NCBI RefSeq assembly: GCF_041886205.1 | Contig: NZ_CP169029.1 | Length of the DNA stretch: 64,000 bases | Strand: one strand, 5' to 3' | Source of the DNA: Escherichia coli | Lineage (GTDB): Bacteria; Pseudomonadota; Gammaproteobacteria; Enterobacterales; Enterobacteriaceae | In this document: in pieces, positions 1-64,000 of the stretch | How the letters are laid out: the number at the start of each line of letters is the position of its first letter | Position numbering within the stretch: the first letter of the stretch is position 1 | The notes under the pieces: model-generated | Seen by the model: only the letters and a program-made list of their open reading frames with translations | Databases searched by the model: none | Told to the model about the DNA's origin: nothing | Position numbers and translations under genes: made by a program

Positions 1-698
1 CGCGCCTGGCAAGCGCGTTGCACATACGGGTTATGATTGCCCTGCACCTTCGCGATGCGTTCATCGCGCTCGCACTCCCAGTCGGTAACCGGATACATCT
101 TGTTCCATGCGTTGAACAGCTGCGTTTGCTGGCGAGAGAGTGTCAGGTTGTATTGGTCGCGCATATAGAAGTAGGTGCGCGCAATGGCACCGCGTGCACG
201 CGCTGGTGGTTCGGCAGCTTTTTCTTTGAAATCGACCTTCATGGCGCATTGACCGTACTGGCCTTCACCGCCATTCCACTGGCTGTACATAAAGTTGCCG
301 CGATCGCCATTCACCTCACCGACTGACGGCTGCAGGTTATGCATATCGCTTTCCATCTTGCGATAGACCGGATCTTTAGCGCAGTTTTTACGTCCACCGT
401 CCTGCCAGCACTGGCGCTGGTGACCGAACTGCCAGGCGGGAACGACATGTTCCCACTCTACGCGGCTGGCGCGGTTTTCATTTTTGCGCACCTGATAGCC
501 GCACGATTGCAGATCAACAACGCCTTTTTTGCCCTGCCAGTTAATTTTACATCCGCAATAAAACGTACCGGGCGCGTCAGCGTGGACTTTTACCGCCGCG
601 GCTTTCGCCTGAGAAAAACTATTGATACCTTCGGCCAACGCCGGGCCGGAAAATGCTGCGCTCAGTACCACCGCAGCAATAGACAAATAACGGTACAT
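1..698 (-). CDS. endA: DNA-specific endonuclease I, 3'-truncated by window edge (last few codons and stop missing)
   Basis: Reverse complement of 661-698 reads ATG TAC CGT TAT TTG = [13 protein letters not shown], the EndA signal peptide; reverse complement of window start reads ...VQRACQAR, the EndA C-terminus. No stop in window, so absent from ORF track. Confidence 0.9.
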
Positions 699-792
699 CA
701 CTTACTCCGTGTTAAAACGAGCCAGCAACGTAGCGAAAGTTGTTTTGGTATGCAATCAGCCAGATCAGGAAAGTTCCTGATAGTTCAGATGG

Positions 793-1290
793 TTATTTCG
801 CAACCAGCTGTTCACCGCAGTGAACACAGCGATAGACGGCCTCGCCACGAACTACGCGATTATGGCGGCGTACGGTAAGCTGATGCTCCTGGCACTTGCA
901 GCGGTAGGGGAAGGTGTTGCGACGCACGGATTGCAGTTCGAACTGATGCGTACGACGGGCGGGAACACCCAGCACGTTTTCCATCATCCACTTCCACTCT
1001 TTGCCATGTGGCGCTACGCGGCCGAAATGTTTCCATACCAGCAAATGTGCCAGTTCGTGCGGCACCACTTCTTCAATAAAGGCTTCACTGTTTTCCAACA
1101 GCAAAACGGGATTGAGGCGAATTTCATAGCTTTCCAGCCAGGCTGTTCCGGCGGAGGTTCCGCGCTGGGTGTAAGAGAGTTTTGGCTCCGGGTAGTTACG
1201 CCCTAGCTTCAGGTTGGCCTGGGCGAGTTTTTCCCGCAGGCGACGCATAACGGCCTGTTGGATGGCGATAGGGAGACGGGATGTTTTCAT
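793..1290 (-). CDS. sprT: SprT-family zinc metalloprotease-like protein (YggI), 165 aa
   Basis: ORF track 793..1290 minus, ATG start at 1288-1290 (rc); HExxH motif ([11 protein letters not shown]) and C-terminal Cys pairs; position between endA and galP. Confidence 0.92.
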
Positions 1291-1366
1291 AGCGGCAGAG
1301 GATAGAGCGAAGAAAAGATGACTGCAAGAGGTGGCTTCCTCCGCGATGGGAGGAAGCTTGGGGAGA

Positions 1367-2761
1367 TTAATCGTGAGCGCCTATTTCGCGCAGTTTACGA
1401 CCTTTCATCAGATTACGTTCAATATGTTCCAGCGAAACGTGTTTGGTTTCCGGTACCAGCCACAATGTCAGCAGGATAAACAGTACGTTCAGAGCCGCAT
1501 ACACCCAGAAGGTGTTGGCGTTACCCAGCGTGTTGAGCATGGTCAGGAACGTTGCGCCAACGATCATGTTGGCAATCCAGTTGGTGGCAGTGGAGCAGGT
1601 GATGCCAAAATCGCGGCCTTTCAGCGGCTGAATTTCGGAGCACAGTACCCAAATCAGCGGACCGGCACTCATGGCAAAACCGACAATAAACATCAGCAGC
1701 ATGGCGATGGCGAAATACTGCGCCGACGGAGAGTGAATACCGATATGCATCATTGTACCGAGTACGCCCATGCCAGCAGCCATCACCAGGAAGCCCAGCG
1801 TTAGCGTTGGTTTACGTCCCCAGCGGTCAACAAGGCCGATTGCGATAAAGGTGGCAAGTACGTTGGTCAGGCCGACAATCACGGTCCCCCACATTTGCTC
1901 GGTAGTGTTGGTATAACCCGCCAGTTCGAAGATTTTCGGCGCGTAATACATGATGACGTTCATCCCGGTGAATTGCTGCATTACCTGCAACAGTACGCCA
2001 AGGAACACCGCGCGGCGGAAGTTGCTGTTCTCTTTAAACAGCGCCCAGCCACTCTGTTTAACCTGCAAACTTTCACGGATTTCATCCAGTTCGCGTTTCG
2101 CTTCCGCGCTGGTGTCACGCAGGCGTAGCAGCACGCGTTCGGCATCAACAAAACGGCGTTTGGCGGCAAACCAACGTGGGCTGTCTGGCAGGAAGAAGAC
2201 ACCAATCAGCAGCAAAATTGCCGGGATGATAATCACACCCAGCATCCAGCGCCATGCACCGGTGTAGCTGAAGGCTGTATCAGAAAGATAAGCACCGAGG
2301 ATCCCGATAGTGATCATCAACTGATACATCGAGATCATACTGCCACGAATTTTTTCCGGCGCAATTTCAGAGAGGTACAGCGGTGCGGTATAAGAGGCCA
2401 CACCCACCGCCAGCCCCAGTAGAACGCGGGAAAGAATCAGTACTTCAACGTTTGGCGCAGCCGCAGAGAACAGCGAACCGGCAACAAACAAAATTGCGCC
2501 GATCATCAGGCTCTTTTTGCGCCCGAGTTTAAAGGAGAGCCAGCCGCTGCCCACCGCACCGACTGCCGCACCGAACATCATGGAGCTTACGACCCATTCT
2601 TGCGTGTGCGAAGTAATCTGGAATTCATCTGCAATAAACGGCAGTGCGCCAGCAATTACACCGATATCCAGGCCAAAGAGTAATCCCGCCAGAGCGGCAA
2701 GGAAGCAGACGAAAAACGTCATTGCCTTGTTTGACCGCCCCTGTTTTTTAGCGTCAGGCAT
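1367..2761 (-). CDS. galP: Galactose:H+ symporter, MFS sugar porter, 464 aa
   Basis: ORF track 1367..2773 begins at a TTG; true ATG is 4 codons in (rc of 2759-2761) giving [38 protein letters not shown], the GalP N-terminus; 12-TM sugar porter signatures. Confidence 0.95.
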
Positions 2762-2824
2762 GATGCCCTCCAATATGGTTATTTTTTATTGTGAATTAAG
2801 ATAGGTGAGTACGACGTAAAAAGA

Positions 2825-2840
2825 TGTGAAGCAAATCACA
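2825..2840. promoter_or_regulatory. CRP binding site upstream of galP (TGTGA-N6-TCACA)
   Basis: Sequence tgtgaagcaaatcaca is a perfect match to both CRP half-sites, 64-80 bp upstream of the galP ATG. Confidence 0.6.
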
Positions 2841-2843
2841 TCA

Positions 2844-2859
2844 GTGTAATCGCTTACAC
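2844..2859. promoter_or_regulatory. GalR/GalS-type operator upstream of galP
   Basis: gtgtaatcgcttacac is a 16-bp near-palindrome matching the gal operator pattern GTGnAAnCGnTTnCAC, immediately adjacent to the CRP site. Confidence 0.6.
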
Positions 2860-3139
2860 TAACATTTATCTTAGTTATGGTTTAAGTGCATGAAAATAAT
2901 TGAGTTATATCATCATAGATTAAACGCTGTTATCTGCAATTAAGACTTTACTGAAAAGAAATGTAACAACTGTGAAAACTGAATAATAATATGAAAATAT
3001 TACAAATATTTGGCTGGTGTTATTGGTGTAATCGGTTTCAGTAGTGATGATAATTTGCGATAAAACGTGTTGAGGAAGAATGATGTTATTGTGCGGGCAG
3101 CTTTTTGCCGGATGCGGCGTGAATGCCTATCCACCGCGG

Positions 3140-3177
3140 TGAGGTAAAAGAAAAAGGCCAGCGCGAGGCTGGCCTTT
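3140..3177 (-). terminator. Rho-independent terminator downstream of metK
   Basis: On the minus strand: GC stem aggccagc/gctggcct followed by a U-rich tract (ttttcttttacc), directly after the metK stop at 3197. Confidence 0.7.
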
Positions 3178-3196
3178 GAAAGCAGGTGAAGAAAGA

Positions 3197-4351
3197 TTAC
3201 TTCAGACCGGCAGCATCGCGCAGCAGCTGCGCTTTGTCGGTTTTTTCCCACGGGAAATGTTCACGACCAAAGTGACCGTATGCTGCGGTTTCTTTGTAGA
3301 TCGGGTGCAGCAGATCCAGCATCTGAATCAGACCGTATGGGCGCAGGTCGAAGAACTCACGTACCAGCAGAGTCAGTTGTTCAGAAGGCACTTTCTCAGT
3401 ACCGAAAGTTTCTACCATGATGGAGGTCGGTTCAGCCACGCCGATTGCGTAGGAAACCTGAATTTCACAACGATCGGCCAGGCCAGCAGCAACGATGTTT
3501 TTCGCGACATAACGTGCTGCGTAGGCTGCGGAACGGTCCACTTTTGATGGATCTTTACCAGAGAATGCTCCGCCACCGTGACGTGCCATGCCGCCGTAGG
3601 TATCAACGATAATTTTACGACCAGTCAGACCGCAGTCACCCATCGGGCCACCGATAACAAAACGACCGGTCGGGTTGATGAAGAATTTGGTGGCAGAAGT
3701 CAGCCATTCAGCGGGCAGAATCGGCTTGATGATCTCTTCCATTACCGCTTCTTGCAACGATTTCTGGTCGATCTCTTCAGAGTGCTGAGTGGAAAGCACG
3801 ACAGCATCGATACCAACGATTTTGCCGTCGTCATACTGAAAAGTCACCTGGCTTTTCGCGTCCGGGCGCAGCCACGGCAGAGTGCCGTTTTTACGCACTT
3901 CAGCCTGACGCTGTACCAGACGGTGTGCATAGGTGATAGGTGCTGGCATCAGCACGTCGGTTTCATTAGTTGCGTAGCCAAACATCAGACCCTGGTCACC
4001 CGCGCCCTGTTCCAGCGGATCGGCACGGTCAACGCCCTGGTTGATGTCAGGAGACTGTTTGCCGATAGCGCTCAGAACCGCACAGGAGTTAGCGTCAAAG
4101 CCCATGTCGGAATGCACATAGCCAATTTCGCGAACGGTGTTACGGGTGATCTCTTCGATGTCTACCCAGGCGCTGGTGGTGATTTCGCCGCCAACTAAAA
4201 CCATGCCGGTTTTTACGTAGGTTTCGCAAGCAACGCGTGCTTTCGGATCCTGTTCGAGGATCGCGTCTAAAACGGCATCAGAAATTTGGTCAGCAATTTT
4301 GTCAGGATGCCCTTCAGAGACGGACTCGGACGTAAAAAGGTGTTTTGCCAT
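3197..4351 (-). CDS. metK: S-adenosylmethionine synthetase, 384 aa
   Basis: ORF track 3197..4363; true start is the ATG at rc 4349-4351 giving [32 protein letters not shown]; GHPDK and [12 protein letters not shown] motifs present. Confidence 0.97.
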
Positions 4352-4406
4352 ATTTAATATCACCTAAAGAGAATTTGGTTAGCTCAAACTGTTGTGTGGA
4401 TTTTCT

Positions 4407-4658
4407 GTGGTAGCGGATCCTACCACGACTCTGCAGGTTAAAAACACTGGCAGTCTGAGTGTTAATCGGTATGGATGGATTAACATCTGGATGGCTATTT
4501 TAGGTCAATTCTTCACCCTATTTCCACTTTTTTTTGAATCGTGTCTCATTCTGTTAAAAACGTGGCTGGAAATTTTTCCTGACAATGCCGGCATTCTGCG
4601 TATTTATCTTTTGCAATTTTCTGCCATTGTGGGGTATAAAACGCGGCGCGCGGCTTAA
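4407..4658 (+). CDS. Small hypothetical protein (83 aa from GTG), possibly corresponds to yqgD; may not be expressed
   Basis: ORF track 4392..4658 (88 aa from TTG); GTG at 4407 gives 83 aa. Hydrophobic, no recognizable domain. Assignment is by position and length only. Confidence 0.3.
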
Positions 4659-4870
4659 ATAAAAAGCACACGACGTTTCTTTCGTGTTGCCACTTCCAGC
4701 CGGGTTGAAATCAGAGTTTTGGCTTGTGGGTTCGTCTTAACAGGCGGCCGTGGAGGTGATACGAAATAATGAACCGTTGTCTGCTGCTTAACCTGTCTCA
4801 CCGTTCTGGTGAAGATTCGTTCCCCGCACTCTGCATCTCTGCTTTGCATACCTGCCGATGTTATACCCAT
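4655..4870 (-). CDS. Small hypothetical protein (71 aa), possibly corresponds to yqgC
   Basis: ORF track 4655..4870 minus, ATG start; 71 aa, basic, no domain recognized; lies in the metK-speA divergent intergenic region. Confidence 0.3.
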
Positions 4871-5005
4871 CTCGGCGCTTCTCAGGATTCAAGAGCTGGT
4901 TACAGTTACTGAGGACTGAACAAGGGCGCTCTTGTAAAAACAAGAGTTTTCTCGTGGTTTCGCCGAACTGTCACACTTACGTTCGGTTATGTGCTTAATA
5001 ATGTT

Positions 5006-5137
5006 ATGAAAAAGAAACCGGTTGCGCAGTTGGAGCGTCAGCATTCACTGCTGGAAAATCCATGTGCTTATGGGTTGTTATCGCAGTTCCAGGCTGCGAT
5101 AGTCGTTAACTGTTTTACACTTAATAAAATAATTTGA
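5006..5137 (+). CDS. yqgB: Small leader ORF upstream of speA (43 aa), YqgB-like
   Basis: ATG at 5006 translates to [43 protein letters not shown], stop TGA at 5135-5137, 8 bp before the speA ATG; below the ORF-track size cut-off. Confidence 0.5.
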
Positions 5138-5145
5138 GGTTCGCT

Positions 5146-7122
5146 ATGTCTGACGACATGTCTATGGGTTTGCCTTCGTCAGCGGGCGAACACGGTGTAC
5201 TACGCTCCATGCAGGAGGTTGCAATGAGCTCCCAGGAAGCCAGCAAGATGCTGCGTACTTACAATATTGCCTGGTGGGGCAATAACTACTATGACGTTAA
5301 CGAGCTGGGCCACATCAGCGTGTGCCCGGACCCGGACGTCCCGGAAGCTCGCGTCGATCTCGCGCAGTTAGTGAAAACTCGTGAAGCACAGGGTCAGCGT
5401 CTGCCTGCACTGTTCTGTTTCCCACAGATCCTGCAGCACCGTTTGCGTTCCATTAACGCCGCGTTCAAACGTGCGAGGGAATCCTACGGCTATAACGGCG
5501 ATTACTTCCTTGTTTATCCGATCAAAGTTAACCAGCACCGCCGCGTGATTGAGTCCCTGATTCATTCGGGCGAACCGCTGGGTCTGGAAGCCGGTTCCAA
5601 AGCCGAGTTGATGGCAGTACTGGCACATGCTGGCATGACCCGTAGCGTCATCGTCTGCAACGGTTATAAAGACCGCGAATATATCCGCCTGGCATTAATT
5701 GGCGAGAAGATGGGGCACAAGGTCTATCTGGTCATTGAGAAGATGTCAGAAATCGCCATTGTGCTGGATGAAGCAGAACGTCTGAATGTCGTTCCTCGTC
5801 TGGGCGTGCGTGCACGTCTGGCTTCGCAGGGCTCGGGTAAATGGCAGTCCTCCGGCGGGGAAAAATCGAAGTTCGGCCTGGCTGCGACTCAGGTACTGCA
5901 ACTGGTTGAAACCCTGCGTGAAGCCGGGCGTCTCGACAGCCTGCAACTACTGCACTTCCACCTCGGTTCGCAGATGGCGAATATTCGCGATATCGCCACG
6001 GGCGTTCGTGAATCTGCGCGTTTCTATGTGGAACTGCACAAGCTGGGCGTCAATATTCAGTGCTTCGACGTCGGCGGCGGTCTGGGCGTGGACTATGAAG
6101 GCACCCGTTCGCAGTCCGACTGCTCCGTAAACTATGGCCTCAATGAATACGCCAACAACATCATCTGGGCGATTGGCGATGCGTGTGAAGAAAATGGTCT
6201 GCCGCATCCGACGGTAATCACCGAATCGGGCCGTGCGGTGACTGCGCACCATACCGTGCTGGTGTCGAATATCATCGGCGTGGAACGTAACGAATATACG
6301 GTGCCGACCGCGCCCGCAGAAGATGCGCCGCGCGCGCTGCAAAGCATGTGGGAAACCTGGCAGGAAATGCACGAACCGGGAACTCGCCGTTCTCTGCGTG
6401 AATGGTTACACGACAGCCAGATGGATCTGCACGACATTCATATCGGCTACTCTTCCGGCACCTTTAGCCTGCAAGAACGTGCATGGGCAGAACAACTCTA
6501 TCTGAGCATGTGCCATGAAGTGCAAAAGCAGCTGGATCCGCAAAACCGTGCGCATCGTCCGATAATCGACGAACTGCAGGAACGTATGGCGGACAAAATG
6601 TACGTCAATTTCTCGCTGTTCCAGTCAATGCCGGATGCATGGGGGATCGACCAGTTGTTCCCGGTTCTGCCGCTGGAAGGGCTGGATCAAGTGCCGGAAC
6701 GTCGCGCAGTGCTGCTGGATATTACCTGTGACTCTGACGGTGCTATCGACCACTATATTGATGGTGATGGTATTGCCACGACAATGCCAATGCCGGAGTA
6801 CGATCCAGAGAATCCGCCGATGCTCGGTTTCTTTATGGTCGGCGCATATCAGGAGATCCTTGGCAATATGCACAACCTGTTCGGTGATACCGAAGCGGTT
6901 GACGTGTTCGTGTTCCCTGACGGTAGCGTAGAAGTAGAACTGTCTGACGAAGGCGATACCGTGGCGGACATGCTGCAATATGTACAGCTCGATCCGAAAA
7001 CGCTGTTAACCCAGTTCCGCGATCAAGTGAAGAAAACCGATCTTGATGCTGAACTGCAACAACAGTTCCTTGAAGAGTTCGAGGCAGGTTTGTACGGTTA
7101 TACCTATCTTGAAGATGAATAA
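5146..7122 (+). CDS. speA: Biosynthetic arginine decarboxylase (PLP-dependent), 658 aa
   Basis: ORF track 5134..7122 starts at a TTG; ATG at 5146 gives [56 protein letters not shown], the SpeA N-terminus; length matches 658 aa. Confidence 0.97.
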
Positions 7123-7138
7123 TTAAGATTATTCCGCT

Positions 7139-7180
7139 GGCGGGTCGATTTATTTACGTAAATCGGCCCGCTTTCTTTTT
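7139..7180 (+). terminator. Rho-independent terminator downstream of speA
   Basis: Imperfect hairpin gcgggtcgattta...taaatcggcccgc followed by tttcttttt, 17 bp after the speA stop. Confidence 0.6.
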
Positions 7181-7267
7181 ATATATTCTTAAAAATAATC
7201 TCGCTGCTTTTCTTATTAAATAATCTCCCTACAATCGCTGCATTAATTAAATGCAGAGGGAACGGTT

Positions 7268-7999
7268 ATGAAAAAATGGAAAGTACGTAGCGCGTTGGTG
7301 GCATTAATCGTGCTGCTGGCCGGTTGTTCCAGTAATGCGCAGTATAATAGCAGTGCATCGGGCAATGTCGGCACTGCCTGGGGTGGGGATGTGCACTCAA
7401 CGGTTCAGGGCGTATCTGCTGAGCGAGCCTGGCGCGATCCGGCAGAGATGATCGTTATTAGTTATTCGACTAATGTTCCTTCCGGCTACGACCGCGTTTA
7501 TAGCATTCGTATTAACGAACTGGAATATGCTATTCGCGATGGTAATTTTAATTCTCTACCTATTACGCGGATTTATGATTCATCCAATAATGAACCACGC
7601 TATATTGTCCATGCCAGAGTCGGAATGAATTATCAATTATATGTCCGTAATTACAGTCGTAACACCAACTACGAGATCGTTGCTACGGTTGATGGCATGG
7701 ATGTGCTGAACGGCAAGCAAGGTTCGCTGAATAACAACGGCTATATTGTGAATGCCGGAGATTCGTTAGCGATTAAAGGATTCCGCAAAGATAAACATAC
7801 CGAAGCGGCTTTTCAGTTCGCCAACGTTGCTGATTCCTACGCAGCCAATTCGGCGCAAGGCGATGTGCGTAATACCGGTGTAATCGGCTTTGCCGCCTTT
7901 GAATTACAAGGCCCGGCGCAAAACGCGCTGCCGCCGTGCTCTGGACAAGCCTTTCCGGCAGATAACAATGGCTATGCGCCGCCACCGTGTCGGAAATAG
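7268..7999 (+). CDS. Predicted lipoprotein of unknown function, 243 aa (accessory gene between speA and speB)
   Basis: ATG at 7268 preceded by RBS agaggga; N-terminus MKKWKVRSALVALIVLLAGCSS has a signal peptide with lipobox LAG-C; mature part rich in N/S/Y/G; two Cys near the C-terminus (PPCSGQAFPADNNGYAPPPC). No family recognized by eye. Confidence 0.75.
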   Translation: MKKWKVRSALVALIVLLAGCSSNAQYNSSASGNVGTAWGGDVHSTVQGVSAERAWRDPAEMIVISYSTNVPSGYDRVYSIRINELEYAIRDGNFNSLPITRIYDSSNNEPRYIVHARVGMNYQLYVRNYSRNTNYEIVATVDGMDVLNGKQGSLNNNGYIVNAGDSLAIKGFRKDKHTEAAFQFANVADSYAANSAQGDVRNTGVIGFAAFELQGPAQNALPPCSGQAFPADNNGYAPPPCRK

Positions 8000-8065
8000 C
8001 AACCTCGCTTGATGCCTCGCCCATTTAAGGCGATAATTAGCACAAACTTGTGTTTCGCAAATCCA

Positions 8066-8107
8066 ACCCTTCCTCGTCGGGCCTAACGACGCGGAAGGGT
8101 TTTTTTA
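8066..8107 (+). terminator. Rho-independent terminator downstream of the lipoprotein gene, upstream of speB
   Basis: Hairpin cccttcctcgtcg / cgacgcggaaggg followed by ttttttta. Confidence 0.65.
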
Positions 8108-8134
8108 TATCGACTTTGTAATAGGAGTCCATCC

Positions 8135-9055
8135 ATGAGCACCTTAGGTCATCAATACGATAACTCACTGGTTTCCAATGCCTTTGGTTTTTTACGCCTG
8201 CCGATGAACTTCCAGCCGTATGACAGCGATGCCGACTGGGTGATCACCGGCGTGCCGTTCGACATGGCCACCTCTGGCCGTGCCGGTGGTCGTCACGGTC
8301 CGGCAGCGATCCGTCAGGTTTCGACGAATCTGGCCTGGGAACACAACCGCTTCCCGTGGAATTTCGACATGCGTGAGCGCCTGAACGTCGTGGACTGCGG
8401 TGATCTGGTATATGCCTTCGGCGATGCCCGTGAGATGAGCGAAAAACTGCAGGCACACGCCGAGAAGTTGCTGGCTGCCGGTAAGCGTATGCTCTCTTTC
8501 GGTGGTGACCACTTTGTTACGCTGCCGCTGCTGCGTGCTCATGCTAAGCATTTCGGCAAAATGGCGCTGGTACACTTCGACGCCCACACCGATACCTACG
8601 CGAACGGTTGTGAATTTGACCACGGCACCATGTTCTATACCGCGCCGAAAGAAGGTCTGATCGACCCGAATCATTCCGTGCAGATTGGTATTCGTACCGA
8701 GTTTGATAAAGACAACGGCTTTACCGTGCTGGACGCCTGTCAGGTGAACGATCGCAGCGTGGATGACGTTATCGCCCAGGTGAAACAGATTGTGGGTGAT
8801 ATGCCGGTTTACCTGACTTTTGATATCGACTGCCTGGATCCTGCTTTTGCACCAGGCACCGGTACGCCAGTGATTGGCGGCCTGACCTCCGATCGCGCTA
8901 TTAAACTGGTACGCGGCCTGAAAGATCTCAACATCGTTGGGATGGACGTAGTGGAAGTGGCTCCGGCATACGATCAGTCGGAAATCACCGCTCTGGCAGC
9001 AGCGACGCTGGCGCTGGAGATGCTGTATATTCAGGCGGCGAAAAAGGGCGAGTAA
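8135..9055 (+). CDS. speB: Agmatinase (agmatine ureohydrolase), 306 aa
   Basis: ORF track 8135..9055; [26 protein letters not shown]...; arginase-family Mn-binding motifs ([18 protein letters not shown]). Confidence 0.97.
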
Positions 9056-9061
9056 GCACCA

Positions 9062-9182
9062 GATGCGATGCCACCCGTAGGCCGGATAAGATGCAGTCAG
9101 CATCGCATCCGGCAATGCGCACAGGGTAACAAATGTGCCATTGATGTCAGATGCGGCGTGAACGCCTTATCTGACCTACGTT
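9062..9182. repeat. REP/BIME palindromic unit cluster
   Basis: Contains gtaggccggataag...gcatcgcatccggca and gatgcggcgtgaacgccttatctgacctacg, matching the REP consensus (GCCGGATGCGGCGTGAACGCCTTATCCGGCCTAC-like), between convergent speB and loiP. Confidence 0.7.
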
Positions 9183-9197
9183 CGACACCACCAGGCT

Positions 9198-9956
9198 TTA
9201 CTTAATCCCATCCGCGCTCATGCGATCGCGAATATGCTGGGCGCGTTCGGCGGATGCCGGATGGTCGTCAAACATTGAGCTTTGACGGCCTTCTTCCAGC
9301 TTCGCCAGTTTTTCAAAGCTGGTGGCAAGACCTGCCGGGCTGATGCCGCGTTGGCGCAGAAGATCGTAAGAATAATCATCGGCTTCTGCTTCCTGGCGCT
9401 GGGAGAATTGCGAATTGACTAATTTCTCGCCCAGATCACCAAGTTGTGATTGAGATAAACTGCCGACAATCCCGCCCGCAGAGGCCGCAGCTACTCGCAC
9501 GGCATTTGTACCAAGTGCCACCTGCATCCCTTTCTTCACATGACCTAACGCCACATGGCCCATTTCATGGCCGATTACCGCTTCAACTTCGTTGTCGGTC
9601 ATCATATCCATCAGGCCGCTATAGACGCGGATGCAGCCGTTCGCCATCGCAAAGGCGTTCACATCTTTCGCTATATACACTTTGTAATTTACCGGCTGAC
9701 CGTTGATATTGTTGCCTAGCGCATTGGCAATAGTTGTCAGACGTTTAGCGTATTCGCTATTGGCTGGCGCAATCGTCGCCTTGCTGTCCATCTCCTGACA
9801 TGCCTGATCGCTCAGGGTTTTCACCTGCGCATCACTCAAACTGTAAGCCTGAAAAGCTTCCGCTCCTGATGAGAGCAGTCCGTTGGAGTCCATATTCTGG
9901 CAACCAGTCAGTACCGTTGCCACGCTCATTGCTACCAATAAGGCGCGAATTTTCAT
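9198..9956 (-). CDS. loiP: M48-family outer-membrane metalloprotease lipoprotein LoiP (YggG), 252 aa
   Basis: ORF track 9198..10175 over-extends upstream; the ATG at rc 9954-9956 gives MKIRALLVAMSVATVLTGCQN (lipobox) and HEMGH zinc motif. Confidence 0.93.
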   Translation of the reverse strand: MKIRALLVAMSVATVLTGCQNMDSNGLLSSGAEAFQAYSLSDAQVKTLSDQACQEMDSKATIAPANSEYAKRLTTIANALGNNINGQPVNYKVYIAKDVNAFAMANGCIRVYSGLMDMMTDNEVEAVIGHEMGHVALGHVKKGMQVALGTNAVRVAAASAGGIVGSLSQSQLGDLGEKLVNSQFSQRQEAEADDYSYDLLRQRGISPAGLATSFEKLAKLEEGRQSSMFDDHPASAERAQHIRDRMSADGIK

Positions 9957-10233
9957 GTTTTCTCTTCCGCACAAGGTCAGGATTATTCTAAAAATGCGCC
10001 GTTTGCAGGTGAATCGACGCTCAGTCTCAGTATAAGGAAAAGCGCAGCGGACGGGCGAGTAGATTGCGCAACATGCGAGCATGATCCAGAGATTTCTGAA
10101 GCGGCAAAAGGATGTTCCATGTACATGACGCGCGGCTTGCGGTAAATTGTTGGCAAATTTTCCGGCGTAGCCCAAAACGCGCTGTCGTCAAGTCGTTAAG
10201 GGTGTGCCCTTCATCATCCGATCTGGAGTCAAA

Positions 10234-12225
10234 ATGTCCTCACGTAAAGAGCTTGCCAATGCTATTCGTGCGCTGAGCATGGACGCAGTACAGAAAGCCA
10301 AATCCGGTCACCCGGGTGCCCCTATGGGTATGGCTGACATTGCCGAAGTCCTGTGGCGTGATTTCCTGAAACACAACCCGCAGAATCCGTCCTGGGCTGA
10401 CCGTGACCGCTTCGTGCTGTCCAACGGCCACGGCTCCATGCTGATCTACAGCCTGCTGCACCTCACCGGTTATGATCTGCCGATGGAAGAACTGAAAAAC
10501 TTCCGTCAGCTGCACTCTAAAACTCCGGGCCACCCGGAAGTGGGTTACACCGCTGGTGTGGAAACCACCACCGGTCCGCTGGGTCAGGGTATTGCCAACG
10601 CAGTCGGTATGGCGATTGCAGAAAAAACGCTGGCGGCGCAGTTTAACCGTCCGGGCCACGACATTGTCGACCACTACACCTACGCCTTCATGGGCGACGG
10701 CTGCATGATGGAAGGCATCTCCCACGAAGTTTGCTCTCTGGCGGGTACGCTGAAGCTGGGTAAACTGATTGCATTCTACGATGACAACGGTATTTCTATC
10801 GATGGTCACGTTGAAGGCTGGTTCACCGACGACACCGCAATGCGTTTCGAAGCTTACGGCTGGCACGTTATTCGCGACATCGACGGTCATGACGCGGCAT
10901 CCATCAAACGCGCAGTTGAAGAAGCGCGCGCAGTGACTGACAAACCGTCCCTGCTGATGTGCAAAACCATCATCGGTTTCGGTTCCCCGAACAAAGCCGG
11001 TACCCACGACTCCCACGGTGCGCCGCTGGGCGACGCTGAAATTGCCCTGACCCGCGAACAGCTGGGCTGGAAATACGCGCCGTTCGAAATCCCGTCTGAA
11101 ATCTATGCTCAGTGGGATGCGAAAGAAGTAGGCCAGGCGAAAGAATCTGCATGGAATGAGAAGTTTGCGGCTTACGCGAAAGCTTATCCGCAGGAAGCGG
11201 CTGAATTTACCCGCCGTATGAAAGGCGAAATGCCGTCTGACTTCGACGCCAAAGCGAAAGAGTTTATCGCTAAACTGCAGGCTAATCCGGCGAAAATCGC
11301 CAGCCGTAAAGCGTCTCAGAATGCTATCGAAGCTTTCGGTCCGCTGTTGCCGGAATTCCTCGGCGGTTCTGCTGACCTGGCACCATCTAACCTGACCCTG
11401 TGGTCTGGTTCTAAAGCAATCAACGAAGATGCTGCGGGTAACTACATCCACTACGGTGTTCGCGAGTTCGGTATGACCGCGATTGCTAACGGTATCTCCC
11501 TGCACGGTGGTTTCCTGCCGTACACCTCCACCTTCCTGATGTTCGTGGAATACGCACGTAACGCCGTACGTATGGCTGCGCTGATGAAACAGCGTCAGGT
11601 GATGGTTTACACCCACGACTCCATCGGTCTGGGCGAAGATGGCCCGACTCACCAGCCGGTAGAGCAGGTCGCTTCTCTGCGCGTAACCCCGAACATGTCT
11701 ACATGGCGTCCGTGTGACCAGGTTGAATCCGCGGTCGCGTGGAAATACGGTGTTGAGCGTCAGGACGGCCCGACTGCGCTGATCCTCTCCCGTCAGAACC
11801 TGGCGCAGCAGGAACGAACTGAAGAGCAACTGGCAAACATCGCGCGCGGTGGTTATGTGCTGAAAGACTGCGCCGGTCAGCCGGAACTGATTTTCATCGC
11901 TACCGGTTCAGAAGTTGAATTGGCGGTTGCTGCCTACGAAAAACTGACTGCTGAAGGCGTGAAAGCGCGCGTGGTGTCCATGCCGTCTACCGACGCATTT
12001 GACAAGCAGGATGCTGCTTACCGTGAATCCGTACTGCCGAAAGCGGTTACTGCACGCGTTGCTGTAGAAGCGGGTATTGCTGACTACTGGTACAAGTATG
12101 TTGGCCTGAACGGTGCTATCGTCGGTATGACCACCTTCGGTGAATCTGCTCCGGCAGAGCTGCTGTTTGAAGAGTTCGGCTTCACTGTTGATAACGTTGT
12201 TGCGAAAGCAAAAGCGCTGCTGTAA
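10234..12225 (+). CDS. tktA: Transketolase 1, 663 aa
   Basis: ORF track 10204..12225; ATG at 10234 gives [41 protein letters not shown]; TPP-binding motifs. Confidence 0.97.
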
Positions 12226-12240
12226 TTAGCATTTCGGGTA

Positions 12241-12267
12241 AAAAGGTCGCTTCGGCGACCTTTTTTA
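12241..12267 (+). terminator. Rho-independent terminator of tktA
   Basis: aaaaggtcgc-ttcg-gcgacc followed by ttttttatt, 16 bp after the tktA stop. Confidence 0.85.
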
Positions 12268-12386
12268 TTGCCTTGATATGTCCGTTTGCGGACAGGCAAT
12301 AGGTAAATAGTGATGTGTATCGCAAATATTTATATGAAATAAATATTAACTATGTAATGCGTATCACAATATGCATATTGACATTT

Positions 12387-12409
12387 ATTTTTATATCCAT
12401 AAATAACTG
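12387..12409. promoter_or_regulatory. Perfect 10-bp inverted repeat (ccataaataa-ctg-ttatttatgg), candidate operator in the cmt operon promoter region
   Basis: Seen directly in sequence about 125 bp upstream of the cmtB ATG in an AT-rich promoter region; function inferred. Confidence 0.35.
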
Positions 12410-12533
12410 TTATTTATGGAATTAATAATTCATTGTTTTTAAAGCATCGATTTCCTCGCTGGATTGCTTTCATTAAACCGCACGAGTATTTTATTTTTAC
12501 CGCCGGACAGTACCCTAAAAATAAGGATAATTT

Positions 12534-12977
12534 ATGCGGCTTAGTGATTATTTTCCAGAATCATCAATCTCAGTTATATATTCAGCAAAAGATTGGCAGG
12601 AAGCTATCGATTTCTCGATGGTATCATTGCTGGATAAAAACTATATCAGCGAGAATTACATTCAGGCAATTAAAGATTCCACCATTAACAATGGCCCTTA
12701 TTATATTCTCGCACCAGGCGTGGCAATGCCTCATGCGCGACCGGAATGTGGGGCGCTTAAAACCGGGATGTCTTTGACATTACTTGAACAAGGTGTTTAT
12801 TTTCCGGGGAATGACGAACCAATTAAATTACTCATCGGACTCTCTGCTGCCGATGCCGATTCGCACATTGGCGCTATTCAGGCGTTAAGTGAATTACTGT
12901 GCGAAGAAGAAATACTCGAACAACTCTTAACAGCATCATCAGAAAAACAATTAGCGGACATTATCAGCCGCGGATAA
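12534..12977 (+). CDS. cmtB: PTS mannitol-type EIIA component (cryptic), 147 aa
   Basis: ORF track 12534..12977; PTS EIIA(Mtl/Ntr-type) fold, conserved His (VAMPHAR). Confidence 0.93.
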   Translation: MRLSDYFPESSISVIYSAKDWQEAIDFSMVSLLDKNYISENYIQAIKDSTINNGPYYILAPGVAMPHARPECGALKTGMSLTLLEQGVYFPGNDEPIKLLIGLSAADADSHIGAIQALSELLCEEEILEQLLTASSEKQLADIISRG

Positions 12978-13004
12978 TTACTCTCTCCTCTACAGGATAA
13001 TATT

Positions 13005-14393
13005 ATGGAAAACAAGTCTGCTCGTGCAAAGGTCCAGGCTTTTGGGGGCTTTTTGACTGCAATGGTCATCCCCAATATTGGTGCTTTTATTGCCTGGGGT
13101 TTTATTACTGCGTTATTTATTCCCACCGGTTGGCTGCCTAACGAACATTTCGCCAAAATTGTCGGCCCGATGATTACCTATTTATTGCCCGTGATGATTG
13201 GTTCTACCGGTGGTCATCTGGTCGGCGGTAAACGCGGCGCGGTCATGGGCGGAATAGGTACTATTGGTGTGATCGTCGGCGCAGAGATCCCGATGTTCCT
13301 TGGCTCAATGATTATGGGGCCGCTCGGTGGGCTGGTCATAAAATATGTTGATAAGGCACTGGAAAAACGCATACCTGCCGGTTTTGAGATGGTTATCAAT
13401 AACTTCTCATTAGGTATCGCGGGGATGCTCCTTTGTCTGCTGGGTTTTGAAGTGATCGGCCCGGCGGTGTTAATTGCCAATACTTTCGTCAAAGAGTGTA
13501 TTGAGGCGCTGGTACATGCGGGTTATCTGCCTCTGCTGTCAGTCATCAATGAACCGGCGAAAGTGCTTTTCCTTAATAATGCGATCGATCAGGGCGTCTA
13601 TTATCCGCTGGGAATGCAACAGGCTTCGGTTAACGGCAAATCCATCTTCTTTATGGTGGCCTCTAACCCAGGTCCGGGCCTGGGGCTGCTGCTGGCGTTT
13701 ACCTTGTTTGGTAAAGGGATGAGTAAACGTTCTGCGCCAGGGGCGATGATTATTCACTTCCTCGGTAGGATCCACGAACTGTATTTCCCGTATGTGCTGA
13801 TGAAGCCGCTGACCATTATTGCCATGATTGCGGGCGGTATGTCTGGCACCTGGATGTTTAACTTACTGGACGGTGGTCTGGTGGCTGGCCCAAGTCCGGG
13901 GTCTATCTTTGCTTACCTGGCACTGACGCCGAAAGGTTCGTTCCTGGCGACAATTGCCGGTGTTACGGTAGGTACCCTGGTGTCCTTTGCTATCACTTCG
14001 CTGATACTGAAGATGGAAAAAACGGTGGAAACGGAGAGCGAAGATGAGTTTGCTCAGTCAGCCAATGCGGTTAAGGCGATGAAACAAGAGGGTGCATTCT
14101 CGTTAAGTCGGGTTAAGCGTATCGCCTTTGTTTGCGATGCGGGGATGGGCTCCAGTGCGATGGGCGCGACCACCTTCCGTAAACGCCTGGAAAAAGCGGG
14201 GCTGGCAATTGAAGTAAAACATTACGCCATAGAAAACGTGCCTGCGGATGCGGATATCGTCGTTACTCATGCCAGTCTGGAAGGGCGCGTGAAACGTGTG
14301 ACGGATAAACCACTGATATTGATTAGTAACTATATTGGCGATCCAAAACTCGACACTTTATTTAATCAATTAACCGCCGAACATAAACACTGA
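13005..14393 (+). CDS. cmtA: PTS mannitol-type EIICB component (cryptic), 462 aa
   Basis: ORF track 13005..14393; polytopic EIIC followed by EIIB domain with the phosphorylatable Cys (FVCDAGMGSSAMG). Confidence 0.93.
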   Translation: MENKSARAKVQAFGGFLTAMVIPNIGAFIAWGFITALFIPTGWLPNEHFAKIVGPMITYLLPVMIGSTGGHLVGGKRGAVMGGIGTIGVIVGAEIPMFLGSMIMGPLGGLVIKYVDKALEKRIPAGFEMVINNFSLGIAGMLLCLLGFEVIGPAVLIANTFVKECIEALVHAGYLPLLSVINEPAKVLFLNNAIDQGVYYPLGMQQASVNGKSIFFMVASNPGPGLGLLLAFTLFGKGMSKRSAPGAMIIHFLGRIHELYFPYVLMKPLTIIAMIAGGMSGTWMFNLLDGGLVAGPSPGSIFAYLALTPKGSFLATIAGVTVGTLVSFAITSLILKMEKTVETESEDEFAQSANAVKAMKQEGAFSLSRVKRIAFVCDAGMGSSAMGATTFRKRLEKAGLAIEVKHYAIENVPADADIVVTHASLEGRVKRVTDKPLILISNYIGDPKLDTLFNQLTAEHKH

Positions 14394-14407
14394 TTACAGA
14401 GGTAAAA

Positions 14408-15685
14408 ATGAAAACCAAAGTTGCTGCTATTTATGGCAAGCGGGATGTCCGTCTGCGCGAATTTGAACTGCCAGAAATTACCGATAATGAACTTTTGGTG
14501 AGTGTAATTTCTGACAGTGTCTGTTTATCCACCTGGAAAGCGGCGTTACTCGGTAGTGAACATAAACGCGTACCCGACGATTTAGAAAATCATCCGGTCA
14601 TTACCGGGCATGAATGTGCCGGGGTTATTGTCGAAGTGGGTAAAAATCTCACTGGCAAATATAAAAAAGGCCAGCGTTTTGTATTGCAACCGGCGATGGG
14701 GTTACCAAGCGGATATTCAGCGGGCTACAGCTACGAATATTTTGGCGGTAACGCCACCTATATGATTATTCCCGAGATCGCCATTAATTTGGGCTGCGTA
14801 TTACCGTATCACGGCTCTTATTTTGCTGCGGCGTCGCTGGCAGAGCCTATGTGCTGCATTATTGGCGCTTATCATGCCAATTATCACACCACGCAATATG
14901 TTTATGAGCATCACATGGGCGTCAAACCTGGCGGCAATATTGCACTGCTGGCGTGTGCAGGTCCGATGGGCATTGGCGCTATCGATTACGCCATTAACGG
15001 CGGCATACAACCGTCGCGGGTGGTGGTGGTCGATATCGACGACAAACGTCTGGCGCAGGTACAGAAGCTGCTGCCGGTGGAACTGGCGGCCAGTAAAGGC
15101 ATTGAGCTGGTGTATGTGAATACCAAAGGGATGAGTGATCCTGTCCAGATGCTGCGGGCGCTGACAGGAGATGCCGGGTTCGATGACATTTTTGTTTATG
15201 CGGCGGTGCCTGCTGTCGTTGAGATGGCTGATGAATTACTGGCGGAAGATGGCTGTCTGAACTTCTTTGCCGGGCCGACGGATAAAAACTTCAAAGTGCC
15301 GTTTAATTTCTACAACGTCCATTACAACAGCACGCACGTAGTCGGTACATCCGGCGGTTCAACGGACGACATGAAAGAGGCGATTGCCCTTAGCGCCACA
15401 GGACAGTTACAGCCGTCGTTTATGGTGACCCATATTGGTGGCCTGGATGCGGTGCCAGAAACCGTGCTCAATCTGCCGGATATCCCTGGCGGTAAAAAAC
15501 TCATTTATAACGGCGTGACCATGCCGCTCACTGCCATTGCCGATTTTGCCGAAAAAGGCAAAACCGATCCGCTGTTTAAAGAGCTGGCGCGGCTGGTTGA
15601 GGAAACGCACGGCATCTGGAATGAACAGGCCGAGAAATATCTGCTGGCACAATTTGGCGTTGATATTGGGGAGGCCGCGCAATGA
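14408..15685 (+). CDS. yggP: Zn-dependent medium-chain polyol dehydrogenase-like protein, 425 aa
   Basis: ORF track 14408..15685; MDR/alcohol dehydrogenase-like catalytic and Rossmann regions; the stop overlaps the yggF start. Confidence 0.9.
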   Translation: MKTKVAAIYGKRDVRLREFELPEITDNELLVSVISDSVCLSTWKAALLGSEHKRVPDDLENHPVITGHECAGVIVEVGKNLTGKYKKGQRFVLQPAMGLPSGYSAGYSYEYFGGNATYMIIPEIAINLGCVLPYHGSYFAAASLAEPMCCIIGAYHANYHTTQYVYEHHMGVKPGGNIALLACAGPMGIGAIDYAINGGIQPSRVVVVDIDDKRLAQVQKLLPVELAASKGIELVYVNTKGMSDPVQMLRALTGDAGFDDIFVYAAVPAVVEMADELLAEDGCLNFFAGPTDKNFKVPFNFYNVHYNSTHVVGTSGGSTDDMKEAIALSATGQLQPSFMVTHIGGLDAVPETVLNLPDIPGGKKLIYNGVTMPLTAIADFAEKGKTDPLFKELARLVEETHGIWNEQAEKYLLAQFGVDIGEAAQ

Positions 15686-16647
15686 TGTCCCTGGCGTGGC
15701 CATTATTTCGCGTTACGGAACAGGCAGCGTTGGCTGCCTGGCCGCAAACCGGATGTGGCGACAAAAATAAAATTGATGGCCTGGCGGTCACCGCGATGCG
15801 ACAGGCATTAAACGACGTCGCTTTTCGTGGACGAGTGGTTATCGGCGAAGGAGAAATTGACCATGCGCCGATGCTGTGGATTGGCGAAGAGGTGGGCAAA
15901 GGCGATGGGCCAGAAGTCGATATCGCGGTTGACCCGATTGAAGGCACGCGGATGGTAGCGATGGGGCAGAGCAATGCGCTGGCGGTCATGGCTTTCGCCC
16001 CTCGAGATAGCCTGTTACATGCGCCCGATATGTATATGAAAAAGCTGGTTGTTAATCGACTGGCGGCGGGCGCGATTGATCTGTCTTTGCCTCTGGCGGA
16101 CAACTTGCGCAACGTGGCGCGGGCGTTAGGCAAACCGCTGGACAAGCTGCGCATGGTTACGCTGGATAAACCGCGCCTGAGTGCCGCGATTGAAGAAGCA
16201 ACACAGCTGGGCGTGAAGGTTTTCGCTCTGCCGGATGGCGATGTCGCCGCCAGCGTGCTGACCTGCTGGCAGGATAATCCTTACGATGTGATGTACACCA
16301 TCGGCGGTGCGCCAGAAGGCGTGATTTCTGCCTGTGCCGTTAAAGCATTAGGCGGGGATATGCAGGCCGAGCTGATTGACTTTTGCCAGGCTAAAGGGGA
16401 TTACACGGAAAATCGGCAGATTGCAGAGCAGGAGCGCAAGCGTTGCAAGGCAATGGGCGTTGACGTTAACCGTGTGTACTCGCTCGATGAACTGGTGAGG
16501 GGGAACGATATCCTCTTTAGCGCTACGGGCGTGACGGGCGGTGAGCTGGTGAACGGTATCCAACAGACGGCGAATGGGGTGCGGACGCAGACATTACTGA
16601 TCGGCGGCGCGGACCAAACGTGTAATATAATAGACTCCCTGCATTGA
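15682..16647 (+). CDS. yggF: Class II (GlpX-type) fructose-1,6-bisphosphatase paralog, 321 aa
   Basis: ORF track 15682..16647; GlpX-family sequence (IDGLAVTAMRQALN...GEGEIDHAPML...). Confidence 0.9.
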   Translation: MMSLAWPLFRVTEQAALAAWPQTGCGDKNKIDGLAVTAMRQALNDVAFRGRVVIGEGEIDHAPMLWIGEEVGKGDGPEVDIAVDPIEGTRMVAMGQSNALAVMAFAPRDSLLHAPDMYMKKLVVNRLAAGAIDLSLPLADNLRNVARALGKPLDKLRMVTLDKPRLSAAIEEATQLGVKVFALPDGDVAASVLTCWQDNPYDVMYTIGGAPEGVISACAVKALGGDMQAELIDFCQAKGDYTENRQIAEQERKRCKAMGVDVNRVYSLDELVRGNDILFSATGVTGGELVNGIQQTANGVRTQTLLIGGADQTCNIIDSLH

Positions 16648-16668
16648 TGGTGATCTATCGGAAGACCA

Positions 16669-17178
16669 ATGGCGACGCTGACAGAAGATGATGTGCTTGA
16701 GCAACTGGATGCACAGGACAATTTATTTTCATTTATGAAAACTGCGCATTCTATTTTGCTCCAGGGGATACGCCAGTTTCTGCCGTCGCTGTTTGTCGAT
16801 AACGATGAAGAGATCGTCGAATATGCAGTGAAGCCGTTACTCGCCCAAAGCGGCCCGCTTGACGATATTGATGTTGCACTGCGTTTGATTTATGCGCTGG
16901 GGAAAATGGATAAATGGCTGTACGCCGATATCACGCATTTTTCCCAGTTCTGGCATTACCTGAACGAACAGGATGAAGCGCCCGGATTTGCCGATGACAT
17001 GACCTGGGATTTTATCAGCAACGTCAATAGCATAACCTGCAATGCGACGCTCTATGACGCGTTGAAAGCGATGAAATTCGCCGATTTCGCCGTCTGGTCA
17101 GAGGCGCGTTTTAGCGGGATGGTCAAAACGGCGCTGACGCTGGCAGTAACGACCACCTTAAAGGAATTAACGCCGTGA
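16669..17178 (+). CDS. yggD: MtlR-like regulator (mannitol operon repressor family), 169 aa
   Basis: ORF track 16669..17178; small acidic helical protein in the cmt/ygg operon. Confidence 0.88.
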   Translation: MATLTEDDVLEQLDAQDNLFSFMKTAHSILLQGIRQFLPSLFVDNDEEIVEYAVKPLLAQSGPLDDIDVALRLIYALGKMDKWLYADITHFSQFWHYLNEQDEAPGFADDMTWDFISNVNSITCNATLYDALKAMKFADFAVWSEARFSGMVKTALTLAVTTTLKELTP

Positions 17179-17888
17179 AAATTGAATTAACGGTGAATGG
17201 GCTGAAGATACAGGCACAGTACCAGAACGAAGAGATAGAAAATGTACATAAACCGTTGCTGCGCATGTTGGCGGCCTTACAGACGGTAAATCCGCAGCGG
17301 CGTACGGTGGTTTTTCTTTGCGCTCCGCCGGGGACGGGTAAATCAACCCTAACCACCTTCTGGGAATATCTCGCGCAACAAGACCCGGAGCTGCCCGCTA
17401 TACAGACGCTGCCGATGGATGGTTTTCACCATTACAATAGCTGGCTGGATGCGCATCAATTGCGCCCCTTCAAAGGCGCTCCAGAGACATTTGACGTTGC
17501 GAAACTGGCGGAAAATCTGCGCCAGGTCGTGGAAGGGGATTGTACGTGGCCGCAGTACGATCGACAAAAGCATGATCCTGTTGAAGATGCGTTGCACGTT
17601 ACCGCACCACTCGTCATCGTCGAAGGAAACTGGCTATTACTGGATGATGAAAAGTGGCAGGAGTTGGCATCTTTCTGCGATTTTTCTATTTTTATTCATG
17701 CACCTGCTCAAATTCTGCGGGAGCGCTTGATTAGTCGTAAAATTGCGGGAGGATTATCGCGGCAAGCAGCCGAAGCATTTTATGCCCGAACCGATGGCCC
17801 CAATGTCGAGCGTGTGCTGATGAATAGCCGTCAGGCCAATCTGATAGTAGAGATGACTGAAGAAGGCCGGTATCACTTCACAAGCTGA
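17175..17888 (+). CDS. yggC: P-loop NTPase / putative nucleoside-sugar kinase, 237 aa
   Basis: ORF track 17175..17888, GTG start overlapping the yggD stop; Walker A motif CAPPGTGKST. Confidence 0.88.
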   Translation: MKIELTVNGLKIQAQYQNEEIENVHKPLLRMLAALQTVNPQRRTVVFLCAPPGTGKSTLTTFWEYLAQQDPELPAIQTLPMDGFHHYNSWLDAHQLRPFKGAPETFDVAKLAENLRQVVEGDCTWPQYDRQKHDPVEDALHVTAPLVIVEGNWLLLDDEKWQELASFCDFSIFIHAPAQILRERLISRKIAGGLSRQAAEAFYARTDGPNVERVLMNSRQANLIVEMTEEGRYHFTS

Positions 17889-18172
17889 CAATTTATTCCA
17901 GTTATTGCAGGGTTATTATTACGCCAGCCTGGAATAAAGCTTCCCACAAAAGGGGATAAAAGTGTGATGTGAGTCAGATAAATGTCTTCTTCGGCTGGAC
18001 AAACATTCCTTTTATTCCACGTTTCGCTTATCCTAGCTGAAGCGTTTCAGTCGATTAAATGTTCGACAATTAACCAATCAGTCGCAGTTTGCGACAGGTA
18101 AGGTTTCCCCGGACGATTTGCTGGATTACTCTGTCTGGCAAATTTGCTCAGGGAAAACCTTGCAGGAGATCT

Positions 18173-19192
18173 ATGACCGTACGCGTAGCGATAAATGGCT
18201 TCGGTCGCATCGGGCGTAATGTGGTTCGTGCTTTGTATGAATCCGGACGCCGGGCGGAAATTACCGTGGTGGCAATCAACGAACTGGCGGATGCTGCGGG
18301 CATGGCGCATTTGTTGAAATATGACACCAGCCATGGCCGTTTTGCATGGGAAGTACGACAGGAACGCGATCAACTTTTTGTTGGTGATGACGCCATCCGC
18401 GTATTGCATGAACGTTCACTGCAATCGCTCCCCTGGCGTGAACTTGGCGTTGATGTAGTCCTCGACTGCACCGGCGTATATGGCTCCCGCGAGCATGGCG
18501 AAGCGCATATTGCCGCCGGGGCCAAAAAAGTGCTCTTTTCACATCCTGGCAGTAACGATCTCGACGCGACCGTTGTTTACGGCGTCAATCAGGATCAACT
18601 TCGTGCGGAACACCGCATCGTTTCTAACGCTTCCTGTACCACGAATTGCATAATTCCCGTCATCAAATTGTTAGATGATGCGTACGGTATTGAGTCCGGC
18701 ACTGTGACCACAATTCACTCCGCCATGCACGATCAACAGGTTATTGATGCATACCATCCTGACCTGCGTCGCACCCGGGCAGCCAGCCAGTCGATCATTC
18801 CGGTCGATACTAAACTGGCCGCCGGTATCACACGATTTTTTCCGCAATTTAACGATCGCTTTGAAGCGATTGCGGTACGTGTGCCAACCATAAATGTGAC
18901 GGCAATCGATTTAAGCGTGACGGTGAAGAAACCTGTAAAAGCCAATGAAGTCAACCTGTTGCTGCAAAAAGCAGCACAAGGTGCATTTCATGGTATAGTT
19001 GACTATACGGAATTGCCGTTGGTCTCTGTAGATTTTAACCACGATCCGCACAGTGCCATTGTCGATGGCACCCAAACCCGGGTCAGTGGCGCACACCTGA
19101 TCAAAACGTTGGTCTGGTGCGATAACGAATGGGGCTTTGCTAACCGAATGCTCGACACGACGTTAGCTATGGCTACTGTTGCTTTCAGGTAA
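18173..19192 (+). CDS. epd: D-erythrose-4-phosphate dehydrogenase, 339 aa
   Basis: ORF track 18089..19192; ATG at 18173 gives [21 protein letters not shown]; GAPDH-family with catalytic SCTTNC. Confidence 0.95.
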
Positions 19193-19241
19193 GACGCAAG
19201 CAGCGTCTGCAAAACTTTTAGAATCAACGAGAGGATTCACC

Positions 19242-20405
19242 ATGTCTGTAATTAAGATGACCGATCTGGATCTTGCTGGGAAACGTGTATTTATCCGTGC
19301 GGATCTGAACGTACCAGTAAAAGACGGGAAAGTAACCAGCGACGCGCGTATCCGTGCTTCTCTGCCGACCATCGAACTGGCCCTGAAACAAGGCGCAAAA
19401 GTGATGGTAACTTCCCACCTGGGTCGTCCTACCGAAGGCGAGTACAACGAAGAATTCTCTCTGCTGCCGGTTGTTAACTACCTGAAAGACAAACTGTCTA
19501 ACCCGGTTCGTCTGGTTAAAGATTACCTCGACGGCGTTGACGTTGCTGAAGGTGAACTGGTTGTTCTGGAAAACGTTCGCTTCAACAAAGGCGAGAAGAA
19601 AGACGACGAAACCCTGTCCAAAAAATACGCTGCACTGTGTGACGTGTTCGTAATGGACGCATTCGGTACTGCTCACCGCGCGCAGGCTTCTACTCACGGT
19701 ATCGGTAAATTCGCTGACGTTGCGTGCGCAGGCCCGCTGCTGGCAGCTGAACTGGACGCGCTGGGTAAAGCACTGAAAGAACCTGCTCGCCCGATGGTGG
19801 CTATCGTTGGTGGTTCTAAAGTATCTACCAAACTGACCGTTCTGGACTCCCTGTCTAAAATCGCTGACCAGCTGATTGTTGGTGGTGGTATCGCTAACAC
19901 CTTTATCGCGGCACAAGGCCACGATGTGGGTAAATCCCTGTACGAAGCTGACCTGGTTGACGAAGCTAAACGTCTGCTGACCACCTGCAACATCCCGGTT
20001 CCGTCTGATGTTCGCGTAGCAACCGAGTTCTCTGAAACTGCACCGGCTACCCTGAAATCTGTTAACGATGTGAAAGCTGACGAGCAGATCCTGGATATCG
20101 GTGATGCTTCCGCTCAGGAACTGGCTGAAATCCTGAAGAATGCGAAAACCATTCTGTGGAACGGTCCGGTTGGCGTGTTCGAATTCCCGAACTTCCGCAA
20201 AGGTACTGAAATCGTGGCTAACGCTATCGCAGACAGCGAAGCGTTCTCCATCGCTGGCGGCGGCGACACTCTGGCAGCAATCGACCTGTTCGGCATTGCT
20301 GACAAAATCTCCTACATCTCCACTGGCGGCGGCGCATTCCTCGAATTCGTGGAAGGTAAAGTACTGCCTGCAGTAGCGATGCTCGAAGAGCGCGCTAAGA
20401 AGTAA
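19242..20405 (+). CDS. pgk: Phosphoglycerate kinase, 387 aa
   Basis: ORF track 19179..20405; ATG at 19242 gives [25 protein letters not shown]. Confidence 0.97.
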
Positions 20406-20619
20406 AAAATCACAGGGCAGGGAAACCTGCCCTTGTTTCAGCGCGCTTTTAGAGCACGCATTTTTTCATACTCTAAATAATTCGAGTTGCAGGAAGGCGA
20501 CAAGAGAGTGAATCCCCAGGAGCTTACATAAGTAAGTGACTGGGGTGAGCGAACGCAGACGCAGCACATGCAACTTGAAGTATGATGAGTATAAGGCCCG
20601 ACGATACAGGACAAGAGAC

Positions 20620-21699
20620 ATGTCTAAGATTTTTGATTTCGTAAAACCTGGCGTAATCACTGGTGATGACGTACAGAAAGTTTTCCAGGTAGCAAAAGAA
20701 AACAACTTCGCACTGCCAGCAGTAAACTGCGTCGGTACTGACTCCATCAACGCCGTACTGGAAACTGCTGCTAAAGTTAAAGCGCCGGTTATCGTTCAGT
20801 TCTCCAACGGTGGTGCTTCCTTTATCGCTGGTAAAGGCGTGAAATCTGACGTTCCGCAGGGTGCTGCTATCCTGGGCGCGATCTCTGGTGCGCATCACGT
20901 TCACCAGATGGCTGAACATTATGGTGTTCCGGTTATCCTGCACACTGACCACTGCGCGAAGAAACTGCTGCCGTGGATCGACGGTCTGTTGGACGCGGGT
21001 GAAAAACACTTCGCAGCTACCGGTAAGCCGCTGTTCTCTTCTCACATGATCGACCTGTCTGAAGAATCTCTGCAAGAGAACATCGAAATCTGCTCTAAAT
21101 ACCTGGAGCGTATGTCCAAAATCGGCATGACTCTGGAAATCGAACTGGGTTGCACCGGTGGTGAAGAAGACGGCGTGGACAACAGCCACATGGACGCTTC
21201 TGCACTGTACACCCAGCCGGAAGACGTTGATTACGCATACACCGAGCTGAGCAAAATCAGCCCGCGTTTCACCATCGCTGCGTCCTTCGGTAACGTACAC
21301 GGTGTTTACAAGCCGGGTAACGTGGTTCTGACTCCGACCATCCTGCGTGATTCTCAGGAATATGTTTCTAAGAAACACAACCTGCCGCACAACAGCCTGA
21401 ACTTCGTATTCCACGGTGGTTCCGGTTCTACTGCTCAGGAAATCAAAGACTCCGTAAGCTACGGCGTAGTAAAAATGAACATCGATACCGATACCCAATG
21501 GGCAACCTGGGAAGGCGTTCTGAACTACTACAAAGCGAACGAAGCTTATCTGCAGGGGCAGTTGGGTAACCCGAAAGGCGAAGATCAGCCGAACAAGAAA
21601 TACTACGATCCGCGCGTATGGCTGCGTGCCGGTCAGACTTCGATGATCGCTCGTCTGGAAAAAGCATTCCAGGAACTGAACGCGATCGACGTTCTGTAA
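20620..21699 (+). CDS. fbaA: Fructose-bisphosphate aldolase class II, 359 aa
   Basis: ORF track 20536..21699; ATG at 20620 gives MSKIFDFVKPGVITGDDVQKVFQVAKENNFALPAVN. Confidence 0.97.
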   Translation: MSKIFDFVKPGVITGDDVQKVFQVAKENNFALPAVNCVGTDSINAVLETAAKVKAPVIVQFSNGGASFIAGKGVKSDVPQGAAILGAISGAHHVHQMAEHYGVPVILHTDHCAKKLLPWIDGLLDAGEKHFAATGKPLFSSHMIDLSEESLQENIEICSKYLERMSKIGMTLEIELGCTGGEEDGVDNSHMDASALYTQPEDVDYAYTELSKISPRFTIAASFGNVHGVYKPGNVVLTPTILRDSQEYVSKKHNLPHNSLNFVFHGGSGSTAQEIKDSVSYGVVKMNIDTDTQWATWEGVLNYYKANEAYLQGQLGNPKGEDQPNKKYYDPRVWLRAGQTSMIARLEKAFQELNAIDVL

Positions 21700-21722
21700 G
21701 ATATTCCTTTCTGCTTATCTCA

Positions 21723-21750
21723 AGGCCCGCTCTGCGGGTCTTTTTTTCGC
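21723..21750 (+). terminator. Rho-independent terminator of fbaA
   Basis: ggcccgc-tct-gcgggtc followed by tttttttcgcc. Confidence 0.8.
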
Positions 21751-21765
21751 CAAAAGCAAAATTGC

Positions 21766-21862
21766 CTGATGCGCTACGCTTATCAGGCCTACACGTATCC
21801 TGCAATATATTGAATTTGCAGGTTTTTGTAGGCCGGATAAGGCGTTCACGCCGCATCCGGCA
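21766..21862. repeat. REP/BIME pair between fbaA and mscS
   Basis: gcctgatgcgctacgcttatcaggcctac and gtaggccggataaggcgttcacgccgcatccggca in inverted orientation. Confidence 0.7.
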
Positions 21863-22056
21863 TGACAAAGCGCACATTGATATCTGTCTGAGCCCCGCTC
21901 TGCGGGGATTTTTTCGCTAAAAGCAAGGTGATTCAGATGAGAAATCTGTGATCTATTTGGCAAAATTATGCTTTATTGTTTACCCTTGTCAGACTGCCCG
22001 TCATAAGGCGGCGGAGTGTATTTCTCCATTTTGAGTCAGTTGAAAAGGAATATTGA

Positions 22057-22917
<861 letters not shown>

Positions 22918-23055
22918 TCAACGCTGAGGCCAGATAATACTCTCTGGCCTCTCTCTTATTAGTTATTCTGATTGCCAATTAATATTATCAATTTCCGCTA
23001 ATAACAATCCCGCGATATAGTCTCTGCATCAGATACTTAATTCGGAATATCCAAC

Positions 23056-23691
23056 GTGTTTTCTTATTACTTTCAAGGTCTTGCTCTTGGGGCAGCTATG
23101 ATTCTGCCGCTCGGCCCACAAAATGCTTTTGTGATGAATCAGGGCATTCGTCGTCAGTACCACATTATGATTGCCTTACTTTGCGCTATCAGCGATTTGG
23201 TCCTGATTTGCGCGGGGATTTTTGGTGGTAGCGCGTTATTGATGCAGTCGCCGTGGTTGCTGGCGCTGGTCACCTGGGGCGGCGTAGTCTTCTTGCTGTG
23301 GTATGGTTTTGGCGCTTTTAAAACAGCGATGAGTAGTAATATTGAGTTAGCTAGTGCCGAAGTCCTGAAGCAAGGCAGATGGAAAATTATCGCCACCATG
23401 TTGGCAGTGACCTGGCTGAATCCGCATGTTTACCTGGATACTTTTGTTGTACTGGGCAGCCTTGGCGGGCAGCTTGACGTCGAACCAAAACGTTGGTTTG
23501 CGCTCGGGACAATTAGCGCTTCTTTCCTGTGGTTCTTTGGTCTGGCTATTCTCGCAGCCTGGCTGGCACCGCGCCTGCGCACGGCAAAATCACAGCGCAT
23601 TATCAATCTGGTAGTGGGATGTGTCATGTGGTTTATAGCCTTGCAGCTGGCGAGAGACGGTATTGCTCATGCACAAGCCTTGTTCAGTTAG
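23056..23691 (+). CDS. argO: Arginine exporter (LysE family), 211 aa
   Basis: ORF track 23056..23691, GTG start; LysE/ArgO-type membrane protein. Confidence 0.9.
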
Positions 23692-23783
23692 GCGCTATCT
23701 GATGGAAAAATAAAACAGAGGCGCTAAGCTTGCCTCCAGAGGTCCTGAATTTTGGGCAAGTCAATTAACACGGAGAGACTAAC

Positions 23784-24524
23784 GTGAAGTTCAAAGTTAT
23801 CGCCCTGGCGGCATTAATGGGTATTAGCGGGATGGCAGCGCAGGCTAACGAATTGCCGGATGGACCGCATATTGTCACCTCCGGTACGGCAAGTGTGGAT
23901 GCGGTGCCAGACATTGCCACTCTTGCGATTGAAGTTAACGTGGCCGCGAAGGATGCCGCTACAGCCAAGAAACAGGCAGATGAGCGCGTCGCACAATACA
24001 TTTCCTTCCTTGAACTCAATCAGATCGCGAAAAAAGATATCAGCTCAGCGAATTTACGCACCCAGCCAGATTATGATTATCAGGATGGTAAAAGTATCCT
24101 GAAAGGCTACCGCGCTGTGAGAACGGTGGAAGTCACGCTCCGTCAGTTAGACAAACTGAATTCCTTGCTGGATGGCGCGCTGAAGGCGGGTCTTAACGAA
24201 ATTCGTTCAGTGTCGCTGGGCGTGGCGCAGCCGGATGCCTATAAAGACAAAGCGCGTAAGGCAGCGATTGATAACGCGATTCATCAGGCGCAGGAACTGG
24301 CGAACGGCTTTCATCGTAAACTGGGGCCGGTATATAGCGTGCGCTACCATGTTTCCAACTATCAGCCCAGCCCAATGGTGCGGATGATGAAAGCCGATGC
24401 CGCGCCGGTGTCTGCCCAGGAAACTTACGAGCAGGCCGCTATTCAGTTTGATGATCAGGTCGATGTGGTCTTCCAGTTAGAACCTGTGGATCAACAACCC
24501 GCTAAAACACCTGCAGCACAATAA
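23784..24524 (+). CDS. yggE: Periplasmic SIMPL/DUF541-family protein YggE, 246 aa
   Basis: ORF track 23784..24524, GTG start; signal peptide MKFKVIALAALMGISGMAAQA. Confidence 0.9.
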   Translation: MKFKVIALAALMGISGMAAQANELPDGPHIVTSGTASVDAVPDIATLAIEVNVAAKDAATAKKQADERVAQYISFLELNQIAKKDISSANLRTQPDYDYQDGKSILKGYRAVRTVEVTLRQLDKLNSLLDGALKAGLNEIRSVSLGVAQPDAYKDKARKAAIDNAIHQAQELANGFHRKLGPVYSVRYHVSNYQPSPMVRMMKADAAPVSAQETYEQAAIQFDDQVDVVFQLEPVDQQPAKTPAAQ

Positions 24525-24690
24525 TACTTGTAGCCCGACGTATTCGTCGGGCTAATGCCTTTACCCGATATTGCCTCCTTTTTCTGTAATTTTCTGTAAA
24601 ACCATGACGTAATCACCTATCTTTGCTCGCGGTTTCATCAAGGATAGGCTGACTGAAACGGTTAAGCGGACAAGGATGCGGGGAGGGGGG

Positions 24691-25587
24691 ATGGACATTT
24701 TTATTTCGAAAAAGATGCGCAATTTCATTTTATTAGCGCAAACCAATAATATTGCCCGGGCGGCAGAAAAAATCCATATGACGGCTTCGCCATTTGGTAA
24801 AAGCATTGCCGCGCTGGAAGAACAAATTGGCTATACGCTATTTACCCGCAAAGATAATAATATCAGCCTCAATAAAGCCGGTCAGGAACTGTATCAAAAA
24901 CTGTTCCCGGTTTATCAACGACTTTCTGCGATTGATAATGAAATCCATAACTCAGGGCGTCGTTCACGAGAAATTGTGATTGGCATAGATAATACTTATC
25001 CGACAATTATTTTCGATCAGTTGATTAGTCTCGGAGATAAGTATGAAGGCGTGACCGCCCAGCCAGTTGAGTTCAGCGAAAACGGCGTTATCGATAATCT
25101 TTTTGACCGTCAGTTAGATTTTATTATCTCCCCACAGCATGTATCTGCACGAGTTCAGGAACTGGAAAACCTGACTATCAGTGAATTACCACCGCTGCGA
25201 TTGGGCTTTCTCGTTTCTCGCCGTTATGAAGAGCGTCAAGAGCAAGAGCTGCTTCAGGAGCTGCCCTGGCTACAAATGCGCTTTCAAAACCGGGCTAACT
25301 TCGAAGCAATGATTGATGCGAATATGCGACCTTGTGGGATCAATCCAACCATTATTTATCGTCCCTACAGTTTTATGGCCAAAATCAGCGCCGTGGAGCG
25401 CGGACATTTTCTGACGGTGATCCCGCATTTTGCCTGGCGACTGGTGAATCCGGCAACGCTGAAATATTTTGATGCACCGCACAGGCCGATGTATATGCAG
25501 GAATATCTTTATTCAATCAGAAATCATCGTTATACCGCCACGATGCTTCAGCATATTGCTGAAGATCGTGACGGGACAAACCATTAA
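24691..25587 (+). CDS. ygfI: LysR-family transcriptional regulator, 298 aa
   Basis: ORF track 24676..25587; ATG at 24691 with strong RBS (ggggagggggg); N-terminal wHTH (ARAAEKIHMTASPFGKSIAALEEQIG). The stop overlaps the scpC stop by 4 bp. Confidence 0.88.
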   Translation: MDIFISKKMRNFILLAQTNNIARAAEKIHMTASPFGKSIAALEEQIGYTLFTRKDNNISLNKAGQELYQKLFPVYQRLSAIDNEIHNSGRRSREIVIGIDNTYPTIIFDQLISLGDKYEGVTAQPVEFSENGVIDNLFDRQLDFIISPQHVSARVQELENLTISELPPLRLGFLVSRRYEERQEQELLQELPWLQMRFQNRANFEAMIDANMRPCGINPTIIYRPYSFMAKISAVERGHFLTVIPHFAWRLVNPATLKYFDAPHRPMYMQEYLYSIRNHRYTATMLQHIAEDRDGTNH

Positions 25588-27062
25588 CCCAGCATCGAGC
25601 CGGTTGCAATTAAATTACGGTGTAAGTCGAAGACGTGGCTAAGATCGTGGTGAATATGTCCGCCGGGCGCATTTTCCAGATAGCGATGCAGATAATCCCG
25701 ATACATAGGATGTGCACAATTATCAATGATAGTGCGGGCGCGTTGAAGCGGGGAAAGACCGCGCAGATCGGCGATCCCTTGTTCGGTGATGATCACTTTG
25801 ACGCTGTGTTCGCTGTGATCAACATGGCTGCACATTGGCACGACGGTTGAGATCTTGCCTTCTTTAGCAATCGACGGAGCCATAAAGATCGACAGATACG
25901 CGTTGCGTTCAAAATCACCGCTGCCGCCGATGCCGTTCATCAGATCGACCCCGGCTACGTGCGTTGAGTTGGCATGCCCGTAAATATCAAACTCCAGGCC
26001 GACGTTCAGAGCGATGACGCCCAGACGACGGATGATTTCCGGGTTATTGGAAATCTCCTGCGGACGCAACACAATGCGGCTGGCAAAGTAATCCATATTG
26101 TCGTAAATCTTGCGCAGGGAATCGGCCGAGATTGTCAGGCTGGAGGCGCTGGCCCCGCTGATTTTGCCGGTTTCCAGTAAATGCACCACCGATTCCTGTA
26201 GCACTTCCGAATACATCATAAAAGGAGGAATTTCCGGATTTTCCCCCAGACGCGCCATTACCGCATTATTGATGTTGCCCACGCCACTTTGCAGCGGCAG
26301 AAATTCCGGCGGAATACGCCCATGCGCCATTTCCTGCAACAAGAACGTGACCACGTTATCGGCAATCTGCTGGCACATGGGATTTTGCTTATCCAGCGTA
26401 TTACCGGCATCGGGCAAGTTGGTTTCCACGACGGCGACAATCTTTTTCGGATCGATTTGCACATAGCGGGTACCGACGCGATCCATTGCATGGAAGATCG
26501 ACACGCTATTGCGCCGCGGTGGCGCGCCAGGAATCACAATATCCGCCAGTTCTGCAACGCGCGGATCGTGATAGTGATTGAGTTCAATGATCACTTTCTT
26601 CGCTCGCAGCAGCCAGGTCGGCGCATTACCGATCCCGCTGGTTAACCAGACTCGACCATCCGGTGCCAGTGCCGATGCTTCAATGACGGCAACATCAATG
26701 TCGCCGAAGAAACCGTAATTGACCATTTGCGCCACTTCGCTCAAATGCAGGTCAACGAAACTCACCGCGCCCTGATTGATCTTTTTACGTAAACCGGACG
26801 ATGTTTGATATGGTGCACGCCAGGAAACAGCATCGGCGTCAGAAAGTACATCGTCAGCGGCGGCGCTGATTGACGCACCCGTCAGCAGGCGAATTTGATA
26901 CGGCTTTTTGGCCTCATGCTGTTCGTTAGCTCTGCGGGCAATCGCGGTGGGTAGGGCTTTCGGCGAACCCGCCGGGGTAAAGCCGCTAAATGCCACCATG
27001 TCGTTATGCTGGATAATTTCTGCCGCTTCATCGGCGGTCATCCTTGTCCACTGAGTTTCCAT
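25584..27062 (-). CDS. scpC: Propionyl-CoA:succinate CoA transferase, 492 aa
   Basis: ORF track 25584..27062 minus; acetyl-CoA hydrolase/transferase family. Confidence 0.95.
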   Translation of the reverse strand: METQWTRMTADEAAEIIQHNDMVAFSGFTPAGSPKALPTAIARRANEQHEAKKPYQIRLLTGASISAAADDVLSDADAVSWRAPYQTSSGLRKKINQGAVSFVDLHLSEVAQMVNYGFFGDIDVAVIEASALAPDGRVWLTSGIGNAPTWLLRAKKVIIELNHYHDPRVAELADIVIPGAPPRRNSVSIFHAMDRVGTRYVQIDPKKIVAVVETNLPDAGNTLDKQNPMCQQIADNVVTFLLQEMAHGRIPPEFLPLQSGVGNINNAVMARLGENPEIPPFMMYSEVLQESVVHLLETGKISGASASSLTISADSLRKIYDNMDYFASRIVLRPQEISNNPEIIRRLGVIALNVGLEFDIYGHANSTHVAGVDLMNGIGGSGDFERNAYLSIFMAPSIAKEGKISTVVPMCSHVDHSEHSVKVIITEQGIADLRGLSPLQRARTIIDNCAHPMYRDYLHRYLENAPGGHIHHDLSHVFDLHRNLIATGSMLG

Positions 27063-27085
27063 TTTTACTCCTTCGTTCGCAGGGA

Positions 27086-27871
27086 TTAATGACCAACGAA
27101 ATTAGGTTTACGTTTTTCGAGGAAAGCGTTCATTCCTTCCTGGTAATCTTCGCTGTCATAAACCGCGCGGCGCATCCCCTGAATACGTTCAAATTCATCG
27201 GAGTTCATGGTGTGCGCTTCGCCCAGTACACGCAGCTCTTCTTTGATAACAGCAATGGCTAACGGCGCTTTCTCAGAGATGTGGTGCGCCATTTGTAAGG
27301 TGAAATCTTCCAGTTCCTCCACTTCCACAACATGGTTGAGGATGCCGACAGCCAACGCGCGCTGGGCGGTGATTGGCGAAGCGGTAAAAATCAGTTCTTT
27401 AACAATGTGGAAGCCCGCGTCGCGGGTCAGGTTGTGAATACCGACCAGGTTATACGGGACGCCGAGGTTTACAGGCGTCATTGAGAAGGTTGAGGTATTG
27501 GCGGCGATGATCAGATCGGAACTCATGATCATTTCAAATGCGCCACCCCAAACACTACCTTCCACCATCGAAATGATCGGTTTCGGGAATTTTTGGATCA
27601 TGCGGGTGATTTGACGCAACGGATCATCATAGGAGAGCGGATCGCGACCGCCAGACGGCAGTTCGTGAATATCGTGGCCTGCGGAGAAGACTTTGGATCC
27701 ACTCGGCGCGCGCAAAATGATACAGCGAATTTCGGGCCGGTTGAGATCGCTTAATGCCTGCATAAGATCATCAATAAAGACTTTACTTAAGGCATTAAGT
27801 TTGCGGCCATAGTTAAACTCAATGACCGCCACTTTGTTGATAGTGACAACGTTAACATACTGATAAGACAT
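27086..27871 (-). CDS. scpB: Methylmalonyl-CoA decarboxylase (crotonase fold), 261 aa
   Basis: ORF track 27086..27913; ATG at rc 27869-27871 gives MSYQYVNVVTINKVAVIEFNYGRKLNAL. Confidence 0.93.
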   Translation of the reverse strand: MSYQYVNVVTINKVAVIEFNYGRKLNALSKVFIDDLMQALSDLNRPEIRCIILRAPSGSKVFSAGHDIHELPSGGRDPLSYDDPLRQITRMIQKFPKPIISMVEGSVWGGAFEMIMSSDLIIAANTSTFSMTPVNLGVPYNLVGIHNLTRDAGFHIVKELIFTASPITAQRALAVGILNHVVEVEELEDFTLQMAHHISEKAPLAIAVIKEELRVLGEAHTMNSDEFERIQGMRRAVYDSEDYQEGMNAFLEKRKPNFVGH

Positions 27872-27881
27872 AAAAATTCCT

Positions 27882-28877
27882 TTAATCAAAATATTGCGTC
27901 TGGATAAATTCACTGAGCTGCCGCAGGCCGGTGCGCGGTGAGAGCGTATTGTTTTTGACCGCTAAAAGCGTCTGGCGGTAATAGCGATCGAAATCTTCAT
28001 TCGCGAACAGGTGATTCAGTACTTCTTCTTCGGTCTGCTTACGCAGCCATTCCACCGATTGTTGTTGCCGCACTTGTTGTAAACGACCACTGGCAGTTAG
28101 CGCGGTTTTGAAGTCGATGATGGCGTGCCAGATCTCATCGATTCCACGTTTTTCCAGTGCGCTACAAGTCAGAACCCGTGGCTGCCATTCGTCGTATTTA
28201 CGTCGCAGAATATGCAGGGCACTCTCGTACATATGCCGGGCAATGGCGACATTGGTATGGTTATCGCCATCGTCTTTGTTGATAACGAGCAGATCAGCCA
28301 CTTCCATCAGCCCTTTTTTAATGCCCTGCAGATCATCGCCGCCACCGGCAATTTGCAACGAGATAAAACAGTCCACCATGCGGGCGACTTCCGTTTCCGA
28401 CTGCCCGACGCCAACCGTTTCGACAATCACTACGTCATAACCCGCCGCTTCGCATAACAGCATTAATTCCCGCGCTCGCTGACTGGCACCGCCCAGATGA
28501 CCGGAGGATGGTACCGGGCGAATAAACGCCGCTTCGGCACGCGCCAGGTCATTCATGCGGGTTTTATCCCCGAGAATGCTACCGCCAGTGACCGGGCTGC
28601 TGGGATCGACCGCAATAACCGCGACCTTTAATCCCTCACGAATCAACAACATGCCAAAGGCTTCAAGAAAGGTACTTTTCCCCGCGCCGGGTGTGCCGGT
28701 AACGCCCAGTCGCAGGGCGTTACCGCAGTACGGCATAATGGCATCAAGCAGTTGCGTACTTAGCGCCTGATGACGCGGGTGACGGCTTTCCACCAGCGTC
28801 ATGGCCTGGGCGAGTGTGGCACGCTCACCCTGACGTAAGCGGCGAATACTTTCTGCCAGCGTGGCTTCATTAATCAT
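27882..28877 (-). CDS. argK: MeaB/ArgK-type G-protein chaperone for methylmalonyl-CoA mutase, 331 aa
   Basis: ORF track 27882..28877; P-loop GTPGAGKST; the start overlaps the scpA stop by 8 bp. Confidence 0.95.
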
Positions 28878-31014
28878 GATGCTGGCTTATCAGATTCAGT
28901 ACGTCGCGCACACTGTCGAGCATAGGTGTACCTGGACCATAAATCGCCGCCACGCCGCGCTCTTGCAGGAAGGCGTAATCCTGCGGTGGAATGACGCCAC
29001 CGGCGACTACGCAGATATCTTCGCGTCCCCATTTTTTCAGCGCTTCGACCAGTTCCGGGATCAGCGTTTTATGACCGGCAGCCAGTGAGGATGCGCCCAC
29101 TACGTGAACGTCGTTTTCTACGGCCAGGCGGGCGATCTCTTCAGGTGTAGAGAACATCGGGCTTAAATCTACGTCGAAACCGAGATCGGAATAGGCGCTG
29201 GCGATCACTTTTGCGCCGCGATCGTGCCCATCCTGGCCCATTTTAGCGATCAGAATGCGCGGGCGACGACCATTGTCGGCAAGGAACTGCTCCGTTTGCG
29301 CAACAATGGCATCGAACTCGGAGGCCGATTTCTCAGATTGATGATAGCTTTGCGCAATCACGCCGGTAACACACTGGCTTGGCACCAGATAACGGTCGAA
29401 AGCGGCTTCCAGCGCATCGGAAATTTCACCCAGGGTGGCGCGAACGCGAGCGGCATTAACAGCGGCAGCCAGCAGGTTTTCGTTATGCTGTGCGGCGTGA
29501 GTCAGGGCGTTCAACGCGGCGGTTACGGCGGCATCATCACGGGTGGCGCGAATGCGTTCCAGCGAAGCAATTTGCTCGTTACGCACCATCACGTTGTCGA
29601 TCTCAAGTACATCGGTTTCGTCTTCGTGATCCAGTTTGTACTTGTTGACACCAACGATGACACGTTTGCCCTGGTCGATAAGCGACTGTTCGCGCGCTGA
29701 GGCCTCTTCGATCATTCGTTTTGGCAGACCTGCTTCGATCGCTTTCGCCATGCCACCGGCTTCGTCGATCTGTTGGATAATGGCTCTGGCTTGTTTGACG
29801 ATTTGATCGGTCAGCGACTCAACGTAATAGGATCCGGCCAGCGGATCGACGGTGCGGCAGAGTTCTGATTCTTCCTGGATGATGATCTGGGTGTTGCGGG
29901 CAATGCGTGCGGAGAAATCGGTAGGCAAACCAAGCGCTTCGTCAAAGGCGTTGGTATGCAGTGACTGAGTACCGCCCAGCGTCGCAGCCAGTGCTTCAAT
30001 GGTGGTGCGGATAACGTTGTTATACGGATCCTGTTCAGTCAGGCTCCAGCCTGAGGTCTGGCAGTGGGTACGCAGCGCCAGTGATTTCGGGTCCTGTGCG
30101 CCAAATCCACTGACCGCTTCGCTCCATAAATAACGTGCCGCACGCAACATGGCGACGTTCATAAACAGATCCATGCCGATGCCGAAGAAGAACGACAGGC
30201 GAGGAGCGAAGTCATCAATTTTCAGCCCGGCGGAGATTGCTGCTTTGATGTACTCAATCCCATCGGCGAGCGTAAATGCTACCTGCTGCACGCAGTTGGC
30301 ACCCGCTTCACCCATGTGGTAACCGCTGATACTGATGGTATTAAATCGCGGCATGTTGCCAGAACACCAGGCGATGATGTCGGCGATAATGCGCATTGAC
30401 GGTTTTGGCGGGTAAATATAGGTGTTGCGGCAAAGATACTCTTTGAGGATATCGTTTTGAATGGTGCCGGTCAGTTTATCAGGTGTAACACCTTGCTCTT
30501 CTGCGGCGACGATATAAAACGCCAGTACTGGTAGCACTGCGCCATTCATGGTCATCGAAACCGACATTTTTTCCAGCGGGATCTGGTCGAACAGGACTTT
30601 CATATCTTCCACGGTGTCGATAGCGACGCCCGCTTTGCCGACGTCGCCCGCCACGCGCGGGTTATCGGAGTCGTAGCCTCGGTGGGTGGCAAGGTCAAAC
30701 GCAACGGAAAGACCTTTTTGCCCGGCGGCCAGGTTACGGCGATAAAAAGCGTTGGACTCTTTTGCTGTTGAAAAACCAGCATACTGACGGATGGTCCACG
30801 GTTGGGCGGTATACATAGTGGCACGCGGGCCACGAACGTAGGGCGGCAAACCAGGAAGGGTACCTGTCACCTCCAGATTATCGAGATCGGCTTCGGTATA
30901 CAGCGGCTTGATGGCGATCCCTTCCGCGGTTTGCTGAACCAGCGAGTCGACAGTTTTCTCCCGACGGCTCAATTCCTTGTTGGCAAGCTGTTGCCACTCC
31001 TGCACGTTAGACAT
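28870..31014 (-). CDS. scpA: Methylmalonyl-CoA mutase (B12-dependent), 714 aa
   Basis: ORF track 28870..31035; ATG at rc 31012-31014 gives [40 protein letters not shown]. Confidence 0.96.
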
Positions 31015-31217
31015 TATTTGCTCCGTAAAACGCAATCAAAATGAGGGTATTTGCGCCTACGGTGAGCTTTTTACGTGGGTTTGTCGCCAGCAAAAAAAAT
31101 GCATTCAGACGTCGTTTTTTGCCGCCTGAGATTTGTCTATTTTGTGATGTGATTCAAGGAATACAAAAAGAAGTGAGGGAAATGCCTGATATGTGCTATC
31201 AGGCATTATTTGATGGA

Positions 31218-32111
31218 TTAATCCTGACGAAGGACTTTGTGACCATAATCGAGTAACGCATCAGTGACTTTACGCATCATGCGGCTTTCAGGAGCAAAGC
31301 GGTGCCAGTAGAGCATCCGTCGTTGAAATAGCCCAGGCGTTAAGTCAATCAGTTCACCGCTGGCCAGCTCTTTCTCGATTTGCAGGTGCGGGATCATACA
31401 GCAGGTGGTGCCCTGGCGAGCAAGTTGTACGAACGCTTCTGAAGAATTAACGATATGGCAGGGTACGCTGCCTGGAGGCAGATCGAAGTTTTGCTGCAAA
31501 AAGGCCTGGTGCATATCGTCAAGATGGTCAAACGCGACCACTGGCGCTTTCAGTAATGCCGAACGCGTTACGCCGTTAGGGAAATATTTTTCGGCAAAGG
31601 GTTTTGAGCTGACGAACAGATAGTCGAGCGCACCGAGCTTATCGACAAGACAACTCGGCAGCGCCTGATGTTGAATACTCACCGCGCCGACCACTTCGCC
31701 GCGGCGCAGACGTTCCTGAGTGCGGGTTTCATCTTCTACCTGCAAGTTGAGGCGGATAGGCGAATCAGCCAACACAGGAGCCAGTGCCGGAAGCAACCAC
31801 GTCGCCAGACTGTCGGCGTTGACCGCCAGTGAAAGCAGCAGCGGAGTCGAACCGGTTTGTTCATCGCCCAGCCACTCTTCTTCCAGCAACTCCACCTGGC
31901 GCAGCAGTGCCAGCAGTTTTTGCCCTTGTTCCGTCGGGCGCGGCGGTACGGTACGCACCAACAGCGGCTGCCCGAACATATTTTCCAGTTGCTTAATGCG
32001 CTGTGAGACGGCTGATTGTGTAATGCACAGCTTTTGTGCCGCGCGCTCAAATCCTCGTTCACGTATCACCGCATCCAGTGCCTGTAATGTTCTGTAGTCC
32101 GGGCGTTTCAT
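31218..32111 (-). CDS. argP: LysR-family regulator ArgP (IciA), 297 aa
   Basis: ORF track 31218..32177; ATG at rc 32109-32111 gives [43 protein letters not shown]. Confidence 0.95.
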
Positions 32112-32252
32112 TGCTGTTGTCTGCTCCTGGTAAATGCTTTTTCCTGCACTATGACACAATTTTGTGTCAGGTTGCATATACCGAAGCCGTCGGCGGGTAA
32201 CATTTGTATTCGTGGTTAAACGCGCAGCTTAAAAGATCAGGGATGTGCGCTA

Positions 32253-32483
32253 ATGCATTTCGCTCAGCGAGTTCGCGCCCTGGTTGTGTTGAATGGCGTG
32301 GCGTTATTGCCTCAATTTGCCTGTAAACAGGGGCTTGCGAACGGTGAACTGGTGCGCCTGTTTGCACCGTGGAGCGGCATACCCAGATTGTTGCATGCCT
32401 TATTTGCGGGGCGAAAGGGGATGCCTGCCATTGCGCGATATTTTATGGATGAGTTAACCACGCGGCTTGCCAACGGGGTCTGA
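32253..32483 (+). pseudogene. yqfE: Fragment of a LysR-family regulator (C-terminal effector-domain remnant), yqfE-like
   Basis: 76-aa ORF (MHFAQRVRALVVLNGVALLPQFACKQGLANGELVRLFAPWSG...) resembles only the C-terminal end of a LysR substrate-binding domain; no HTH domain upstream. Confidence 0.5.
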
Positions 32484-32538
32484 ATCGCTTTTTTTGTATA
32501 TAATGCGTGTGAAATTTCATACCACAGGCGAAACGATC

Positions 32539-33198
32539 ATGACGCAGGATGAATTGAAAAAAGCAGTAGGATGGGCGGCACTTCAGTATGTTCAGCCCGG
32601 CACCATTGTTGGCGTAGGTACAGGTTCCACCGCCGCACACTTTATTGACGCGCTCGGTACAATGAAAGGCCAGATTGAAGGGGCCGTTTCCAGTTCAGAT
32701 GCTTCCACTGAAAAACTGAAAAGCCTCGGCATTCACGTTTTTGATCTCAACGAAGTCGACAGCCTTGGCATCTACGTTGATGGCGCAGATGAAATCAACG
32801 GCCACATGCAAATGATCAAAGGCGGCGGCGCGGCGCTGACCCGTGAAAAAATCATTGCTTCGGTTGCAGAAAAATTTATCTGTATTGCCGACGCCTCCAA
32901 GCAGGTTGATATTCTGGGTAAATTCCCGCTGCCAGTAGAAGTTATCCCGATGGCACGTAGTGCAGTGGCGCGCCAGCTGGTGAAACTGGGCGGTCGTCCG
33001 GAATATCGTCAGGGCGTGGTGACCGATAACGGCAACGTGATCCTCGACGTCCACGGGATGGAAATCCTTGACCCGGTAGCGATGGAAAATGCGATTAATG
33101 CGATTCCGGGCGTGGTGACTGTTGGTCTGTTTGCCAACCGTGGCGCGGATGTCGCGCTGATCGGCACGGCTGATGGCGTTAAAACCATTGTGAAATGA
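32539..33198 (+). CDS. rpiA: Ribose-5-phosphate isomerase A, 219 aa
   Basis: ORF track 32467..33198; ATG at 32539 gives [39 protein letters not shown]. Confidence 0.96.
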
Positions 33199-33452
33199 TC
33201 TGACGGGGGAACCTCCCCCGTTAAAAAAATTCTCTTCATTAAATTTGGTGACATGTGTCACGTTTTTACCCGGCTATTGTCGATTGCTCTAAATAAATCC
33301 TCTAAACCAGCATATTCAACCAAGAAATACCTTTGCGTGATATTTCCTCAACATCGCGACGCAAACGTTCATATTGCCGCAATATTATTTTTTGATATGT
33401 TGAAAGGCGGATGCAAATCCGCACACAACATTTCAAAGACAGGATTGGGTAA

Positions 33453-34685
33453 ATGGCAAAGGTATCGCTGGAGAAAGACAAGATTAAGTTTCTGCTGGTA
33501 GAAGGCGTGCACCAAAAGGCGCTGGAAAGCCTTCGTGCAGCTGGTTACACCAACATCGAATTTCACAAAGGCGCGCTGGATGATGAACAATTAAAAGAAT
33601 CCATCCGCGATGCCCACTTCATCGGCCTGCGATCCCGTACCCATCTGACTGAAGACGTGATCAACGCCGCAGAAAAACTGGTCGCTATTGGCTGTTTCTG
33701 TATCGGAACAAACCAGGTTGATCTGGATGCGGCGGCAAAGCGCGGGATCCCGGTATTTAACGCACCGTTCTCAAATACGCGCTCTGTTGCGGAGCTGGTG
33801 ATTGGCGAACTGCTGCTGCTATTGCGCGGCGTGCCGGAAGCCAATGCTAAAGCGCACCGTGGCGTGTGGAACAAACTGGCGGCGGGTTCTTTTGAAGCGC
33901 GCGGCAAAAAGCTGGGTATCATCGGCTACGGTCATATTGGTACGCAATTGGGCATTCTGGCTGAATCGCTGGGAATGTATGTTTACTTTTATGATATTGA
34001 AAACAAACTGCCGCTGGGCAACGCCACTCAGGTACAGCATCTTTCTGACCTGCTGAATATGAGCGATGTGGTGAGTCTGCATGTACCAGAGAATCCGTCC
34101 ACCAAAAATATGATGGGCGCGAAAGAAATTTCACTAATGAAGCCCGGCTCGCTGCTGATTAATGCTTCGCGCGGTACTGTGGTGGATATTCCGGCGCTGT
34201 GTGATGCGCTGGCGATCAAACATCTGGCGGGGGCGGCAATCGACGTATTCCCGACGGAACCGGCGACCAATAGCGATCCATTTACCTCTCCACTGTGTGA
34301 ATTCGACAACGTCCTTCTGACGCCACACATTGGCGGTTCGACTCAGGAAGCGCAGGAGAATATCGGCCTGGAAGTTGCGGGTAAATTGATCAAGTATTCT
34401 GACAATGGCTCAACGCTCTCTGCGGTGAACTTCCCGGAAGTCTCGCTGCCACTGCATGGTGGTCGTCGTCTGATGCACATTCACGAAAACCGTCCGGGCG
34501 TGCTAACTGCGCTGAACAAAATCTTCGCCGAGCAGGGCGTCAACATCGCCGCGCAATATCTACAAACTTCCGCCCAGATGGGTTATGTAGTTATTGATAT
34601 TGAAGCTGACGAAGACGTTGCCGAAAAAGCGCTGCAGGCAATGAAAGCTATTCCGGGTACCATTCGCGCCCGTCTGCTGTACTAA
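33453..34685 (+). CDS. serA: D-3-phosphoglycerate dehydrogenase, 410 aa
   Basis: ORF track 33453..34685; MAKVSLEKDKIKFLLVEGVHQKALESLRAAGYTNIEFHKGALDDEQL... Confidence 0.97.
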   Translation: MAKVSLEKDKIKFLLVEGVHQKALESLRAAGYTNIEFHKGALDDEQLKESIRDAHFIGLRSRTHLTEDVINAAEKLVAIGCFCIGTNQVDLDAAAKRGIPVFNAPFSNTRSVAELVIGELLLLLRGVPEANAKAHRGVWNKLAAGSFEARGKKLGIIGYGHIGTQLGILAESLGMYVYFYDIENKLPLGNATQVQHLSDLLNMSDVVSLHVPENPSTKNMMGAKEISLMKPGSLLINASRGTVVDIPALCDALAIKHLAGAAIDVFPTEPATNSDPFTSPLCEFDNVLLTPHIGGSTQEAQENIGLEVAGKLIKYSDNGSTLSAVNFPEVSLPLHGGRRLMHIHENRPGVLTALNKIFAEQGVNIAAQYLQTSAQMGYVVIDIEADEDVAEKALQAMKAIPGTIRARLLY

Positions 34686-34704
34686 TTCCCCTTCTCTGAA
34701 AATT

Positions 34705-34737
34705 AACGGGCAGGTCACTGACTTGCCCGTTTTTTTA
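34705..34737 (+). terminator. Rho-independent terminator of serA
   Basis: acgggcaggtc-actgac-ttgcccgt followed by ttttttt. Confidence 0.85.
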
Positions 34738-34864
34738 TCCCTTCTCCACACCGTTGCCGCGTTGCGCATTCTACTTTGCGAGTCTGCTCCAGAAAATAAA
34801 TCAAAGTCAGATCAATGCGTTGTGTTTATTTAATGGGGATTTACGATGGCGGGACAGCATGGGG

Positions 34865-35010
34865 CTGTAACGGTAAAGCCCTCACCGAAGCGAGGGCTTA
34901 AAGGAGAAGGGTTATGATGCGACTTGTCATCATACTGATTGTACTGTTACTGATAAGTTTCGGAGCTTATTAACAGTCAGTCTCAGGGGAGGAGTCATCC
35001 TCCCTTACCC
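34865..35010 (-). ncRNA. sibC: Sib antisense sRNA, copy 1 (approximate ends)
   Basis: Sib antitoxin RNAs are encoded opposite to and fully overlapping ibs; a minus-strand hairpin plus short U-tract (rc of 34877-34898) marks a probable 3' end. Ends are inferred, not mapped. Confidence 0.5.
34914..34973 (+). CDS. ibsC: Ibs-family type I toxin, 19 aa (MMRLVIILIVLLLISFGAY)
   Basis: ATG ATG CGA CTT GTC ATC ATA CTG ATT GTA CTG TTA CTG ATA AGT TTC GGA GCT TAT TAA; RBS aaggagaagggtt upstream; matches the Ibs hydrophobic toxin pattern. Confidence 0.8.
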   Translation: MMRLVIILIVLLLISFGAY

Positions 35011-35255
35011 TTACTCACTAAATTAGGTCAAAGAATCAACGATGTCAATCAGGGCGATGCGGGGTGCATCGCCCTGAACCGATCATTTGATAGACCCTTC
35101 ATCGCCCACGTTTACTGCCGTAATAGATCCTTTTTCCCAAAAATTATCTCTGTTTTGCATGGGGTTTTTCGAGCACGCTCGAAGAAAAGATTTAAAGGTA
35201 GATCAATGCGTTGTGGTTATTTAAAGAGAGCTTACGATAGCTGGGCAGCATGGGG

Positions 35256-35400
35256 CTGTAACGGTAAAGCCCTCACCGAAGCGAGGGCTTGAAGGAGAAG
35301 GGTTATGATGCGACTTGCCATCATACTGATTGTACTGTTACTCATAAGTTTCCCAGCTTATTAACAGTCAGTCACAGGGGAGGAGCAATCCTCCCTTACC
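35256..35400 (-). ncRNA. Sib antisense sRNA, copy 2 (approximate ends)
   Basis: Second repeat unit, same architecture as copy 1 shifted by 391 bp. Confidence 0.5.
35305..35364 (+). CDS. Ibs-family type I toxin, second copy, 19 aa (MMRLAIILIVLLLISFPAY)
   Basis: Same frame and RBS as copy 1; differs at 2 residues (V5A, G17P). Confidence 0.8.
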   Translation: MMRLAIILIVLLLISFPAY

Positions 35401-35464
35401 CTTACTCACTAAATTAGGTTAAAGAATCAACGATGTCAATCAGGGCGATGCAGGTGTGTCGCCC

Positions 35465-36013
35465 TCACCACTCCCAGACTTTCGACGGTGTAACCACCGC
35501 AGGAAGAGGGATATCCCACTCTTCAACGGGGAGTTTTTCCACCAACTGACAATCATGCGCATAACCCACCGGTTGCATTTTATAGTGCTGCCAGTTTTGT
35601 AAGGTCCGATCATAAAAACCACCGCCCATTCCCAGGCGCTGGCCGTACTCATCAAAGGCGACCAGCGGTGTGATCAACACGTCTAATCGGGAAAGGGGTA
35701 GCACGTCACGCACATCCAGTTTTGGCTCATGGATCTTCAACCTGTTCATCACCAGTTCGCTTTGCGGATGGTAATTCAGGAACAGCAAATTACCGGCACT
35801 AAAGGGATGCAAAACTGGAAGATATACGCGCTTACCGGCGCGCCAGAGTTGTTCTATGAGTGGCTGGGTGTCGAGTTCGCCATCAAAAGAGAGGAATACA
35901 GCGACCGTATGTGCCATCACCACCGGGGGATAAGTCATCATCCGGGTAGCGGCTTGTTGACCCATTTCCTGCTGTTGTTCCGGCGTTAACGTACGACGAC
36001 GTTGCCGAATCAT
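35465..36013 (-). CDS. ygfA: 5-formyltetrahydrofolate cyclo-ligase family protein, 182 aa
   Basis: ORF track 35465..36211 over-extends into ssrS; ATG at rc 36011-36013 gives MIRQRRRTLTPEQQQEMGQQAATRMM; lies directly downstream of 6S RNA on the same strand. Confidence 0.9.
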   Translation of the reverse strand: MIRQRRRTLTPEQQQEMGQQAATRMMTYPPVVMAHTVAVFLSFDGELDTQPLIEQLWRAGKRVYLPVLHPFSAGNLLFLNYHPQSELVMNRLKIHEPKLDVRDVLPLSRLDVLITPLVAFDEYGQRLGMGGGFYDRTLQNWQHYKMQPVGYAHDCQLVEKLPVEEWDIPLPAVVTPSKVWEW

Positions 36014-36085
36014 TTTGCGGATTTCTTGTCGGGATAATGTCAGTGGGAGTTCTGGTAGTTGCGTCATGGCTGGTGCCAGATAAGA

Positions 36086-36271
36086 AGGGAATCTCCGAGA
36101 TGCCGCCGCAGGCTGTAACCCTTGAACCCTTGGTTCAAGGTGAATGTGTCGTCGCAGTTTTAAGGCTTCTCGGACGGACCGAGCATGCTCACCAACCGCG
36201 GAGCGCCACATTCTTGTGGTATGAAATATCGGCTCAGGGGACTGGCCCGCTTGCGAACATCTCAGAGAAAT
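36086..36271 (-). ncRNA. ssrS: 6S RNA (SsrS), RNA polymerase-sigma70 regulatory RNA
   Basis: Reverse complement of 36086-36271 reads AUUUCUCUGAGAUGUUCGCAAGCGGGCCAGUCCCCUGAGCCGAUAUUUCAUACCACAAGAAUGUGGCGCUCCGCGG...GGAGAUUCCCU, which matches the E. coli 6S RNA sequence as recalled. Confidence 0.95.
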
Positions 36272-36312
36272 TTTGTCTTCACGGTTACTCTACCACAGTA
36301 AACCGAAAAGTG

Positions 36313-36708
<396 letters not shown>

Positions 36709-36809
36709 CTATAGCTACCCTGATGAGAAGAGACAAGCCCTTTTCTGGTCCACCAGGGCCCAAAGTGGTAGCATATCATGAATATTCCTCCCTTTGACGA
36801 CGAATGCTT

Positions 36810-37388
36810 ATGTCTATACAGAACGAAATGCCTGGTTACAACGAAATGAACCAGTATCTGAACCAACAAGGGACGGGTCTGACCCCTGCTGAGATGCATG
36901 GTTTAATCAGTGGGATGATATGTGGCGGTAACGATGACAGCTCATGGCTACCGCTACTTCACGACCTGACGAACGAAGGCATGGCTTTCGGTCATGAGCT
37001 GGCACAGGCACTGCGTAAAATGCACTCTGCCACCAGCGATGCCCTGCAGGATGACGGCTTCCTTTTTCAGCTTTATCTGCCTGATGGCGATGATGTCAGC
37101 GTTTTCGATCGGGCTGATGCATTGGCAGGTTGGGTTAATCACTTCCTGCTTGGTCTTGGCGTTACGCAACCGAAGCTGGATAAAGTGACCGGCGAAACCG
37201 GTGAAGCTATCGACGATCTGCGTAACATTGCGCAACTGGGTTACGACGAAGACGAAGATCAGGAAGAGCTTGAAATGTCGCTTGAAGAGATCATCGAATA
37301 CGTTCGTGTTGCCGCGCTGTTATGCCACGACACCTTTACTCATCCGCAACCGACCGCGCTAGAAGTACAAAAACCGACTCTACACTAA
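36810..37388 (+). CDS. ygfB: UPF0149 family protein YgfB, 192 aa
   Basis: ORF track 36804..37388; the second ATG (36810) gives [17 protein letters not shown]; either start is possible. Confidence 0.9.
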
Positions 37389-37413
37389 AAACAAAAAACG
37401 TAAGGAGAGTGTT

Positions 37414-38739
37414 ATGAGTGAGATATCCCGGCAAGAGTTTCAGCGTCGCCGTCAGGCCCTGGTGGAGCAAATGCAACCCGGCAGCGCCGCGCTGATTTTT
37501 GCTGCACCAGAAGTAACACGTAGCGCCGACAGCGAATACCCCTATCGTCAGAACAGTGACTTCTGGTACTTCACCGGCTTTAACGAACCGGAAGCGGTGC
37601 TGGTGCTGATTAAAAGCGATGACACTCATAACCACAGCGTTCTGTTTAACCGCGTTCGCGACCTGACGGCGGAGATCTGGTTTGGCCGTCGCTTAGGCCA
37701 GGATGCCGCGCCAGAGAAACTGGGCGTTGACCGCGCACTGGCATTCAGCGAAATCAATCAGCAACTTTATCAACTACTTAACGGCCTGGATGTGGTTTAC
37801 CATGCCCAGGGCGAATATGCATATGCTGATGAAATCGTGAACAGTGCGCTGGAAAAACTGCGTAAAGGTTCGCGGCAAAATCTCACCGCACCGGCAACGA
37901 TGATCGACTGGCGTCCTGTTGTTCATGAAATGCGCCTGTTCAAATCGCCAGAAGAGATTGCCGTACTCCGCCGCGCGGGAGAAATCACCGCCATGGCACA
38001 TACCCGGGCGATGGAAAAATGCCGTCCGGGAATGTTCGAGTACCATCTGGAAGGCGAAATTCACCACGAATTTAACCGCCACGGTGCGCGCTATCCGTCC
38101 TATAACACCATTGTCGGCAGCGGTGAAAACGGCTGCATTCTGCACTACACCGAAAACGAGTGTGAAATGCGCGACGGCGACCTAGTGTTGATTGACGCGG
38201 GTTGTGAATACAAAGGTTACGCTGGCGATATTACCCGCACCTTCCCGGTCAACGGCAAATTCACTCAGGCTCAGCGTGAAATCTACGACATTGTGCTGGA
38301 GTCTCTCGAAACCAGCCTGCGCCTGTATCGTCCGGGAACTTCCATTCAGGAAGTCACCGGTGAAGTGGTGCGCATCATGGTTAGCGGCCTGGTAAAACTC
38401 GGCATCCTGAAAGGTGATGTTGATGAACTGATCGCTCAGAACGCCCATCGTCCTTTCTTTATGCATGGCCTTAGCCACTGGTTAGGACTGGATGTCCATG
38501 ACGTGGGTGTTTATGGTCAGGATCGCTCGCGCATTCTGGAACCGGGCATGGTACTGACCGTAGAGCCAGGGCTGTATATTGCGCCGGATGCAGAAGTGCC
38601 AGAACAATATCGCGGTATCGGCATTCGTATTGAAGACGACATTGTGATTACCGAAACCGGCAACGAAAACCTCACCGCCAGCGTGGTGAAAAAGCCGGAA
38701 GAAATCGAAGCGTTGATGGCAGCTGCGAGAAAGCAATGA
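37414..38739 (+). CDS. pepP: Xaa-Pro aminopeptidase (aminopeptidase P II), 441 aa
   Basis: ORF track 37414..38739; M24 metallopeptidase motifs (HGLSHWLGLDVHD). Confidence 0.96.
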   Translation: MSEISRQEFQRRRQALVEQMQPGSAALIFAAPEVTRSADSEYPYRQNSDFWYFTGFNEPEAVLVLIKSDDTHNHSVLFNRVRDLTAEIWFGRRLGQDAAPEKLGVDRALAFSEINQQLYQLLNGLDVVYHAQGEYAYADEIVNSALEKLRKGSRQNLTAPATMIDWRPVVHEMRLFKSPEEIAVLRRAGEITAMAHTRAMEKCRPGMFEYHLEGEIHHEFNRHGARYPSYNTIVGSGENGCILHYTENECEMRDGDLVLIDAGCEYKGYAGDITRTFPVNGKFTQAQREIYDIVLESLETSLRLYRPGTSIQEVTGEVVRIMVSGLVKLGILKGDVDELIAQNAHRPFFMHGLSHWLGLDVHDVGVYGQDRSRILEPGMVLTVEPGLYIAPDAEVPEQYRGIGIRIEDDIVITETGNENLTASVVKKPEEIEALMAAARKQ

Positions 38740-39914
38740 GCGTAATCATCGTCGGTGGCGGCATGGCGGGCGCGACGCTGGCGCTGGCTATTTCCCGGTT
38801 AAGTCACGGGGCGCTGCCGGTACATTTGATTGAAGCGACCGCGCCAGAGTCACATGCTCATCCGGGCTTTGATGGACGAGCGATTGCGCTGGCGGCGGGT
38901 ACCTGTCAGCAACTGGCGCGCATCGGCGTCTGGCAATCTCTGGCGGATTGCGCAACCGCCATCACTACCGTGCATGTCAGCGATCGTGGTCATGCCGGAT
39001 TCGTCACCCTCGCCGCAGAAGATTACCAACTGGCGGCGCTGGGGCAGGTTGTCGAATTGCACAATGTCGGGCAACGGCTGTTTGCATTGCTGCGCAAAGT
39101 ACCTGGCGTAACGCTGCATTGCCCTGATCGCGTGGCTAACGTTGCCCGTACTCAGAGTCAAGTTGAAGTGACGCTGGAGAGTGGCGAGACGCTGACGGGC
39201 CGCGTGCTGGTAGCCGCTGATGGCACCCATTCAGCGTTAGCCACTGTGTGCGGCGTTGACTGGCAGCAGGAGCCTTACGAACAACTGGCAGTGATTGCCA
39301 ACGTTGCGACTTCTGTTGCGCACGAAGGCCGCGCTTTTGAACGCTTCACGCAACATGGCCCGCTGGCGATGTTGCCGATGTCTGATGGACGCTGTTCGCT
39401 GGTCTGGTGTCATCCACTGGAACGGCGCGAAGAGGTGCTGTCGTGGAGTGACGAGAAGTTTTGCCGTGAGCTCCAGTCGGCCTTTGGCTGGCGACTTGGA
39501 AAAATTACCCACGCCGGTAAACGCAGTGCTTATCCGCTGGCGTTAACCCGCGCCGCCAGAGCTATTACCCATCGTACCGTGCTGGTGGGCAATGCGGGGC
39601 AAACCCTGCACCCGATTGCCGGGCAAGGGTTCAACCTCGGTATGCGAGATGTGATGAGTCTTGCGGAAACCCTGACTCAGGCGCAGGAGCGCGGAGAAGA
39701 CATGGGGGATTACGGCGTATTGTGCCGTTATCAGCAGCGTCGACAGAGCGATCGCGAAGCAACCATTGGCGTCACGGACAGCCTGGTACATCTTTTTGCC
39801 AACCGTTGGACGCCATTGGTTGTCGGGCGCAACATCGGGCTGATGACGATGGAATTATTCACCCCGGCACGCGATGTGCTGGCGCAGCGCACCCTCGGTT
39901 GGGTGGCGCGTTGA
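38736..39914 (+). CDS. ubiH: 2-octaprenyl-6-methoxyphenol hydroxylase (FAD-dependent), 392 aa
   Basis: ORF track 38736..39914; FAD-binding GxGxxG (MSVIIVGGGMAGATLALAI); start overlaps the pepP stop (ATGA). Confidence 0.96.
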   Translation: MSVIIVGGGMAGATLALAISRLSHGALPVHLIEATAPESHAHPGFDGRAIALAAGTCQQLARIGVWQSLADCATAITTVHVSDRGHAGFVTLAAEDYQLAALGQVVELHNVGQRLFALLRKVPGVTLHCPDRVANVARTQSQVEVTLESGETLTGRVLVAADGTHSALATVCGVDWQQEPYEQLAVIANVATSVAHEGRAFERFTQHGPLAMLPMSDGRCSLVWCHPLERREEVLSWSDEKFCRELQSAFGWRLGKITHAGKRSAYPLALTRAARAITHRTVLVGNAGQTLHPIAGQGFNLGMRDVMSLAETLTQAQERGEDMGDYGVLCRYQQRRQSDREATIGVTDSLVHLFANRWTPLVVGRNIGLMTMELFTPARDVLAQRTLGWVAR

Positions 39915-39936
39915 AGGCGGTTTTAAGGAATAAACA

Positions 39937-41139
39937 ATGCAAAGTGTTGATGTAGCCATTGTTGGCGGCGGCATGGTGGGGCTGGCGGTTGCCTGCGGCT
40001 TACAGGGTAGCGGCTTACGCGTTGCCGTACTGGAGCAGCGCGTACCGGAACCTCTGGCGGCGGATGCACCACCACAACTGCGCGTTTCGGCTATCAATGC
40101 CGCCAGCGAAAAATTACTCACCCGTCTTGGCGTCTGGCAGGACATTCTCTCTCGTAGGGCCAGTTGTTATCACGGTATGGAAGTGTGGGACAAAGACAGT
40201 TTTGGTCACATTTCGTTTGACGATCAAAGCATGGGCTATAGCCATCTTGGGCATATCGTTGAAAACTCAGTGATTCACTACGCGCTGTGGAACAAAGCGC
40301 AGCAGTCGTCAGATACCACTCTGTTGGCCCCCGCAGAATTACAGCAGGTCGCCTGGGGAGAAAACGAAACCTTCCTGACGCTGAAAGATGGCAGTATGTT
40401 AACGGCGCGTCTGGTGATTGGCGCGGACGGCGCTAATTCCTGGTTGCGCAACAAAGCCGATATTCCGCTGACTTTCTGGGATTATCAGCATCACGCGCTG
40501 GTAGCGACCATTCGCACGGAAGAACCGCATGATGCGGTGGCGCGGCAGGTTTTCCATGGCGAAGGCATTCTGGCCTTTTTACCGCTTAGCGATCCGCATC
40601 TTTGCTCGATTGTCTGGTCACTGTCGCCAGAGGAAGCGCAGCGTATGCAGCAGGCAGGGGAAGACGAATTTAATCGCGCGTTAAATATCGCTTTTGATAA
40701 TCGCCTGGGCTTATGCAAGGTTGAGAGCGCGCGTCAGGTGTTCCCACTGACGGGGCGTTATGCGCGCCAGTTTGCCGCGCACCGTCTGGCGCTGGTGGGC
40801 GACGCCGCGCATACCATTCACCCGCTGGCGGGGCAGGGGGTAAATCTCGGCTTTATGGATGCTGCAGAGCTGGTTGCTGAACTGAAACGGTTGCATCGTC
40901 AGGGTAAAGACATCGGGCAGTACATTTATCTGCGTCGCTATGAGCGTAGCCGCAAGCACAGTGCGGCGATGATGCTGGCTGGTATGCAGGGATTCCGCGA
41001 TCTGTTTTCCGGTACCAATCCGGCGAAAAAACTGCTGCGTGATATTGGTTTGAAACTGGCCGACACGCTTCCTGGCGTTAAGCCGCAACTTATCCGCCAG
41101 GCGATGGGATTAAACGATTTGCCTGAATGGCTGCGTTAA
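39937..41139 (+). CDS. ubiI: 2-octaprenylphenol hydroxylase UbiI (VisC), 400 aa
   Basis: ORF track 39937..41139; MQSVDVAIVGGGMVGLAVACGL; paralog of UbiH. Confidence 0.95.
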   Translation: MQSVDVAIVGGGMVGLAVACGLQGSGLRVAVLEQRVPEPLAADAPPQLRVSAINAASEKLLTRLGVWQDILSRRASCYHGMEVWDKDSFGHISFDDQSMGYSHLGHIVENSVIHYALWNKAQQSSDTTLLAPAELQQVAWGENETFLTLKDGSMLTARLVIGADGANSWLRNKADIPLTFWDYQHHALVATIRTEEPHDAVARQVFHGEGILAFLPLSDPHLCSIVWSLSPEEAQRMQQAGEDEFNRALNIAFDNRLGLCKVESARQVFPLTGRYARQFAAHRLALVGDAAHTIHPLAGQGVNLGFMDAAELVAELKRLHRQGKDIGQYIYLRRYERSRKHSAAMMLAGMQGFRDLFSGTNPAKKLLRDIGLKLADTLPGVKPQLIRQAMGLNDLPEWLR

Positions 41140-41180
41140 AAATTTCTCTTCTGCTGTTTATTTGATACCCATCACACTTT

Positions 41181-41212
41181 CATCTCCCGGTTTTTTCGCC
41201 GGGAGATTTTCC
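41181..41212 (+). terminator. Rho-independent terminator downstream of ubiI
   Basis: tctcccgg-ttttttcg-ccgggaga followed by ttttcc. Confidence 0.8.
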
Positions 41213-41586
41213 TCATTTGAAATAAACTAATTTCACCTCCGTTTTCGCATTATATTTTCTAATGTCACGAATTTTTGATTTAGTGTTTTTTGACATTTTT
41301 TCAGCTCTTAATGTTGCCTTATTCAAATTAACTTTCTCATCACATCATCTTTATATAGAAACTGGTGTATTTTTTGGTTTTTTATTCTGTTGCGGTTTTG
41401 GCGTTTTTTAACCATAAGCTAATGTGATGATCAATTTTACCTTATGGTTAACAGTCTGTTTCGGTGGTAAGTTCAGGCAAAAGAGAACGATTGCGTTGGG
41501 GACCGGGAGTGGCTCTGATGCTGGGTTTCGTGGTGATAATTTCACCATGAAAAAGTTGTCAGCCCCGCTTATTCAATGAGGACAAG

Positions 41587-42681
41587 ATGGCACAACAGAC
41601 TCCTTTGTACGAACAACACACGCTTTGCGGCGCTCGCATGGTGGATTTCCACGGCTGGATGATGCCGCTGCATTACGGTTCGCAAATCGACGAACATCAT
41701 GCGGTACGTACCGATGCCGGAATGTTTGATGTGTCACATATGACCATCGTCGATCTTCGCGGCAGCCGCACCCGGGAGTTTCTGCGTTATCTGCTGGCAA
41801 ACGATGTGGCGAAGCTCACCAAAAGCGGCAAAGCCCTTTACTCGGGGATGTTGAATGCCTCTGGTGGTGTGATAGATGACCTCATCGTCTACTACTTTAC
41901 TGAAGATTTCTTCCGCCTCGTTGTTAACTCCGCCACCCGCGAAAAAGACCTCTCCTGGATTACCCAACACGCTGAACCTTTCGGCATCGAAATTACCGTT
42001 CGTGATGACCTTTCCATGATTGCCGTACAAGGGCCGAATGCGCAGGCAAAAGCTGCCACACTGTTTAATGACGCCCAGCGTCAGGCGGTGGAAGGGATGA
42101 AACCGTTCTTTGGCGTGCAGGCGGGCGATCTGTTTATTGCCACCACTGGTTATACCGGTGAAGCGGGCTATGAAATTGCGCTGCCCAATGAAAAAGCGGC
42201 CGATTTCTGGCGTGCGCTGGTGGAAGCGGGCGTTAAGCCATGCGGCCTGGGCGCGCGTGACACGCTGCGTCTGGAAGCGGGTATGAATCTTTATAGTCAG
42301 GAGATGGACGAAACCATCTCTCCTTTAGCCGCCAATATGGGCTGGACTATCGCCTGGGAACCGGCAGATCGTGACTTCATCGGTCGTGAAGCCCTGGAAG
42401 TGCAGCGTGAGCATGGTACAGAAAAACTGGTTGGTCTGGTGATGACCGAAAAAGGCGTGCTGCGTAATGAACTGCCGGTACGCTTTACCGATGCGCAGGG
42501 CAACCAGCATGAAGGCATTATCACCAGCGGTACTTTCTCCCCGACGCTGGGTTACAGCATTGCGCTGGCGCGCGTGCCGGAATGTATTGGCGAAACGGCG
42601 ATTGTGCAAATTCGCAACCGTGAAATGCCGGTTAAAGTGACAAAACCTGTTTTTGTGCGTAACGGCAAAGCCGTCGCGTGA
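41587..42681 (+). CDS. gcvT: Glycine cleavage system T protein (aminomethyltransferase), 364 aa
   Basis: ORF track 41587..42681; [38 protein letters not shown]. Confidence 0.97.
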
Positions 42682-42704
42682 TTTACTTTTTTGGAGATTG
42701 ATTG

Positions 42705-43094
42705 ATGAGCAACGTACCAGCAGAACTGAAATACAGCAAAGAACACGAATGGCTGCGTAAAGAAGCCGACGGCACTTACACCGTTGGCATCACCGAACAC
42801 GCTCAGGAGCTGTTAGGCGATATGGTGTTTGTTGACCTGCCGGAAGTAGGCGCAACGGTAAGCGCGGGCGATGACTGCGCGGTTGCCGAATCAGTAAAAG
42901 CGGCGTCAGACATTTATGCGCCAGTAAGCGGTGAAATCGTGGCGGTAAACGACGCACTGAGCGATTCCCCGGAACTGGTGAACAGCGAACCGTATGCAGG
43001 CGGCTGGATCTTTAAAATCAAAGCCAGCGATGAAAGCGAACTGGAATCACTGCTGGATGCGACCGCATACGAAGCATTGTTAGAAGACGAGTAA
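42705..43094 (+). CDS. gcvH: Glycine cleavage system H protein (lipoyl carrier), 129 aa
   Basis: ORF track 42702..43094 starts at a TTG; ATG at 42705 gives [20 protein letters not shown]; lipoyl-Lys motif region ESVKAASD. Confidence 0.96.
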
Positions 43095-43103
43095 CGGCTT
43101 TAT

Positions 43104-43175
43104 TCCTCTTCTGCGGGAGAGGATCAGGGTGAGGATATTTACGCCTCACCCTCACTCTCTTCGCAAGGAGAGAGG
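43104..43175. repeat. GC-rich imperfect palindromic intergenic repeat (BoxC-like) between gcvH and gcvP
   Basis: cctcttctgcgggagaggatcagggtgaggatatttacgcctcaccctcactctcttcgcaaggagagagg; shares the motifs gggagagg / agggtgagg / atatttac / cctcaccc with the element after gcvP. Confidence 0.45.
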
Positions 43176-43211
43176 TTCACAATTCACTGCACGTTTCAGG
43201 AACCATCGCTC

Positions 43212-46085
43212 ATGACACAGACGTTAAGCCAGCTTGAAAACAGCGGCGCTTTTATTGAACGCCATATCGGACCGGACGCCGCGCAACAGCAAGAAATGCT
43301 GAATGCCGTTGGCGCACAATCGTTAAACGCGCTGACCGGCCAGATTGTACCGAAAGATATTCAGCTTGCGACTCCGCCGCAGGTTGGCGCACCGGCGACC
43401 GAATACGCCGCGCTGGCGGAACTCAAGGCTATTGCCAGTCGCAATAAACGCTTCACGTCTTACATCGGCATGGGTTACACCGCCGTGCAGCTACCGCCGG
43501 TTATCCTGCGTAACATGCTGGAAAATCCGGGCTGGTATACCGCGTATACTCCGTATCAACCTGAAGTCTCGCAGGGCCGCCTTGAAGCACTGCTCAACTT
43601 CCAGCAGGTAACGCTGGATTTAACCGGGCTGGATATGGCCTCTGCTTCTCTTCTGGACGAAGCCACCGCTGCCGCCGAAGCAATGGCGATGGCGAAACGC
43701 GTCAGCAAACTGAAAAATGCCAACCGCTTCTTTGTTGCTTCTGACGTTCATCCGCAAACGCTGGATGTGGTCCGTACTCGTGCCGAAACCTTTGGTTTTG
43801 AAGTGATTGTCGATGACGCGCAAAAAGTGCTCGACCACCAGGACGTCTTCGGCGTGCTGTTACAGCAGGTCGGCACTACTGGTGAAATTCACGACTACAC
43901 CACGCTTATTAGCGAACTGAAATCACGCAAAATTGTGGTCAGTGTCGCCGCCGATATTATGGCGCTGGTGCTGTTAACTGCGCCGGGTAAACAGGGCGCG
44001 GATATTGTTTTTGGTTCGGCGCAACGCTTTGGCGTACCGATGGGCTACGGTGGCCCACACGCGGCATTCTTTGCGGCGAAAGATGAATACAAACGCTCAA
44101 TGCCGGGCCGTATTATCGGTGTATCGAAAGATGCAGCTGGCAATACCGCTCTGCGCATGGCGATGCAGACTCGCGAGCAACATATCCGCCGTGAGAAAGC
44201 GAACTCCAACATTTGTACTTCCCAGGTACTGCTGGCAAACATCGCCAGCCTGTATGCCGTTTATCACGGTCCGGTTGGCCTGAAACGTATCGCTAATCGC
44301 ATTCACCGTCTGACCGATATCCTGGCGGCGGGCCTGCAACAAAAAGGTCTGAAACTGCGTCATGCACACTATTTCGACACTTTGTGTGTGGAAGTGGCCG
44401 ACAAAGCGGGCGTACTGGCGCGTGCCGAAGCGGCTGAAATCAACCTGCGTAGCGATATTCTGAACGCGGTGGGGATCACCCTTGATGAAACCACCACGCG
44501 CGAAAACGTGATGCAGCTTTTCAGCGTACTGTTGGGGGATAACCACGGTCTGGACATCGACACGCTGGACAAAGACGTGGCTCACGACAGCCGCTCTATT
44601 CAGCCTGCGATGCTGCGCGACGACGAAATCCTCACCCATCCGGTGTTTAATCGCTACCACAGCGAAACTGAAATGATGCGCTATATGCACTCGCTGGAGC
44701 GTAAAGATCTGGCGCTGAATCAGGCGATGATCCCGCTGGGTTCCTGCACCATGAAACTGAACGCCGCCGCCGAGATGATCCCCATCACCTGGCCGGAATT
44801 TGCTGAACTGCACCCGTTCTGCCCGCAGGAACAGGCCGAAGGTTATCAGCAGATGATCGCGCAGCTGGCTGACTGGCTGGTGAAACTGACCGGTTACGAC
44901 GCCGTTTGTATGCAGCCGAACTCTGGCGCACAGGGCGAATACGCGGGCCTGCTGGCGATTCGTCATTATCATGAAAGCCGCAACGAAGGGCATCGCGATA
45001 TCTGCCTGATCCCGGCTTCTGCGCACGGCACTAACCCCGCTTCTGCACATATGGCAGGAATGCAGGTGGTGGTTGTGGCGTGTGATAAAAACGGCAACAT
45101 CGATCTGGCTGATCTGCGCGCGAAAGCGGAACAGGCGGGCGATAACCTCTCCTGTATCATGGTGACCTATCCTTCCACCCACGGCGTGTATGAAGAAACG
45201 ATCCGTGAAGTGTGTGAAGTCGTGCATCAGTTCGGCGGTCAGGTTTACCTTGATGGCGCGAACATGAACGCCCAGGTTGGCATCACCTCGCCGGGCTTTA
45301 TTGGCGCGGACGTTTCGCACCTCAACCTGCATAAAACTTTCTGCATTCCGCACGGCGGTGGTGGTCCGGGTATGGGACCGATCGGTGTGAAAGCGCATCT
45401 GGCACCGTTTGTACCGGGTCATAGCGTGGTGCAAATCGAAGGCATGTTAACCCGTCAGGGCGCAGTTTCTGCGGCACCGTTCGGTAGCGCCTCTATCCTG
45501 CCAATCAGCTGGATGTACATCCGCATGATGGGCGCAGAAGGGCTGAAAAAAGCAAGCCAGGTGGCAATCCTCAACGCCAACTATATTGCCAGCCGCCTGC
45601 AGGATGCCTTCCCGGTGCTGTATACCGGTCGCGACGGTCGCGTGGCGCACGAATGTATTCTCGATATTCGCCCGCTGAAAGAAGAAACCGGCATCAGCGA
45701 GCTGGATATTGCCAAGCGCCTGATCGACTACGGTTTCCACGCGCCGACGATGTCGTTCCCGGTGGCGGGTACGCTGATGGTTGAACCGACTGAATCTGAA
45801 AGCAAAGTGGAACTGGATCGCTTTATCGACGCGATGCTGGCTATCCGCGCAGAAATTGACCAGGTGAAAGCCGGTGTCTGGCCGCTGGAAGATAACCCGC
45901 TGGTGAACGCGCCGCACATTCAGAGCGAACTGGTCGCCGAGTGGGCGCATCCGTACAGCCGTGAAGTTGCGGTATTCCCGGCAGGCGTGGCAGACAAATA
46001 CTGGCCGACGGTGAAACGTCTGGATGATGTTTACGGCGACCGTAACCTGTTCTGCTCCTGCGTACCGATTAGCGAATACCAGTAA
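43212..46085 (+). CDS. gcvP: Glycine dehydrogenase (decarboxylating), glycine cleavage P protein, 957 aa
   Basis: ORF track 43212..46085; [41 protein letters not shown]. Confidence 0.97.
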
Positions 46086-46107
46086 TTTACTGATTCGACT
46101 ATTTTCT

Positions 46108-46130
46108 AAAGGCGCTTCGGCGCCTTTTTA
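46108..46130 (+). terminator. Rho-independent terminator of gcvTHP
   Basis: aaaggcgc-ttcg-gcgcc followed by ttttta. Confidence 0.85.
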
Positions 46131-46159
46131 GTCAGATGACAAAGTACAAAAGTGCTCAG

Positions 46160-46270
46160 ACAGTCCCCTCGCCCCTTTGGGGAGAGGGTTAGGGTGAGGG
46201 GAACAGGCCGGCACTGGCGCGAATATTTACCCTCACCCCGGCCCTCTCCCTGAAAGGGCGAGGGGAAAAG
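46160..46270. repeat. GC-rich imperfect palindromic intergenic repeat (BoxC-like), downstream of gcvP
   Basis: cccctcgcccctttggggagagggttagggtgaggggaacaggccggcactggcgcgaatatttaccctcaccccggccctctccctgaaagggcgaggggaaaag; same motif family as 43104-43175. Confidence 0.45.
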
Positions 46271-46350
46271 CGTGCCAACATTGAAGATTGAGCCAGTTTG
46301 TTAGCAATCTCAAAGATACGTCAACGAATTAATTTTTCTCGGAAAAACAA

Positions 46351-47094
46351 ATGGCTATAGCACTTGTGACCGGTGGCAGTCGCGGCATCGGGCGGACAAC
46401 TGCATTACTGTTGGCGAAAGAAGAGTATACGGTGGCGGTTAATTATCAACAAAACCTCCATGCGGCGCAGGAAGTGGTGAACTTAATCACGCAAGCCGGT
46501 GGCAAGGCATTCGTGCTCCAGGCGGATATCAGCGACGAAAATCAGGTCATCGCAATGTTTACAGCAATCGATCAGCACGATGAACCGCTAGCAGCGCTGG
46601 TCAATAACGCCGGGATCTTGTTTACCCAGTGCACCGTTGAAAACCTTACCGCAGAGCGAATCAACCGAGTACTTTCCACCAACGTGACGGGATATTTTCT
46701 CTGCTGCCGCGAGGCGGTAAAACGCATGGCGCTTAAAAATGGTGGCAGTGGCGGCGCTATCGTCAATGTCTCTTCGGTGGCCTCACGGTTGGGTTCGCCA
46801 GGGGAATATGTTGATTACGCGGCATCGAAAGGGGCGATTGATACGTTAACCACCGGACTATCGCTGGAAGTCGCCGCGCAGGGGATCCGCGTTAACTGCG
46901 TGCGGCCAGGGTTTATTTATACCGAAATGCACGCCAGCGGCGGCGAGCCTGGACGCGTCGATCGCGTTAAGTCGAACATCCCCATGCAGCGTGGTGGACA
47001 GGCAGAAGAGGTCGCGCAGGCCATTGTCTGGCTACTAAGTGATAAAGCCTCTTACGTCACGGGAAGTTTTATCGATTTGGCGGGCGGGAAATAA
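46351..47094 (+). CDS. ygfF: Short-chain dehydrogenase/reductase family oxidoreductase, 247 aa
   Basis: ORF track 46351..47094; SDR motifs TGGSRGIGR (NAD(P) binding) and YxxxK (YAASK). Confidence 0.9.
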   Translation: MAIALVTGGSRGIGRTTALLLAKEEYTVAVNYQQNLHAAQEVVNLITQAGGKAFVLQADISDENQVIAMFTAIDQHDEPLAALVNNAGILFTQCTVENLTAERINRVLSTNVTGYFLCCREAVKRMALKNGGSGGAIVNVSSVASRLGSPGEYVDYAASKGAIDTLTTGLSLEVAAQGIRVNCVRPGFIYTEMHASGGEPGRVDRVKSNIPMQRGGQAEEVAQAIVWLLSDKASYVTGSFIDLAGGK

Positions 47095-47150
47095 AACAGG
47101 GAAGTTGTCTGACCGGATGCAACAAGTATTGCATCCGGTACTTCATCGAC

Positions 47151-48611
<1,461 letters not shown>

Positions 48612-48628
48612 TTACAGGAAATAGTACC

Positions 48629-48940
48629 ATGCAGCCAAACGACATCACTTTTTTTCAACGTTTCCAGGATGACATTCTGGCTGGGCGTAAAACCATCACC
48701 ATCCGCGACGAGTCTGAATCGCACTTCAAAACGGGTGATGTGCTTCGTGTCGGGCGTTTTGAAGATGACGGTTATTTTTGCACGATTGAAGTCACCGCAA
48801 CCTCAACCGTAAGGCTGGATACGCTGACTGAAAAACATGCAGAGCAGGAAAATATGACCCTGACTGAACTGAAAAAGGTCATTGCCGACATCTATCCCGG
48901 CCAGACACAGTTTTATGTGATTGAATTTAAATGCCTTTAA
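48629..48940 (+). CDS. yqfB: ASCH-domain protein YqfB, 103 aa
   Basis: ORF track 48629..48940. Confidence 0.88.
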
Positions 48941-49100
48941 ATTGAACTCACGCCTGTTAGTTGAAATTTCGCATTTAATTTCATGATTTTTAGGAGATTA
49001 GTCTCAAATCAGAATTTATTTTAGCTAACAGGTGTTCACTGGAACTATTCTCAGTTACGCTGGAGAGGTATACATGTGCGTGTACGTTTCTCCGGAGTAA

Positions 49101-49763
<663 letters not shown>

Positions 49764-49770
49764 TGGGTAT

Positions 49771-49952
49771 GCCTTTGTAGGCCTGATAAGACGCGCCAGC
49801 GTCGCATCAGGCATCGGAGCGCAACCGCCGGATGCGGCGTGAACGCCTTATCCGATCTACGGGCCTCGTCCCTGTTGTGATAAAGGCATCAAATCCCAGA
49901 CATGATAAGACGCGTCAGCGTCGCATCAGGCGATAAATGCCTGATGCGATAC
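49771..49952. repeat. REP/BIME cluster (at least 3 REP units) between convergent yqfA and ygfZ
   Basis: gtaggcctgataagacgcgccagcgtcgcatcaggc, gccggatgcggcgtgaacgccttatccgatctac, and gataagacgcgtcagcgtcgcatcaggc. Confidence 0.7.
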
Positions 49953-49958
49953 AGAGAT

Positions 49959-50939
49959 TTACTCTTCGAGCGAATACGGCAGCGGCTCGATATGCAGTGT
50001 ATTCGCATCGTCGCGTACGCGGAAGATGCTGTCCGGTTCCATATCGTTATTCATGACGACCTGTACCACGACCTGACCATCTTCCAGTTTTACCGCAGCC
50101 AGCACCGTACCGGTACGACGCCAGTTCTCGCCCATTTTCAGCTCTAAGTCTTCACCAGCTTCCGGCAGTCGGCTGGCGCTACCTGCCAGCAACCAGAGCG
50201 CGCGTTTGTTGGCACCACGGAATTTTGCTCGCGCCACCATCTCTTGTCCGGTATAGCAGCCTTTTTTAAAGCTGATGCCGCCCAGCGCCTGGAGGTTGGT
50301 CGCCTGTGGGATAAACTGCCCGCTGTTGGCGGCATCAATCACCGGGAAACCCGCTTCAATGTTTAATGCCAGCCACTGTTGGCTATTGTTCAGTTCCGCT
50401 TCACCGCGCAGTTTATCGGTCAGCATATTAGCAGTAGCTTCATCGGTTACGATCAGGAAACGTTCTGCCGGGTGTTCAAACCATAGCAAAGTGGTCGCGC
50501 CTTCTTTAACTACCTGTTTTTCTTTCGAAGGCAGTTCACTAAAGAGATTTGCCAGCGCGGCGCGCGCCTGAAAACCGGCAACACCAAGCAGCACACGCTC
50601 GTCGTCTGGCGCGATGGTCACTTTAGAGAATACCGCATATTTTTTCAGTTCAGTCAGCTGCGGTTCACGTACGCTGCGCCGTTCAATCCATGCAAAGCCA
50701 TCGCCGTCGCGGAACAGACGTAAATTGCTCCACATTTTACCTTTGGCGTCGCAATGGGCGGCGAGCAGGTGCTGATCTTCTGCCATCTGGCTGACATCTG
50801 CTGTCACCTGACCCTGCATATATTTTTCGCTGTCCGCGCCAGTAATGGTGGCAAGCGCCCAGTCATCAAGCGTCATCAGCGTCAGCGGTAAACGGGCAGA
50901 AGCCGTAGGCTGACGGGGAGGAAAAGGTGTAAAAGCCAT
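49959..50939 (-). CDS. ygfZ: tRNA-modifying / folate-binding Fe-S cluster repair protein YgfZ, 326 aa
   Basis: ORF track 49959..50939 minus; [48 protein letters not shown]; conserved KGCYTGQE motif. Confidence 0.93.
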
Positions 50940-51169
50940 AATAGAGTCCTGAGTTGCTTAACGGCGTATTAATGACTAATGGTAAAAGAGCTATGAGGCA
51001 ATGCAAGTGCTTTCACTACGCGATCTGTGCCTTCTGCGAGGCGACTTCCAAAAAAATGAAGCCATTGAATTGTTGTGAATTAATTTCGCGATCGCGATGG
51101 TGTTTACTGATATTCCCGTAAAAGAAGGCGAAAAACACGTTACAATAGCGGGGTACTGGATTTTCGTGA

Positions 51170-51836
<667 letters not shown>

Positions 51837-51875
51837 AGATGACGGCAAAGCATATGCGCTAAGCCGTCAGTGAGA

Positions 51876-52397
51876 TCAGGCGTAATGCTCTGCCATTTCG
51901 TTGAGGATTTGCTCGCACCAGCTCTGAATACGCTCGTCGCTAAGGTCATACTGGTTAGTTTCATCCAGCGCCAGACCCACGAACAGTTGCCCGTCAGCAA
52001 TCACCGGTTTCGGGCTGGTAAATTCATATCCTTCCGTTGGCCAGTAGCCGACGAACTTCACGCCTTTGGTCGAGAGTTTGTCATGCAGCATACCGAGCGC
52101 ATCGAGGAACCACTCGCCGTATCCCAGTTGATCGCCAAGCCCATACAGCGCAACAATTTTACCTTCGAGGTTCAGGTCGTCGAGCTGATCCCAGACGGCT
52201 TCCCAGTCTTCCTGGATTTCGCCAAAATCCCAGGTCGGGATACCCAGAATGAGCACATCGTACTGCTCCATTAATTTCGGGGAGTCGTCCTTGAGGTTAT
52301 GTAAGGTCACCAGTTCTGGGCCGATAATATCGCGGATTTTTTCTGCCGCCATTTCGGTGTAACAGGTGCTGGAACCGTAAAAAAGACCCATATTCAT
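51876..52397 (-). CDS. fldB: Flavodoxin 2, 173 aa
   Basis: ORF track 51876..52397 minus; [23 protein letters not shown] flavodoxin FMN-binding N-terminus. Confidence 0.95.
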
Positions 52398-52508
52398 AAC
52401 GTAAGCTTCTCGATTCTGCTGTGGCTTTTGCGGCTAGTGTATCAGAATCGCTTTAGTCACGGCACAATAAGGCATAATGGATCAAATGAGTGACCATAAG
52501 GGGCGCAA

Positions 52509-53405
52509 GTGAAACAGGATCTGGCACGCATCGAGCAGTTTCTTGATGCTCTGTGGCTGGAAAAAAATCTGGCTGAAAATACGTTGAACGCTTACCGTCG
52601 CGATCTGTCAATGATGGTGGAGTGGTTGCATCACCGCGGGTTGACGCTGGCGACGGCGCAAAGTGACGATTTGCAGGCATTACTGGCAGAACGGCTGGAG
52701 GGCGGGTATAAAGCCACCAGCTCAGCGCGTTTGCTGAGTGCAGTGCGCCGATTGTTCCAGTATCTTTATCGCGAAAAGTTTCGTGAAGACGATCCCAGTG
52801 CGCATCTCGCTTCACCGAAATTGCCCCAGCGTTTGCCAAAAGATTTAAGCGAAGCGCAGGTCGAACGTTTATTACAGGCACCATTAATTGATCAGCCACT
52901 GGAGCTACGCGATAAAGCCATGCTTGAAGTGTTGTATGCTACCGGGCTGCGTGTCTCTGAACTGGTCGGACTGACAATGAGTGATATCAGCCTGCGTCAG
53001 GGCGTAGTGCGGGTCATTGGTAAAGGCAACAAAGAGCGCCTGGTACCGTTAGGTGAAGAGGCGGTTTACTGGCTGGAAACCTATCTGGAACATGGGCGTC
53101 CGTGGCTGCTGAATGGTGTGTCAATTGACGTGTTGTTTCCCAGCCAGCGTGCGCAGCAGATGACGCGACAGACCTTCTGGCACCGCATTAAACATTATGC
53201 TGTGCTGGCGGGTATCGACAGCGAAAAGCTGTCACCGCATGTGTTGCGTCACGCTTTTGCCACCCATTTATTAAATCATGGTGCGGATTTACGCGTGGTG
53301 CAGATGCTACTGGGCCACAGCGACCTCTCCACCACGCAAATTTATACGCATGTCGCTACCGAGCGTCTGCGGCAACTTCATCAACAGCATCACCCGCGGG
53401 CGTGA
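52509..53405 (+). CDS. xerD: Site-specific tyrosine recombinase XerD (chromosome dimer resolution), 298 aa
   Basis: ORF track 52509..53405, GTG start; catalytic R...HxxR...Y region (LRHAFATHLLNHGADLRVVQMLLGHSDLSTTQIYTHV). Confidence 0.95.
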   Translation: MKQDLARIEQFLDALWLEKNLAENTLNAYRRDLSMMVEWLHHRGLTLATAQSDDLQALLAERLEGGYKATSSARLLSAVRRLFQYLYREKFREDDPSAHLASPKLPQRLPKDLSEAQVERLLQAPLIDQPLELRDKAMLEVLYATGLRVSELVGLTMSDISLRQGVVRVIGKGNKERLVPLGEEAVYWLETYLEHGRPWLLNGVSIDVLFPSQRAQQMTRQTFWHRIKHYAVLAGIDSEKLSPHVLRHAFATHLLNHGADLRVVQMLLGHSDLSTTQIYTHVATERLRQLHQQHHPRA

Positions 53406-53429
53406 TGTCTGAAAAGAACGGGAAGATTT

Positions 53430-54140
53430 ATGAAGAAAGGTTTTATGTTGTTTACTTTGTTAGCGGCGTTTTCAGGTTTTGCTCAGGCTGATGACGCGGC
53501 AATTCAACAAACGTTAGCCAAAATGGGCATCAAAAGCAGCGATATTCAGCCCGCGCCCGTAGCTGGCATGAAGACAGTTCTGACTAACAGCGGCGTGTTG
53601 TACATCACCGATGATGGTAAACATATCATTCAGGGGCCAATGTATGACGTTAGCGGCACGGCTCCGGTCAATGTCACCAATAAGATGCTGTTAAAGCAGT
53701 TGAATGCGCTTGAAAAAGAGATGATCGTTTATAAAGCGCCGCAGGAAAAACACGTCATCACCGTGTTTACTGATATTACCTGTGGTTACTGCCACAAACT
53801 GCATGAGCAAATGGCAGACTATAACGCGCTGGGGATCACCGTGCGTTATCTTGCTTTCCCGCGCCAGGGGCTGGACAGCGATGCAGAGAAAGAAATGAAA
53901 GCTATCTGGTGTGCGAAAGATAAAAACAAAGCGTTTGATGATGTGATGGCAGGTAAAAGCGTCGCACCAGCCAGCTGCGACGTGGATATTGCCGACCATT
54001 ACGCACTTGGCGTCCAGCTTGGCGTTAGCGGTACTCCGGCAGTTGTGCTGAGCAATGGCACACTTGTTCCGGGTTACCAGCCGCCGAAAGAGATGAAAGA
54101 ATTCCTCGACGAACACCAAAAAATGACCAGCGGTAAATAA
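53430..54140 (+). CDS. dsbC: Periplasmic disulfide isomerase DsbC, 236 aa
   Basis: ORF track 53430..54140; signal peptide and thioredoxin active site CGYC. Confidence 0.96.
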   Translation: MKKGFMLFTLLAAFSGFAQADDAAIQQTLAKMGIKSSDIQPAPVAGMKTVLTNSGVLYITDDGKHIIQGPMYDVSGTAPVNVTNKMLLKQLNALEKEMIVYKAPQEKHVITVFTDITCGYCHKLHEQMADYNALGITVRYLAFPRQGLDSDAEKEMKAIWCAKDKNKAFDDVMAGKSVAPASCDVDIADHYALGVQLGVSGTPAVVLSNGTLVPGYQPPKEMKEFLDEHQKMTSGK

Positions 54141-54145
54141 TTCGC

Positions 54146-55879
54146 GTGAAACAACAGATACAACTTCGTCGCCGTGAAGTCGATGAAACGGCAGACTTGC
54201 CCGCTGAATTGCCTCCCTTGCTGCGCCGTTTATACGCCAGCCGGGGCGTGCGCAGTGCGCAAGAACTGGAACGCAGTGTTAAAGGTATGTTGCCCTGGCA
54301 GCAACTGAGCGGTGTCGAAAAGGCCGTTGAGATCCTTTACAACGCTTTTCGCGAAGGAACGCGGATTATTGTGGTCGGTGATTTCGACGCCGACGGCGCG
54401 ACCAGCACGGCTCTAAGCGTGCTGGCGATGCGCTCGCTTGGTTGCAGCAATATCGACTACCTGGTACCAAACCGTTTCGAAGACGGTTACGGCTTAAGCC
54501 CGGAAGTGGTCGATCAGGCCCATGCCCGTGGCGCGCAGTTAATTGTCACGGTGGATAACGGTATTTCCTCCCATGCGGGGGTTGAACACGCTCGCTCGTT
54601 GGGCATTCCGGTTATTGTTACCGATCACCATTTGCCAGGCGAAACATTACCCGCGGCGGAAGCGATCATTAACCCTAACTTGCGCGACTGTAATTTCCCG
54701 TCGAAATCACTGGCAGGCGTGGGTGTGGCGTTTTATCTGATGCTGGCGCTGCGCACCTTTTTGCGCGATCAGGGCTGGTTTGATGAGTGTGGCATCGCAA
54801 TTCCTAACCTGGCAGAACTGCTGGATCTGGTAGCGCTGGGGACAGTAGCGGACGTCGTGCCGCTGGACGCTAATAATCGCATTCTGACCTGGCAGGGGAT
54901 GAGTCGCATCCGTGCCGGAAAGTGCCGTCCGGGGATTAAAGCGCTGCTGGAAGTGGCAAATCGCGATGCGCAAAAACTCGCCGCCAGCGATTTAGGTTTT
55001 GCGCTGGGGCCACGTCTCAATGCTGCCGGGCGACTGGACGATATGTCCGTCGGTGTGGCGCTGTTGCTGTGCGACAACATCGGCGAAGCGCGCGTGCTGG
55101 CAAATGAACTCGATGCGCTAAACCAGACGCGAAAAGAGATCGAACAAGGAATGCAAGTTGAAGCCCTGACCCTGTGCGAGAAACTGGAGCGAAGTCGCGA
55201 CACGCTACCCGGCGGGCTGGCAATGTATCACCCCGAATGGCATCAGGGCGTTGTCGGTATTCTGGCTTCGCGCATCAAAGAGCGTTTTCACCGTCCGGTT
55301 ATCGCCTTTGCGCCAGCAGGTGATGGTACGCTGAAAGGTTCAGGTCGCTCCATTCAGGGGCTGCATATGCGTGATGCACTGGAGCGATTAGACACACTCT
55401 ACCCTGGCATGATGCTGAAGTTTGGCGGTCATGCGATGGCGGCGGGTTTGTCGCTGGAAGAGGATAAATTCGAACTCTTTCAACAACGGTTTGGCGAACT
55501 GGTTACTGAGTGGCTGGACCCTTCGCTATTGCAAGGCGAAGTGGTGTCAGACGGTCCGTTAAGCCCGGCCGAAATGACCATGGAAGTGGCGCAGCTGCTG
55601 CGCGATGCTGGCCCGTGGGGGCAGATGTTCCCGGAGCCGCTGTTTGACGGTCATTTCCGTCTGCTGCAACAGCGGCTGGTGGGCGAACGTCATTTGAAGG
55701 TGATGGTCGAACCGGTCGGCGGCGGTCCACTGCTGGATGGTATTGCTTTTAATGTCGATACCGCTCTCTGGCCGGATAACGGCGTGCGCGAAGTGCAACT
55801 GGCTTACAAGCTCGATATCAACGAGTTTCGCGGCAACCGCAGCCTGCAAATTATCATCGACAATATCTGGCCAATTTAG
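54146..55879 (+). CDS. recJ: Single-stranded-DNA-specific 5'-3' exonuclease RecJ, 577 aa
   Basis: ORF track 54146..55879, GTG start; DHH/DHHA1 motifs (VVGDFDADGATS, DHH). Confidence 0.96.
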   Translation: MKQQIQLRRREVDETADLPAELPPLLRRLYASRGVRSAQELERSVKGMLPWQQLSGVEKAVEILYNAFREGTRIIVVGDFDADGATSTALSVLAMRSLGCSNIDYLVPNRFEDGYGLSPEVVDQAHARGAQLIVTVDNGISSHAGVEHARSLGIPVIVTDHHLPGETLPAAEAIINPNLRDCNFPSKSLAGVGVAFYLMLALRTFLRDQGWFDECGIAIPNLAELLDLVALGTVADVVPLDANNRILTWQGMSRIRAGKCRPGIKALLEVANRDAQKLAASDLGFALGPRLNAAGRLDDMSVGVALLLCDNIGEARVLANELDALNQTRKEIEQGMQVEALTLCEKLERSRDTLPGGLAMYHPEWHQGVVGILASRIKERFHRPVIAFAPAGDGTLKGSGRSIQGLHMRDALERLDTLYPGMMLKFGGHAMAAGLSLEEDKFELFQQRFGELVTEWLDPSLLQGEVVSDGPLSPAEMTMEVAQLLRDAGPWGQMFPEPLFDGHFRLLQQRLVGERHLKVMVEPVGGGPLLDGIAFNVDTALWPDNGVREVQLAYKLDINEFRGNRSLQIIIDNIWPI

Positions 55880-55969
55880 CGTCATCTTCTCTATAAAAAA
55901 GAGCGTGGATTGGGTACAATCCCGCTCTTATCACCGCATTTTGACTAGCTCAATAAAAGAAATCAGACC

Positions 55970-57068
55970 ATGTTTGAAATTAATCCGGTAAATAATCGCA
56001 TTCAGGACCTCACGGAACGCTCCGACGTTCTTAGGGGGTATCTTTGACTACGACGCCAAGAAAGAGCGTCTGGAAGAAGTAAACGCCGAGCTGGAACAGC
56101 CGGATGTCTGGAACGAACCCGAACGCGCACAGGCGCTGGGTAAAGAGCGTTCCTCCCTCGAAGCCGTTGTCGACACCCTCGACCAAATGAAACAGGGGCT
56201 GGAAGATGTTTCTGGTCTGCTGGAACTGGCTGTAGAAGCTGACGACGAAGAAACCTTTAACGAAGCCGTTGCTGAACTCGACGCCCTGGAAGAAAAACTG
56301 GCGCAGCTTGAGTTCCGCCGTATGTTCTCTGGCGAATATGACAGCGCCGACTGCTACCTCGATATTCAGGCGGGGTCTGGCGGTACGGAAGCACAGGACT
56401 GGGCGAGCATGCTTGAGCGTATGTATCTGCGCTGGGCAGAATCGCGTGGTTTCAAAACTGAAATCATCGAAGAGTCGGAAGGTGAAGTGGCGGGTATTAA
56501 ATCCGTGACGATCAAAATCTCCGGCGATTACGCTTACGGCTGGCTGCGTACAGAAACTGGCGTTCACCGCCTGGTGCGTAAGAGCCCGTTTGACTCCGGC
56601 GGTTGTCGCCACACGTCGTTCAGCTCTGCGTTTGTTTATCCGGAAGTTGATGATGATATTGATATCGAAATCAACCCGGCGGATCTGCGCATTGACGTTT
56701 ATCGCGCGTCCGGCGCGGGCGGTCAGCACGTTAACCGTACCGAATCTGCGGTGCGTATTACCCACATCCCGACCGGGATCGTGACCCAGTGCCAGAACGA
56801 CCGTTCCCAGCACAAGAACAAAGATCAGGCCATGAAGCAGATGAAAGCGAAGCTTTATGAACTGGAGATGCAGAAGAAAAATGCCGAGAAACAGGCGATG
56901 GAAGATAACAAATCTGACATCGGCTGGGGCAGCCAGATTCGTTCTTATGTCCTTGATGACTCCCGCATTAAAGATCTGCGCACCGGGGTAGAAACCCGCA
57001 ACACGCAGGCCGTGCTGGACGGCAGCCTGGATCAATTTATCGAAGCAAGTTTGAAAGCAGGGTTATGA
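55970..57068 (+). CDS. prfB: Peptide chain release factor 2, 365 aa, made by programmed +1 ribosomal frameshift (frame 0: 55970-56044; frame +1: 56046-57068)
   Basis: ATG at 55970 gives [25 protein letters not shown], then in-frame UGA at 56045-56047 within the shifty motif CUU UGA C preceded by the SD-like AGGGGG; the +1 frame continues [12 protein letters not shown]... to the stop at 57068 (ORF track 56187..57068 is in this frame); SPF and GGQ motifs present. Confidence 0.95.
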
Positions 57069-57077
57069 GGAACCAAC

Positions 57078-58595
57078 ATGTCTGAACAACACGCACAGGG
57101 CGCTGACGCGGTAGTCGATCTTAACAATGAACTGAAAACGCGTCGTGAGAAGCTGGCGAACCTGCGTGAGCAGGGGATTGCCTTCCCGAACGATTTCCGT
57201 CGCGATCATACCTCTGACCAATTGCACGCAGAATTCGACGGTAAAGAGAACGAAGAACTGGAAGCGCTGAACATCGAAGTCGCCGTTGCTGGCCGCATGA
57301 TGACCCGCCGTATTATGGGTAAAGCGTCTTTCGTTACCCTGCAGGATGTGGGGGGCCGCATTCAGCTGTACGTTGCCCGTGACGATCTGCCGGAAGGCGT
57401 TTACAACGAGCAGTTCAAAAAATGGGACCTCGGCGACATCCTCGGCGCGAAAGGTAAACTGTTCAAAACCAAAACCGGCGAACTGTCTATCCACTGTACC
57501 GAGCTGCGTCTGCTGACCAAAGCACTGCGTCCGCTGCCGGATAAATTCCACGGCTTGCAGGATCAGGAAGCGCGCTATCGTCAGCGTTATCTGGATCTCA
57601 TCTCTAACGATGAATCCCGTAACACCTTTAAAGTGCGCTCGCAGATCCTCTCTGGTATTCGCCAGTTCATGGTGAACCGCGGCTTTATGGAAGTTGAAAC
57701 GCCGATGATGCAGGTGATCCCTGGCGGTGCCGCTGCGCGTCCGTTTATCACCCACCATAACGCGCTGGATCTCGACATGTACCTGCGTATCGCGCCGGAA
57801 CTGTACCTCAAGCGTCTGGTGGTTGGTGGATTCGAGCGTGTATTCGAAATCAACCGTAACTTCCGTAACGAAGGTATCTCCGTACGTCATAACCCAGAGT
57901 TCACCATGATGGAACTCTACATGGCTTACGCAGATTACAAAGATCTGATCGAGCTGACCGAATCGCTGTTCCGTACTCTGGCACAGGATATTCTCGGTAA
58001 GACGGAAGTGACCTACGGCGACGTAACGCTGGACTTCGGTAAACCGTTCGAAAAACTGACCATGCGTGAAGCGATCAAGAAATATCGCCCGGAAACCGAC
58101 ATGGCGGATCTGGACAACTTCGACTCTGCTAAAGCGATTGCTGAATCTATCGGCATCCACGTTGAGAAGAGCTGGGGGCTGGGCCGTATCGTTACCGAGA
58201 TCTTCGAAGAAGTGGCAGAAGCACATCTGATTCAGCCGACCTTCATTACTGAATATCCGGCAGAAGTTTCTCCGTTGGCGCGTCGTAACGACGTTAACCC
58301 GGAAATCACAGACCGCTTTGAGTTCTTCATTGGTGGTCGTGAAATCGGTAACGGCTTTAGCGAACTGAATGACGCGGAAGATCAGGCGCAGCGCTTCCTG
58401 GATCAGGTTGCCGCGAAAGATGCAGGTGACGACGAAGCGATGTTCTACGATGAAGATTACGTTACCGCACTGGAACATGGCTTACCGCCGACAGCAGGTC
58501 TGGGAATTGGTATCGACCGTATGGTAATGCTGTTCACCAACAGCCATACCATCCGCGACGTTATTCTGTTCCCGGCGATGCGTCCGGTGAAATAA
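57078..58595 (+). CDS. lysS: Lysyl-tRNA synthetase (constitutive), 505 aa
   Basis: ORF track 57078..58595; [33 protein letters not shown]. Confidence 0.97.
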
Positions 58596-58611
58596 GCATT
58601 ACGTTATGCTC

Positions 58612-58642
58612 ACAACCCCGGCAAATGTCGGGGTTTTTTTAT
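58612..58642 (+). terminator. Rho-independent terminator of prfB-lysS (overlaps the idi 3' end)
   Basis: aaccccggc-aaatgt-cggggtt followed by ttttttta. Confidence 0.75.
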
Positions 58643-59187
58643 TTAAGCTGGGTAAATGCAGATAATCGTTTTCTGGCTTCGCGATTTGTCGCCTGCATCA
58701 CCATCCACGGACTGAACGCCCACGGTGTGGCATCAATACCGTGTAATACATCTGCTAAATCACACCATTGATAATCCATCACTTCATCATCATTGATCTG
58801 TAACGCGCTGGTCGTGCGTGCGGCAAATACAGGGCACACTTCATTCTCAACAATGCCACTCGGATCGGCGGCGCGGTAGCGAAAGTCAGGATAGATAGAT
58901 TCAGGAGGCGTAATTTCCACGCCAAGCTCATAACGGCAACGGCGGATCACCGCGTCTTCGCTGCTTTCTCCCAGTTGTGGGTGCCCACAAACCGAGTTAG
59001 TCCACACGCCAGGCCATGCTTTTTTGCTCAGTGCGCGGCGGGTAACTAATAATTGACCTTTGGCATTAAACAGCCAACTGGAGAACGCGAGATGTAAGCG
59101 GGTGTCTGCCGTGTGTGCGGCATACTTTTCCAGCGTACCCGTGGGAACTCCCTGTGCATTCAATAAAATGACGTGTTCCGTTTGCAT
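58639..59187 (-). CDS. idi: Isopentenyl-diphosphate delta-isomerase (type 1, Nudix fold), 182 aa
   Basis: ORF track 58639..59187 minus; [41 protein letters not shown]. Confidence 0.95.
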
Positions 59188-59436
59188 AATTTCTCACATG
59201 TAATTCTGATCACTCATCATTATAGATAATTGAAGAGTGAAATGATTAACCAAGTGAGCGTTTATCGACAACCGCCCGTTTTGAGCGGATGTCGACAGGT
59301 AAAAACCATTTAAAAAAGTAGCATCATATATTTGAAGCGACTTTCAATGGCCATTGCAACACAGTCAGAAATAACAGGAATAGAGAGAGTAAAAAGCAAC
59401 AGCAGACTGAATATAGCGCGCATTAAAAAATTCATA

Positions 59437-60885
59437 TTATTCTCCATGCTCATTTTTCTTCAGCTTGCGCATCAGAAGCCACATACGTACTGTCCTGACT
59501 TTTAAATCTTTATCAGAGACGGATTCCTTCACCAGGTCAGCATGATGCTGGTAGCCATTAAAGAAGACGTTCAGCACAACGGCGCTAAGGGTTGCGAGCA
59601 TAATGCCGCTATGCAGCAACGGTTGCAGTACGGCCGGTAACTTAGAAAAGAAATCGTGAGAGAGCGTCGGAGTCATGCCAACGCCGAGACTGATCGCCAC
59701 AATATAGAGGTTGTAACGGTTGGTGGTGTAGTTACAGCGCGACAGAATTCGAATCCCTGTCGCCAGTACCATGCCGAACATCACCAGACCAGCGCCGCCC
59801 AGCACAAATTGCGGAATGGAGGCTACCAGCACCGCCATTTTTGGCACCATGCCAAACAGGATTAATATAATTCCCGAAGAAATACACACCCAGCGGCTAT
59901 GAACGCGCGTCACGCTAACCAGGCCAACGTTTTGAGAAAATGACGTGTGGGGGAAGCTGTTAAACGTGCCGCCTATCATTGTCCCTACGCCATCGACACG
60001 CAGCCCGCGAATAATATCGTGTGAAGAGAGTTTACGACCGACTATTTCACCCAGTGCCAGGAACATCCCCATCGACTCGATAAACACGATGATTAACACG
60101 GCAGTCATGGTCAGAATGGAAACGGGATCGAAAATCGGCATACCAAACGACATCGGGGTGACAATCGCAAACCACGAGGCATCATGTAGCCCGGATAAAT
60201 TGACTTCATTCATCATCCACGAAAGTAAAAAGCCAAATACAATCCCCAGTAATACGGCGACGTTGGACATAAATCCTTTCGCATAGCGAGTAATGAGCAA
60301 GATAAAAATTAAGACGGCAAAGGAGATACCTAAATAAACGGGATTACCATATTGCGGATTCCCTTTACCTCCGGCGGCCCAGTCAATACCCACCTGAATG
60401 ATGCTAAGCCCGATAGAAGTAATAACCACACCGGTAACCAGTGGCGGGAATAAAGGCATCAAGCGACCGATAAGTGGCGCTAATAATGTGGTGATAAAAC
60501 CCGCGGCGATAGTGGCACCAAAGATCCCCAGCAGGCCGATATCCGGGTTCATCCCAATGGCTATCATTGGTGTTACAGCAGCAAAGGTCACCGACATAAT
60601 CACCGGCAGGCGGATCCCCATAAAGCGGCCGATACCGATACATTGCAATAATGTGACGATCCCGCAGCAAAAGAGATCCGAGCTAATGAGCATCGCAATA
60701 GCTTCTTTTGAGAGGCCCAGTCGGTCACCAATCATAAGAGGAACAGCGACTGCACCTGCGTACATGACAAGGACGTGTTGCAGACCGAGTATGATCAGCT
60801 TTCCTGGTGATAATATGCGGTCAACCTCATCAGTTGGGCGGTCTTGCCCAGAAGATGAGGGAAGTTGGGAATCTATGGCGCTCAT
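59437..60885 (-). CDS. uacT: NCS2-family nucleobase (uric acid/xanthine) permease, 482 aa
   Basis: ORF track 59437..61014 over-extends; ATG at rc 60883-60885 gives MSAIDSQLPSSSGQDRPTDEVDRILSPGKLIILGLQHVLVMYAGAVAVPLMIG. Confidence 0.92.
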   Translation of the reverse strand: MSAIDSQLPSSSGQDRPTDEVDRILSPGKLIILGLQHVLVMYAGAVAVPLMIGDRLGLSKEAIAMLISSDLFCCGIVTLLQCIGIGRFMGIRLPVIMSVTFAAVTPMIAIGMNPDIGLLGIFGATIAAGFITTLLAPLIGRLMPLFPPLVTGVVITSIGLSIIQVGIDWAAGGKGNPQYGNPVYLGISFAVLIFILLITRYAKGFMSNVAVLLGIVFGFLLSWMMNEVNLSGLHDASWFAIVTPMSFGMPIFDPVSILTMTAVLIIVFIESMGMFLALGEIVGRKLSSHDIIRGLRVDGVGTMIGGTFNSFPHTSFSQNVGLVSVTRVHSRWVCISSGIILILFGMVPKMAVLVASIPQFVLGGAGLVMFGMVLATGIRILSRCNYTTNRYNLYIVAISLGVGMTPTLSHDFFSKLPAVLQPLLHSGIMLATLSAVVLNVFFNGYQHHADLVKESVSDKDLKVRTVRMWLLMRKLKKNEHGE

Positions 60886-61320
60886 CAGTGTTTCTCCTTT
60901 CGCCCGCCAGAGTAAAAAGCAACCGTTTACGTTAATGAAACTGTCTAAACACATGCTCGTGGAGTGCCAGTTTTTGCGAGGAAGGGGAGTTAGAGACAGG
61001 AATTGCGGAGGCAATCACATAATCGTGGTTAAACCACGAAAATGAGAAGAGAACCTGACAATGGAATTATCTGTAATTTTCTCATATTGATATTTCATTA
61101 ATCATTCTGGCATGTCGCACTCTCGCATTTAATCGTTTTTATCTGGATAGCGCTCTTTTGATCGGCAATGTTGAAATAATGAAAGCGGCATAGATTGAGG
61201 GGCAATAATTTGAACTCAGTCGCAAAATTATAATTAAAACGGTCATGCTACCTAATATATGCCCGTTTATTGCATCGCGAAATTTGAGAAGACATAACTC
61301 ATTAAATGAAAGGGATGCAA

Positions 61321-61848
61321 ATGAATAAGTTTATCGCTGCTGAAGCTGCGGAATGTATAGGCTGTCATGCTTGTGAAATTGCCTGTGCGGTGGCACACAA
61401 TCAAGAAAACTGGCCGCTGAGTCACAGTGACTTTCGACCGCGTATCCACGTTGTAGGGAAAGGCCAGGCTGCGAATCCGGTGGCCTGCCATCACTGCAAC
61501 AATGCCCCTTGCGTTACGGCTTGTCCGGTTAATGCTCTGACTTTCCAGTCCGATAGCGTACAACTGGACGAGCAAAAATGTATTGGTTGTAAAAGATGCG
61601 CAATCGCTTGCCCCTTTGGCGTCGTTGAGATGGTCGATACGATTGCGCAGAAATGCGACCTTTGTAACCAGCGCAGTTCCGGCACGCAAGCCTGTATTGA
61701 AGTTTGCCCAACACAGGCGTTACGACTGATGGACGATAAAGGGTTACAGCAGATAAAGGTGGCCCGCCAGCGCAAAACGGCAGCAGGAAAAGCGTCATCA
61801 GACGCTCAGCCATCTCGCAGTGCAGCGTTGCTCCCCGTTAACTCGCGT
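61321..61848 (+). pseudogene. ygfT: N-terminal 4Fe-4S ferredoxin-domain remnant of a ygfT-like Fe-S oxidoreductase, truncated at an apparent deletion junction
   Basis: ATG at 61321 (RBS aaaggga) gives MNKFIAAEAAECIGCHACEIAC...CHHCNNAPCVTACP...CIGCKRCAIACP...CDLCNQ...CIEVCP (four Cys clusters). After about residue 176 the frame runs into the reverse complement of ygeW and translates to low-complexity sequence until the stop at 62046. The expected GltD-like flavin/NAD domain is absent. Confidence 0.55.
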
Positions 61849-62827
61849 ACAGGGCTTCGCCATCACGGGTCAGTTCCATCATCTCTTCAGTACAATGCCA
61901 GTCTTTGTGTTGCGCGTTCTGTGCCAGACACTGTTTTTCCAGTGCTTTTAAGCCTTCGTGATCGTTCGCACGCAGCAATTCAGTACGCTCTTCCATCACT
62001 TTGTAAGGTGCCCATGACTTCGGATAAACGATGTCTGCGTCTTTGAAGGCTTCTTCCATGCTGGTGACCTGACGGAAGCTACCACCGGAGGCTTTAGCAT
62101 TGTTTTTCGCCACTTCAACCACATCCGGGATCAGGTCGTAGCCTTCCGGATGGGCCAGGGTGACATCCATACCGAAGCGAGTCATCAGACCGATGATGCC
62201 TTGTGGTACAGAGAGCGGTTTGCCATAGCTTGGAGAGTAGGCCCAGGTCATGGCGATTTTTTTACCTTTCAGGTTTTCCAGTGAACCAAAGTGTTCACGT
62301 AACCACGCGAGGTCAGCCATTGACTGAGTCGGGTGGTCAATATCGCATTGCAGGTTCACTAAAGCCGGACGCTGTGGCAGTACACCCTGCTTGTAACCGT
62401 CATCAAGTGCAGCGCCAACTTCACGCATATAGGCGTTGCCTGCGCCCAGATACATATCGTCGCGAATACCAATAGCGTCGGCGCAGAAGGAGATCATATT
62501 GGCGGTTTCACGCACGGTTTCGCCGTGAGCGATTTGTGATTTGCCTTCGTCGAGATCTTGTTGTGCAAGGCCGAGCAGGTTAAGCGCGGAAGCATAAGAG
62601 AAGCGGGTACGGGTGGAGTTGTCGCGGAATACGGAAATACCTAATCCACTATTAAAGACTTTGGTTGAGATGTTTTCAGCACGCAGTGCTTTTAATGCTG
62701 CGGCAACGTCCAGTACTTGTTTCAGTTCATCTGGCGTCTGTTCCCACGTTAACAAAAAATCTTTCTCGTGAAGGTGAGAGGTCAGCGAATTGATATCCTT
62801 AATCAGCTCATTAACAGTTTTCATCAT
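61838..62827 (-). pseudogene. ygeW: Carbamoyltransferase (YgeW-like) lacking its C-terminal segment
   Basis: ORF track 61838..62827 minus (329 aa); contains the carbamoyl-phosphate-binding STRTR motif but ends ...TRDGEALYAS* with no HxLP-type C-terminal motif. Full-length YgeW is about 396 aa as recalled. Confidence 0.6.
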
Positions 62828-63302
62828 AAAGTCCCGGTAGTGGAATGACAGGCAAAGTGGTTTATTTCACTGTGACTTGCCAAAGTGATTGGTGTTTTCA
62901 CAGCTATACCTGGGACTAACAATAAGTGTGCCAGAATTATCCACGGGGCTGCAAAAGACTAATTTGACGGATAATGTGTGGGGTTGATCACAAATTGATG
63001 CCAGCTTCCGGTTGTTTGTAAAATACGAAAACGTTTGGCTTTTTTTATCGCGTTATTTATTTGCTGCTAAGTATCAGAAATAAGATAAAGGGACAGGCTA
63101 TCCCTCGTCAGTTTGATAAACTCACTGCCGTAATTCTCATATTGATATAGAAATGTGATATCTCTTCCATAATTTCATTAGAAAGTGATAAAAATCTTAT
63201 GTTTTTATCAAAGCCAATTTCGCCTGAGTTAATATCATCATGATCTGTGAACCATCAACGTCTTCAATGATCGACTTTTAAGTAAGTCTGGAAGGTAAAG
63301 CT

Positions 63303-64000
63303 ATGGAGCTTGCTACTACGCAGTCAGTATTGATGCAAATTCAACCGACAATTCAGCGTTTTGCCAGAATGCTTGCCAGCGTTTTGCAGCTTGAGGTTGA
63401 GATCGTTGATGAAAACTTGTGTCGCGTTGCCGGAACGGGCGCGTATGGGAAGTTTCTTGGTCGCCAGTTGAGCGGCAACTCACGCCTGCTCCGCCACGTC
63501 CTGGAAACGAAAACTGAAAAAGTTGTGACACAGTCTCGCTTCGATCCCCTTTGCGAAGGTTGCGATAGTAAAGAAAATTGCCGCGAAAAAGCATTTCTGG
63601 GTACGCCTGTCATTTTACAGGATCGTTGTGTTGGGGTGATAAGTTTGATTGCCGTTACCCACGAGCAACAAGAGCATATCAGTGATAATTTACGCGAATT
63701 TTCTGATTATGTTCGCCATATATCCACCATTTTTGTTTCGAAACTTCTGGAGGATCAGGGGCCAGGAGATAACATCAGTAAAATATTCGCGACCATGATC
63801 GATAATATGGATCAGGGCGTATTAGTTGTTGATGATGAAAGTCGGGTTCAGTTTGTTAATCAGACTGCCTTAAAAACACTTGGTGTTGTACAAAATAATA
63901 TTATTGGGAAACCTATCCGTTTCAGACCATTAACATTTGAGAGTAATTTTACTCATGGACATATGCAGCATATTGTTTCGTGGGACGATAAAAGTGAATT
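63303..64000 (+). CDS. ygeV: Sigma54-dependent transcriptional activator YgeV, N-terminal part (continues beyond window)
   Basis: ATG at 63303 opens a frame with no stop to the window end (MELATTQSVLMQIQPTIQRFARMLASVLQLEVEIVDENLCRVAGTGAYGKFLGRQL...); divergent from ygeW as in K-12. Not in ORF track because it lacks a stop. Confidence 0.85.
   Translation, partial: MELATTQSVLMQIQPTIQRFARMLASVLQLEVEIVDENLCRVAGTGAYGKFLGRQLSGNSRLLRHVLETKTEKVVTQSRFDPLCEGCDSKENCREKAFLGTPVILQDRCVGVISLIAVTHEQQEHISDNLREFSDYVRHISTIFVSKLLEDQGPGDNISKIFATMIDNMDQGVLVVDDESRVQFVNQTALKTLGVVQNNIIGKPIRFRPLTFESNFTHGHMQHIVSWDDKSE

What the first reader, a model, noticed from the sequence alone, without database searches (positions are those of the whole stretch)
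25584..25587. Convergent genes ygfI and scpC share a 4-bp stop-codon overlap with no intervening terminator
The LysR regulator gene ygfI (plus strand) and the last gene of the scpA-argK-scpB-scpC operon (minus strand) end on the same 4 bp. Transcription from each side must run into the other gene, which suggests antisense interference between the regulator and the operon.
Basis: seen in the sequence. Interest (0 to 1): 0.2.

Follow-up and report, generated by a model that had tools for sequence, protein, structure and literature searches.

The report
Overlapping stop codons hide conserved hairpin
Two E. coli genes that face each other do share four bases at their stop codons, which is a common and already catalogued arrangement, but the operon gene scpC is followed at once by a strong, evolutionarily conserved RNA hairpin hidden inside the end of the regulator gene, so its messenger RNA probably has a defined end.

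Summary
srsR (ygfI, + strand, ends 25587) and scpC (- strand, ends 25584) share TTAA, which holds both TAA stops. This is an ordinary class. The four tetramers CTAA/TTAA/CTAG/TTAG were described in 2007, with 58 convergent overlaps in E. coli. A second TTAA case (yqfH/yqfG) lies in this window. The pair is already listed in the 2025 E. coli "excludome".

"No terminator" holds only for the intergenic space. Starting 7-9 nt after the scpC stop, inside srsR codons 282-296 (25533-25576), the scpC-sense RNA forms an 18-20 bp hairpin. It folds at about -31 kcal/mol, z = -5.6, and is the strongest post-stop structure of 59 genes in the window. It is kept in 30 orthologous loci with compensatory changes. 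It is far more stable than synonymous recoding of SrsR predicts (p <= 0.001-0.011). It fits the scpC strand better than the srsR strand, and it has no U-tract.

My best reading is a protective 3' stem-loop of a Rho-terminated scp transcript. srsR-sense RNA has no counterpart. Antisense interference is untested and probably weak, because the operon is "silent". srsR travels with the scp genes in three genomic contexts. Interest is low to moderate.

The parts
24691..25587 (+). srsR (ygfI, also proposed as dhfA), a LysR-type regulator of 298 aa with stop TAA at 25585-25587
   Evidence: ORF and translation. RefSeq annotation. Pfam HTH_1 at residues 8-65 and LysR_substrate at 89-283.
25584..27062 (-). 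scpC (ygfH), propionyl-CoA:succinate CoA transferase of 492 aa, last gene of scpA-meaB(argK)-scpB-scpC; its stop TAA reads TTA on the + strand at 25584-25586
   Evidence: Pfam AcetylCoA_hydro and AcetylCoA_hyd_C.
25584..25587 (.). TTAA, the 4-bp tail-to-tail overlap that holds both stop codons
   Evidence: Exactly 4 bp in 36 of 42 orthologous loci, with TTAA, CTAA, TTAG and CTAG all seen.
25533..25576 (-). Conserved RNA hairpin in scpC-sense RNA. The core stem is 25535-25574 (18 bp), the loop is 25554-25556, and a bulged C lies at 25545. It starts 7-9 nt after the scpC stop and lies inside srsR codons T282-T296. No U-tract follows it (GGCGG|UAUAACGAUGAUUUC).
   Evidence: MFE -32.1 kcal/mol, z = -5.56, 0 of 200 shuffles as stable. 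Only 5 of 12790 60-nt windows in the 64 kb fold as well. It is the strongest post-stop structure of 59 genes. It is conserved in orthologues. In the alignment 94.5% of cells pair, and 6 pairs carry double-sided changes against 1.5 in shuffles. RNAalifold predicts the same helix. The synonymous-recoding test gives p <= 0.001-0.011. Pairing is 94.5% on the minus strand and 85.6% on the plus strand.
25384..25503 (-). Mildly C-over-G stretch, +81..+200 after the scpC stop, in RNA antisense to srsR. It is a candidate Rho loading and termination zone. This is inferred, not shown.
   Evidence: C 28-31%, C/G 1.14-1.16, and 11-13 YC dimers per 80 nt. The pattern matches what Dar & Sorek 2018 describe downstream of such stem-loops.
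25868..26347 (+). C-rich, G-poor stretches in RNA reading out of srsR into antisense scpC (+281..+440 and +561..+760). They are candidate Rho sites for srsR transcripts. No selected hairpin occurs on this side.
   Evidence: C/G 1.26-1.32 and 1.35-1.71. The best post-stop structure for srsR is only -13.7 kcal/mol, rank 42 of 59. The recoding test on +105..+183 is not significant (E. coli p = 0.69).
27086..31014 (-). scpB (27086-27871), meaB/argK (27882-28877) and scpA (28870-31014, intact in this window), the upstream genes of the operon whose transcript ends at the hairpin
   Evidence: Annotation. The scpA ORF is intact here.

Best explanation
The two genes sit in the most compact tail-to-tail arrangement possible, sharing YTAR (here TTAA) so that neither protein is altered. 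The arrangement is old, predating the Escherichia-Yersinia split. It persists because each stop codon is under purifying selection and because 3n indels in the variable SrsR tail keep the reading phase. With no intergenic space, the 3' end signal of the scp operon has moved into the neighbour's coding sequence. RNA polymerase leaving scpC transcribes the last ~50 nt of srsR in antisense, and that RNA folds into an 18-20 bp stem-loop starting 7-9 nt after the stop codon. The stem-loop has no U-tract, so it is not a canonical intrinsic terminator. I propose that Rho stops the untranslated transcript a little further on, in the mildly C-rich zone at +80..+200. 3'-5' exonucleases would then trim back to the hairpin, which protects the scp mRNA and fixes its 3' end. 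This is the behaviour Dar & Sorek described for Rho-dependent transcripts, including ends inside downstream coding regions. srsR transcripts have no such element and probably end diffusely by Rho inside antisense scpC. The mature RNAs would then be complementary over only about 55 nt, so mutual interference is expected to be small at the low native expression of both units. Shown here: the overlap, its conservation, the hairpin, and the selection on the hairpin and its strand bias. Inferred: Rho dependence, exonuclease trimming, the position of the 3' end, and weak interference.
For: Overlap and annotation. Conservation of the junction: 36 of 42 loci have exactly 4 bp, all four tetramers occur, and the 4-bp overlap is kept even where the junction moved by 6 bp (ESNIH1/UBA7338) or by a 3-nt indel (Yersinia). 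Hairpin stability: -32.1 kcal/mol with z = -5.56, top 0.04% of windows in the 64 kb, and rank 1 of 59 post-stop regions while srsR ranks 42. Selection on the structure: orthologues fold at -24 to -35 kcal/mol, in the top 0-2.3% of their locus background. In the alignment 94.5% of cells pair against 28-56% when the partner is slid. Six pairs have changes on both sides against 1.5+-1.1 in shuffles (0 of 500), and A-U -> G.U -> G-C series appear at two pairs. RNAalifold recovers the helix independently. Given the SrsR protein sequence and srsR codon usage, random synonymous recodings fold at -16 to -22 kcal/mol against -27 to -37 observed, p <= 0.001-0.011 in 16 taxa. The same test is negative in Yersinia and Kosakonia pseudosacchari, which lack the hairpin, and at a control region inside scpC. 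Strand: 63 G.U-type cells against 10 A.C-type cells, and recoding p-values are weaker on the plus strand. No U-tract is present. The literature model is in Dar & Sorek 2018, PMC6061677. The element is single-copy and matches no Rfam family.
Against: No mapped 3' end, bicyclomycin response or exonuclease data for scpC or ygfI was found in any held supplement. The function of the hairpin is therefore inferred from sequence alone. The C>G enrichment after the hairpin is weak (C/G about 1.15). The orthologues are related, so the recoding p-values and covariation counts are not independent events. The arms encode well-conserved residues, which limits how freely they can vary. Yersinia and two Kosakonia species keep the gene pair without any hairpin, so the hairpin is not indispensable. 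The plus-strand version is also significantly stable (-25 kcal/mol, z = -4.6), so a role in srsR mRNA or on DNA is not excluded.
Confidence: 0.6

Rival explanations
1. Neither transcript has any end signal, so convergent polymerases and long complementary RNAs make srsR and the scp operon repress one another, as a functional excludon.
For: The coding sequences overlap, so the transcripts must overlap. scpC-ygfI is in the MG1655 convergent excludon list. srsR-sense RNA shows no hairpin or terminator after its stop. The pair is conserved as convergent neighbours in all 42 loci.
Against: The excludon call is based on coverage and is nearly automatic when coding sequences overlap. The paper does not test reciprocal expression for this pair. 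A selected hairpin lies right after the scpC stop. The operon is described as silent and srsR is weakly expressed. Synonymous sites near the junction outside the hairpin show no extra constraint. Neither SrsR regulon study reports any effect on scp genes.
Confidence: 0.15
2. The hairpin is a by-product. The palindrome arose by chance in codons for the conserved SrsR C-terminus, is kept only by protein constraint, and has no RNA function.
For: The arms encode nearly invariant residues (YTATMLQHIAEDRDG) in the hairpin-bearing taxa. Strong local folds also occur inside other coding regions of the window. Hairpin-free lineages exist.
Against: Synonymous recodings of the same peptide almost never fold as well (p <= 0.001-0.011). 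Double-sided compensatory changes exceed all 500 shuffles. Some compensations need amino-acid changes, such as Thr->Ala in Aeromonas sp. RU39B and Kosakonia sacchari. ESNIH1 and UBA7338 carry a hairpin in a different register at the same place. In Yersinia the same protein tail diverges strongly, so the protein itself does not demand this sequence.
Confidence: 0.1
3. The inverted repeat works on DNA as an operator for SrsR or another factor, or in the srsR mRNA by slowing ribosomes or stabilising that mRNA, and not in scpC-sense RNA.
For: The plus-strand RNA also folds well (-25 kcal/mol, z = -4.64). The loop region TCAGCATATTGC (25548-25559) resembles the published SrsR box TCAGATTTTGC with one extra base.
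Against: G.U-compatible variants favour the minus strand (63 against 10 cells; 94.5% against 85.6% paired). A conserved one-base bulge and 18-20 bp arms are unusual for an operator. gSELEX found no SrsR peak at this locus. A protective hairpin upstream of srsR's own stop would leave a stop-less mRNA, which is my inference.
Confidence: 0.1
4. The hairpin is a canonical Rho-independent, possibly bidirectional, terminator.
For: It is a long GC-containing stem directly after a stop codon.
Against: No U-tract follows it on either strand and no A-tract precedes it (minus: UAUAACGAU; plus: GACAAACCA). The consensus terminator scan did not report it.
Confidence: 0.05

Closest known systems
4-bp convergent stop-codon overlaps (CTAA/TTAA/CTAG/TTAG) described by Lillo & Krakauer 2007 (PMC2174442)
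   Same: Tail-to-tail genes share a tetramer that holds both stops. That paper already notes that terminators of such pairs must lie inside the partner's coding sequence, and it counts 58 convergent overlaps in E. coli.
   Different: Nothing differs in kind. What is added here is the depth of conservation (36 of 42 species-level loci) and persistence through junction shifts.
Protective 3' stem-loops of Rho-dependent transcripts (Dar & Sorek 2018, PMC6061677)
   Same: A stable stem-loop lies after the gene, without a U-tract or an upstream A-tract, and is followed by mild C>G. Such ends are also reported inside downstream protein-coding regions. The scpC hairpin matches these sequence features.
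   Different: No mapped 3' end, Rho dependence or exonuclease dependence is available for scpC. This hairpin lies in a convergent gene, antisense to its coding sequence, and shows cross-genus covariation.
Convergent excludons (ExcludonFinder, PMC12288877)
   Same: scpC-ygfI is listed among 165 convergent excludons of MG1655 on the basis of overlapping RNA-seq coverage.
   Different: The defining functional outcome, mutually exclusive expression through transcriptional interference or RNase III, has not been shown for this pair. The conserved hairpin suggests a limited overlap, not a long one.
Intrinsic and bidirectional terminators between convergent genes
   Same: A strong hairpin sits at the meeting point of two convergent transcription units.
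   Different: There is no U-tract or A-tract, and the hairpin is embedded in a coding sequence instead of an intergenic spacer.

Membership tests
4-bp convergent stop-stop overlap (YTAR class) | Two protein-coding genes on opposite strands, tail to tail | tested here: met
   ORFs, translations, Pfam domains and RefSeq annotation.
4-bp convergent stop-stop overlap (YTAR class) | An overlap of exactly 4 nt whose tetramer is CTAA, TTAA, CTAG or TTAG and holds both stops | tested here: met
   TTAA at 25584-25587. Orthologues show all four tetramers.
Convergent excludon | Overlapping transcripts from the two genes in vivo | not testable with these tools
   Reported in the literature only: Table 1 of PMC12288877. 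It is geometrically unavoidable if both genes are expressed.
Convergent excludon | Reciprocal, mutually exclusive expression caused by the overlap through interference or RNase III | not testable with these tools
   No data were found. The SrsR studies do not mention scp genes.
Protective 3' stem-loop of a Rho-dependent transcript | An energetically stable stem-loop shortly after the gene | tested here: met
   -32.1 kcal/mol with z = -5.56, and rank 1 of 59 genes in the window.
Protective 3' stem-loop of a Rho-dependent transcript | No U-rich tract after the stem and no A-tract before it | tested here: met
   The sequence after the stem is UAUAACGAUGAUUUC. The terminator scan did not call it.
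Protective 3' stem-loop of a Rho-dependent transcript | C-over-G enrichment (rut-like) just downstream | tested here: inconclusive
   C/G is only 1.14-1.16 at +81..+200.
Protective 3' stem-loop of a Rho-dependent transcript | A steady-state RNA 3' end mapped at the base of the stem, read-through with bicyclomycin, and trimming by PNPase or RNase II | not testable with these tools
   No entry for scpC, ygfH or ygfI in the held Term-seq supplements.
Intrinsic (Rho-independent) terminator | A U-tract within 0-2 nt of the stem | tested here: not met
Repetitive extragenic palindromes (REP/BIME) or other repeat families | Many copies per genome | tested here: not met
   One place per genome in 5422 E. 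coli genomes. No Rfam match.
Structured RNA element under selection | Base pairs kept by compensatory changes beyond what relatedness or coding explains | tested here: met
   Six pairs with double-sided changes against 1.5 in shuffles, 0 of 500. The RNAalifold consensus agrees. The synonymous-recoding test is significant and its negative control is not.

The most novel reading that the evidence does not exclude
SrsR/YgfI is the so far unrecognised dedicated regulator of the 'sleeping beauty mutase' (scp/sbm) cluster. The fixed 4-bp junction and the hairpin shared between the srsR coding sequence and the scp 3' UTR would then form a feedback device: operon transcription or its 3' UTR modulates srsR mRNA (an excludon-type loop), and SrsR controls the operon in response to an unknown effector.
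Probability: 0.08. Interest if true: 0.6.

Novelty: new member of a known kind. Interest (0 to 1): 0.25.

Why it matters
The overlap needs no special explanation. It is a common, annotated arrangement that is already catalogued as an excludon.

Two things may still be useful. First, this is a clear case, supported by covariation, of an mRNA 3' stem-loop written into the coding sequence of a convergent gene. It constrains both synonymous codon choice and the C-terminal residues of a transcription factor. Annotation pipelines and terminator predictors that require a U-tract or intergenic space would miss such elements.

Second, srsR stays attached to scpC-scpB-meaB in three different genomic neighbourhoods, and it decays together with the operon in at least one E. 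coli lineage. That makes it a candidate regulator of an operon whose physiological role and induction have been unclear since it was named 'sleeping beauty'. The two published SrsR regulon studies did not look there.

Tried and rejected
- **Published 3'-end or Rho data.** I looked for scpC, ygfH or ygfI in supplements of six papers. Nothing was held or listed.
- **Consensus terminator and promoter scan of 24300-27300.** The counts equal the chance expectation. The weak 5-bp hairpin at 25388-25403 is not supported as a terminator and is not kept as a structure in Yersinia.
- **Extra synonymous-site conservation near the junction across 32 orthologues.** None was found outside the hairpin.
- **A second structure for srsR-sense RNA.** A GC-rich zone at +105..+183 inside scpC folds well in some taxa. 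It is not more stable than recoded controls (E. coli p = 0.69), and the folds differ between taxa. I rejected it.
- **Rfam.** No family matched.
- **Repeat family.** Rejected, because the element is single-copy.
- **SrsR box TCAGATTTTGC in the window.** 21 matches against 24.9 expected, and none at the scpA promoter.
- **Hairpin in the lineages that lack the E. coli type.** Yersinia and two Kosakonia species have no alternative strong hairpin within 260 nt.
- **scpA frameshift.** I first thought the window strain carries a frameshifted scpA, as in strain LHM10-1. The alignment shows the window copy is intact.

Full report
**Observation**

The window is E. coli chromosome; a 2.8-kb stretch around the finding matches 5425 of 5426 complete genomes. 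The + strand ORF ending at 25587 is srsR, formerly ygfI and also proposed as dhfA. It is a LysR-type regulator of 298 aa starting at the RefSeq start 24691. The - strand ORF 25584..27062 is scpC (ygfH), the last gene of scpA-meaB(argK)-scpB-scpC. The sequence ACCATTAACC at 25580-25589 holds TAA for srsR (25585-87) and, as TTA, TAA for scpC (25584-86).

**Is the overlap unusual?**

No.
- Lillo & Krakauer (2007) describe exactly this class. They name CTAA, TTAA, CTAG and TTAG as the tetramers that end two convergent genes.
- They count 58 convergent overlaps in E. coli. In 58 genomes they count 1890 convergent overlaps, of which 672 are shorter than 5 nt.
- They also point out that terminators of such genes must lie inside the partner's coding sequence.
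- Within this 64-kb window, 2 of 10 convergent pairs have a TTAA overlap. The other pair is yqfH/yqfG at 59310-59313.
- The pair scpC-ygfI is listed in the published MG1655 'excludome'. That criterion, overlapping RNA-seq coverage, is almost automatically met when coding sequences overlap.

**Conservation of the junction**

A scan of one genome per species with SrsR returned 42 loci. In all of them srsR and scpC are convergent neighbours. In 36 loci the overlap is exactly 4 bp, and all four tetramers occur.

The exceptions are:
- Salmonella arizonae and diarizonae, with a 15-bp overlap from a shifted SrsR tail frame.
- Two Kosakonia species, with a 30-bp overlap.
- A record titled Aeromonas sp. 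RU39B, where the stops abut as TGA|TCA.
- A record titled Martelella alba, with a 128-bp spacer that carries its own strong hairpin.

The 4-bp form persists even where the junction moved. In ESNIH1 and UBA7338, SrsR is 2 codons shorter and ScpC 2 codons longer. Yersinia shows a 3-nt net change. I read this as inheritance plus purifying selection on both stops. The reading phase stays locked because only 3n indels preserve the SrsR tail. I do not read it as selection for the overlap as such; this is inference.

**The hairpin**

The consensus scan finds no terminator at the junction. Folding the RNA that leaves scpC shows a different picture.

*Structure and stability*
- From 7-9 nt after the stop codon, CCGUCACGAUCUUCAGCA-AUA-UGCUGAAG(C)AUCGUGGCGG forms an 18-bp stem with one bulge. 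In most species two more pairs extend it.
- It lies at window 25533-25576, inside srsR codons T282-T296.
- An 84-nt stretch folds at -32.1 kcal/mol, against -16.6+-2.8 for shuffles, z = -5.56.
- Only 5 of 12790 60-nt windows on either strand of the whole window fold as well.
- Among 59 genes of the window, scpC has the most stable structure just after its stop (-29.4 kcal/mol per 50 nt). srsR ranks 42nd at -13.7.
- It is single-copy, present in 5422 of 5426 E. coli genomes, identical in K-12, and matches no Rfam family.

*Evidence for selection*
- Orthologues in Escherichia, Citrobacter, Klebsiella, Salmonella, Pluralibacter, Superficieibacter, Yokenella, Kosakonia sacchari and the RU39B record fold at -24 to -35 kcal/mol, in the top 0-2.3% of their own locus background (most at or below 1%). 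ESNIH1 and UBA7338 have a hairpin in another register at the same place. Yersinia and two Kosakonia species have none.
- On an alignment of 30 sequences, 94.5% of cells pair, against 28-56% when the partner column is slid.
- Six pairs show changes on both sides, against 1.5+-1.1 in shuffles (0 of 500). That measure had a 0-1% false-positive rate in the tool's own trials.
- A-U -> G.U -> G-C series are visible at two pairs.
- RNAalifold predicts the same helix.
- *Synonymous-recoding test.* I kept each SrsR peptide, redrew its last 22 codons from srsR codon usage, and refolded. Simulated energies are -16 to -22+-3.7 against -27 to -37 observed, p <= 0.001-0.011 in 16 hairpin-bearing taxa. The test is not significant in Yersinia (0.33) or K. 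pseudosacchari (0.86).
- *Negative control.* The same test on a GC-rich stretch inside scpC is negative (E. coli p = 0.69).

*Which strand?*
- Variants that remain paired as G.U do so on the minus (scpC-sense) strand in 63 cells, or 35 without one fixed U.G pair. Only 10 cells do so on the plus strand.
- Overall pairing is 94.5% on the minus strand against 85.6% on the plus strand.
- Recoding p-values are weaker for the plus strand.
- A protective hairpin upstream of srsR's own stop would also make little sense for srsR mRNA; this is inference.

**What the hairpin most likely does**

No U-tract follows the stem on either strand: UAUAACGAU on the minus strand and GACAAACCA on the plus strand. 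It is therefore not a canonical intrinsic or bidirectional terminator.

- precise steady-state 3' ends right after stable stem-loops;
- no U-tract and no upstream A-tract;
- ends that can lie inside downstream coding regions;
- a mild C>G bias downstream;
- protection against PNPase and RNase II.

Here C/G is 1.14-1.16 at +81..+200 after the scpC stop, which is only a weak match. My model has three steps. The ribosome leaves at the scpC stop and the hairpin forms. Rho then terminates in the following 100-200 nt of untranslated antisense-srsR RNA. Exonucleases trim back to the stem.

For srsR-sense RNA I found no selected structure. C-rich, G-poor stretches lie at +281..+440 and +561..+760, so diffuse Rho termination inside antisense scpC is the likely fate. 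None of these steps has experimental support for this locus. I found no 3'-end data in any held supplement.

**Antisense interference**

- Geometry guarantees at least a few bases of overlap, and about 55 nt if the hairpin marks the scp 3' end.
- The operon is called 'silent' in the literature, and srsR is weakly expressed (base mean 21.6).
- Neither SrsR regulon paper (gSELEX, PMC9181523; ChIP-exo/RNA-seq, PMC9068703) mentions scp genes.
- Interference is therefore possible but unshown and probably small under laboratory conditions. It could matter only when the operon is strongly induced.

**Link between srsR and the scp genes**

- srsR stays with scpC-scpB-meaB where the left flank differs. 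The flank is yggE/argO/mscS in Escherichia, Citrobacter and Klebsiella. It is YniB-like plus HAD plus KduI in Yersinia, and H-NS-like plus Omp85 in Kosakonia.
- About 1100 of 5426 E. coli genomes carry a deletion from inside scpA to 153 bp before the scpC stop. In an ST131 genome srsR also has two internal stops, but in another deletion strain it is intact.
- This points to a functional tie between the regulator and the operon. However, the published SrsR box is not enriched in the window and is absent from the scpA promoter, and gSELEX gave no peak there.

**Verdict**

- The finding is real but ordinary and already catalogued.
- Its 'no terminator' premise overlooks a conserved, coding-embedded 3' stem-loop for the scp operon.
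- That hairpin is a new member of a known kind.
- The interference hypothesis remains untested.

Noticed in passing
window 59310-59313: A second convergent 4-bp TTAA stop-stop overlap lies in the same window, between the small-protein genes yqfH (+) and yqfG (-). Thus 2 of the 10 convergent pairs here are of this type.
   Followed up: partly
window ~25737-30090; L044 and L045: About 1100 of 5426 complete E. coli genomes (for example ST131) lack most of the scp operon. A deletion joins the last 153 bp of scpC to the first 927 bp of scpA and leaves the TTAA junction and the hairpin as relics. In the ST131 record srsR also has two internal stop codons, while in strain SSGw1 it is intact.
   Followed up: partly
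L002-L043 (srsR at ~4001-4897 in most loci): srsR is always the convergent neighbour of scpC-scpB-meaB, even where the other flank differs (Yersinia, Kosakonia, Superficieibacter, and the records titled Aeromonas sp. RU39B and Martelella alba). This suggests the LysR gene belongs to the scp cluster. Neither published SrsR/DhfA regulon study mentions scp genes.
   Followed up: partly
window 25388-25403: A weak 4-5 bp GC hairpin (GCGCUCCACGGCGC) is flanked by AAAAU upstream and AUUUU downstream on the + strand, so it looks terminator-like on both strands. It lies about 185 nt from the junction inside srsR. The number of such sites equals the chance expectation, and the structure is not kept in Yersinia.
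   Followed up: partly
window 25548-25559: The apical part of the hairpin reads TCAGCATATTGC on the + strand. It resembles the published SrsR box TCAGATTTTGC with one inserted base. gSELEX reported no peak at this locus.
   Followed up: no
window ~30727 (scpA): The closest genome found, LHM10-1, has a 1-nt deletion that frameshifts scpA. The window copy is intact (714 aa, ATG at 31014), so the window is not from that strain and its scp operon looks complete.
   Followed up: yes
L046 3292-4773: In strain AMSCJX03 an IS1 element replaces the 3' part of srsR, all of scpC and part of scpB. This is another independent loss that removes the regulator and operon genes together.
   Followed up: no
window 25697-25790 (+ strand): A GC-rich stretch inside scpC, 110-190 nt after the srsR stop, folds strongly in several genera (-24 to -30 kcal/mol per 60 nt). 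The folds are inconsistent between taxa and no more stable than synonymous recodings, so they are probably compositional.
   Followed up: yes

Follow-up and report, generated by a model that had tools for sequence, protein, structure and literature searches.

An annotated gene between argP and rpiA

The DNA analysed here, a stretch of 64,000 nucleotides referred to throughout as the window, is part of an Escherichia coli chromosome. Its central genes are arranged in the order scpA (28870-31035, minus strand), argP (31218-32111, minus strand), a short open reading frame (32253-32483, plus strand), rpiA (32539-33198, plus strand) and serA (33453-34685, plus strand). The two immediate flanks, argP on the left and rpiA on the right, are intact according to the RefSeq annotation of matching genomes, and only 141 nucleotides separate the start of argP from the open reading frame. 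The latter comprises 76 codons beginning with ATG, and it is chimeric, spanning a deletion junction that is described below. It is found in the list of mechanically derived open reading frames as well as in RefSeq and UniRef. A 461-nucleotide probe extending across it (32100-32560) has matches in 5,425 of 5,426 complete E. coli genomes, some of them with 100% identity.

The open reading frame is the catalogued, and hence already known, gene yqfE. The 76 amino acids encoded in the window match exactly the UniRef entry 'Uncharacterized protein YqfE' (RepID YQFE_ECOL6). The yqfE genes of strains K-12 and CFT073 agree with it in locus, length and junctions, and the product differs from that of the K-12 allele by two residues (P46L and Y48H). 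In RefSeq the K-12 protein (WP_000545308.1) is named 'LysR substrate-binding domain-containing protein', and other alleles go by 'type 2 periplasmic-binding domain-containing protein' or 'hypothetical protein'. PGAP thus continues to call yqfE a coding sequence under three names that depend on the allele; the label on the allele of the window is 'hypothetical protein', and E. coli O157:H7 carries no annotation at this position. The K-12 GenBank and EcoCyc records presumably list yqfE as a LysR-family pseudogene fragment. A literature search on yqfE in E. coli returned passing mentions only, one in a list of deletions and the other in a computational list of CsrA targets; both name the gene as a neighbor of argP (PMC10652928; PMC8144298).

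Two minor observations concern the argP side. The longest mechanically derived open reading frame over argP (31218-32177, minus strand) starts at 32177 and encodes 319 amino acids. It runs 22 codons too far into the intergenic region, given that the annotated ArgP protein has 297 amino acids and starts at 32111. The intergenic region itself ('yqfE_argP', corresponding to window positions 32112-32252) was predicted to bind CsrA with a probability of 0.64 in the computational InvenireSRNA screen (PMC8144298). In the 14 alleles compared below, the part of this region next to argP (32112-32164) is devoid of segregating sites; the part that belongs to the scar is highly variable.

A LysR-type fragment and its intact counterpart

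The resemblance of the open reading frame to LysR-type transcriptional regulators (LTTRs) is a true homology rather than a chance similarity, and it is limited to residues 14-76. In a Pfam search residues 15-72 aligned with positions 151-208 of the 209 positions of the LysR_substrate profile (PF03466; E = 1.4e-5), the score of 25 bits being just under the gathering cut-off of 28 bits. Likewise, residues 12-72 aligned with positions 237-297 of the 303 positions of an NCBIfam LysR equivalog model. The weak Pfam score is superseded by direct orthology with an intact gene: a tblastn search with the 298-amino-acid LysR-type protein of E. coli strain EC19 placed residues 236-298 of that protein at window positions 32292-32480 with 96.8% identity (E = 7e-36). 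Pfam, NCBIfam and tblastn thus agree in supporting the preliminary description, according to which the open reading frame between argP and rpiA resembles only the C-terminal end of a LysR effector domain. The helix-turn-helix domain HTH_1 (PF00126) was not found in a Pfam scan of the 76 amino acids. A complete small-protein family unrelated to LysR, which the same description had named as an alternative, can be set aside in view of the Pfam and NCBIfam searches: neither returned a full-length match of this kind, and both yielded LysR-type matches with one exception, a weak alignment of 22 residues to a RiPP peptide model that scored 14.8 bits relative to a cut-off of 70.

The match of EC19 to the probe across the open reading frame covered the right part only, and the locus is annotated with a full 'LysR family transcriptional regulator'. 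Where the window has the 76-codon open reading frame, the argP-rpiA interval of EC19 (locus L001) contains four genes, which were assigned with Pfam and NCBIfam. Three of them form an operon on the minus strand. They encode a membrane flavoprotein of 441 amino acids with Ferric_reduct, FAD_binding and NAD_binding domains (L001 903-2228), a periplasmic stress protein of the DUF1471/BhsA-like type with 86 amino acids (L001 2290-2550), and an FMN-dependent azoreductase-like protein of 209 amino acids with a Flavodoxin_2 domain (L001 2567-3196). The domain architecture of the first protein, here termed NOX-like, resembles that of bacterial NADPH oxidase. The fourth gene (L001 3297-4193, plus strand) is divergent from this operon, ends 55 nucleotides before rpiA and encodes an intact LTTR of 298 amino acids with HTH_1 at residues 4-63 and LysR_substrate at residues 88-294. 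This regulator (WP_022646093.1 in EC19; WP_000568123.1 in strain A10) and the open reading frame of the window share the stretch that corresponds to regulator residues 236-298 and open reading frame residues 14-76, the stop codon and the 55-nucleotide spacing to rpiA. The intact gene differs in having HTH_1, a full LysR_substrate domain, its own promoter and a divergent redox operon, all of which are missing from the window.

Measured against a functional LTTR, the open reading frame therefore lacks HTH_1, has an incomplete effector domain, encodes 76 instead of approximately 300 amino acids, and has lost the divergent operon by deletion. Its features are instead those of an LTTR gene remnant: it is homologous to an intact gene at the orthologous site, start, promoter and domains are lost, and it shows relaxed constraint or further erosion.

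Adjacency of two LysR-family sequences raises the question of whether the remnant derives from argP. The preliminary description had regarded it as a paralogous regulator, a term that is acceptable loosely, because both belong to the LysR family, but does not hold in the sense of a close paralog of argP. ArgP (IciA) and the intact regulator belong to a common superfamily and have the same domain order, yet they are not recent duplicates. A BLASTP comparison of the two was marginal (28% identity over 36 residues; E = 0.004), and the intact regulator scored 57.7, 55.9 and 53.3 bits with the ArgP/LysG subfamily models, whose cut-offs are 297, 197 and 273.6, respectively. Higher scores over full-length alignments were obtained with the NCBIfam models PRK14997 (168 bits), YafC (149 bits) and AaeR (127 bits), all of them far below the equivalog cut-offs of 380, 470 and 425. 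Given these distances, the intact protein represents an uncharacterized LTTR subfamily. Its nearest solved structures are 3szp/3t1b (E = 1e-34), which we take to be AphB of Vibrio cholerae, and 3hhg, which we take to be CrgA of Neisseria. Compared with all of these proteins, the open reading frame of the window keeps only the last fifth. The lost gene was thus not a duplicate of argP, and it appears to have been a regulator dedicated to the adjacent redox operon.

In the intact locus the native promoter of the regulator gene (TTGACA-N16-ATAATT), its ribosome-binding site and its start codon all lie within the DNA that is deleted from the window. The same holds for a dyad (TCTCAT-N7-ATGAGA) that is a candidate LysR operator. 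By analogy with the usual architecture of LTTR loci, the intact regulator may have controlled the divergent operon from the shared intergenic region of 100 bp.

Deletion junctions and loss of the four-gene module

Alignment of the window with the EC19 locus by blastn produced three collinear pieces. The first ends at window position 32164, equivalent to L001 885 (98.1% identity), the second connects 32230-32290 with L001 2593-2654 (88.7%), and the third extends from 32291 onward, corresponding to L001 4001 onward (97.5%). The right deletion junction, between 32290 and 32291, is sharp in both the blastn comparison and the alignment. At this point 1,346 bp are absent (L001 2655-4000), comprising most of the azoreductase-like gene, the divergent promoter region and codons 1-235 of the regulator gene (the 5' 705 nucleotides). 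What follows the junction is the 3' fragment of the regulator gene, that is codons 236-298 plus the stop codon (32292-32483, plus strand), as identified by tblastn, blastn and Pfam. What precedes it (32205-32290, minus strand; tblastn and blastn) is a scrap of the azoreductase-like gene in antisense orientation, made up of approximately the last 28 codons or 86 nucleotides at the 3' end of that gene. In the tblastn search residues 182-207 of the azoreductase-like protein aligned with window positions 32289-32212 on the minus strand (77% identity, E = 1e-8), and comparisons with loci L008 and L013 extended the homology to 32213.

The left deletion, which accounts for about 1.7 kb including the NOX-like and DUF1471 genes, falls into the zone 32165-32204 and is not placeable to the base. 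Window positions up to 32164 or 32172 correspond to L001 up to 885 or 893, a local alignment reaches 32183 (L001 908), and the segment 32184-32204 has no confidently assigned origin. A tblastn search of the 64-kb window with all four module proteins detected nothing beyond residues 236-298 of the regulator and residues 182-207 of the azoreductase-like protein.

The ATG and codons 1-13 of yqfE consist of the antisense azoreductase-like scrap, and codons 14-76 are derived from the regulator gene. The open reading frame thus exists by accident, the junction having left an ATG in frame. A weak Shine-Dalgarno-like motif, AGGG, at 32239-32242, 10 nucleotides upstream of the ATG, also lies within the azoreductase-like scrap. 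The 32290|32291 junction recurs in every one of the 13 further remnant alleles sampled that retain this position, among them those of K-12, an EPEC E2348/69-derived strain and O157:H7, which suggests a single origin of the deletion.

These junctions bear directly on how the regulator gene was lost. The preliminary description had described a decayed regulator and proposed a search for frameshifted segments upstream of the open reading frame, in the region 32100-32540. A corresponding model would have a paralog of argP decaying in place by frameshifts and stop codons with its upstream parts still recognizable in that region. Its appeal lies in the side-by-side position of two LysR-family sequences, but in the tblastn search with the intact protein, residues 1-235 were without a match throughout the 64-kb window, including all frames of 31900-32700. 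In addition, the 141-nucleotide gap next to argP is short, and the similarity to ArgP is marginal, as detailed above. We consider descent from argP by such a route to be extremely improbable, and decay in place of a LysR gene was ruled out by the absence of upstream frameshifted segments in the tblastn search. Of the earlier wording, a non-functional C-terminal LysR remnant stands, decay in place does not, the 5' part having been lost by deletion, and the open reading frame does mark local gene loss, as had been proposed.

The distribution of the module is informative with respect to the direction of change. It was detected in 233 of 5,426 complete E. coli genomes (about 4%), with a threshold of 80% coverage or more of the 3.1-kb segment and identities of 95-100%. 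In a scan of species-representative genomes, which returned only loci with full-length relatives, the LysR gene was found at the same site, in the same syntenic arrangement as in EC19, in E. whittamii, Escherichia sp. E1V33, Escherichia sp. MOD1-EC7003 and a metagenome-assembled genome (MAG) of Pseudocitrobacter. In Pseudocitrobacter the regulator shows 72% identity to the intact protein, and the module is without an azoreductase-like gene. Partial copies of the NOX-like gene are present in loci L010, L011, L012 and L013; the matches in three Escherichia species cover residues 19-71 plus 327-441, 19-102 plus 268-441, and 279-441, respectively. MOD1-EC7003 has a split LysR match and a cut DUF1471 gene. 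Within E. coli, the NOX-like gene is split in strain JX21CE8 and interrupted by IS1 in strain Ecol_881. This pattern indicates that the module is eroding repeatedly and independently in other Escherichia lineages. Since a complete gene cannot arise from fragments, we regard the full module as the ancestral state of the site.

Taking these data together, we propose that yqfE is the inert scar left at the argP-rpiA site by deletion of the four-gene module that was ancestrally present there, an ordinary case of gene decay, and we assign this reading a probability of approximately 0.88. The ancestral site would have contained the azoreductase-like/DUF1471/NOX-like operon and, divergent from it, the regulator gene encoding 298 amino acids. 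Two deletions, or one complex event, would have removed the module, about 3.1 kb in total, and the survivors would be the 63 final codons of the regulator gene and, from the 3' end of the azoreductase-like gene, about 86 nucleotides. The antisense scrap supplies the in-frame ATG by accident, giving rise to the 76-codon open reading frame. Its product, if made, would be devoid of the winged-helix DNA-binding domain and of about three quarters of the effector domain, and would be unable to regulate. The sequence that remains is presumably drifting.

The importance of this finding is limited. It offers a textbook case of a small E. coli open reading frame annotated as 'hypothetical' or 'domain-containing' that is a deletion scar, and yqfE should not be counted as a candidate regulator or small protein. 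The argP-rpiA site is polymorphic for the presence of a four-gene redox module that includes a bacterial NOX-like flavoprotein, and this module may serve as a lineage marker.

Sequence variation and possible roles of the remnant

Segregating sites were counted in an alignment of 14 remnant alleles over window positions 31912-32757. They amount to 2.5% in the argP coding sequence and to 2.7% in that of rpiA (8.2% at its third codon positions). The corresponding values are 14.8% in the scar upstream of the open reading frame, 12.8% in the N-terminal scrap of the open reading frame, 12.5% in the regulator-derived part and 3.6% in the spacer between the open reading frame and rpiA. The scar is therefore about fivefold more polymorphic than the flanking genes, and it varies at least as much as silent sites do.

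Several alleles have lost the open reading frame altogether or in part. In the O157-like alleles (L005 and L020) the ATG is changed to TTG and codon 5 from CAG to TAG, and in strain E09 (L006) two deletions of 89 bp and 24 bp shift the frame. A stretch of 45 bp that is present in the window (32313-32357, plus strand) is deleted in frame in L004, L005 and L020 according to the alignment. Carriers of this loss were counted by probing for the segment that is deleted: the 60-nucleotide probe (32306-32365) matched 3,806 of 5,426 genomes, and about 1,620 genomes (about 30%) are without the segment due to the 45-bp or a larger loss.

Four features run counter to an inert scar: the regulator-derived residues of the K-12-type allele, a bias of polymorphism toward third codon positions, the in-frame nature of the 45-bp deletion, and the AGGG motif. 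Over the 63 regulator-derived residues the K-12-type allele does not differ from the intact genes, and WP_000545308.1 is encoded without change in K-12, L007, L015, L016 and L019 despite differences at the DNA level, for example at 32309, 32363 and 32417. In the regulator-derived part 16 of 24 variable sites are at third codon positions (p = 0.0009). This bias is carried by ten polymorphisms shared with the six intact alleles compared, nine of these polymorphisms being at third positions; the 14 sites private to the remnant are divided equally between third positions (seven) and first or second positions (seven; p = 0.15). After this split between shared and private polymorphisms, purifying selection on the open reading frame was rejected as the main explanation.

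It is likely that recombination through the conserved rpiA flank moved silent variation, already filtered in the intact genes, from intact into remnant alleles. The azoreductase-like scrap cannot be exchanged by way of this flank, as it has junctions on both sides. Its identity to intact alleles is 74-78%, even though these are 86-97% alike among themselves, whereas the regulator-derived scrap is 97-99% identical to them, and this difference in divergence probably reflects recombination through the rpiA flank.

The same data have to be weighed against the possibility that the chimeric open reading frame is expressed as a 76-amino-acid protein that has an independent function, such as interference with the oligomerization of other LysR-type regulators. 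The start codon preceded by a weak AGGG, the preservation of the open reading frame in 11 of the 14 sampled alleles, the constancy of WP_000545308.1 and the overall third-position bias would be compatible with such a role. Against this model, the frame is abolished in the O157-like and E09 alleles and is 15 codons shorter in a large fraction of genomes, and substitutions private to the remnant are without significant codon-position bias. The fragment, which corresponds to only the last 58 of the 209 effector-domain positions, does not constitute an autonomous fold. The native promoter is gone, and no substitute was detected by the promoter scan. Moreover, the genome-reduced strain DGF-298 is viable with a 10,442-bp deletion that removes yqfE, argP and eight more genes (PMC10652928). 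We regard a functional small protein as highly unlikely and infer that yqfE is not expressed.

A second possibility is that the 3' DNA of the regulator gene has been kept as a cis-acting element for the control of rpiA, either as upstream elements of its promoter or as a 5' regulatory region, and that the deletions stop there for this reason. The stop codon of the regulator gene is only 55 nucleotides upstream of the rpiA ATG and is followed after 16 nucleotides by a perfect TATAAT (32499-32504). With this hexamer so close to the stop codon, any -35 or UP element would fall into the last codons of the open reading frame. Even the most eroded allele (L006) retains the last 60 or so nucleotides of the open reading frame together with the spacer, as do all others seen, and polymorphism of the spacer is low. 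However, the body of the regulator-derived scrap (32292-32440) is as polymorphic as the scrap outside the open reading frame (12.5% versus 14.8%) and is partly deleted in the 30% of genomes mentioned above. In the EPEC-derived strain and in E09 an ERIC-like insert (271 bp and about 130 bp, respectively) at the TATA motif lies between the whole remnant and the -10 box, and the annotation still shows an intact rpiA. A consensus scan for promoters and terminators on both strands of 32050-32600 came up empty, though it was insensitive and also missed the promoters of argP and rpiA. Rfam returned no family in the same region at E <= 1. A cis-acting role of the remnant in rpiA control is unlikely, if somewhat less so than a functional small protein; for the last few tens of nucleotides alone it is conceivable.

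We also considered a broader claim, namely that the new 76-codon open reading frame is translated in most E. coli strains and maintained as a small protein, or else that the regulator-derived DNA serves rpiA control. If true, either would account for the unchanged 63 regulator-derived residues of the K-12-type allele, but we rate the claim as only marginally more plausible than the small-protein model. We favor an inert scar.

Two further observations relate to individual alleles. The residue changes P46L and Y48H of the window allele result from four substitutions within 12 nucleotides (32388-32399), which convert CCGTTGTATGCT to TTGTTGCATGCC and create a GCATGC palindrome. This cluster is common to L017 and to approximately 1,400 genomes that are at least 99% identical to the probe, and it looks like one multi-nucleotide event; a donor copy was not found elsewhere in the window.

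The repeat inserts of the EPEC E2348/69-derived strain (L003 1960-2231) and of E09 (L006, approximately 905-1035) are located at sites equivalent to window position 32500|32501, where GAGTATAATGCG is regenerated. Both contain CGCTCACCCCAGTCACTTACTT and TGTAAGCTCCTGGGGATTCAC, and the L003 copy has internal insertions. We take the two sequences to be the ERIC2 (reverse complement) and ERIC1R primer sites, respectively, and the insert to be an ERIC/IRU element.

What the first reader, a model, noticed from the sequence alone, without database searches (positions are those of the whole stretch)
34795..35460. Tandem duplication of the Ibs/Sib type I toxin-antitoxin module between serA and ygfA
Two direct repeats with a 391-bp period each carry a 19-codon hydrophobic ORF (MMRLVIILIVLLLISFGAY and MMRLAIILIVLLLISFPAY) preceded by a strong RBS, plus the structured flanks expected for the overlapping antisense Sib RNA. 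K-12 has a single copy (sibC/ibsC) at this locus as far as I recall; copy number of these QUAD repeats is strain-variable. The two toxin variants differ at positions 5 and 17, which could alter toxicity or antitoxin pairing specificity.
Basis: partly seen in the sequence, partly recalled or inferred. Interest (0 to 1): 0.5.

Follow-up and report, generated by a model that had tools for sequence, protein, structure and literature searches.

The report
Two-copy SibC/IbsC toxin-antitoxin locus
Between serA and fau this E. coli strain carries two adjacent copies of the known Ibs/Sib small-toxin/antisense-RNA module where K-12 has one, an arrangement shared by about a third of sequenced E. coli and already annotated, so it is real but ordinary.

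Summary
Two 289-nt direct repeats (34775-35063 and 35166-35454, 89% identical, period 391) each carry a 19-codon hydrophobic ORF with an AAGGAG ribosome-binding site. On the opposite strand each carries a full-length Rfam SIB_RNA match (134 and 137 bits; gathering score 56).

Both copies are SibC-type, and both keep the K-12 SibC length (141 nt), predicted fold, terminator and promoter hexamers.

The two-copy state is common, though. The inter-copy spacer occurs in 1858 of 5426 complete E. coli genomes (34%), and the window's two units are the commonest two-copy haplotype. NCBI's PGAP pipeline already annotates both toxins in a near-identical strain. Variable Ibs copy number has been published (Fozo 2010).

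E. albertii and two other non-coli Escherichia genomes have one copy, so the second copy probably arose within E. coli.

One new inference: the copies differ at 8 of 141 Sib positions. Three lie in target-recognition domain TRD1, including ibs codon 17, and one lies in TRD2. TRD1 should therefore discriminate between the copies, while the shared TRD2 should allow cross-repression. This is untested.

Verdict: already known; low interest.

The parts
34775..35063 (.). Repeat copy 1 (the serA-proximal QUAD/Sib repeat unit)
   Evidence: the repeat finder family D1, reference copy
35166..35454 (.). Repeat copy 2 (the fau-proximal unit). Its right end abuts or overlaps the fau stop codon at 35465-35467.
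   Evidence: the repeat finder family D1, 89% identical to copy 1, spacing 391
34914..34973 (+). ibs toxin ORF, copy 1: MMRLVIILIVLLLISFGAY (G17 allele). SD AAGGAG at 34901-34906.
   Evidence: Translation. PGAP calls the identical ORF 'ibsC', WP_071524576.1, in strain 6EVA.
35305..35364 (+). ibs toxin ORF, copy 2: MMRLAIILIVLLLISFPAY (A5/P17 allele). SD AAGGAG at 35292-35297.
   Evidence: Translation. PGAP 'Ibs family toxin', WP_001387035.1. The same peptide is encoded by the single copy of Escherichia sp. MOD1-EC7003.
34872..35012 (-). Sib antitoxin RNA, copy 1: 141 nt. Ends are placed by ungapped homology to the annotated K-12 SibC. The 3' end carries the terminator hairpin GCCCUCGCUUCGGUGAGGGC followed by UUUACC.
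   Evidence: Rfam SIB_RNA 134.2 bits. Differs at 6 of 141 positions from K-12 SibC. Predicted fold -55.2 kcal/mol, z = -5.96.
35263..35403 (-). Sib antitoxin RNA, copy 2: 141 nt
   Evidence: Rfam SIB_RNA 137.0 bits. Differs at 5 of 141 positions from K-12 SibC and at 8 of 141 from copy 1. Predicted fold -54.8 kcal/mol, z = -4.53.
35020..35048 (-). Putative sib promoter, copy 1: -35 TTGACA (35048-35043), 17-nt spacer, -10 TAATTT (35025-35020), start at 35012
   Evidence: Read from the sequence. The same sequence as K-12 occupies Rfam model positions 1-30. Inferred, not mapped here.
35411..35439 (-). Putative sib promoter, copy 2: TTGACA, 17-nt spacer, TAATTT
   Evidence: Same as copy 1 except one spacer substitution. 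Inferred.
34820..34847 (+). Putative ibs promoter, copy 1: TTGTGT, 16-nt spacer, TACGAT. The inferred mRNA runs about 34854-35012 (159 nt, with an 18-nt 5' overhang beyond the Sib 3' end).
   Evidence: Hexamers read from the sequence. mRNA length and overhang are taken from Han et al. 2010 for K-12 ibsC. Both hexamers are conserved in every unit aligned. Inferred.
35211..35238 (+). Putative ibs promoter, copy 2: TTGTGG, 16-nt spacer, TACGAT. The inferred mRNA runs about 35245-35403.
   Evidence: Hexamers retained although the surrounding 98 nt is only 78% identical to copy 1. Inferred.
35064..35165 (.). Unique inter-copy spacer, the marker of the two-copy arrangement
   Evidence: Present once in 1858 of 5426 complete E. 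coli genomes and never twice. Homologous across all two-copy haplotypes examined. No significant similarity to the flanks, other Sib loci or outgroups.
34705..34731 (+). serA intrinsic terminator (left boundary of the locus; not part of the module)
   Evidence: Terminator scan: 12-bp stem followed by a T-run

Best explanation
The region holds two adjacent, intact paralogues of the E. coli SibC/IbsC type I toxin-antitoxin module.

In each unit the plus strand gives a roughly 159-nt mRNA for a 19-residue hydrophobic membrane peptide (Ibs). The minus strand gives a constitutive 141-nt antisense RNA (Sib) that overlaps the whole mRNA. Sib pairs first through its P5 loop (TRD1, against ibs codons 12-19) or its single-stranded J1/7 segment (TRD2, against the ribosome-binding region). 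This blocks translation and triggers mRNA decay.

The two-copy state is a common, old polymorphism of E. coli, carried by about a third of complete genomes. It probably arose once within E. coli from a single-copy ancestor.

Inference: the two Sib RNAs differ enough in TRD1 to tell their targets apart there, but they share TRD2. Each probably still represses the other's toxin mRNA, more securely copy-1 Sib on copy-2 ibs. The pair would then be partly redundant rather than orthogonal.

What is shown: sequence, family membership, conservation and population frequency. What is inferred from K-12 experiments: transcription, toxicity and repression.
For: - Family: two full-length SIB_RNA matches at 134 and 137 bits against a gathering score of 56.
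- Type: both Sib units align without gaps to K-12 SibC, with 6 and 5 differences in 141 nt. They are far closer to SibC than to SibA, B, D or E.
- Structure: the predicted fold is the same as for K-12 SibC. TRD1 sits in a loop and TRD2 is unpaired. z = -6.0 and -4.5, and 0 of 200 shuffles fold as well.
- Coding: both ORFs are intact and have an SD.
- Promoters: the promoter hexamers for ibs and sib are retained in both copies. This holds even where copy 2's upstream region is only 78% identical to copy 1's.
- Annotation: PGAP annotates both toxins in strain 6EVA, whose copy of this locus is 100% identical over the 1201 nt queried.
- Frequency: the spacer is present in 1858 of 5426 genomes. The copy-1 unit is at least 99% identical in 1831 genomes and the copy-2 unit in 1524.
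- Single origin: spacers are homologous across the five two-copy haplotypes from which a spacer was extracted, including O157:H7, O145:H28 and LY180. The sixth, EcRep26, gave no spacer by the anchor motifs and matches the window's spacer only in short fragments. The copy-2 upstream regions of all six share changes that set them apart from copy 1.
- Outgroups: E. albertii, Escherichia sp. MOD1-EC7003 and Escherichia sp. E1V33 have one copy between fau and serA.
- Mechanism in K-12: TRD1 is +46 to +68 and TRD2 is +99 to +115. Either one suffices for repression, and changing both abolishes it (PMC2943612).
- Differences between copies: positions 17, 18, 30, 50, 51, 61, 86 and 113.
- Duplex energies: the non-cognate TRD1 loses 14-17 kcal/mol, more than the 10 kcal/mol lost by the experimentally non-cross-reacting SibC/ibsD pair. 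TRD2 loses 0 (Sib1 on ibs2, a G.U wobble) or 4.8 kcal/mol (Sib2 on ibs1, a C/A mismatch), against 8.5 for SibC/ibsD.
Against: - No expression data were available. Transcription of either Sib or ibs in this strain is inferred from identity with K-12 elements.
- The simple promoter scan did not call the sib or ibs promoters, because their -10 hexamers match the consensus poorly.
- Copy 2 carries V5A. A review reports V5 as the one N-terminal residue that matters for IbsC toxicity (PMC8309996), so copy 2's toxin could be weaker.
- The cross-repression prediction rests on short-duplex energies and on analogy with engineered SibC/SibD chimeras, not on a test.
- The origin of the spacer is unexplained, so a simple tandem duplication is not demonstrated.
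Confidence: 0.9

Rival explanations
1. Only one of the two units is functional. The other, most likely copy 2 with its diverged upstream region and V5A toxin, is a decaying duplicate kept only because it sits next to the active copy.
For: Copy 2's upstream 98 nt is only 78% identical to copy 1's. That is more diverged than the E. albertii orthologue, which is 87% identical. V5 is reported to be important for IbsC toxicity (PMC8309996). The -35 hexamer of copy 2's ibs promoter is weaker (TTGTGG against TTGTGT).
Against: In copy 2 the ORF, SD, -10 hexamer, sib promoter, Sib fold and terminator are all intact. Its core is 99.3% identical to the single, presumably functional, copy of Escherichia sp. 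MOD1-EC7003, which encodes the same A5/P17 peptide. The unit is at least 99% conserved in 1524 genomes. No frameshifted or truncated ibs turned up among the 11 ibs ORFs (copy 1 and copy 2) of the six two-copy haplotypes examined; copy 2 of EcRep26 is cut off by the end of the fetched locus shortly after its stop codon.
Confidence: 0.08
2. Two copies is the ancestral state for E. coli or for Escherichia. Single-copy strains such as K-12 and UPEC, and the other Escherichia species, lost one unit by recombination between the repeats. The window would then show retention, not duplication.
For: Copy 2's upstream region is about equally distant (74-79%) from every Escherichia orthologue, which could mean an old split. 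K-12's single unit is a mosaic of copy-1-like and copy-2-like sites. Unequal crossing-over between 289-nt repeats is easy, and its product would look exactly like a single-copy locus. Pseudocitrobacter faecalis also has two Sib copies next to fau.
Against: All three non-coli Escherichia genomes examined have one copy, as do the single-copy E. coli examined, K-12 among them. That history would need several independent losses. The Pseudocitrobacter pair has a different spacing (342 nt), and P. vendiensis has one copy, so that case looks independent. The spacer was not found in any outgroup locus.
Confidence: 0.2
3. The two modules are fully orthogonal. Each Sib represses only its own ibs, as for the K-12 paralogues, so the strain has simply gained a sixth or seventh independent toxin-antitoxin pair.
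For: In K-12, Sib RNAs act only on their cognate ibs, apart from ibsA (PMC2943612). The TRD1 core triplet differs at 2 of 3 positions and there is one further TRD1 change. The duplex-energy penalty exceeds that of the non-cross-reacting SibC/ibsD pair.
Against: TRD2 is identical apart from position +113, which becomes a G.U wobble in one direction. Han et al. showed that an intact TRD2 alone maintains repression when TRD1 is swapped. In some two-copy haplotypes (O145:H28, TB06051) TRD2 is identical in both copies, and in TB06051 both copies encode the same peptide.
Confidence: 0.25

Closest known systems
sibC/ibsC of E. coli K-12 (b4446/b4665; QUAD1c, rygC)
   Same: Same chromosomal locus (serA-fau). 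Same 141-nt antisense RNA, with 5-6 substitutions. Same 19-residue peptide except residue 17, plus residue 5 in copy 2. Same promoter hexamers, SD, terminator and predicted fold.
   Different: K-12 has one unit and the window has two, separated by a unique spacer of about 100 nt. K-12 has Ser (AGC) at codon 17; the window has Gly (GGA) and Pro (CCA), which changes the TRD1 core triplet +49 to +51.
The two-copy serA-fau Ibs/Sib locus of other E. coli strains (for example O157:H7, O145:H28, O111:H8, LY180)
   Same: The same arrangement and a homologous spacer. The window's copy-1 and copy-2 units are identical or nearly so in 1831 and 1524 complete genomes. PGAP annotates both ORFs.
   Different: Only allelic detail differs. 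The window's spacer is a mosaic of the two main spacer types, and only 6 genomes match it at 99% or better. Copy 2 of O157:H7 encodes L16/P17. O145:H28 has P17 and S17. TB06051 has S17 in both copies.
Tandem sibA-sibB and sibD-sibE pairs of K-12
   Same: Two Ibs/Sib units in direct orientation within one intergenic region, 335 and 376 nt apart. This is the same architecture as here (391 nt).
   Different: They are at different loci (yegL-mdtA and yqiK-hldE). Partners within those pairs are more diverged than the 94% seen here. They are only 65-79% identical to the window's units in the core.
Other tandemly duplicated type I toxin-antitoxin loci (ldr/rdl and zorO/orzO of E. coli)
   Same: A small hydrophobic toxin with an antisense RNA, repeated in one intergenic region, with copy number varying between strains (PMC2887945).
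   Different: These are unrelated toxin and RNA families. OrzO and Rdl pair with the 5' UTR rather than overlapping the whole mRNA.

Membership tests
Sib antitoxin RNA (Rfam RF00113, SIB_RNA) | Scores above the curated gathering threshold of the family covariance model over its full length | tested here: met
   134.2 and 137.0 bits against a gathering score of 56, model positions 1-147 of 147, both copies
Sib antitoxin RNA (Rfam RF00113, SIB_RNA) | A structured RNA of about 140 nt with a closing P1 stem, internal hairpins and a 3' intrinsic terminator hairpin | tested here: met
   Both 141-nt units give the same minimum-free-energy fold as K-12 SibC, with z = -5.96 and -4.53. This is a prediction only; no structure probing was done.
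Sib antitoxin RNA (Rfam RF00113, SIB_RNA) | Constitutively transcribed as an abundant small RNA | not testable with these tools
   Only the promoter sequence (TTGACA, 17-nt spacer, TAATTT) is seen. It has the same hexamers as the homologous K-12 sibC sequence.
Ibs/Sib type I toxin-antitoxin module | An 18-19-codon, highly hydrophobic ORF with an SD on the strand opposite sib and wholly inside the Sib-complementary region | tested here: met
   ORFs at 34914-34973 and 35305-35364 lie inside 34872-35012 and 35263-35403. AAGGAG lies 7 nt upstream. The peptides align with IbsA-E.
Ibs/Sib type I toxin-antitoxin module | The peptide is toxic (membrane depolarisation) when overproduced, and the cognate Sib represses it | not testable with these tools
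   Known for K-12 IbsC/SibC (PMC2943612, PMC8309996). The G17 and A5/P17 alleles were not tested in anything I could read.
SibC subtype (orthologue of K-12 sibC) | Located in the serA-fau(ygfA) intergenic region and closer to SibC than to SibA, B, D or E | tested here: met
   Flanking genes identified. Core identity to K-12 C is 95.8% and 96.5%, against 65-79% to A, B, D and E.
Simple tandem duplication (evolutionary claim in the title) | Two adjacent direct copies, with a single copy in the outgroups | tested here: met
   Direct repeats with a 391-nt period. One copy in E. albertii, Escherichia sp. MOD1-EC7003 and Escherichia sp. E1V33.
Simple tandem duplication (evolutionary claim in the title) | The whole period is repeated, so the segment between the copies is homologous to one of the flanks | tested here: not met
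   The spacer at 35064-35165 shows no similarity beyond chance to the serA 3' flank or the fau 3' end. Global alignment: 31 of 500 and 298 of 500 shuffles reach the score. Local alignment: 194-730 of 1000 shuffles do.

The most novel reading that the evidence does not exclude
The serA-fau pair may be a natural snapshot of how a duplicated antisense toxin-antitoxin module becomes orthogonal.

The three nucleotides that form ibs codon 17 are also the core of Sib TRD1. They carry three alleles within E. coli at this one locus (AGC Ser, GGA Gly, CCA Pro), each 2-3 substitutions apart. The other 138 nt are almost invariant, and TRD2 is still shared.

If this clustering reflects selection for RNA-RNA discrimination between paralogues rather than selection on the peptide, codon 17 would be a site where the antitoxin drives the toxin's protein sequence.
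Probability: 0.2. Interest if true: 0.35.

Novelty: already known. Interest (0 to 1): 0.12.

Why it matters
It matters little beyond correct annotation. A K-12-based view undercounts Ibs/Sib modules in about a third of E. coli strains, including O157:H7 and other Shiga-toxin-producing E. coli (STEC) strains. This affects sRNA annotation, RNA-seq read assignment between two 94%-identical antisense RNAs, and knock-out design, because deleting one sib may or may not be lethal depending on cross-protection.

The one point with some scientific use is that the two copies differ in TRD1 but share TRD2. That makes a ready-made natural test of the two-domain recognition model proposed for SibC.

Tried and rejected
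1. Origin of the spacer. I tested whether the 102-nt spacer is a diverged copy of the serA 3' end and terminator or of the fau 3' end, which would make this a clean 391-nt tandem duplication. By eye there was a tempting match: CTGCCGTAATAGATCC...AAAATTA against the serA stop region. Global and local alignments of three spacer variants did not beat shuffles. A blastn-short search of the spacer against the K-12 sibA/B and sibD/E loci, the outgroup loci and the whole window found nothing meaningful. The origin remains unexplained.

2. Fozo et al. 2008. The original Sib/Ibs paper could not be read under the PMC id I guessed. Statements about it rest on Han 2010, Fozo 2010 and a 2021 review.

3. 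Genome-collection scan. The scan with CATCATRACCCTTYYCCTT returned mostly chance hits in unrelated phyla. Only 9 of the 88 loci were enterobacterial. E. fergusonii and Salmonella were not recovered by this exact pattern, so their state at this locus is unknown.

4. Promoter scan. The consensus scan did not call the sib or ibs promoters. I placed them by homology with K-12 and do not treat the scan as evidence against them.

5. Other features in the intergenic region. A low-threshold Rfam scan gave only sub-threshold noise: sraA at 22 bits and a sense-strand SIB echo at 18 bits. The ORF list showed no plausible additional gene in the spacer.

6. Assembly artefact. Rejected, because the same arrangement is present in 1858 complete genomes.

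Full report
**Observation**

The sequence between serA (33453-34685, +) and fau/ygfA (35465-36067, -) holds two direct repeats of 289 nt. They lie at 34775-35063 and 35166-35454, are 89% identical, and start 391 nt apart.

Each repeat carries a 19-codon ORF on the plus strand:
- 34914-34973, MMRLVIILIVLLLISFGAY
- 35305-35364, MMRLAIILIVLLLISFPAY

Each ORF has AAGGAG 7 nt upstream of the ATG.

On the minus strand, each repeat gives a full-length match to Rfam SIB_RNA (RF00113). The scores are 134.2 and 137.0 bits against a gathering score of 56. There are no other SIB matches in the 64-kb window.

**Anatomy**

Both units align without gaps to the annotated 141-nt SibC of K-12 MG1655. This places the Sib RNAs at 35012 to 34872 and 35403 to 35263 on the minus strand.
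- Copy 1 differs from K-12 SibC at 6 positions.
- Copy 2 differs from K-12 SibC at 5 positions.
- The two copies differ from each other at 8: positions 17, 18, 30, 50, 51, 61, 86 and 113.

All three RNAs have the same predicted fold: a closing stem, three internal hairpins, a single-stranded segment, then a GC-rich terminator hairpin. The window's two RNAs fold far better than shuffled sequence, with z = -5.96 and -4.53 and 0 of 200 shuffles as stable.

Upstream of each Sib start is TTGACA, a 17-nt spacer, then TAATTT. Upstream of each ibs is TTGTGT or TTGTGG, a 16-nt spacer, then TACGAT. That positions the ibs transcript start 18 nt beyond the Sib 3' end, where Han et al. 2010 placed the 159-nt K-12 ibsC mRNA. 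These hexamers are conserved in every unit I aligned. The generic promoter scan did not call them because the -10 elements are poor consensus matches. The promoters are therefore inferred by homology and were not mapped.

A low-threshold Rfam scan and an ORF listing found nothing else credible in the intergenic region.

**What it is**

Both units are SibC-type. Their cores are 96% identical to K-12 sibC/ibsC and only 65-79% identical to sibA, B, D or E.

The window itself is ordinary E. coli core chromosome. It is collinear with and nearly identical to strain 6EVA. In that strain NCBI's PGAP pipeline already annotates the two ORFs as 'ibsC' (WP_071524576.1) and 'Ibs family toxin' (WP_001387035.1).

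**How it most likely works**

The mechanism is taken from K-12 experiments and was not tested here.
- Ibs peptides are 18-19-residue hydrophobic peptides. Overproduction depolarises the membrane and kills the cell.
- Each is repressed by the constitutively made Sib RNA encoded on the opposite strand, which overlaps the whole mRNA (PMC2943612, PMC8309996).
- SibC recognises ibsC through two independent domains. TRD1 (+46 to +68, the P5 loop) targets the ORF. TRD2 (+99 to +115, the single-stranded J1/7 segment) targets the translation initiation region.
- Either domain alone is enough for repression. Changing both to the SibD sequence abolishes repression of ibsC, and changing either one confers repression of ibsD.

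In the window, three of the eight differences between copies fall in TRD1 (+50, +51, +61). Positions +49 to +51 are the triplet Han et al. swapped, and they are also ibs codon 17. Only one difference falls in TRD2 (+113).

Short-duplex energies:

| Pairing | TRD1 loss (kcal/mol) | TRD2 loss (kcal/mol) |
|---|---|---|
| Copy-1 Sib on copy-2 ibs | 16.7 | 0 (G.U wobble) |
| Copy-2 Sib on copy-1 ibs | 14.0 | 4.8 (C/A mismatch) |
| K-12 SibC on ibsD (experimentally non-cross-reacting) | about 10 | 8.5 |

My inference is that TRD1 discriminates between the two copies but the shared TRD2 still allows cross-repression, more securely in the copy-1-on-copy-2 direction.

On toxicity:
- Residue 17 is naturally variable among the K-12 paralogues (Q, P, S, A, P).
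- V5 is reported to be the one N-terminal residue that matters for IbsC toxicity.
- The A5/P17 peptide is also the only copy in Escherichia sp. MOD1-EC7003. That argues against it being dead.

**How common it is**

Across 5426 complete E. coli genomes:
- The locus is present in essentially all of them.
- The inter-copy spacer is present, once, in 1858 (34%). No genome holds it twice.
- About 1867 genomes give two places for a 141-nt Sib query.
- The window's copy-1 unit is at least 99% identical in 1831 genomes, and its copy-2 unit in 1524.

The window therefore carries the commonest two-copy haplotype. Two-copy strains include O157:H7, O145:H28, O111:H8 and LY180. Single-copy strains include K-12, B, HB101 and UPEC isolates. 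Complete absence is very rare; one example is O157:H7 TR01, where the units are cleanly deleted.

Variable Ibs copy number among E. coli and Shigella (4 to 7 copies) and the tendency of these loci to be tandemly duplicated are already in the literature (PMC2887945).

**Evolution**

A pattern scan of species-representative genomes recovered this locus in several relatives.
- E. albertii, Escherichia sp. MOD1-EC7003 and Escherichia sp. E1V33 each have one Sib between fau and serA.
- Pseudocitrobacter faecalis has two Sib copies next to fau, but at 342-nt spacing. P. vendiensis has one. This looks like an independent event.

Among E. coli two-copy haplotypes, the spacers I could extract (five of six) are homologous. 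The copy-2 upstream regions of all six share the same changes relative to copy 1. That points to a single origin, most parsimoniously within E. coli.

Copy 2's core is 99.3% identical to the single copy of MOD1-EC7003, so it looks ancestral-like. P17 is the commonest residue in the outgroups. Copy 1 carries derived changes, namely G17 and the P2 loop.

Two things remain unexplained.
- The spacer resembles neither flank nor any other Sib locus.
- Copy 2's upstream 98 nt is only 74-79% identical to any orthologue. That is more diverged than the E. albertii orthologue (87%), although its core is well conserved.

The alternative history, ancestral two copies with repeated loss, cannot be excluded. 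I give it about 0.2.

**Verdict**

It describes a known, already annotated and common polymorphism of a well-studied toxin-antitoxin family. The only mildly new element is the inference that the paralogues have diverged in one recognition domain while sharing the other.

Novelty: already known. Interest: about 0.12.

Noticed in passing
window 36088-36271 (-): 6S RNA gene ssrS (Rfam 139.8 bits), immediately upstream of fau on the minus strand. This is the known ssrS-fau arrangement.
   Followed up: no
window 49780-49857 (-) and 21785-21827 (-): Rfam matches to naRNA4/CssrE (72 bits) and ES036/CssrF (47 bits). I took these to be REP-type repeat-derived elements in intergenic DNA, but I did not look at them.
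   Followed up: no
L003 (E. coli O157:H7 TR01, NZ_CP033605.1), locus positions about 1687-1893: This O157:H7 strain has no Ibs/Sib unit between serA and fau. One clean deletion runs from just after the inferred ibs transcription start of copy 1 to the sib -35 region of copy 2. Only 2-4 of 5426 genomes lack the module.
   Followed up: partly
L021 (Pseudocitrobacter faecalis) 2670-2820 and 3012-3161: Two SIB_RNA copies next to fau in a different genus, at 342-nt spacing, while P. vendiensis (L081) has one. This looks like an independent duplication at the same locus.
   Followed up: partly
window 35064-35165: The window's spacer is a mosaic. Its left third matches the O145:H28/TB06051 type and the rest matches the LY180 type. 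Only 6 of 1858 spacer-bearing genomes match it at 99% or better, which suggests recombination within the locus.
   Followed up: partly
window 34962-34964 and 35353-35355 (ibs codon 17 = Sib +49 to +51): At this one codon E. coli alleles are AGC (Ser), GGA (Gly) and CCA (Pro), each 2-3 substitutions apart, while the rest of the 141-nt unit is nearly invariant. Whether the cause is a mutational hotspot, gene conversion or selection is unresolved.
   Followed up: partly
window 35050-35077: A perfect 11-bp inverted repeat (CAGGGCGATGC GGGG TGCATCGCCCTG) lies immediately upstream of the copy-1 sib -35 hexamer. The copy-2 counterpart is weaker and overlaps the fau stop codon. Its function is unknown; it may be a remnant of the fau 3' end or terminator carried along with the repeat.
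   Followed up: no
window 28870-31014 (-): scpA (methylmalonyl-CoA mutase) is intact in the window, but in the near-identical strain 6EVA it is annotated as a pseudogene with an internal stop. The window therefore comes from a close relative of 6EVA, not from 6EVA itself; there are at least 20 mismatched positions over the 64 kb in an ungapped comparison.
   Followed up: partly
E. coli genome search: One SibC-type match lies on a record classed as a plasmid. All the other roughly 7290 matches are chromosomal. I did not examine it.
   Followed up: no

Follow-up and report, generated by a model that had tools for sequence, protein, structure and literature searches.

Hairpins that protect RNA 3' ends, and REP-type stabilisers lying between the genes of an operon, are textbook material. 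By blocking PNPase and RNase II, stable stem-loops that lack a U tract fix the position of steady-state 3' ends (Dar and Sorek, PMC6061677). In Dickeya, an internal termination site has been located after gcvH, with termination given as 71 ± 22%, and the authors state that it agrees with E. coli long-read studies (PMC9239193).

The repeats described as BoxC by Bachellier et al. in the 1990s, as PIT (potential intrastrand triplex) elements by Hoyne/Maher in 2000 and as TMECO by Holder et al. in 2015 form one family (PMC4666352). The TMECO consensus is 5'-CCCTCNCCC N3-6 GGGNGAGGG N3 GGGNGAGGG-3' (PMC4666352). Palindromic TMECO pairs commonly undergo partial deletion, after which a hairpin remains (Holder et al., PMC4666352). 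That paper cites earlier tests in which PIT/BoxC elements acted neither as promoters nor as terminators and left RNA polymerase unaffected (PMC4666352).

The present study concerns the gcvH-gcvP spacer of Escherichia coli, contained in a 64,000-nt stretch of DNA referred to below as the window. An earlier note on this DNA had described a BoxC-like, imperfect 72-bp palindrome in the spacer, and had proposed that it could form a stable mRNA hairpin affecting gcvP translation or transcript stability. The element is of a kind already known: the repeat family to which it belongs, as a degenerate member, has been described before, and its behaviour is probably that of a known class of RNA stabiliser or attenuator.

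Results

Gene names follow RefSeq, as annotated for regions that match the window with 98-100% identity. On the plus strand, gcvT, the first gene of the gcvTHP operon, occupies 41587-42681 (364-aa ORF; the K-12 orthologue is annotated gcvT). It is followed by gcvH at 42705-43094 (129-aa ORF, TAA stop at 43092-43094; RefSeq gcvH lies under the 98-100% identical matches) and by gcvP at 43212-46085 (957-aa ORF, RefSeq annotation). The gcvP intrinsic terminator, AAAGGCGCTTCGGCGCCTTTTT, lies at 46108-46130(+), as judged from the sequence and from a 'primary' Term-seq 3' end at 3,046,123 in K-12. The gcvTHP arrangement in K-12 is identical to that in the window. The 699-nt stretch from gcvH to gcvP has matches of at least 95% identity in 5425/5426 complete E. 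coli genomes, with gcvT, gcvH and gcvP annotated beneath.

The spacer between gcvH and gcvP is 117 nt long, intergenic and internal to the operon. It houses the element at 43104-43175, which reads TCCTCTTCTGCGGGAGAGGATCAGGGTGAGGATATTTACGCCTCACCCTCACTCTCTTCGCAAGGAGAGAGG. The 30 nt before the gcvP start (43182-43211(+), ATTCACTGCACGTTTCAGGAACCATCGCTC) lie outside the repeat and contain the Shine-Dalgarno AGGA. A small minus-strand ORF at 43018-43155, which overlaps both the gcvH coding region and the palindrome, had no support and was set aside.

The imperfect palindrome described in the earlier note is present in the spacer together with every motif quoted for it. A repeat search detected inverted arms of 29 nt each at 43106-43134 and 43144-43172, which are 72% complementary and have 9 nt between them. 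Folded as RNA, the 72-nt element reached -40.4 kcal/mol compared with -22.3 ± 3.0 kcal/mol for shuffled sequences (n = 200; z = -5.99), and none of the shuffles was as good. The whole spacer folded with z = -4.1. A structured palindrome well above chance is confirmed at 43104-43175, and structure prediction bears out the expected mRNA hairpin in the form of three strong hairpins, which make up the MFE structure.

Hairpin 1 (43104-43123(+), UCCUCUUC-UGCG-GGGAGAGGA) begins 9 nt past the gcvH stop codon, has a predicted energy of -11.8 kcal/mol alone, and corresponds to the C-block/G1-block hairpin of the left BoxC half. The central hairpin 2 (43126-43152(+)) is the most stable of the three at -15.8 kcal/mol; its arms, AGGGUGAGG and CCUCACCCU, are separated by a 9-nt loop and represent the two G2 blocks of the inverted pair. 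Hairpin 3 (43155-43174(+), CUCUCUUC-GCAA-GGAGAGAG, -12.2 kcal/mol) is the C-block/G1-block hairpin of the right BoxC half. An alternative fold consists of one long imperfect hairpin, with -27.4 kcal/mol for its 52-nt core. The antisense RNA folds at -34.5 kcal/mol, so that the sense RNA is more stable by ~6 kcal/mol. It folds better because several degenerate positions pair G·U on the mRNA strand.

The window was searched for further copies. The motif GGGAGAGGNNNNGGGTGAGG, with up to 3 mismatches, gave 4 matches in 64 kb compared with 0.17 expected, and these fall in two loci only, 43104-43175 and 46180-46250. The motif pair GGGAGAGG-N4-GGGTGAGG was also confined to two loci in the 64 kb, the gcvH-gcvP spacer and 46180-46250, with 0.17 matches expected. 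The second locus belongs to a canonical inverted BoxC/TMECO pair at 46166-46264, made up of a type A and a type B unit with a 31-nt spacer, which served as the reference copy. It is TMECO 10+11 of Holder et al. 2015; its motifs agree with nos. 10 and 11 of their Table 1, and Supplementary Table S2 puts TMECO 10/11 between ygfF and gcvP (PMC4666352). The sole difference from K-12, a 1-nt indel, falls immediately beyond the two strict TMECO motifs. A BoxC-pair locus lies on either side of gcvP, one in the gcvH-gcvP spacer and the other just past the gcvP terminator.

A pattern scan of the window matched the strict TMECO consensus only at 46166-46200(+) and 46230-46264(-), and not at 43104-43175. 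A TMECO profile HMM was built from 23 K-12 copies. It recognised the two halves of the canonical pair with E values of 2e-12 and 8e-10, and strict consensus is satisfied there on both strands. For the gcvH-gcvP element the matches were weak, E 0.012 (12.3 bits) for the left half at 43113-43134(+) and E 4.1 for the right half at 43175-43145(-). These are the third and fourth best HMM matches in the 64 kb, and they are adjacent and in inverted orientation. The left-half blocks TCCTCTTCT, GGGAGAGGA and GGGTGAGGA have 3, 1 and 1 mismatches to the consensus, respectively, and the right half diverges further.

Each half nevertheless aligns with the TMECO copies of Table 1, and the architecture of an inverted pair is present. 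The element is divided into a left half at 43104-43134, a 9-nt spacer remnant at 43135-43143 and a right half at 43144-43175, all on the plus strand, and is collinear with four full-length pairs across C-block, G1, G2, spacer, C2, C1 and G-block. It is without ~21 nt of the pair spacer, of which the end ATATTTAC is kept. From its sequence, the element appears to be an old, mutated and spacer-shortened inverted BoxC (PIT/TMECO) pair that is fixed in the E. coli spacer. The label BoxC-like was well chosen, down to the word 'like': the element is collinear with canonical inverted pairs, canonical pairs occur at the orthologous site in other genera, and strict consensus is lacking in this copy.

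A ~30-nt spacer, GGAACAGGCCrGCAyyGGyGCGAAnAtTwAC, is common to 3/4 of the full-length pairs, two in K-12 (L087, 624.6 kb; L088, 3,239.6 kb) and the one in the window (46200-46230). Since three inverted TMECO pairs share this spacer, the 'pair' is really one composite element of ~100 nt. The fourth full-length pair (L086, K-12, 164.5 kb) has a different spacer of 20 nt.

The gcvH-gcvP copy is missing from the published list of 23 K-12 TMECOs, and gcvH is not mentioned in the PMC4666352 supplements examined. NC_000913.3 carries no annotated repeat at the gcvH-gcvP spacer or at the equivalent of 46166-46264. When the spacer was compared by blastn with E. coli genomes only the orthologous locus was found, the degenerate copy having no cross-match to other BoxC copies. 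A pattern scan of spacers found no REP (PU) consensus, for example GCCGGATG...CCGGCCTAC, in the window spacer. An Rfam scan of 41000-47000 (E ≤ 10) returned sub-threshold chance matches only, such as whalefall-1 with 21.4 bits compared with a gathering score of 37. Matches to miRNA-like families reflected the long palindrome at 46160-46270 and were rejected as chance.

Using blastn, the gcvH-gcvP spacer was found once per genome, with at least 90% identity, in 5425/5426 complete E. coli genomes. Polymorphism was assessed in a sample of 13 genomes taken at even steps down the BLAST ranking. Six haplotypes were present, and of the six variable columns the central loop contains 4, the hairpin 3 tetraloop (GCAA or GUAA in E. 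coli) 1 and a stem 1. The hairpin 2 stem was invariant in these genomes save for one C-to-U change, which gives a G·U pair in sense RNA. Taken with the G·U pairs of the sense strand, polymorphism that is limited to loops and G·U changes is suggestive of constraint at the RNA level, in a small sample and with hairpin loops that may themselves be mutation hotspots.

Strain VTB96775v (L082, NZ_CP178634.1, 855462-855631) has a 170-nt spacer in which a 53-nt inverted partial duplication of the loop and right arm lies inside the element; it looks like a template-switch event at the palindrome. The genome recorded as E. coli SCPM-O-B-8794 (L003) has a 113-nt spacer with its own degenerate version of the element, which differs from the window at many positions, compared with the ≥90% identity of RefSeq E. 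coli spacers. Its element has TTA/TAA loops, a near-perfect long stem of 18 bp and a UUCG tetraloop in hairpin 1. This strain may belong to a divergent Escherichia lineage.

A role at the level of DNA has been proposed for TMECO, in which an intrastrand triplex or cruciform would disturb replication or recombination and cause local genome instability. Stable triplexes have been obtained in vitro with canonical TMECO oligonucleotides, and strains differ more at TMECO loci (PMC4666352). Single-stranded DNA of the gcvH-gcvP element has a predicted fold of -17.9 kcal/mol (z = -4), and the duplication in VTB96775v is of the palindrome type. However, the three 9-nt blocks needed for a G·G·C triplex are degenerate in this copy, which falls outside the strict consensus, and triplex formation is less likely for that reason. 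Holder et al. report no evidence of a stable triplex in vivo (PMC4666352). Far from being an instability hotspot, the locus varies unusually little across E. coli. With three degenerate blocks and a stable locus, a role as a DNA triplex is unlikely, and we attach hardly any weight to action at the DNA level.

The gcvH-gcvP spacers of other organisms were extracted from GcvH-anchored loci, with 80 species among the matches listed; Salmonella, E. albertii, E. fergusonii and Klebsiella are not among them. The same slot holds a canonical or near-canonical BoxC pair in Enterobacter cloacae (L009), E. asburiae (L025), Pseudocitrobacter (L017), Buttiauxella (L028), Siccibacter (L033) and two further Enterobacteriaceae (L011 and L022). 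The strict TMECO consensus was found in the spacers of L009, L017, L022, L025, L028 and Pluralibacter (L047), the last of which has a single BoxC. Cedecea, Phytobacter and others (L020, L021, L023, L038) have a bare CCCTCTCCC/GGGAGAGGG hairpin.

Elsewhere the slot is filled by other sequences. REP occurs in Citrobacter werkmanii, C. youngae ATCC 29220, Enterobacter quasihormaechei, Lelliottia, Pseudescherichia, Trabulsiella and others, and ERIC-like sequences occur in C. koseri, C. youngae CCUG 30791, Kluyvera, Serratia marcescens and Providencia. A GC hairpin followed by a T-run is found in Photorhabdus, Serratia, Yersinia, Dickeya, Pectobacterium and Providencia. In Shewanella and Idiomarina gcvH is followed by a GC hairpin, behind which a T-run is found in some species only. 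The filler can differ within a genus, as in E. cloacae with BoxC and E. quasihormaechei with REP. One Providencia spacer (L077) is 445 nt long and holds three tandem ERIC-like copies.

A structured domain of ≤ -10 kcal/mol with its onset 0-20 nt past the gcvH stop was present in 67/80 of the listed Gammaproteobacteria loci, a figure obtained without shuffled controls. In most orthologous spacers hairpin onset is 6-12 nt past the stop codon. The gcvH-gcvP spacer of Erwinia and Rosenbergiella is just 8-23 nt long and has no hairpin, so that the operon as such does not depend on a hairpin. The earlier note had counted absence of the element from close relatives, with gcvP expression unchanged, as evidence against it. 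In form that absence exists, as BoxC is lacking from the site in Citrobacter. The conclusion does not follow with it, as REP or ERIC hairpins are found there instead, and such replacement, to judge from these spacers, would argue for a conserved hairpin role.

In the BoxC-type spacers pairing is maintained. Five predicted pairs have changes on both sides, and RNAalifold gives a long nested hairpin. By eye, both-sides changes were seen in the central stem, which is GGGCGGGGG/CCCTCGCCC in Siccibacter and GGGATGAGGG/CCCTCATCCC in the metagenome-assembled genome L011 compared with the canonical GGGTGAGGG/CCCTCACCC. Since the element is a palindrome whose parts are themselves palindromes, this covariation fits the three-hairpin and the long-hairpin fold equally, and constraint on RNA or on DNA equally. 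The last 30 nt before gcvP, including the Shine-Dalgarno, are nearly invariant across Enterobacteriaceae whichever repeat lies upstream. Conservation of 43182-43211 exceeds the need of a Shine-Dalgarno alone, and the segment is a possible regulatory or processing site.

The distance to the stop codon may bear on translation, which the hairpin could control by hindering ribosomes that terminate 9 nt upstream of it and lowering GcvH, or by modulating access to the gcvP ribosome-binding site. Liang, Rudd and Deutscher (2015) reportedly found that terminating ribosomes are impeded, and output lowered, when a REP lies no more than 15 nt from the stop codon, and both the 9-nt onset of hairpin 1 and the 6-12 nt of most orthologous spacers are in keeping with such an effect. 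Against the second possibility, the gcvP Shine-Dalgarno is 40 nt downstream of the element and is unpaired with it in the MFE structure. The literature looked at yielded no GcvH/GcvP translation data. We think translation control very improbable.

The claim that the hairpin bears on transcript fate gained support from published Term-seq data. In MG1655 an RNA 3' end was mapped at 3,049,097 on the minus strand (Adams et al. 2021, PMC7815308, supplementary file 1). Transferred through the K-12/window alignment, this end corresponds to 43156(+), 4 nt past hairpin 2 and inside the 5' arm of hairpin 3. Its 61-nt context reads TCTTCTGCGGGAGAGGATCAGGGTGAGGAAAATTTATGCCTCACCCTCACT|CTCTTCGTAA (PMC7815308), and the position of the 3' end within this string was checked against the gcvP terminator row and K-12 annotation arithmetic. 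The position occurs 3 times in the file, which spans three growth conditions (PMC7815308), and the end is apparently present in all three. Its peak scores are 412,219 and 171,112 compared with 36,065 at the gcvP terminator, 3,046,123 (PMC7815308), a ratio of ~11x for the higher score. It had been classed as 'orphan' because it is >50 nt past gcvH (PMC7815308). No Rho-termination region is listed near it in that dataset. Term-seq 3' ends are also found at K-12 3,050,602(-) and 3,050,723(-), in the start of gcvT and its 5' UTR (window ~41530-41650), with scores of ~80,000-105,000; they hint at premature termination or processing at the operon start.

Other K-12 BoxC copies, at 847200(-), 3781065(+) and 3959467(-), have Term-seq 3' ends 4-5 nt past the C-block/G-block hairpin and no U tract. 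BoxC hairpins may define RNA 3' ends in general. The SMRT-Cappable-seq supplements contain no gcv entries, and a literature search on gcvH with Term-seq or an internal terminator found no E. coli-specific report. E. coli gcvH versus gcvP expression ratios were likewise absent from the literature looked at.

The 3' end and the hairpin coincide, and from this coincidence we infer that the hairpin causes the end. Our main reading, to which we give a probability of about 0.5, is that the gcvTH transcript owes the position and protection of its 3' end to the hairpin, and that gcvP mRNA is kept lower as a result, in the manner of REP stabilisers. Exonuclease blocking is the form of it that we favour. 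Trimming from downstream should halt at hairpin 3 first, yet the 3' end lies in the 5' arm of hairpin 3, so that termination or an endonuclease cut fits at least as well.

A partial terminator, or attenuator, would give the same outcome by another route. RNA polymerase would stop a few nt past the central hairpin in some rounds, gcvP would be transcribed less than gcvTH, and the element would be the equivalent of the hairpin and U-run after gcvH in Dickeya, Serratia, Yersinia and Photorhabdus. An end upstream of hairpin 3 is reached more easily by a stopping polymerase than by downstream trimming, the tail behind the hairpin, CACUCUCUUCG, is moderately U-rich, and no Rho region is listed near 3,049,097. 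However, this tail contains no U tract such as an intrinsic terminator has, and a promoter/terminator consensus scan gave no match in the gcvH-gcvP spacer and thus lends no support to an internal gcvP promoter or a canonical terminator. Intrinsic termination also typically occurs further from the stem than 4 nt. A hairpin followed by a T-run does occupy the slot in many Enterobacterales, among them Dickeya with its 71 ± 22% internal termination after gcvH (PMC9239193). The earlier tests cited in PMC4666352, on the other hand, attributed no terminator activity to PIT/BoxC, and the similar ends (+4-5 nt, no U tract) of other BoxC copies in ordinary 3' UTRs resemble trimming. Attenuation is in our judgement possible but rather unlikely.

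Alternatively, the element could be a neutral relic, a decaying selfish or function-less repeat in a permissive spacer, with a 3' end that is an unselected by-product and has no consequence for gcv expression. Its two halves are degenerate and its spacer is shortened, which is the common fate of palindromic TMECO pairs, and no function has been found for BoxC/PIT elements (PMC4666352). REP, ERIC or nothing is found at the site in other species, and the 53-nt palindromic duplication in one E. coli strain is typical of unstable palindromes. Several observations run counter to neutrality. The element is fixed (5425/5426 genomes), stems in the 13-genome sample are invariant or changed only to G·U while loops vary, and pairing has been kept despite many substitutions relative to canonical copies. 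A hairpin follows gcvH in most taxa sampled, and the coincident 3' end is far stronger than the signal of the operon's own terminator. Fixation and loop-only polymorphism weaken the case for a relic, which we regard as unlikely.

Discussion

If the hairpin acts as a 3' end definer, the following steps would be expected. Transcription of gcvTHP would yield a sense RNA that folds into GC-rich hairpins from 9 nt past the gcvH stop. The central hairpin, with its predicted -15.8 kcal/mol, would set the dominant steady-state 3' end of the gcvT-gcvH transcript. 3'-to-5' exonucleases (PNPase, RNase II) would trim back transcripts that are cut or terminated further downstream and would halt at the hairpin. 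The gcvTH part would then be shielded as the gcvP part decays, and more gcvT/gcvH message than gcvP message would be obtained from a single promoter.

The comparison with other genera allows a wider proposal, which we make tentatively. The slot after gcvH may be functionally conserved as a site that sets the level of gcvP message relative to gcvTH message, and may have been refilled over time by terminators, BoxC, REP or ERIC. The E. coli relic would then be kept by selection on the hairpins of the sense RNA, and BoxC elements would generally be stabilisers that define 3' ends. Palindromic repeats tend to accumulate after stop codons, and occupancy of the slot may for this reason reflect insertion preference and not selection.

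The gcvH-gcvP element embodies no new principle. It does suggest a plausible RNA-level role for BoxC/PIT/TMECO, to which earlier studies, centred on DNA, could assign no function, and it would account for a strong Term-seq 3' end inside gcvTHP that had been classed as 'orphan'. The published TMECO list omits the copy and the Term-seq table labels the end no more than 'orphan', so that joining them amounts to a minor new annotation. The locus also illustrates, in natural genomes, how unrelated palindromic repeats and terminators take each other's place at a single site inside an operon. The GcvT/H : GcvP ratio is probably set by this spacer, which therefore matters for engineering of glycine cleavage or the reductive glycine pathway in E. 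coli.

Three described systems are close to this element. With BoxC/PIT/TMECO it shares the block order of C-block, loop, G-block, 3-nt loop and G-block. It is likewise an intergenic inverted pair of two units, retains the shared-spacer remnant ATATTTAC, and has a canonical pair 3 kb away after gcvP. It differs in that its spacer is 9 nt compared with 20-31 nt and both halves fail the consensus. It is also operon-internal and very stable across strains, whereas TMECO loci are variable.

REP/BIME stabilisers, for example that of malE-malF (Newbury et al. 1987, as cited in PMC6061677), are also extragenic palindromes between two genes of one operon. In both cases a stable RNA 3' end lies just past a hairpin without a U tract, and the upstream message is expected to exceed the downstream message. 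REP fills the same slot in Citrobacter, Lelliottia and some Enterobacter. The gcvH-gcvP element nevertheless comes from an unrelated sequence family without the REP consensus, and its stabiliser function is a putative one.

The Dickeya dadantii terminator after gcvH (PMC9239193) has the same position in the operon and produces a gcvTH-only transcript beside full-length gcvTHP. Dickeya uses a canonical hairpin and U run (L056, L061), whereas E. coli has no U tract and derives its hairpin from an interspersed repeat.

Follow-up and report, generated by a model that had tools for sequence, protein, structure and literature searches.

Two copies of the BoxC repeat family flank gcvP in Escherichia coli

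The GC-rich palindrome located downstream of gcvP in a 64,000-nucleotide stretch of Escherichia coli DNA (GCF_041886205.1 NZ_CP169029.1; the whole stretch is hereafter called the window) is a full-length, catalogued copy of the BoxC repeat (element 2), and the palindrome located upstream of the gene is an old, decayed copy of the same repeat (element 1); both are ordinary members of their family. Descriptions of the family go back to the 1990s and the exact locus figures in a published table, so that the identification itself brings nothing new and its value as a discovery is small. Very probably, element 2 is a composite of a type-A and a type-B motif that was inserted at this position, element 1 is an older copy, and both are selfish or neutral sequences with no role as a pair. 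According to the ORF list of the window the two elements are intergenic, and the region is arranged as follows (positions counted from the first nucleotide of the window).

42705-43094, + strand: gcvH coding sequence, given as context (ORF list and RefSeq annotation of orthologues)
43093-43175, no strand: element 1, a decayed BoxC composite with a shortened spacer, in the gcvH-gcvP intercistronic spacer; core palindrome at 43106-43172
43212-46085, + strand: gcvP coding sequence, given as context
46108-46129, + strand: gcvP intrinsic terminator, with an 8-bp stem, a TTCG loop and a T-run
46132-46165, + strand: 5' leader of the type-A half (TCAGATGACAAAGTACAAAAGTGCTCAGACAGTC), common to other BoxC copies and beginning at the insertion boundary
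46166-46200, + strand: TMECO/BoxC motif of type A with one mismatch, CCCTCGCCCC-TTT-GGGGAGAGGG-TTA-GGGTGAGGG; regular expression match
46201-46229, no strand: inter-half spacer (GAACAGGCCGGCACTGGCGCGAATATTTA), with homology to the corresponding stretch in other K-12 composites
46230-46264, - strand: TMECO/BoxC motif of type B with one mismatch, CCCTCGCCC-TTTCA-GGGAGAGGG-CCG-GGGTGAGGG; regular expression match
46265-46287, no strand: right flank of the composite, within the family profile (nhmmer alignment to model position 148)
46288-46328, no strand: single-copy DNA accompanying element 2, the remainder of the ~200 bp inserted in comparison with the short ancestral form of the gcvP-ygfF spacer
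46351-47094, + strand: ygfF (short-chain dehydrogenase), present or absent jointly with element 2
47151-48608, - strand: bglA

The gcvH-gcvP spacer (43095-43211) measures 117 bp and the gcvP-ygfF spacer 265 bp. The original prediction had placed the longer repeat downstream of the gcvP terminator, and this terminator proved to be real: direct reading of 46108-46129 gave AAAGGCGC-TTCG-GCGCCTTT followed by a T-run, the DNA fold reached -9.5 kcal/mol (z = -4.0), and the hairpin is kept in Citrobacter, Kluyvera and E. coli strain E09, with element 2 adjoining it in the window. The consensus promoter/terminator scanner missed it, probably because the stem takes up part of the T-run, and its confirmation comes from sequence, fold and conservation. 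At the far end of the region, an 11-bp-stem hairpin (CCGGATGCAAC..GTTGCATCCGG type) was observed between the convergent ygfF and bglA genes (47112-47140; DNA fold -14.7 kcal/mol, z = -5.8), which is probably a bidirectional terminator or a REP-like unit.

Family identity of the two elements

Pairwise comparison revealed that the two elements are related beyond their GC-rich composition. Both are imperfect palindromes made of the same blocks in the same order (GGGAGAGG..GGGTGAGG / CCTCACCC..CTCTCC), and the four motifs originally proposed to be common to them (gggagagg, agggtgagg, atatttac and cctcaccc) were all found in both, in identical order. The arms of element 2 (46164-46203 and 46227-46266) are 40 nt long and 83% complementary, with a 23-nt spacer, and those of element 1 (43106-43134 and 43144-43172) are 29 nt long and 72% complementary, with a 9-nt spacer; the longest ungapped match between the elements extends over 20-23 nt with 83-90% identity. 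The shared atatttac is homologous spacer sequence, at which other composite copies have AACATTAAC or AAAAATTAC, and element 1 retains the ATTTAC end of the composite spacer despite the shortening. A 20-mer pattern, GGGAGAGGNNNNGGGTGAGG, matched three times in the 64-kb window (43115 and 46180 on the + strand, 46231 on the - strand) and not once in 100 dinucleotide shuffles of it. These counts, together with the shared motifs and palindromes, indicated that the resemblance is real and not an effect of composition.

In the literature, the repeat has reportedly been called BoxC, by Bachellier et al. in the 1990s, and PIT (potential intrastrand triplex), by Hoyne and Maher in 2000/2002. The TMECO consensus, 5'-CCCTCNCCC N3-6 GGGNGAGGG N3 GGGNGAGGG-3' (Holder et al. 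2015, NAR 43:10126, PMC4666352), has been equated with the BoxC repeat of the 1990s and with the PIT element of Hoyne and Maher (PMC4666352). A regular expression for this consensus matched element 2 on both strands, at 46166-46200 (+) and 46230-46264 (-), the second loop being TTA in the + motif (type A) and CCG in the - motif (type B), and each of the five inverted pairs of K-12 shows this combination of A with B. The K-12 orthologue of element 2 corresponds, base for base, to TMECO no. 10 (3,045,989-3,046,024) and no. 11 (3,046,087-3,046,052) in Table 1 of Holder et al., the type-A half (46166-46200) being no. 11 and the type-B half (46230-46264) no. 10. Element 2 matches the known family in its sequence and in being intergenic, chromosomal, multi-copy and catalogued through its K-12 orthologue. 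At element 1 (43093-43175) the strict expression found no match, its blocks being degenerate (CCTCTTCT / GGGAGAGGA / GGGTGAGGA); this element differs from the known copies in failing the strict consensus, in being absent from the published table and in having a 9-nt spacer instead of one of 23-29 nt. The description of element 2 as the longer copy was correct, and it is also the more complete of the two.

For comparison, K-12 provided the pairs at hrpB-mrcB, fepB-entC, alx-sstT and lldD-trmL plus 13 single copies. Three K-12 head-to-head pairs align with element 2 over both motifs, the intervening spacer and some of the flanking DNA, and an nhmmer profile built from these three BoxC pairs only, with the window loci excluded, matched element 2 with E = 1e-37 (46148-46287) and element 1 with E = 7e-7 (24.5 bits) on the - strand and 1e-4 on the + strand. 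Over the whole window, the next best match beyond the two elements had E = 8. The common blocks, the pattern matches and the profile E-values of both elements support the earlier view that they belong to one repeat family and that gcvP is bracketed by two of its members, element 1 before the gene and element 2 after it.

An Rfam scan of the whole window at the gathering threshold returned no family at either element. The Rfam matches found elsewhere in the window were two tandem Sib antitoxin RNA genes (RF00113, 134 and 137 bits; 34898-35048 and 35289-35439, - strand), which lie near the 6S RNA gene (36088-36271, - strand), naRNA4, a REP-derived nucleoid-associated RNA (72 bits; 49780-49857, - strand), and ES036 (47 bits; 21785-21827, - strand).

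Two other repeat families were considered for both elements and rejected. The REP/BIME core GCC(G/T)GATG...CATC(C/A)GGC, that is GCCGGATG/CATCCGGC, is absent from both by direct reading, and so is the central inverted repeat motif ..CCCCAGTCAC.. of the ~127-bp ERIC/IRU unit, which we did find in three of the compared loci (L011, L013 and L022). REP/BIME units are similar in being short GC-rich intergenic palindromes, often located at gene 3' ends or inside operons, and they occupy the same gcvH-gcvP position in other genera, but they are a different sequence family, elements 1 and 2 having no GCCGGATG-type core. REP elements have a cognate transposase family, RAYT, and demonstrated roles in mRNA stabilisation and in gyrase/IHF binding; we know of nothing comparable for BoxC. 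ERIC/IRU elements are likewise enterobacterial intergenic imperfect palindromes, found in the same gcvH-gcvP position in some genera (see below), but their ~127-bp sequence is unrelated and not of the G/C-block triplex type. That the resemblance is due to chance or GC composition, or that the elements are REP/BIME or ERIC and not BoxC, is thus practically negligible as an explanation: both elements are indeed GC-rich palindromes in intergenic DNA, as REP units are, but the shuffles, the regular expression and the profile E-values of 1e-37 and 7e-7 speak against it, as do the missing REP and ERIC cores and the lack of an Rfam match. We found no later work on the TMECO family in the literature, and the BoxC, ERIC and BIME literature yielded nothing newer.

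The coordinates originally given for element 2, 46160-46270, cover its palindromic core, but the repeat unit is wider and runs from ~46132 to ~46287. Upstream of the 36-nt type-A motif, some 15-20 nt are kept in all 15 K-12 and window copies (GnGCnC..C(G/A)GTC), and a leader of ~40 nt, cAGAcTGATGACAAAGT..AAAAAnGnGCnCGGnCrGTC, is common to five copies, namely element 2 and those at fimH-gntP, alx-sstT, yihR-yihS and fepB-entC. The leader was delimited from an alignment of 15 type-A halves, the flanks of K-12 single copies and the comparison with the empty site; in element 2 it comprises ~30-40 nt and starts at ~46132, directly after the gcvP terminator, and homology to the profile ends at ~46287. 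The homology of the inter-half spacer (46201-46229) was established by sequence alignment and profile alignment. It was also observed that the published definition of the motif as 34-37 nt omits the shared leader (46132-46165 in the window; loci L100, L006, L098 and L005). In comparison with these catalogued motifs, the unit described here adds the ~40-nt leader and the shared spacer, amounting to ~125-155 bp per composite.

A genome-wide count bore out the multi-copy nature of the family. The 140-bp element 2 query was found at 75,301 places in 5407 of the 5426 complete E. coli genomes, with a median of 16 BoxC copies per genome (range 1-27), and only 35 of the 75,301 places were on plasmids. 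This family size fits the 23 TMECO motifs at 18 sites published for K-12 (Holder et al. 2015, PMC4666352).

Insertion of element 2 and alleles of the gcvP-bglA interval

The gcvP-element 2-ygfF junction was present in 3025 complete E. coli genomes and ygfF in 3054, so that ~56% of the genomes carry ygfF together with element 2, and ~44% have an unrelated 125-bp spacer and no ygfF. In ~2371 genomes (e.g. O157:H7 ATCC 43889 and strain M1/5), this 125-bp spacer, which contains a REP-like hairpin, replaces ygfF and element 2, one breakpoint lying where the terminator ends (~46130) and the other at the bglA stop codon. Four alleles of the interval between gcvP and bglA (46130-47150; loci L001, L002, L009 and L104) were observed in Escherichia: ygfF with the BoxC insertion (~3025 genomes); ygfF with a 59-bp spacer of ancestral type, as in strain E09, whose ygfF is only ~88% identical (at most 28 genomes, a figure obtained by subtracting the 3026 genomes with the single-copy segment from the 3054 with ygfF); the 125-bp spacer with a REP-like hairpin and no ygfF (~2371 genomes); and, in a divergent Escherichia (L009), a 298-aa ORF matching PF13557 (Phenol_MetA_deg).

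The polarity of the change was read from outgroups, for which gcvH-anchored loci from 80 species were collected and 25 gcvP-ygfF spacers were read out. The gcvP-ygfF-bglA order is kept in Citrobacter, Enterobacter, Kluyvera, Lelliottia, Pantoea, Erwinia and others. The spacer between gcvP and ygfF was 55-78 bp long in 24 of the 25 cases, the exception being a 165-bp spacer with REP-like repeats (L027), and in all 25 the terminator hairpin was directly followed by the ygfF ribosome-binding site. No BoxC profile match was found between adjacent gcvP and ygfF genes among the gcvH-anchored outgroup loci, and the 59-bp spacer of strain E09, which reads GGCGCCTTTATTTTTGGGGAAAACAAATG, is of the ancestral type and devoid of BoxC. 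These short BoxC-free spacers in the outgroups and in strain E09 indicated that element 2 is part of a ~200-bp insertion after the gcvP terminator.

The net insertion in the window is 206 bp and consists of the leader, the A + B composite and ~65 bp of single-copy sequence. The stretch 46270-46345 is single-copy and present in 3026 genomes, i.e. those carrying element 2, and neither strain E09 nor the outgroups have the segment 46288-46328. The insertion is flanked by TTTTTAG on the left and TTAATTTTT on the right, as compared to TTTATTTTT in the empty site; the junction was read by hand, the placement of gaps by MAFFT being arbitrary there. These T-rich, imperfect flanks would be compatible with a short T-rich target duplication, their complexity being too low for proof. 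In its palindromic ends and in having an empty allele (strain E09), the insertion is reminiscent of bacterial MITEs such as Correia/NEMIS and RUP, which are also small, non-coding, palindromic and dispersed, with filled and empty alleles; it differs from them in showing no clear target-site duplication between its T-rich flanks and in carrying ~65 bp of single-copy DNA. Because of this single-copy portion, the insertion may be a recombinational import rather than a transposition. We know of no parent IS, transposase or other copying mechanism for BoxC.

As a separate observation, BoxC profile matches were obtained in the next spacer, between ygfF and bglA, in Lelliottia, Pseudocitrobacter and an Enterobacter species (L018, 6629-6685; L023, 10240-10402; L025, 10197-10273). 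The neighbourhood has thus gained BoxC at different spacers in different genera.

Element 2 was also evaluated as an intrinsic terminator and discarded, the hairpin being followed by no T-run on either strand (the adjoining sequence is AAAAGCG after the + strand and CTGTCTGAGC after the - strand) and the scanner making no call there. It is improbable that element 2 regulates the locus, be it by a stable hairpin that would block read-through into ygfF or by a structured ygfF 5' leader, with the insertion having uncoupled ygfF from gcv transcription. In favour of this proposal, the ygfF ribosome-binding site lies directly after the terminator in the outgroups and in strain E09 (GGGAGAAACGTTATG), and the window has 206 extra bp at that point, including a -79 kcal/mol hairpin, and a weaker Shine-Dalgarno sequence (CTCGGAAAAACAAATG); moreover, the promoter scanner detected no sigma-70-like promoter in 42600-47300, and ygfF is dispensable in ~44% of the genomes. 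However, besides the missing T-run, BoxC copies are found in many unrelated contexts, and for PIT elements the literature records neither promoter nor terminator activity, nor any influence on RNA polymerase (PMC4666352). We prefer to regard element 2 as a selfish or neutral insertion, which may still have uncoupled ygfF from gcvP.

Stability of gcvP and the spacer after gcvH

The original prediction had further suggested that the pair of repeats could mediate recombination or act as insulators, and neither suggestion was borne out. A 601-bp probe across gcvH, element 1 and gcvP was single-copy and collinear, with 97-100% identity, in 5425 of the 5426 complete E. coli genomes, the gcvP 3' end was likewise present in 5425 of them, and in none of the 5426 genomes was gcvP seen to be deleted or inverted between the repeats. 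The structural variation that we did find in other strains affects ygfF and element 2, not gcvP, and its breakpoints lie at the terminator (46130) and the bglA stop codon, none of them in element 1. Moreover, the ungapped match between the elements is only 20-23 nt long, with 83-90% identity, which does not exceed the minimum length that RecA recombination usually requires. Regarding insulation, earlier reporter tests of the Maher laboratory revealed no promoter or terminator activity of PIT elements (via PMC4666352), and earlier work found that these elements had no effect on RNA polymerase and did not block replication in vivo (via PMC4666352). A function of the two copies as a pair, either as recombination substrates rearranging gcvP or as bracketing insulators, is therefore very improbable, even if they belong to one family and flank gcvP, a large polymorphism adjoins element 2, and the variability of BoxC/TMECO loci reportedly exceeds that of control intergenic sites (PMC4666352). 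Selfish or neutral repeats with no dedicated pair role would most likely account for both copies.

The spacer in which element 1 resides deserves separate consideration. Across four E. coli genomes (the window, K-12, O157:H7 and M1/5), element 1 has identical stems and differs in its loops only, and the palindrome is cleaner in the divergent Escherichia locus L009. In other genera (L008-L087), the slot between the gcvH stop codon and a conserved ATTCACTGCACGTTTCAGGAACC block is filled by different hairpin-forming repeats. BoxC composites, intact or partial, were found in Enterobacter cloacae, E. asburiae, Pseudocitrobacter, Buttiauxella, Pluralibacter, Siccibacter and two further genomes, those of Enterobacter and Pseudocitrobacter being intact. 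Cedecea, Phytobacter and an Enterobacter MAG have simple CCCTCTCCC-N4-GGGAGAGGG hairpins, several Citrobacter, Lelliottia and Enterobacter carry REP/BIME units, and ERIC occupies the slot in C. youngae CCUG 30791, C. koseri and Kluyvera. Over 75 gcvH-gcvP spacers, the fold z value had a median of -2.6 and was below -2 in 67% (mononucleotide shuffles). No hairpin was found in the slot of Erwinia, with 23-nt spacers and z about 0, or of Rosenbergiella, with 8 nt. A universal requirement for a hairpin in this spacer was ruled out by these unstructured spacers of 8-23 nt, and a stem-loop after gcvH is consequently common but not obligatory.

One may ask whether element 1 is kept as an intercistronic RNA stem-loop that would protect the gcvT-gcvH mRNA from 3' exonucleases or set the GcvH:GcvP ratio. 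REP elements in other operons have been shown to act as mRNA-protecting stem-loops, and by analogy with them an mRNA-stabilising hairpin is plausible for element 1, which lies inside the gcvTHP transcript, has a stable predicted fold (-40.6 kcal/mol, z = -4.7) and is fixed in E. coli (5425 of 5426 genomes), with substitutions confined to the loops in the four phylogroup representatives. The occupation of the same slot by BoxC, REP/BIME, ERIC or simple hairpins in most of the Enterobacteriaceae examined, with a median z of -2.6, hints at function over neutrality for element 1. On the other hand, Erwinia and Rosenbergiella manage with no hairpin, repeats accumulate in any permissive spacer, the low divergence within E. 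coli limits what the contrast between loops and stems can show, and the z values come from mononucleotide shuffles. We consequently hold such a role to be a genuine possibility that is still somewhat less probable than its opposite; element 1 would survive as a tolerated or mildly useful intercistronic stem-loop of the gcvTHP operon.

Folding and decay of BoxC composites

Both elements are predicted to fold stably. For element 2, the RNA fold gave -79 kcal/mol (z = -6.5) and the DNA fold -39.5 kcal/mol (z = -6.1), and according to nearest-neighbour folding its C block can pair with either of the G blocks; the RNA of element 1 can form either three small hairpins or one long one. G-rich oligonucleotides of types A and B form stable intrastrand triplexes in vitro, with Tm values of 70-82 C, the purine-motif triplex having been demonstrated by CD and NMR for both types, and the published negative control was a four-G-to-C mutant of exactly the type-A sequence of element 2 (PMC4666352). 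When the complementary strand was added, the duplex prevailed over the triplex, and in vivo DMS footprinting revealed no stable triplex (PMC4666352).

Among ygfF-positive strains, the gcvP-ygfF spacer is 98% identical and the differences are concentrated in element 2. The indels are of the slippage type: O111:H8 and strain 357900 lack 6 bp (AGGGTT) between the two G blocks, and the G-run at the right end varies from 3 to 5. The C block also shows a G>A change. In strain EH01-18-04-A, a deletion of 76 bp between two direct CCCTCTCCC blocks at alx-sstT (L006 vs L106) has left a simple hairpin, CCCTCTCCCC-AAAA-GGGGCGAGGGG, and deletions of this kind are a likely route from composites to the simple hairpins of other genera. 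At adk-hemH (L091 vs L105), the 157-bp BoxC-bearing spacer of K-12 is replaced in O157:H7 and others (~2500 genomes) by 53 unrelated bp that contain a hairpin; this site was examined as a second filled/empty pair and rejected, as the whole spacer is swapped and there is no clean insertion or deletion. The variants described here correspond to the classes 'TMECO mutated', 'palindrome effect' and 'intergenic change / region missing' of Holder et al. (PMC4666352), the gcvP-ygfF locus itself showing the 'region missing' and 'TMECO mutated' kinds. TMECO loci were found to vary more between strains than control sites (PMC4666352), and the link between BoxC and local variability is correlative.

Taken as a whole, the sequence of events that we favour is as follows. 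Element 2, whose type-A half (+ strand) and type-B half (- strand) stand head to head on either side of a 29-nt spacer, arrived within a ~200-bp segment that was inserted into the T-rich tail of the gcvP terminator, upstream of ygfF, in a lineage that now makes up ~56% of the sequenced E. coli. Element 1 is an older copy of the family, from which most of the spacer and several consensus positions have disappeared. At the DNA level, both would be non-coding selfish or neutral repeats. Their near-perfect palindromy and the direct repeats of G/C blocks would favour fold-back into a hairpin, a cruciform or a single-strand triplex, and such a fold-back, transient during replication, could lead to replication slippage and small deletions; we infer that these structures form in vivo and cause the variants.

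A broader proposal would treat BoxC composites as mobile modules with the defined ~40-nt leader, which insert into terminator T-tracts or intercistronic spacers and are interchangeable with REP/BIME and ERIC as 'hairpin cassettes' in Enterobacteriaceae, the insertion of element 2 having freed ygfF from gcvP read-through before this gene decayed and was lost from part of the species. We consider this combination of claims rather unlikely.

The variants inside element 2 and the alx-sstT deletion show composites decaying to simple hairpins, and the gcvP-ygfF locus serves as a worked example for the question, left open by Holder et al., of whether such regions had been inserted or deleted, the answer here being insertion. 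The occupation of the slot after gcvH by BoxC, REP or ERIC, depending on the genus, offers a testable case for the recruitment of repeats as intercistronic RNA hairpins.

Follow-up and report, generated by a model that had tools for sequence, protein, structure and literature searches.

The prfB gene of Escherichia coli, which encodes release factor 2 (RF2), provided the founding case of programmed +1 ribosomal frameshifting and of a translation factor that gauges its own concentration. A related principle operates in the eukaryotic antizyme genes and in the yeast elements Ty1 and Ty3, where a slow A-site codon leads to re-pairing of the P-site tRNA or to a +1 shift, and the outcome reports the level of a regulator. 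The stimulators of antizyme and Ty1/Ty3 frameshifting, e.g., polyamines, rare tRNAs, and pseudoknots, differ from those of prfB, as do the organisms in which they act. To our knowledge, the interaction between a Shine-Dalgarno (SD) sequence and the anti-SD is used by none of antizyme, Ty1, and Ty3.

The prfB frameshift motifs of bacteria were reportedly surveyed by Baranov et al. in 2002, and a further survey was published by Prince et al. in 2025 (PMC12421855). In the latter survey, which covers more than 12,000 genomes, the motif elements are described as "almost completely conserved", and the last bacterial common ancestor is inferred to have probably had the motif (PMC12421855). The same paper traces the dependence of frameshifting on the RF2 level, the slippage of the tRNA, and the role of the SD to Craigen et al. 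1985, Craigen & Caskey 1986, Weiss et al. 1987, and Poole et al. 1995; dependence on the RF2 level, both in vitro and in vivo, is reported for E. coli in work that it cites.

In this study, a candidate frameshift site was followed up in a window of E. coli DNA (the window being the whole stretch analysed, 64,000 nucleotides). An earlier note on this DNA had read the site as the programmed +1 frameshift of prfB. That reading gained support from the RF2 product, from a passed prfB protein model, and from the 'programmed frameshift' annotation in RefSeq, and the site is almost certainly the E. coli prfB programmed +1 ribosomal frameshift by which RF2 autoregulates its synthesis. The assignment draws on the anatomy of the site, the co-linearity of RF2 with two reading frames, the annotation, the conservation, and the complementarity between SD and anti-SD, each of which is presented below.

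A gene in two reading frames

The ATG at 55970-55972 opens frame 0 of prfB, which comprises 25 sense codons and is then closed by a TGA at codon 26 (56045-56047); the coordinates that the earlier note had given were all correct. Around the premature stop the bases read CTT AGG GGG TAT CTT TGA C, and the cassette spans 56033-56048 (Table 1). All parts of the AGGGGG-UAU-CUU-UGA-C cassette that the note had recognised, i.e., the internal SD, the CUU, and the UGA-C, were found at the canonical spacing of the literature (PMC12421855). The corresponding 16-mer, AGGGGGTATCTTTGAC, has a single occurrence in the window with up to two mismatches allowed, and approximately 0.02 occurrences are expected by chance. 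Downstream, the +1 frame is free of stops from 55992 (the preceding stop lies at 55989) to the TGA at 57066-57068, and it stays open for 341 codons after the junction. Over 56045-57068 it is the sole stop-free frame, as frame 0 contains 25 stops and frame +2 contains 13.

Mechanical ORF listing breaks prfB up into two ORFs, one of 25 aa (55970-56047) and one of 293 aa, the latter beginning at the first in-frame ATG (56187-57068). The note's remark that a naive ORF caller returns only the downstream part holds for this 293-aa ORF, and the same shortened version of prfB was also found in public automatic gene calls. The practical meaning for annotation is that a caller blind to recoding splits or shortens an essential gene, as in the public 293-aa call.

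Table 1. Features of the prfB locus and its neighbours, in window coordinates.
Feature	Position	Strand	Remarks
recJ, 577 aa	54146..55879	+	5' neighbour of prfB
prfB frame-0 segment, codons 1-25	55970..56044	+	Ends with slippery CTT (Leu25); aligns to residues 1-25 of solved RF2
Internal SD-like AGGGGG	56033..56038	+	3 nt 5' of CTT and 6 nt 5' of the stop; matches the published motif in spacing and sequence
Spacer TAT between AGGGGG and CTT	56039-56041	+	
Slippery run CTTT (CTT 56042-44 plus T 56045)	56042..56045	+	Sequence read; re-pairing from CUU to UUU taken from the literature
Premature RF2-specific TGA plus C (weak TGA-C context)	56045..56048	+	C at 56048; context effect taken from the literature
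prfB +1 segment, codons 26-365 plus TGA 57066-57068	56046..57068	+	Aligns to residues 26-365 of solved RF2
RF2 codon 212, TGT (Cys); CGT (Arg) in compared E. coli references	56604..56606	+	Codon-recognition domain, outside the frameshift signal
lysS, 505 aa	57078..58595	+	3' neighbour of prfB; ATG 9 nt past the prfB stop codon

Several features of the flanks were also recorded. At the 3' end (region 57060-57080), the GAGGA Shine-Dalgarno of lysS is overlapped by the prfB TGA at 57066-57068, and the spacing of the two genes is consistent with co-transcription and possibly with coupled translation. In the spacer between recJ and prfB, an imperfect inverted repeat (AGAGCGTGGATTGGGTACAATCCCGCTCT; 55897-55931) is preceded on the plus strand by an A-run at its 5' side and was scored as terminator-like on the minus strand in a consensus scan; this repeat may act as the terminator of recJ or may belong to the prfB leader. 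The scan for promoter and terminator consensus sequences over 55700-57200 gave one promoter-like hit versus 0.9 expected and one terminator-like hit versus 1.6 expected, i.e., numbers not above those of shuffled sequence.

The protein encoded across the junction

A joined product was composed of codons 1-25 in frame 0 and of 56046-57065 in the +1 frame, fused between CTT and GAC, which yields 365 residues. It aligned to the solved E. coli RF2 (PDB 1gqe) over residues 1-365 (E 7.5e-240), free of gaps at the junction ...LRGYL/DYDAKK..., and the only differences were R212C and an L/V difference at residue 294. The NCBIfam model TIGR00020 (prfB) scored the joined product at 522 bits with a cutoff of 370, and the scores of RF1 models were under their own cutoffs. 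In RefSeq, the orthologue of the site is a two-piece CDS annotated as "peptide chain release factor 2 / programmed frameshift", located between recJ and lysS. By homology, the host gene is one that encodes the class I release factor RF2.

These results also bear on the remainder of the earlier note. The rest of RF2, which it had assigned to the +1 frame through 57068, is stop-free there and co-linear with the solved protein. The alignment to RF2 across the junction, which it had proposed as a check, covers residues 1-365 without a gap at that point. Finally, a continuous single-frame ORF for full-length RF2, which it had named as the observation that would contradict its reading, is absent here, as it had predicted.

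Residue 246 of the encoded RF2 (56706-56708) is Ala (GCG), as in PDB 1gqe, and Thr246 is present in a sequence common to PDB 1ml5 and eight other entries. Thr246 is the laboratory variant of K-12, and the window, carrying Ala246, is therefore probably of non-K-12 origin.

Conservation within E. coli and across phyla

Of 5426 complete E. coli genomes, 5425 contain a match to the prfB region (1.6 kb, at least 95% identity), and the best matches differ from the window by a single base over the 1.6 kb. An identical copy of a 61-mer centred on the site is present in 4410 of the complete genomes, and the other 1015 have it with at most three differences; in one variant that was sampled, the sole change is synonymous (TAC to TAT at codon 27).

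For the comparison across species, the exact 16-mer was searched for with one genome taken per species, which gave at least 120 loci; this sample was picked by the cassette match itself and thus indicates breadth, not an unbiased rate of conservation. Among the matches listed, the prfB frame junction lies at the identical 16-mer in 118 of 120 loci, and N-terminal peptides ending in ...LRGYL precede the cassette in the same number (118 loci among the matches listed). The +1 frame right after the 16-mer aligns to RF2 with 41-99% identity in 115 of the 120 loci listed, with the alignment starting at residue 26 in all of these except one (L017, residue 31). Three further loci among the matches listed end early with their contig, but the RF2-like ...LRGYL leader is present in them. 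Two loci (L042 and L063) are chance matches to the 16-mer, with RF2 in no downstream frame within the locus, and the bare 16-mer accordingly has a rough false-positive rate of 2/120 among the matches listed. The hosts in this list comprise Gamma- and Betaproteobacteria, Bacteroidota, Nitrospirae, Deltaproteobacteria, and Rickettsiales. Judged from the E. coli genomes, from these loci, and from the unbiased published survey (PMC12421855), other genomes keep the frameshift site at the orthologous position.

An additional observation concerns ten loci from Bacteroidota and similar hosts (L006, L014, L019, L040, L048, L052, L061, L073, L091, and L111), which contain an identical AGGGGGTATCTTTGAC and an RF2 that is only 41-48% identical to that of E. 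coli. The hosts of these loci include Bacteroidia, whose ribosomes are reported to disregard SD sequences to a large extent, and the low efficiency of prfB frameshifting in Bacteroidia is attributed to this (PMC10798248).

Proposed course of the frameshift

Translation of prfB would start at the ATG at 55970 and, after 25 codons, would bring CUU (Leu25) into the P site and UGA-C into the A site. When RF2 is abundant, the UGA would be recognised and a 25-residue peptide released; when RF2 is scarce, the ribosome would pause at the weak UGA-C stop. During such a pause, the AGGGGG(U), three bases 5' of the CUU, is expected to pair with the 16S rRNA tail that carries the anti-Shine-Dalgarno, and the E-site tRNA would be displaced. 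The peptidyl-tRNA-Leu could then slip from CUU to the overlapping UUU, one base downstream, so that GAC enters the A site and the ribosome reads on in the +1 frame, producing the full-length RF2 of 365 residues. In this manner, RF2 would titrate its own synthesis.

Between the cassette and the 3' tail of 16S rRNA, for which the established E. coli sequence was taken from outside the window, a duplex of -12.6 kcal/mol is predicted, compared with -5.0 +/- 2.2 kcal/mol for shuffled sequences, and 4 of 1000 shuffles were as low. A second stretch inside prfB, GGAAGGTGA (56477-56485), is predicted to pair with the anti-SD just as strongly in 9-nt windows (-10.9 kcal/mol vs -10.7 kcal/mol for the frameshift SD). 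It is followed on its 3' side by neither a slippery codon nor a stop and is probably an incidental internal SD-like sequence. An Rfam scan of 55600-57300 at permissive E-values placed no family over the site; for a short linear signal such as this one, that outcome is expected and carries no information.

Alternative explanations

The interruption of the reading frame could in principle lie in the data rather than in the gene, i.e., a sequencing or assembly indel may have broken up what is really one continuous ORF. A one-base change in a homopolymer is able to hide or mimic the frameshift signal, and one complete E. coli genome contains just such a difference: in BH100 substr. MG2014 (NZ_CP024650.2; locus L002, 151-210, equivalent of 56033-56038), GGGG stands in place of GGGGG, and the RefSeq prfB is annotated, without a frameshift note, as a single in-frame CDS on account of this G4. 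The G4 of that strain probably stems from an error in assembling the homopolymer and not from a natural loss of autoregulation, and the case illustrates that the annotation of the prfB site is fragile. For the window itself, an assembly error was rejected on the population data of complete E. coli genomes, in 4410 of which the 61-mer of the site is identical and in 5425 of which it is present. The interrupted architecture moreover recurs in 118 loci among the matches listed, in distant phyla, and the solved protein matches ...RGYLDYD... and not the ...RGIFDYD... of a G4 allele, which makes an indel very unlikely. It is even harder to believe that a frameshift mutation has turned prfB into a pseudogene. 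The TGA at codon 26 is what such a gene might show, but the +1 frame remains open for 341 codons while frame 0 accumulates 25 stops, the product is essentially identical to a functional, crystallised RF2, and the same codon is interrupted in nearly all E. coli genomes and across phyla.

Other accounts accept the sequence as it stands and explain it without a ribosomal shift. In one of them, the locus would make two products, i.e., a leader peptide of 25 residues and, from internal initiation, an RF2 shortened at its N-terminus, with AGGGGG as an ordinary ribosome-binding site. The AGGGGG is indeed strongly SD-like, and naive callers do return a 293-aa ORF from the ATG at 56187; from the stop at 55989 to 56187, which is 149 nt past the SD, the +1 frame nevertheless has no ATG, GTG, or TTG, and internal initiation from AGGGGG was rejected as no +1 start codon is present before 56187. 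Residues 1-72 belong to the solved RF2 chain, and the frame-0 peptide is kept as the N-terminus of RF2 in homologues, so that this account has next to no chance of being correct. Slippage of RNA polymerase, by which the frame would be restored in the RNA and not by the ribosome, could start from the homopolymer runs at the site (G5 and T3). These runs are short for such slippage, and the conserved RF2-specific stop, its following C, and the fixed SD spacing, as described in PMC12421855, fit translation instead; the literature cited there reports a dependence on the RF2 level in vitro and in vivo. Transcriptional slippage is thus highly improbable, and the programmed ribosomal frameshift of prfB is the reading retained.

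A rare allele of RF2

Over the 1.6 kb, the window and its best E. coli matches differ by one base, a C to T change at 56604, which turns Arg212 of RF2 into Cys. Position 212 lies five residues past the codon-recognition tripeptide SPF (205-207) and adjoins Arg213, a residue that has been extensively studied by mutagenesis (PMC8131318). Among 100 homologues of RF2, 87 have Arg at position 212, 8 have Lys, 5 have Gly, and none has Cys, and Arg213 is invariant.

The distribution of the allele was assessed with 30-mers in which each 28-base seed spans the SNP, together with a positive control. The two T-bearing (Cys212) 30-mers that were tested had no match in complete RefSeq genomes of E. coli, and the C-bearing control was found exactly in 3653 complete E. 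coli genomes. The Cys212 allele is real and rare: the exact 365-residue protein is present in NCBI (WP_374028436.1, XGC73944.1, and HCO0096887.1), and the gene was also found in seven independent public read-set assemblies (SRR28800585, ERR9845695, SRR31599018/15, SRR35130060, DRR381733, and ERR4035246). In these assemblies, the prfB region falls into at least six haplotypes, 16-40 bases apart in 2082, one of which is identical to the window; the presence of Cys212 on at least six haplotypes suggests a recurrent origin. In the literature, no paper was found that mentions R212C in connection with prfB.

Since RF2 senses its own level at the frameshift UGA, an effect of Cys212 on codon recognition could shift the set-point of the autoregulation. 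It may be speculated that Cys212 weakens or alters the recognition of UGA/UAA, leading to more frameshifting and to more of a less active RF2, and that its occurrence on at least six haplotypes reflects recurrent selection and not chance; this proposal as a whole is considered unlikely.

Relation to described prfB frameshifts

The rare R212C change is the one item in this locus that is perhaps worth following up, and a further E. coli instance of the prfB site otherwise adds nothing new. Among other bacteria (Gamma- and Betaproteobacteria, Bacteroidota, Nitrospirae, and others), the prfB motifs share the identical 16-mer at the same position of RF2, and they differ in the flanking codons and in the length of the frame-0 leader. 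The closest described system is the E. coli prfB +1 frameshift (Craigen et al. 1985, Craigen & Caskey 1986), with which the window has in common the organism, the gene, the order recJ-prfB-lysS, the cassette CTTAGGGGGTATCTTTGAC, the position at codon 26, and the product of 365 residues. The differences are allelic only, i.e., the window has Cys212 for Arg212, and Ala246 (as in PDB 1gqe) and not Thr246 (as in PDB 1ml5). Each defining feature of the prfB frameshift that can be read from sequence is present in the window. By this sequence comparison, the site in the window is the E. coli prfB frameshift itself and not merely a look-alike; it is real, ordinary, and already known.
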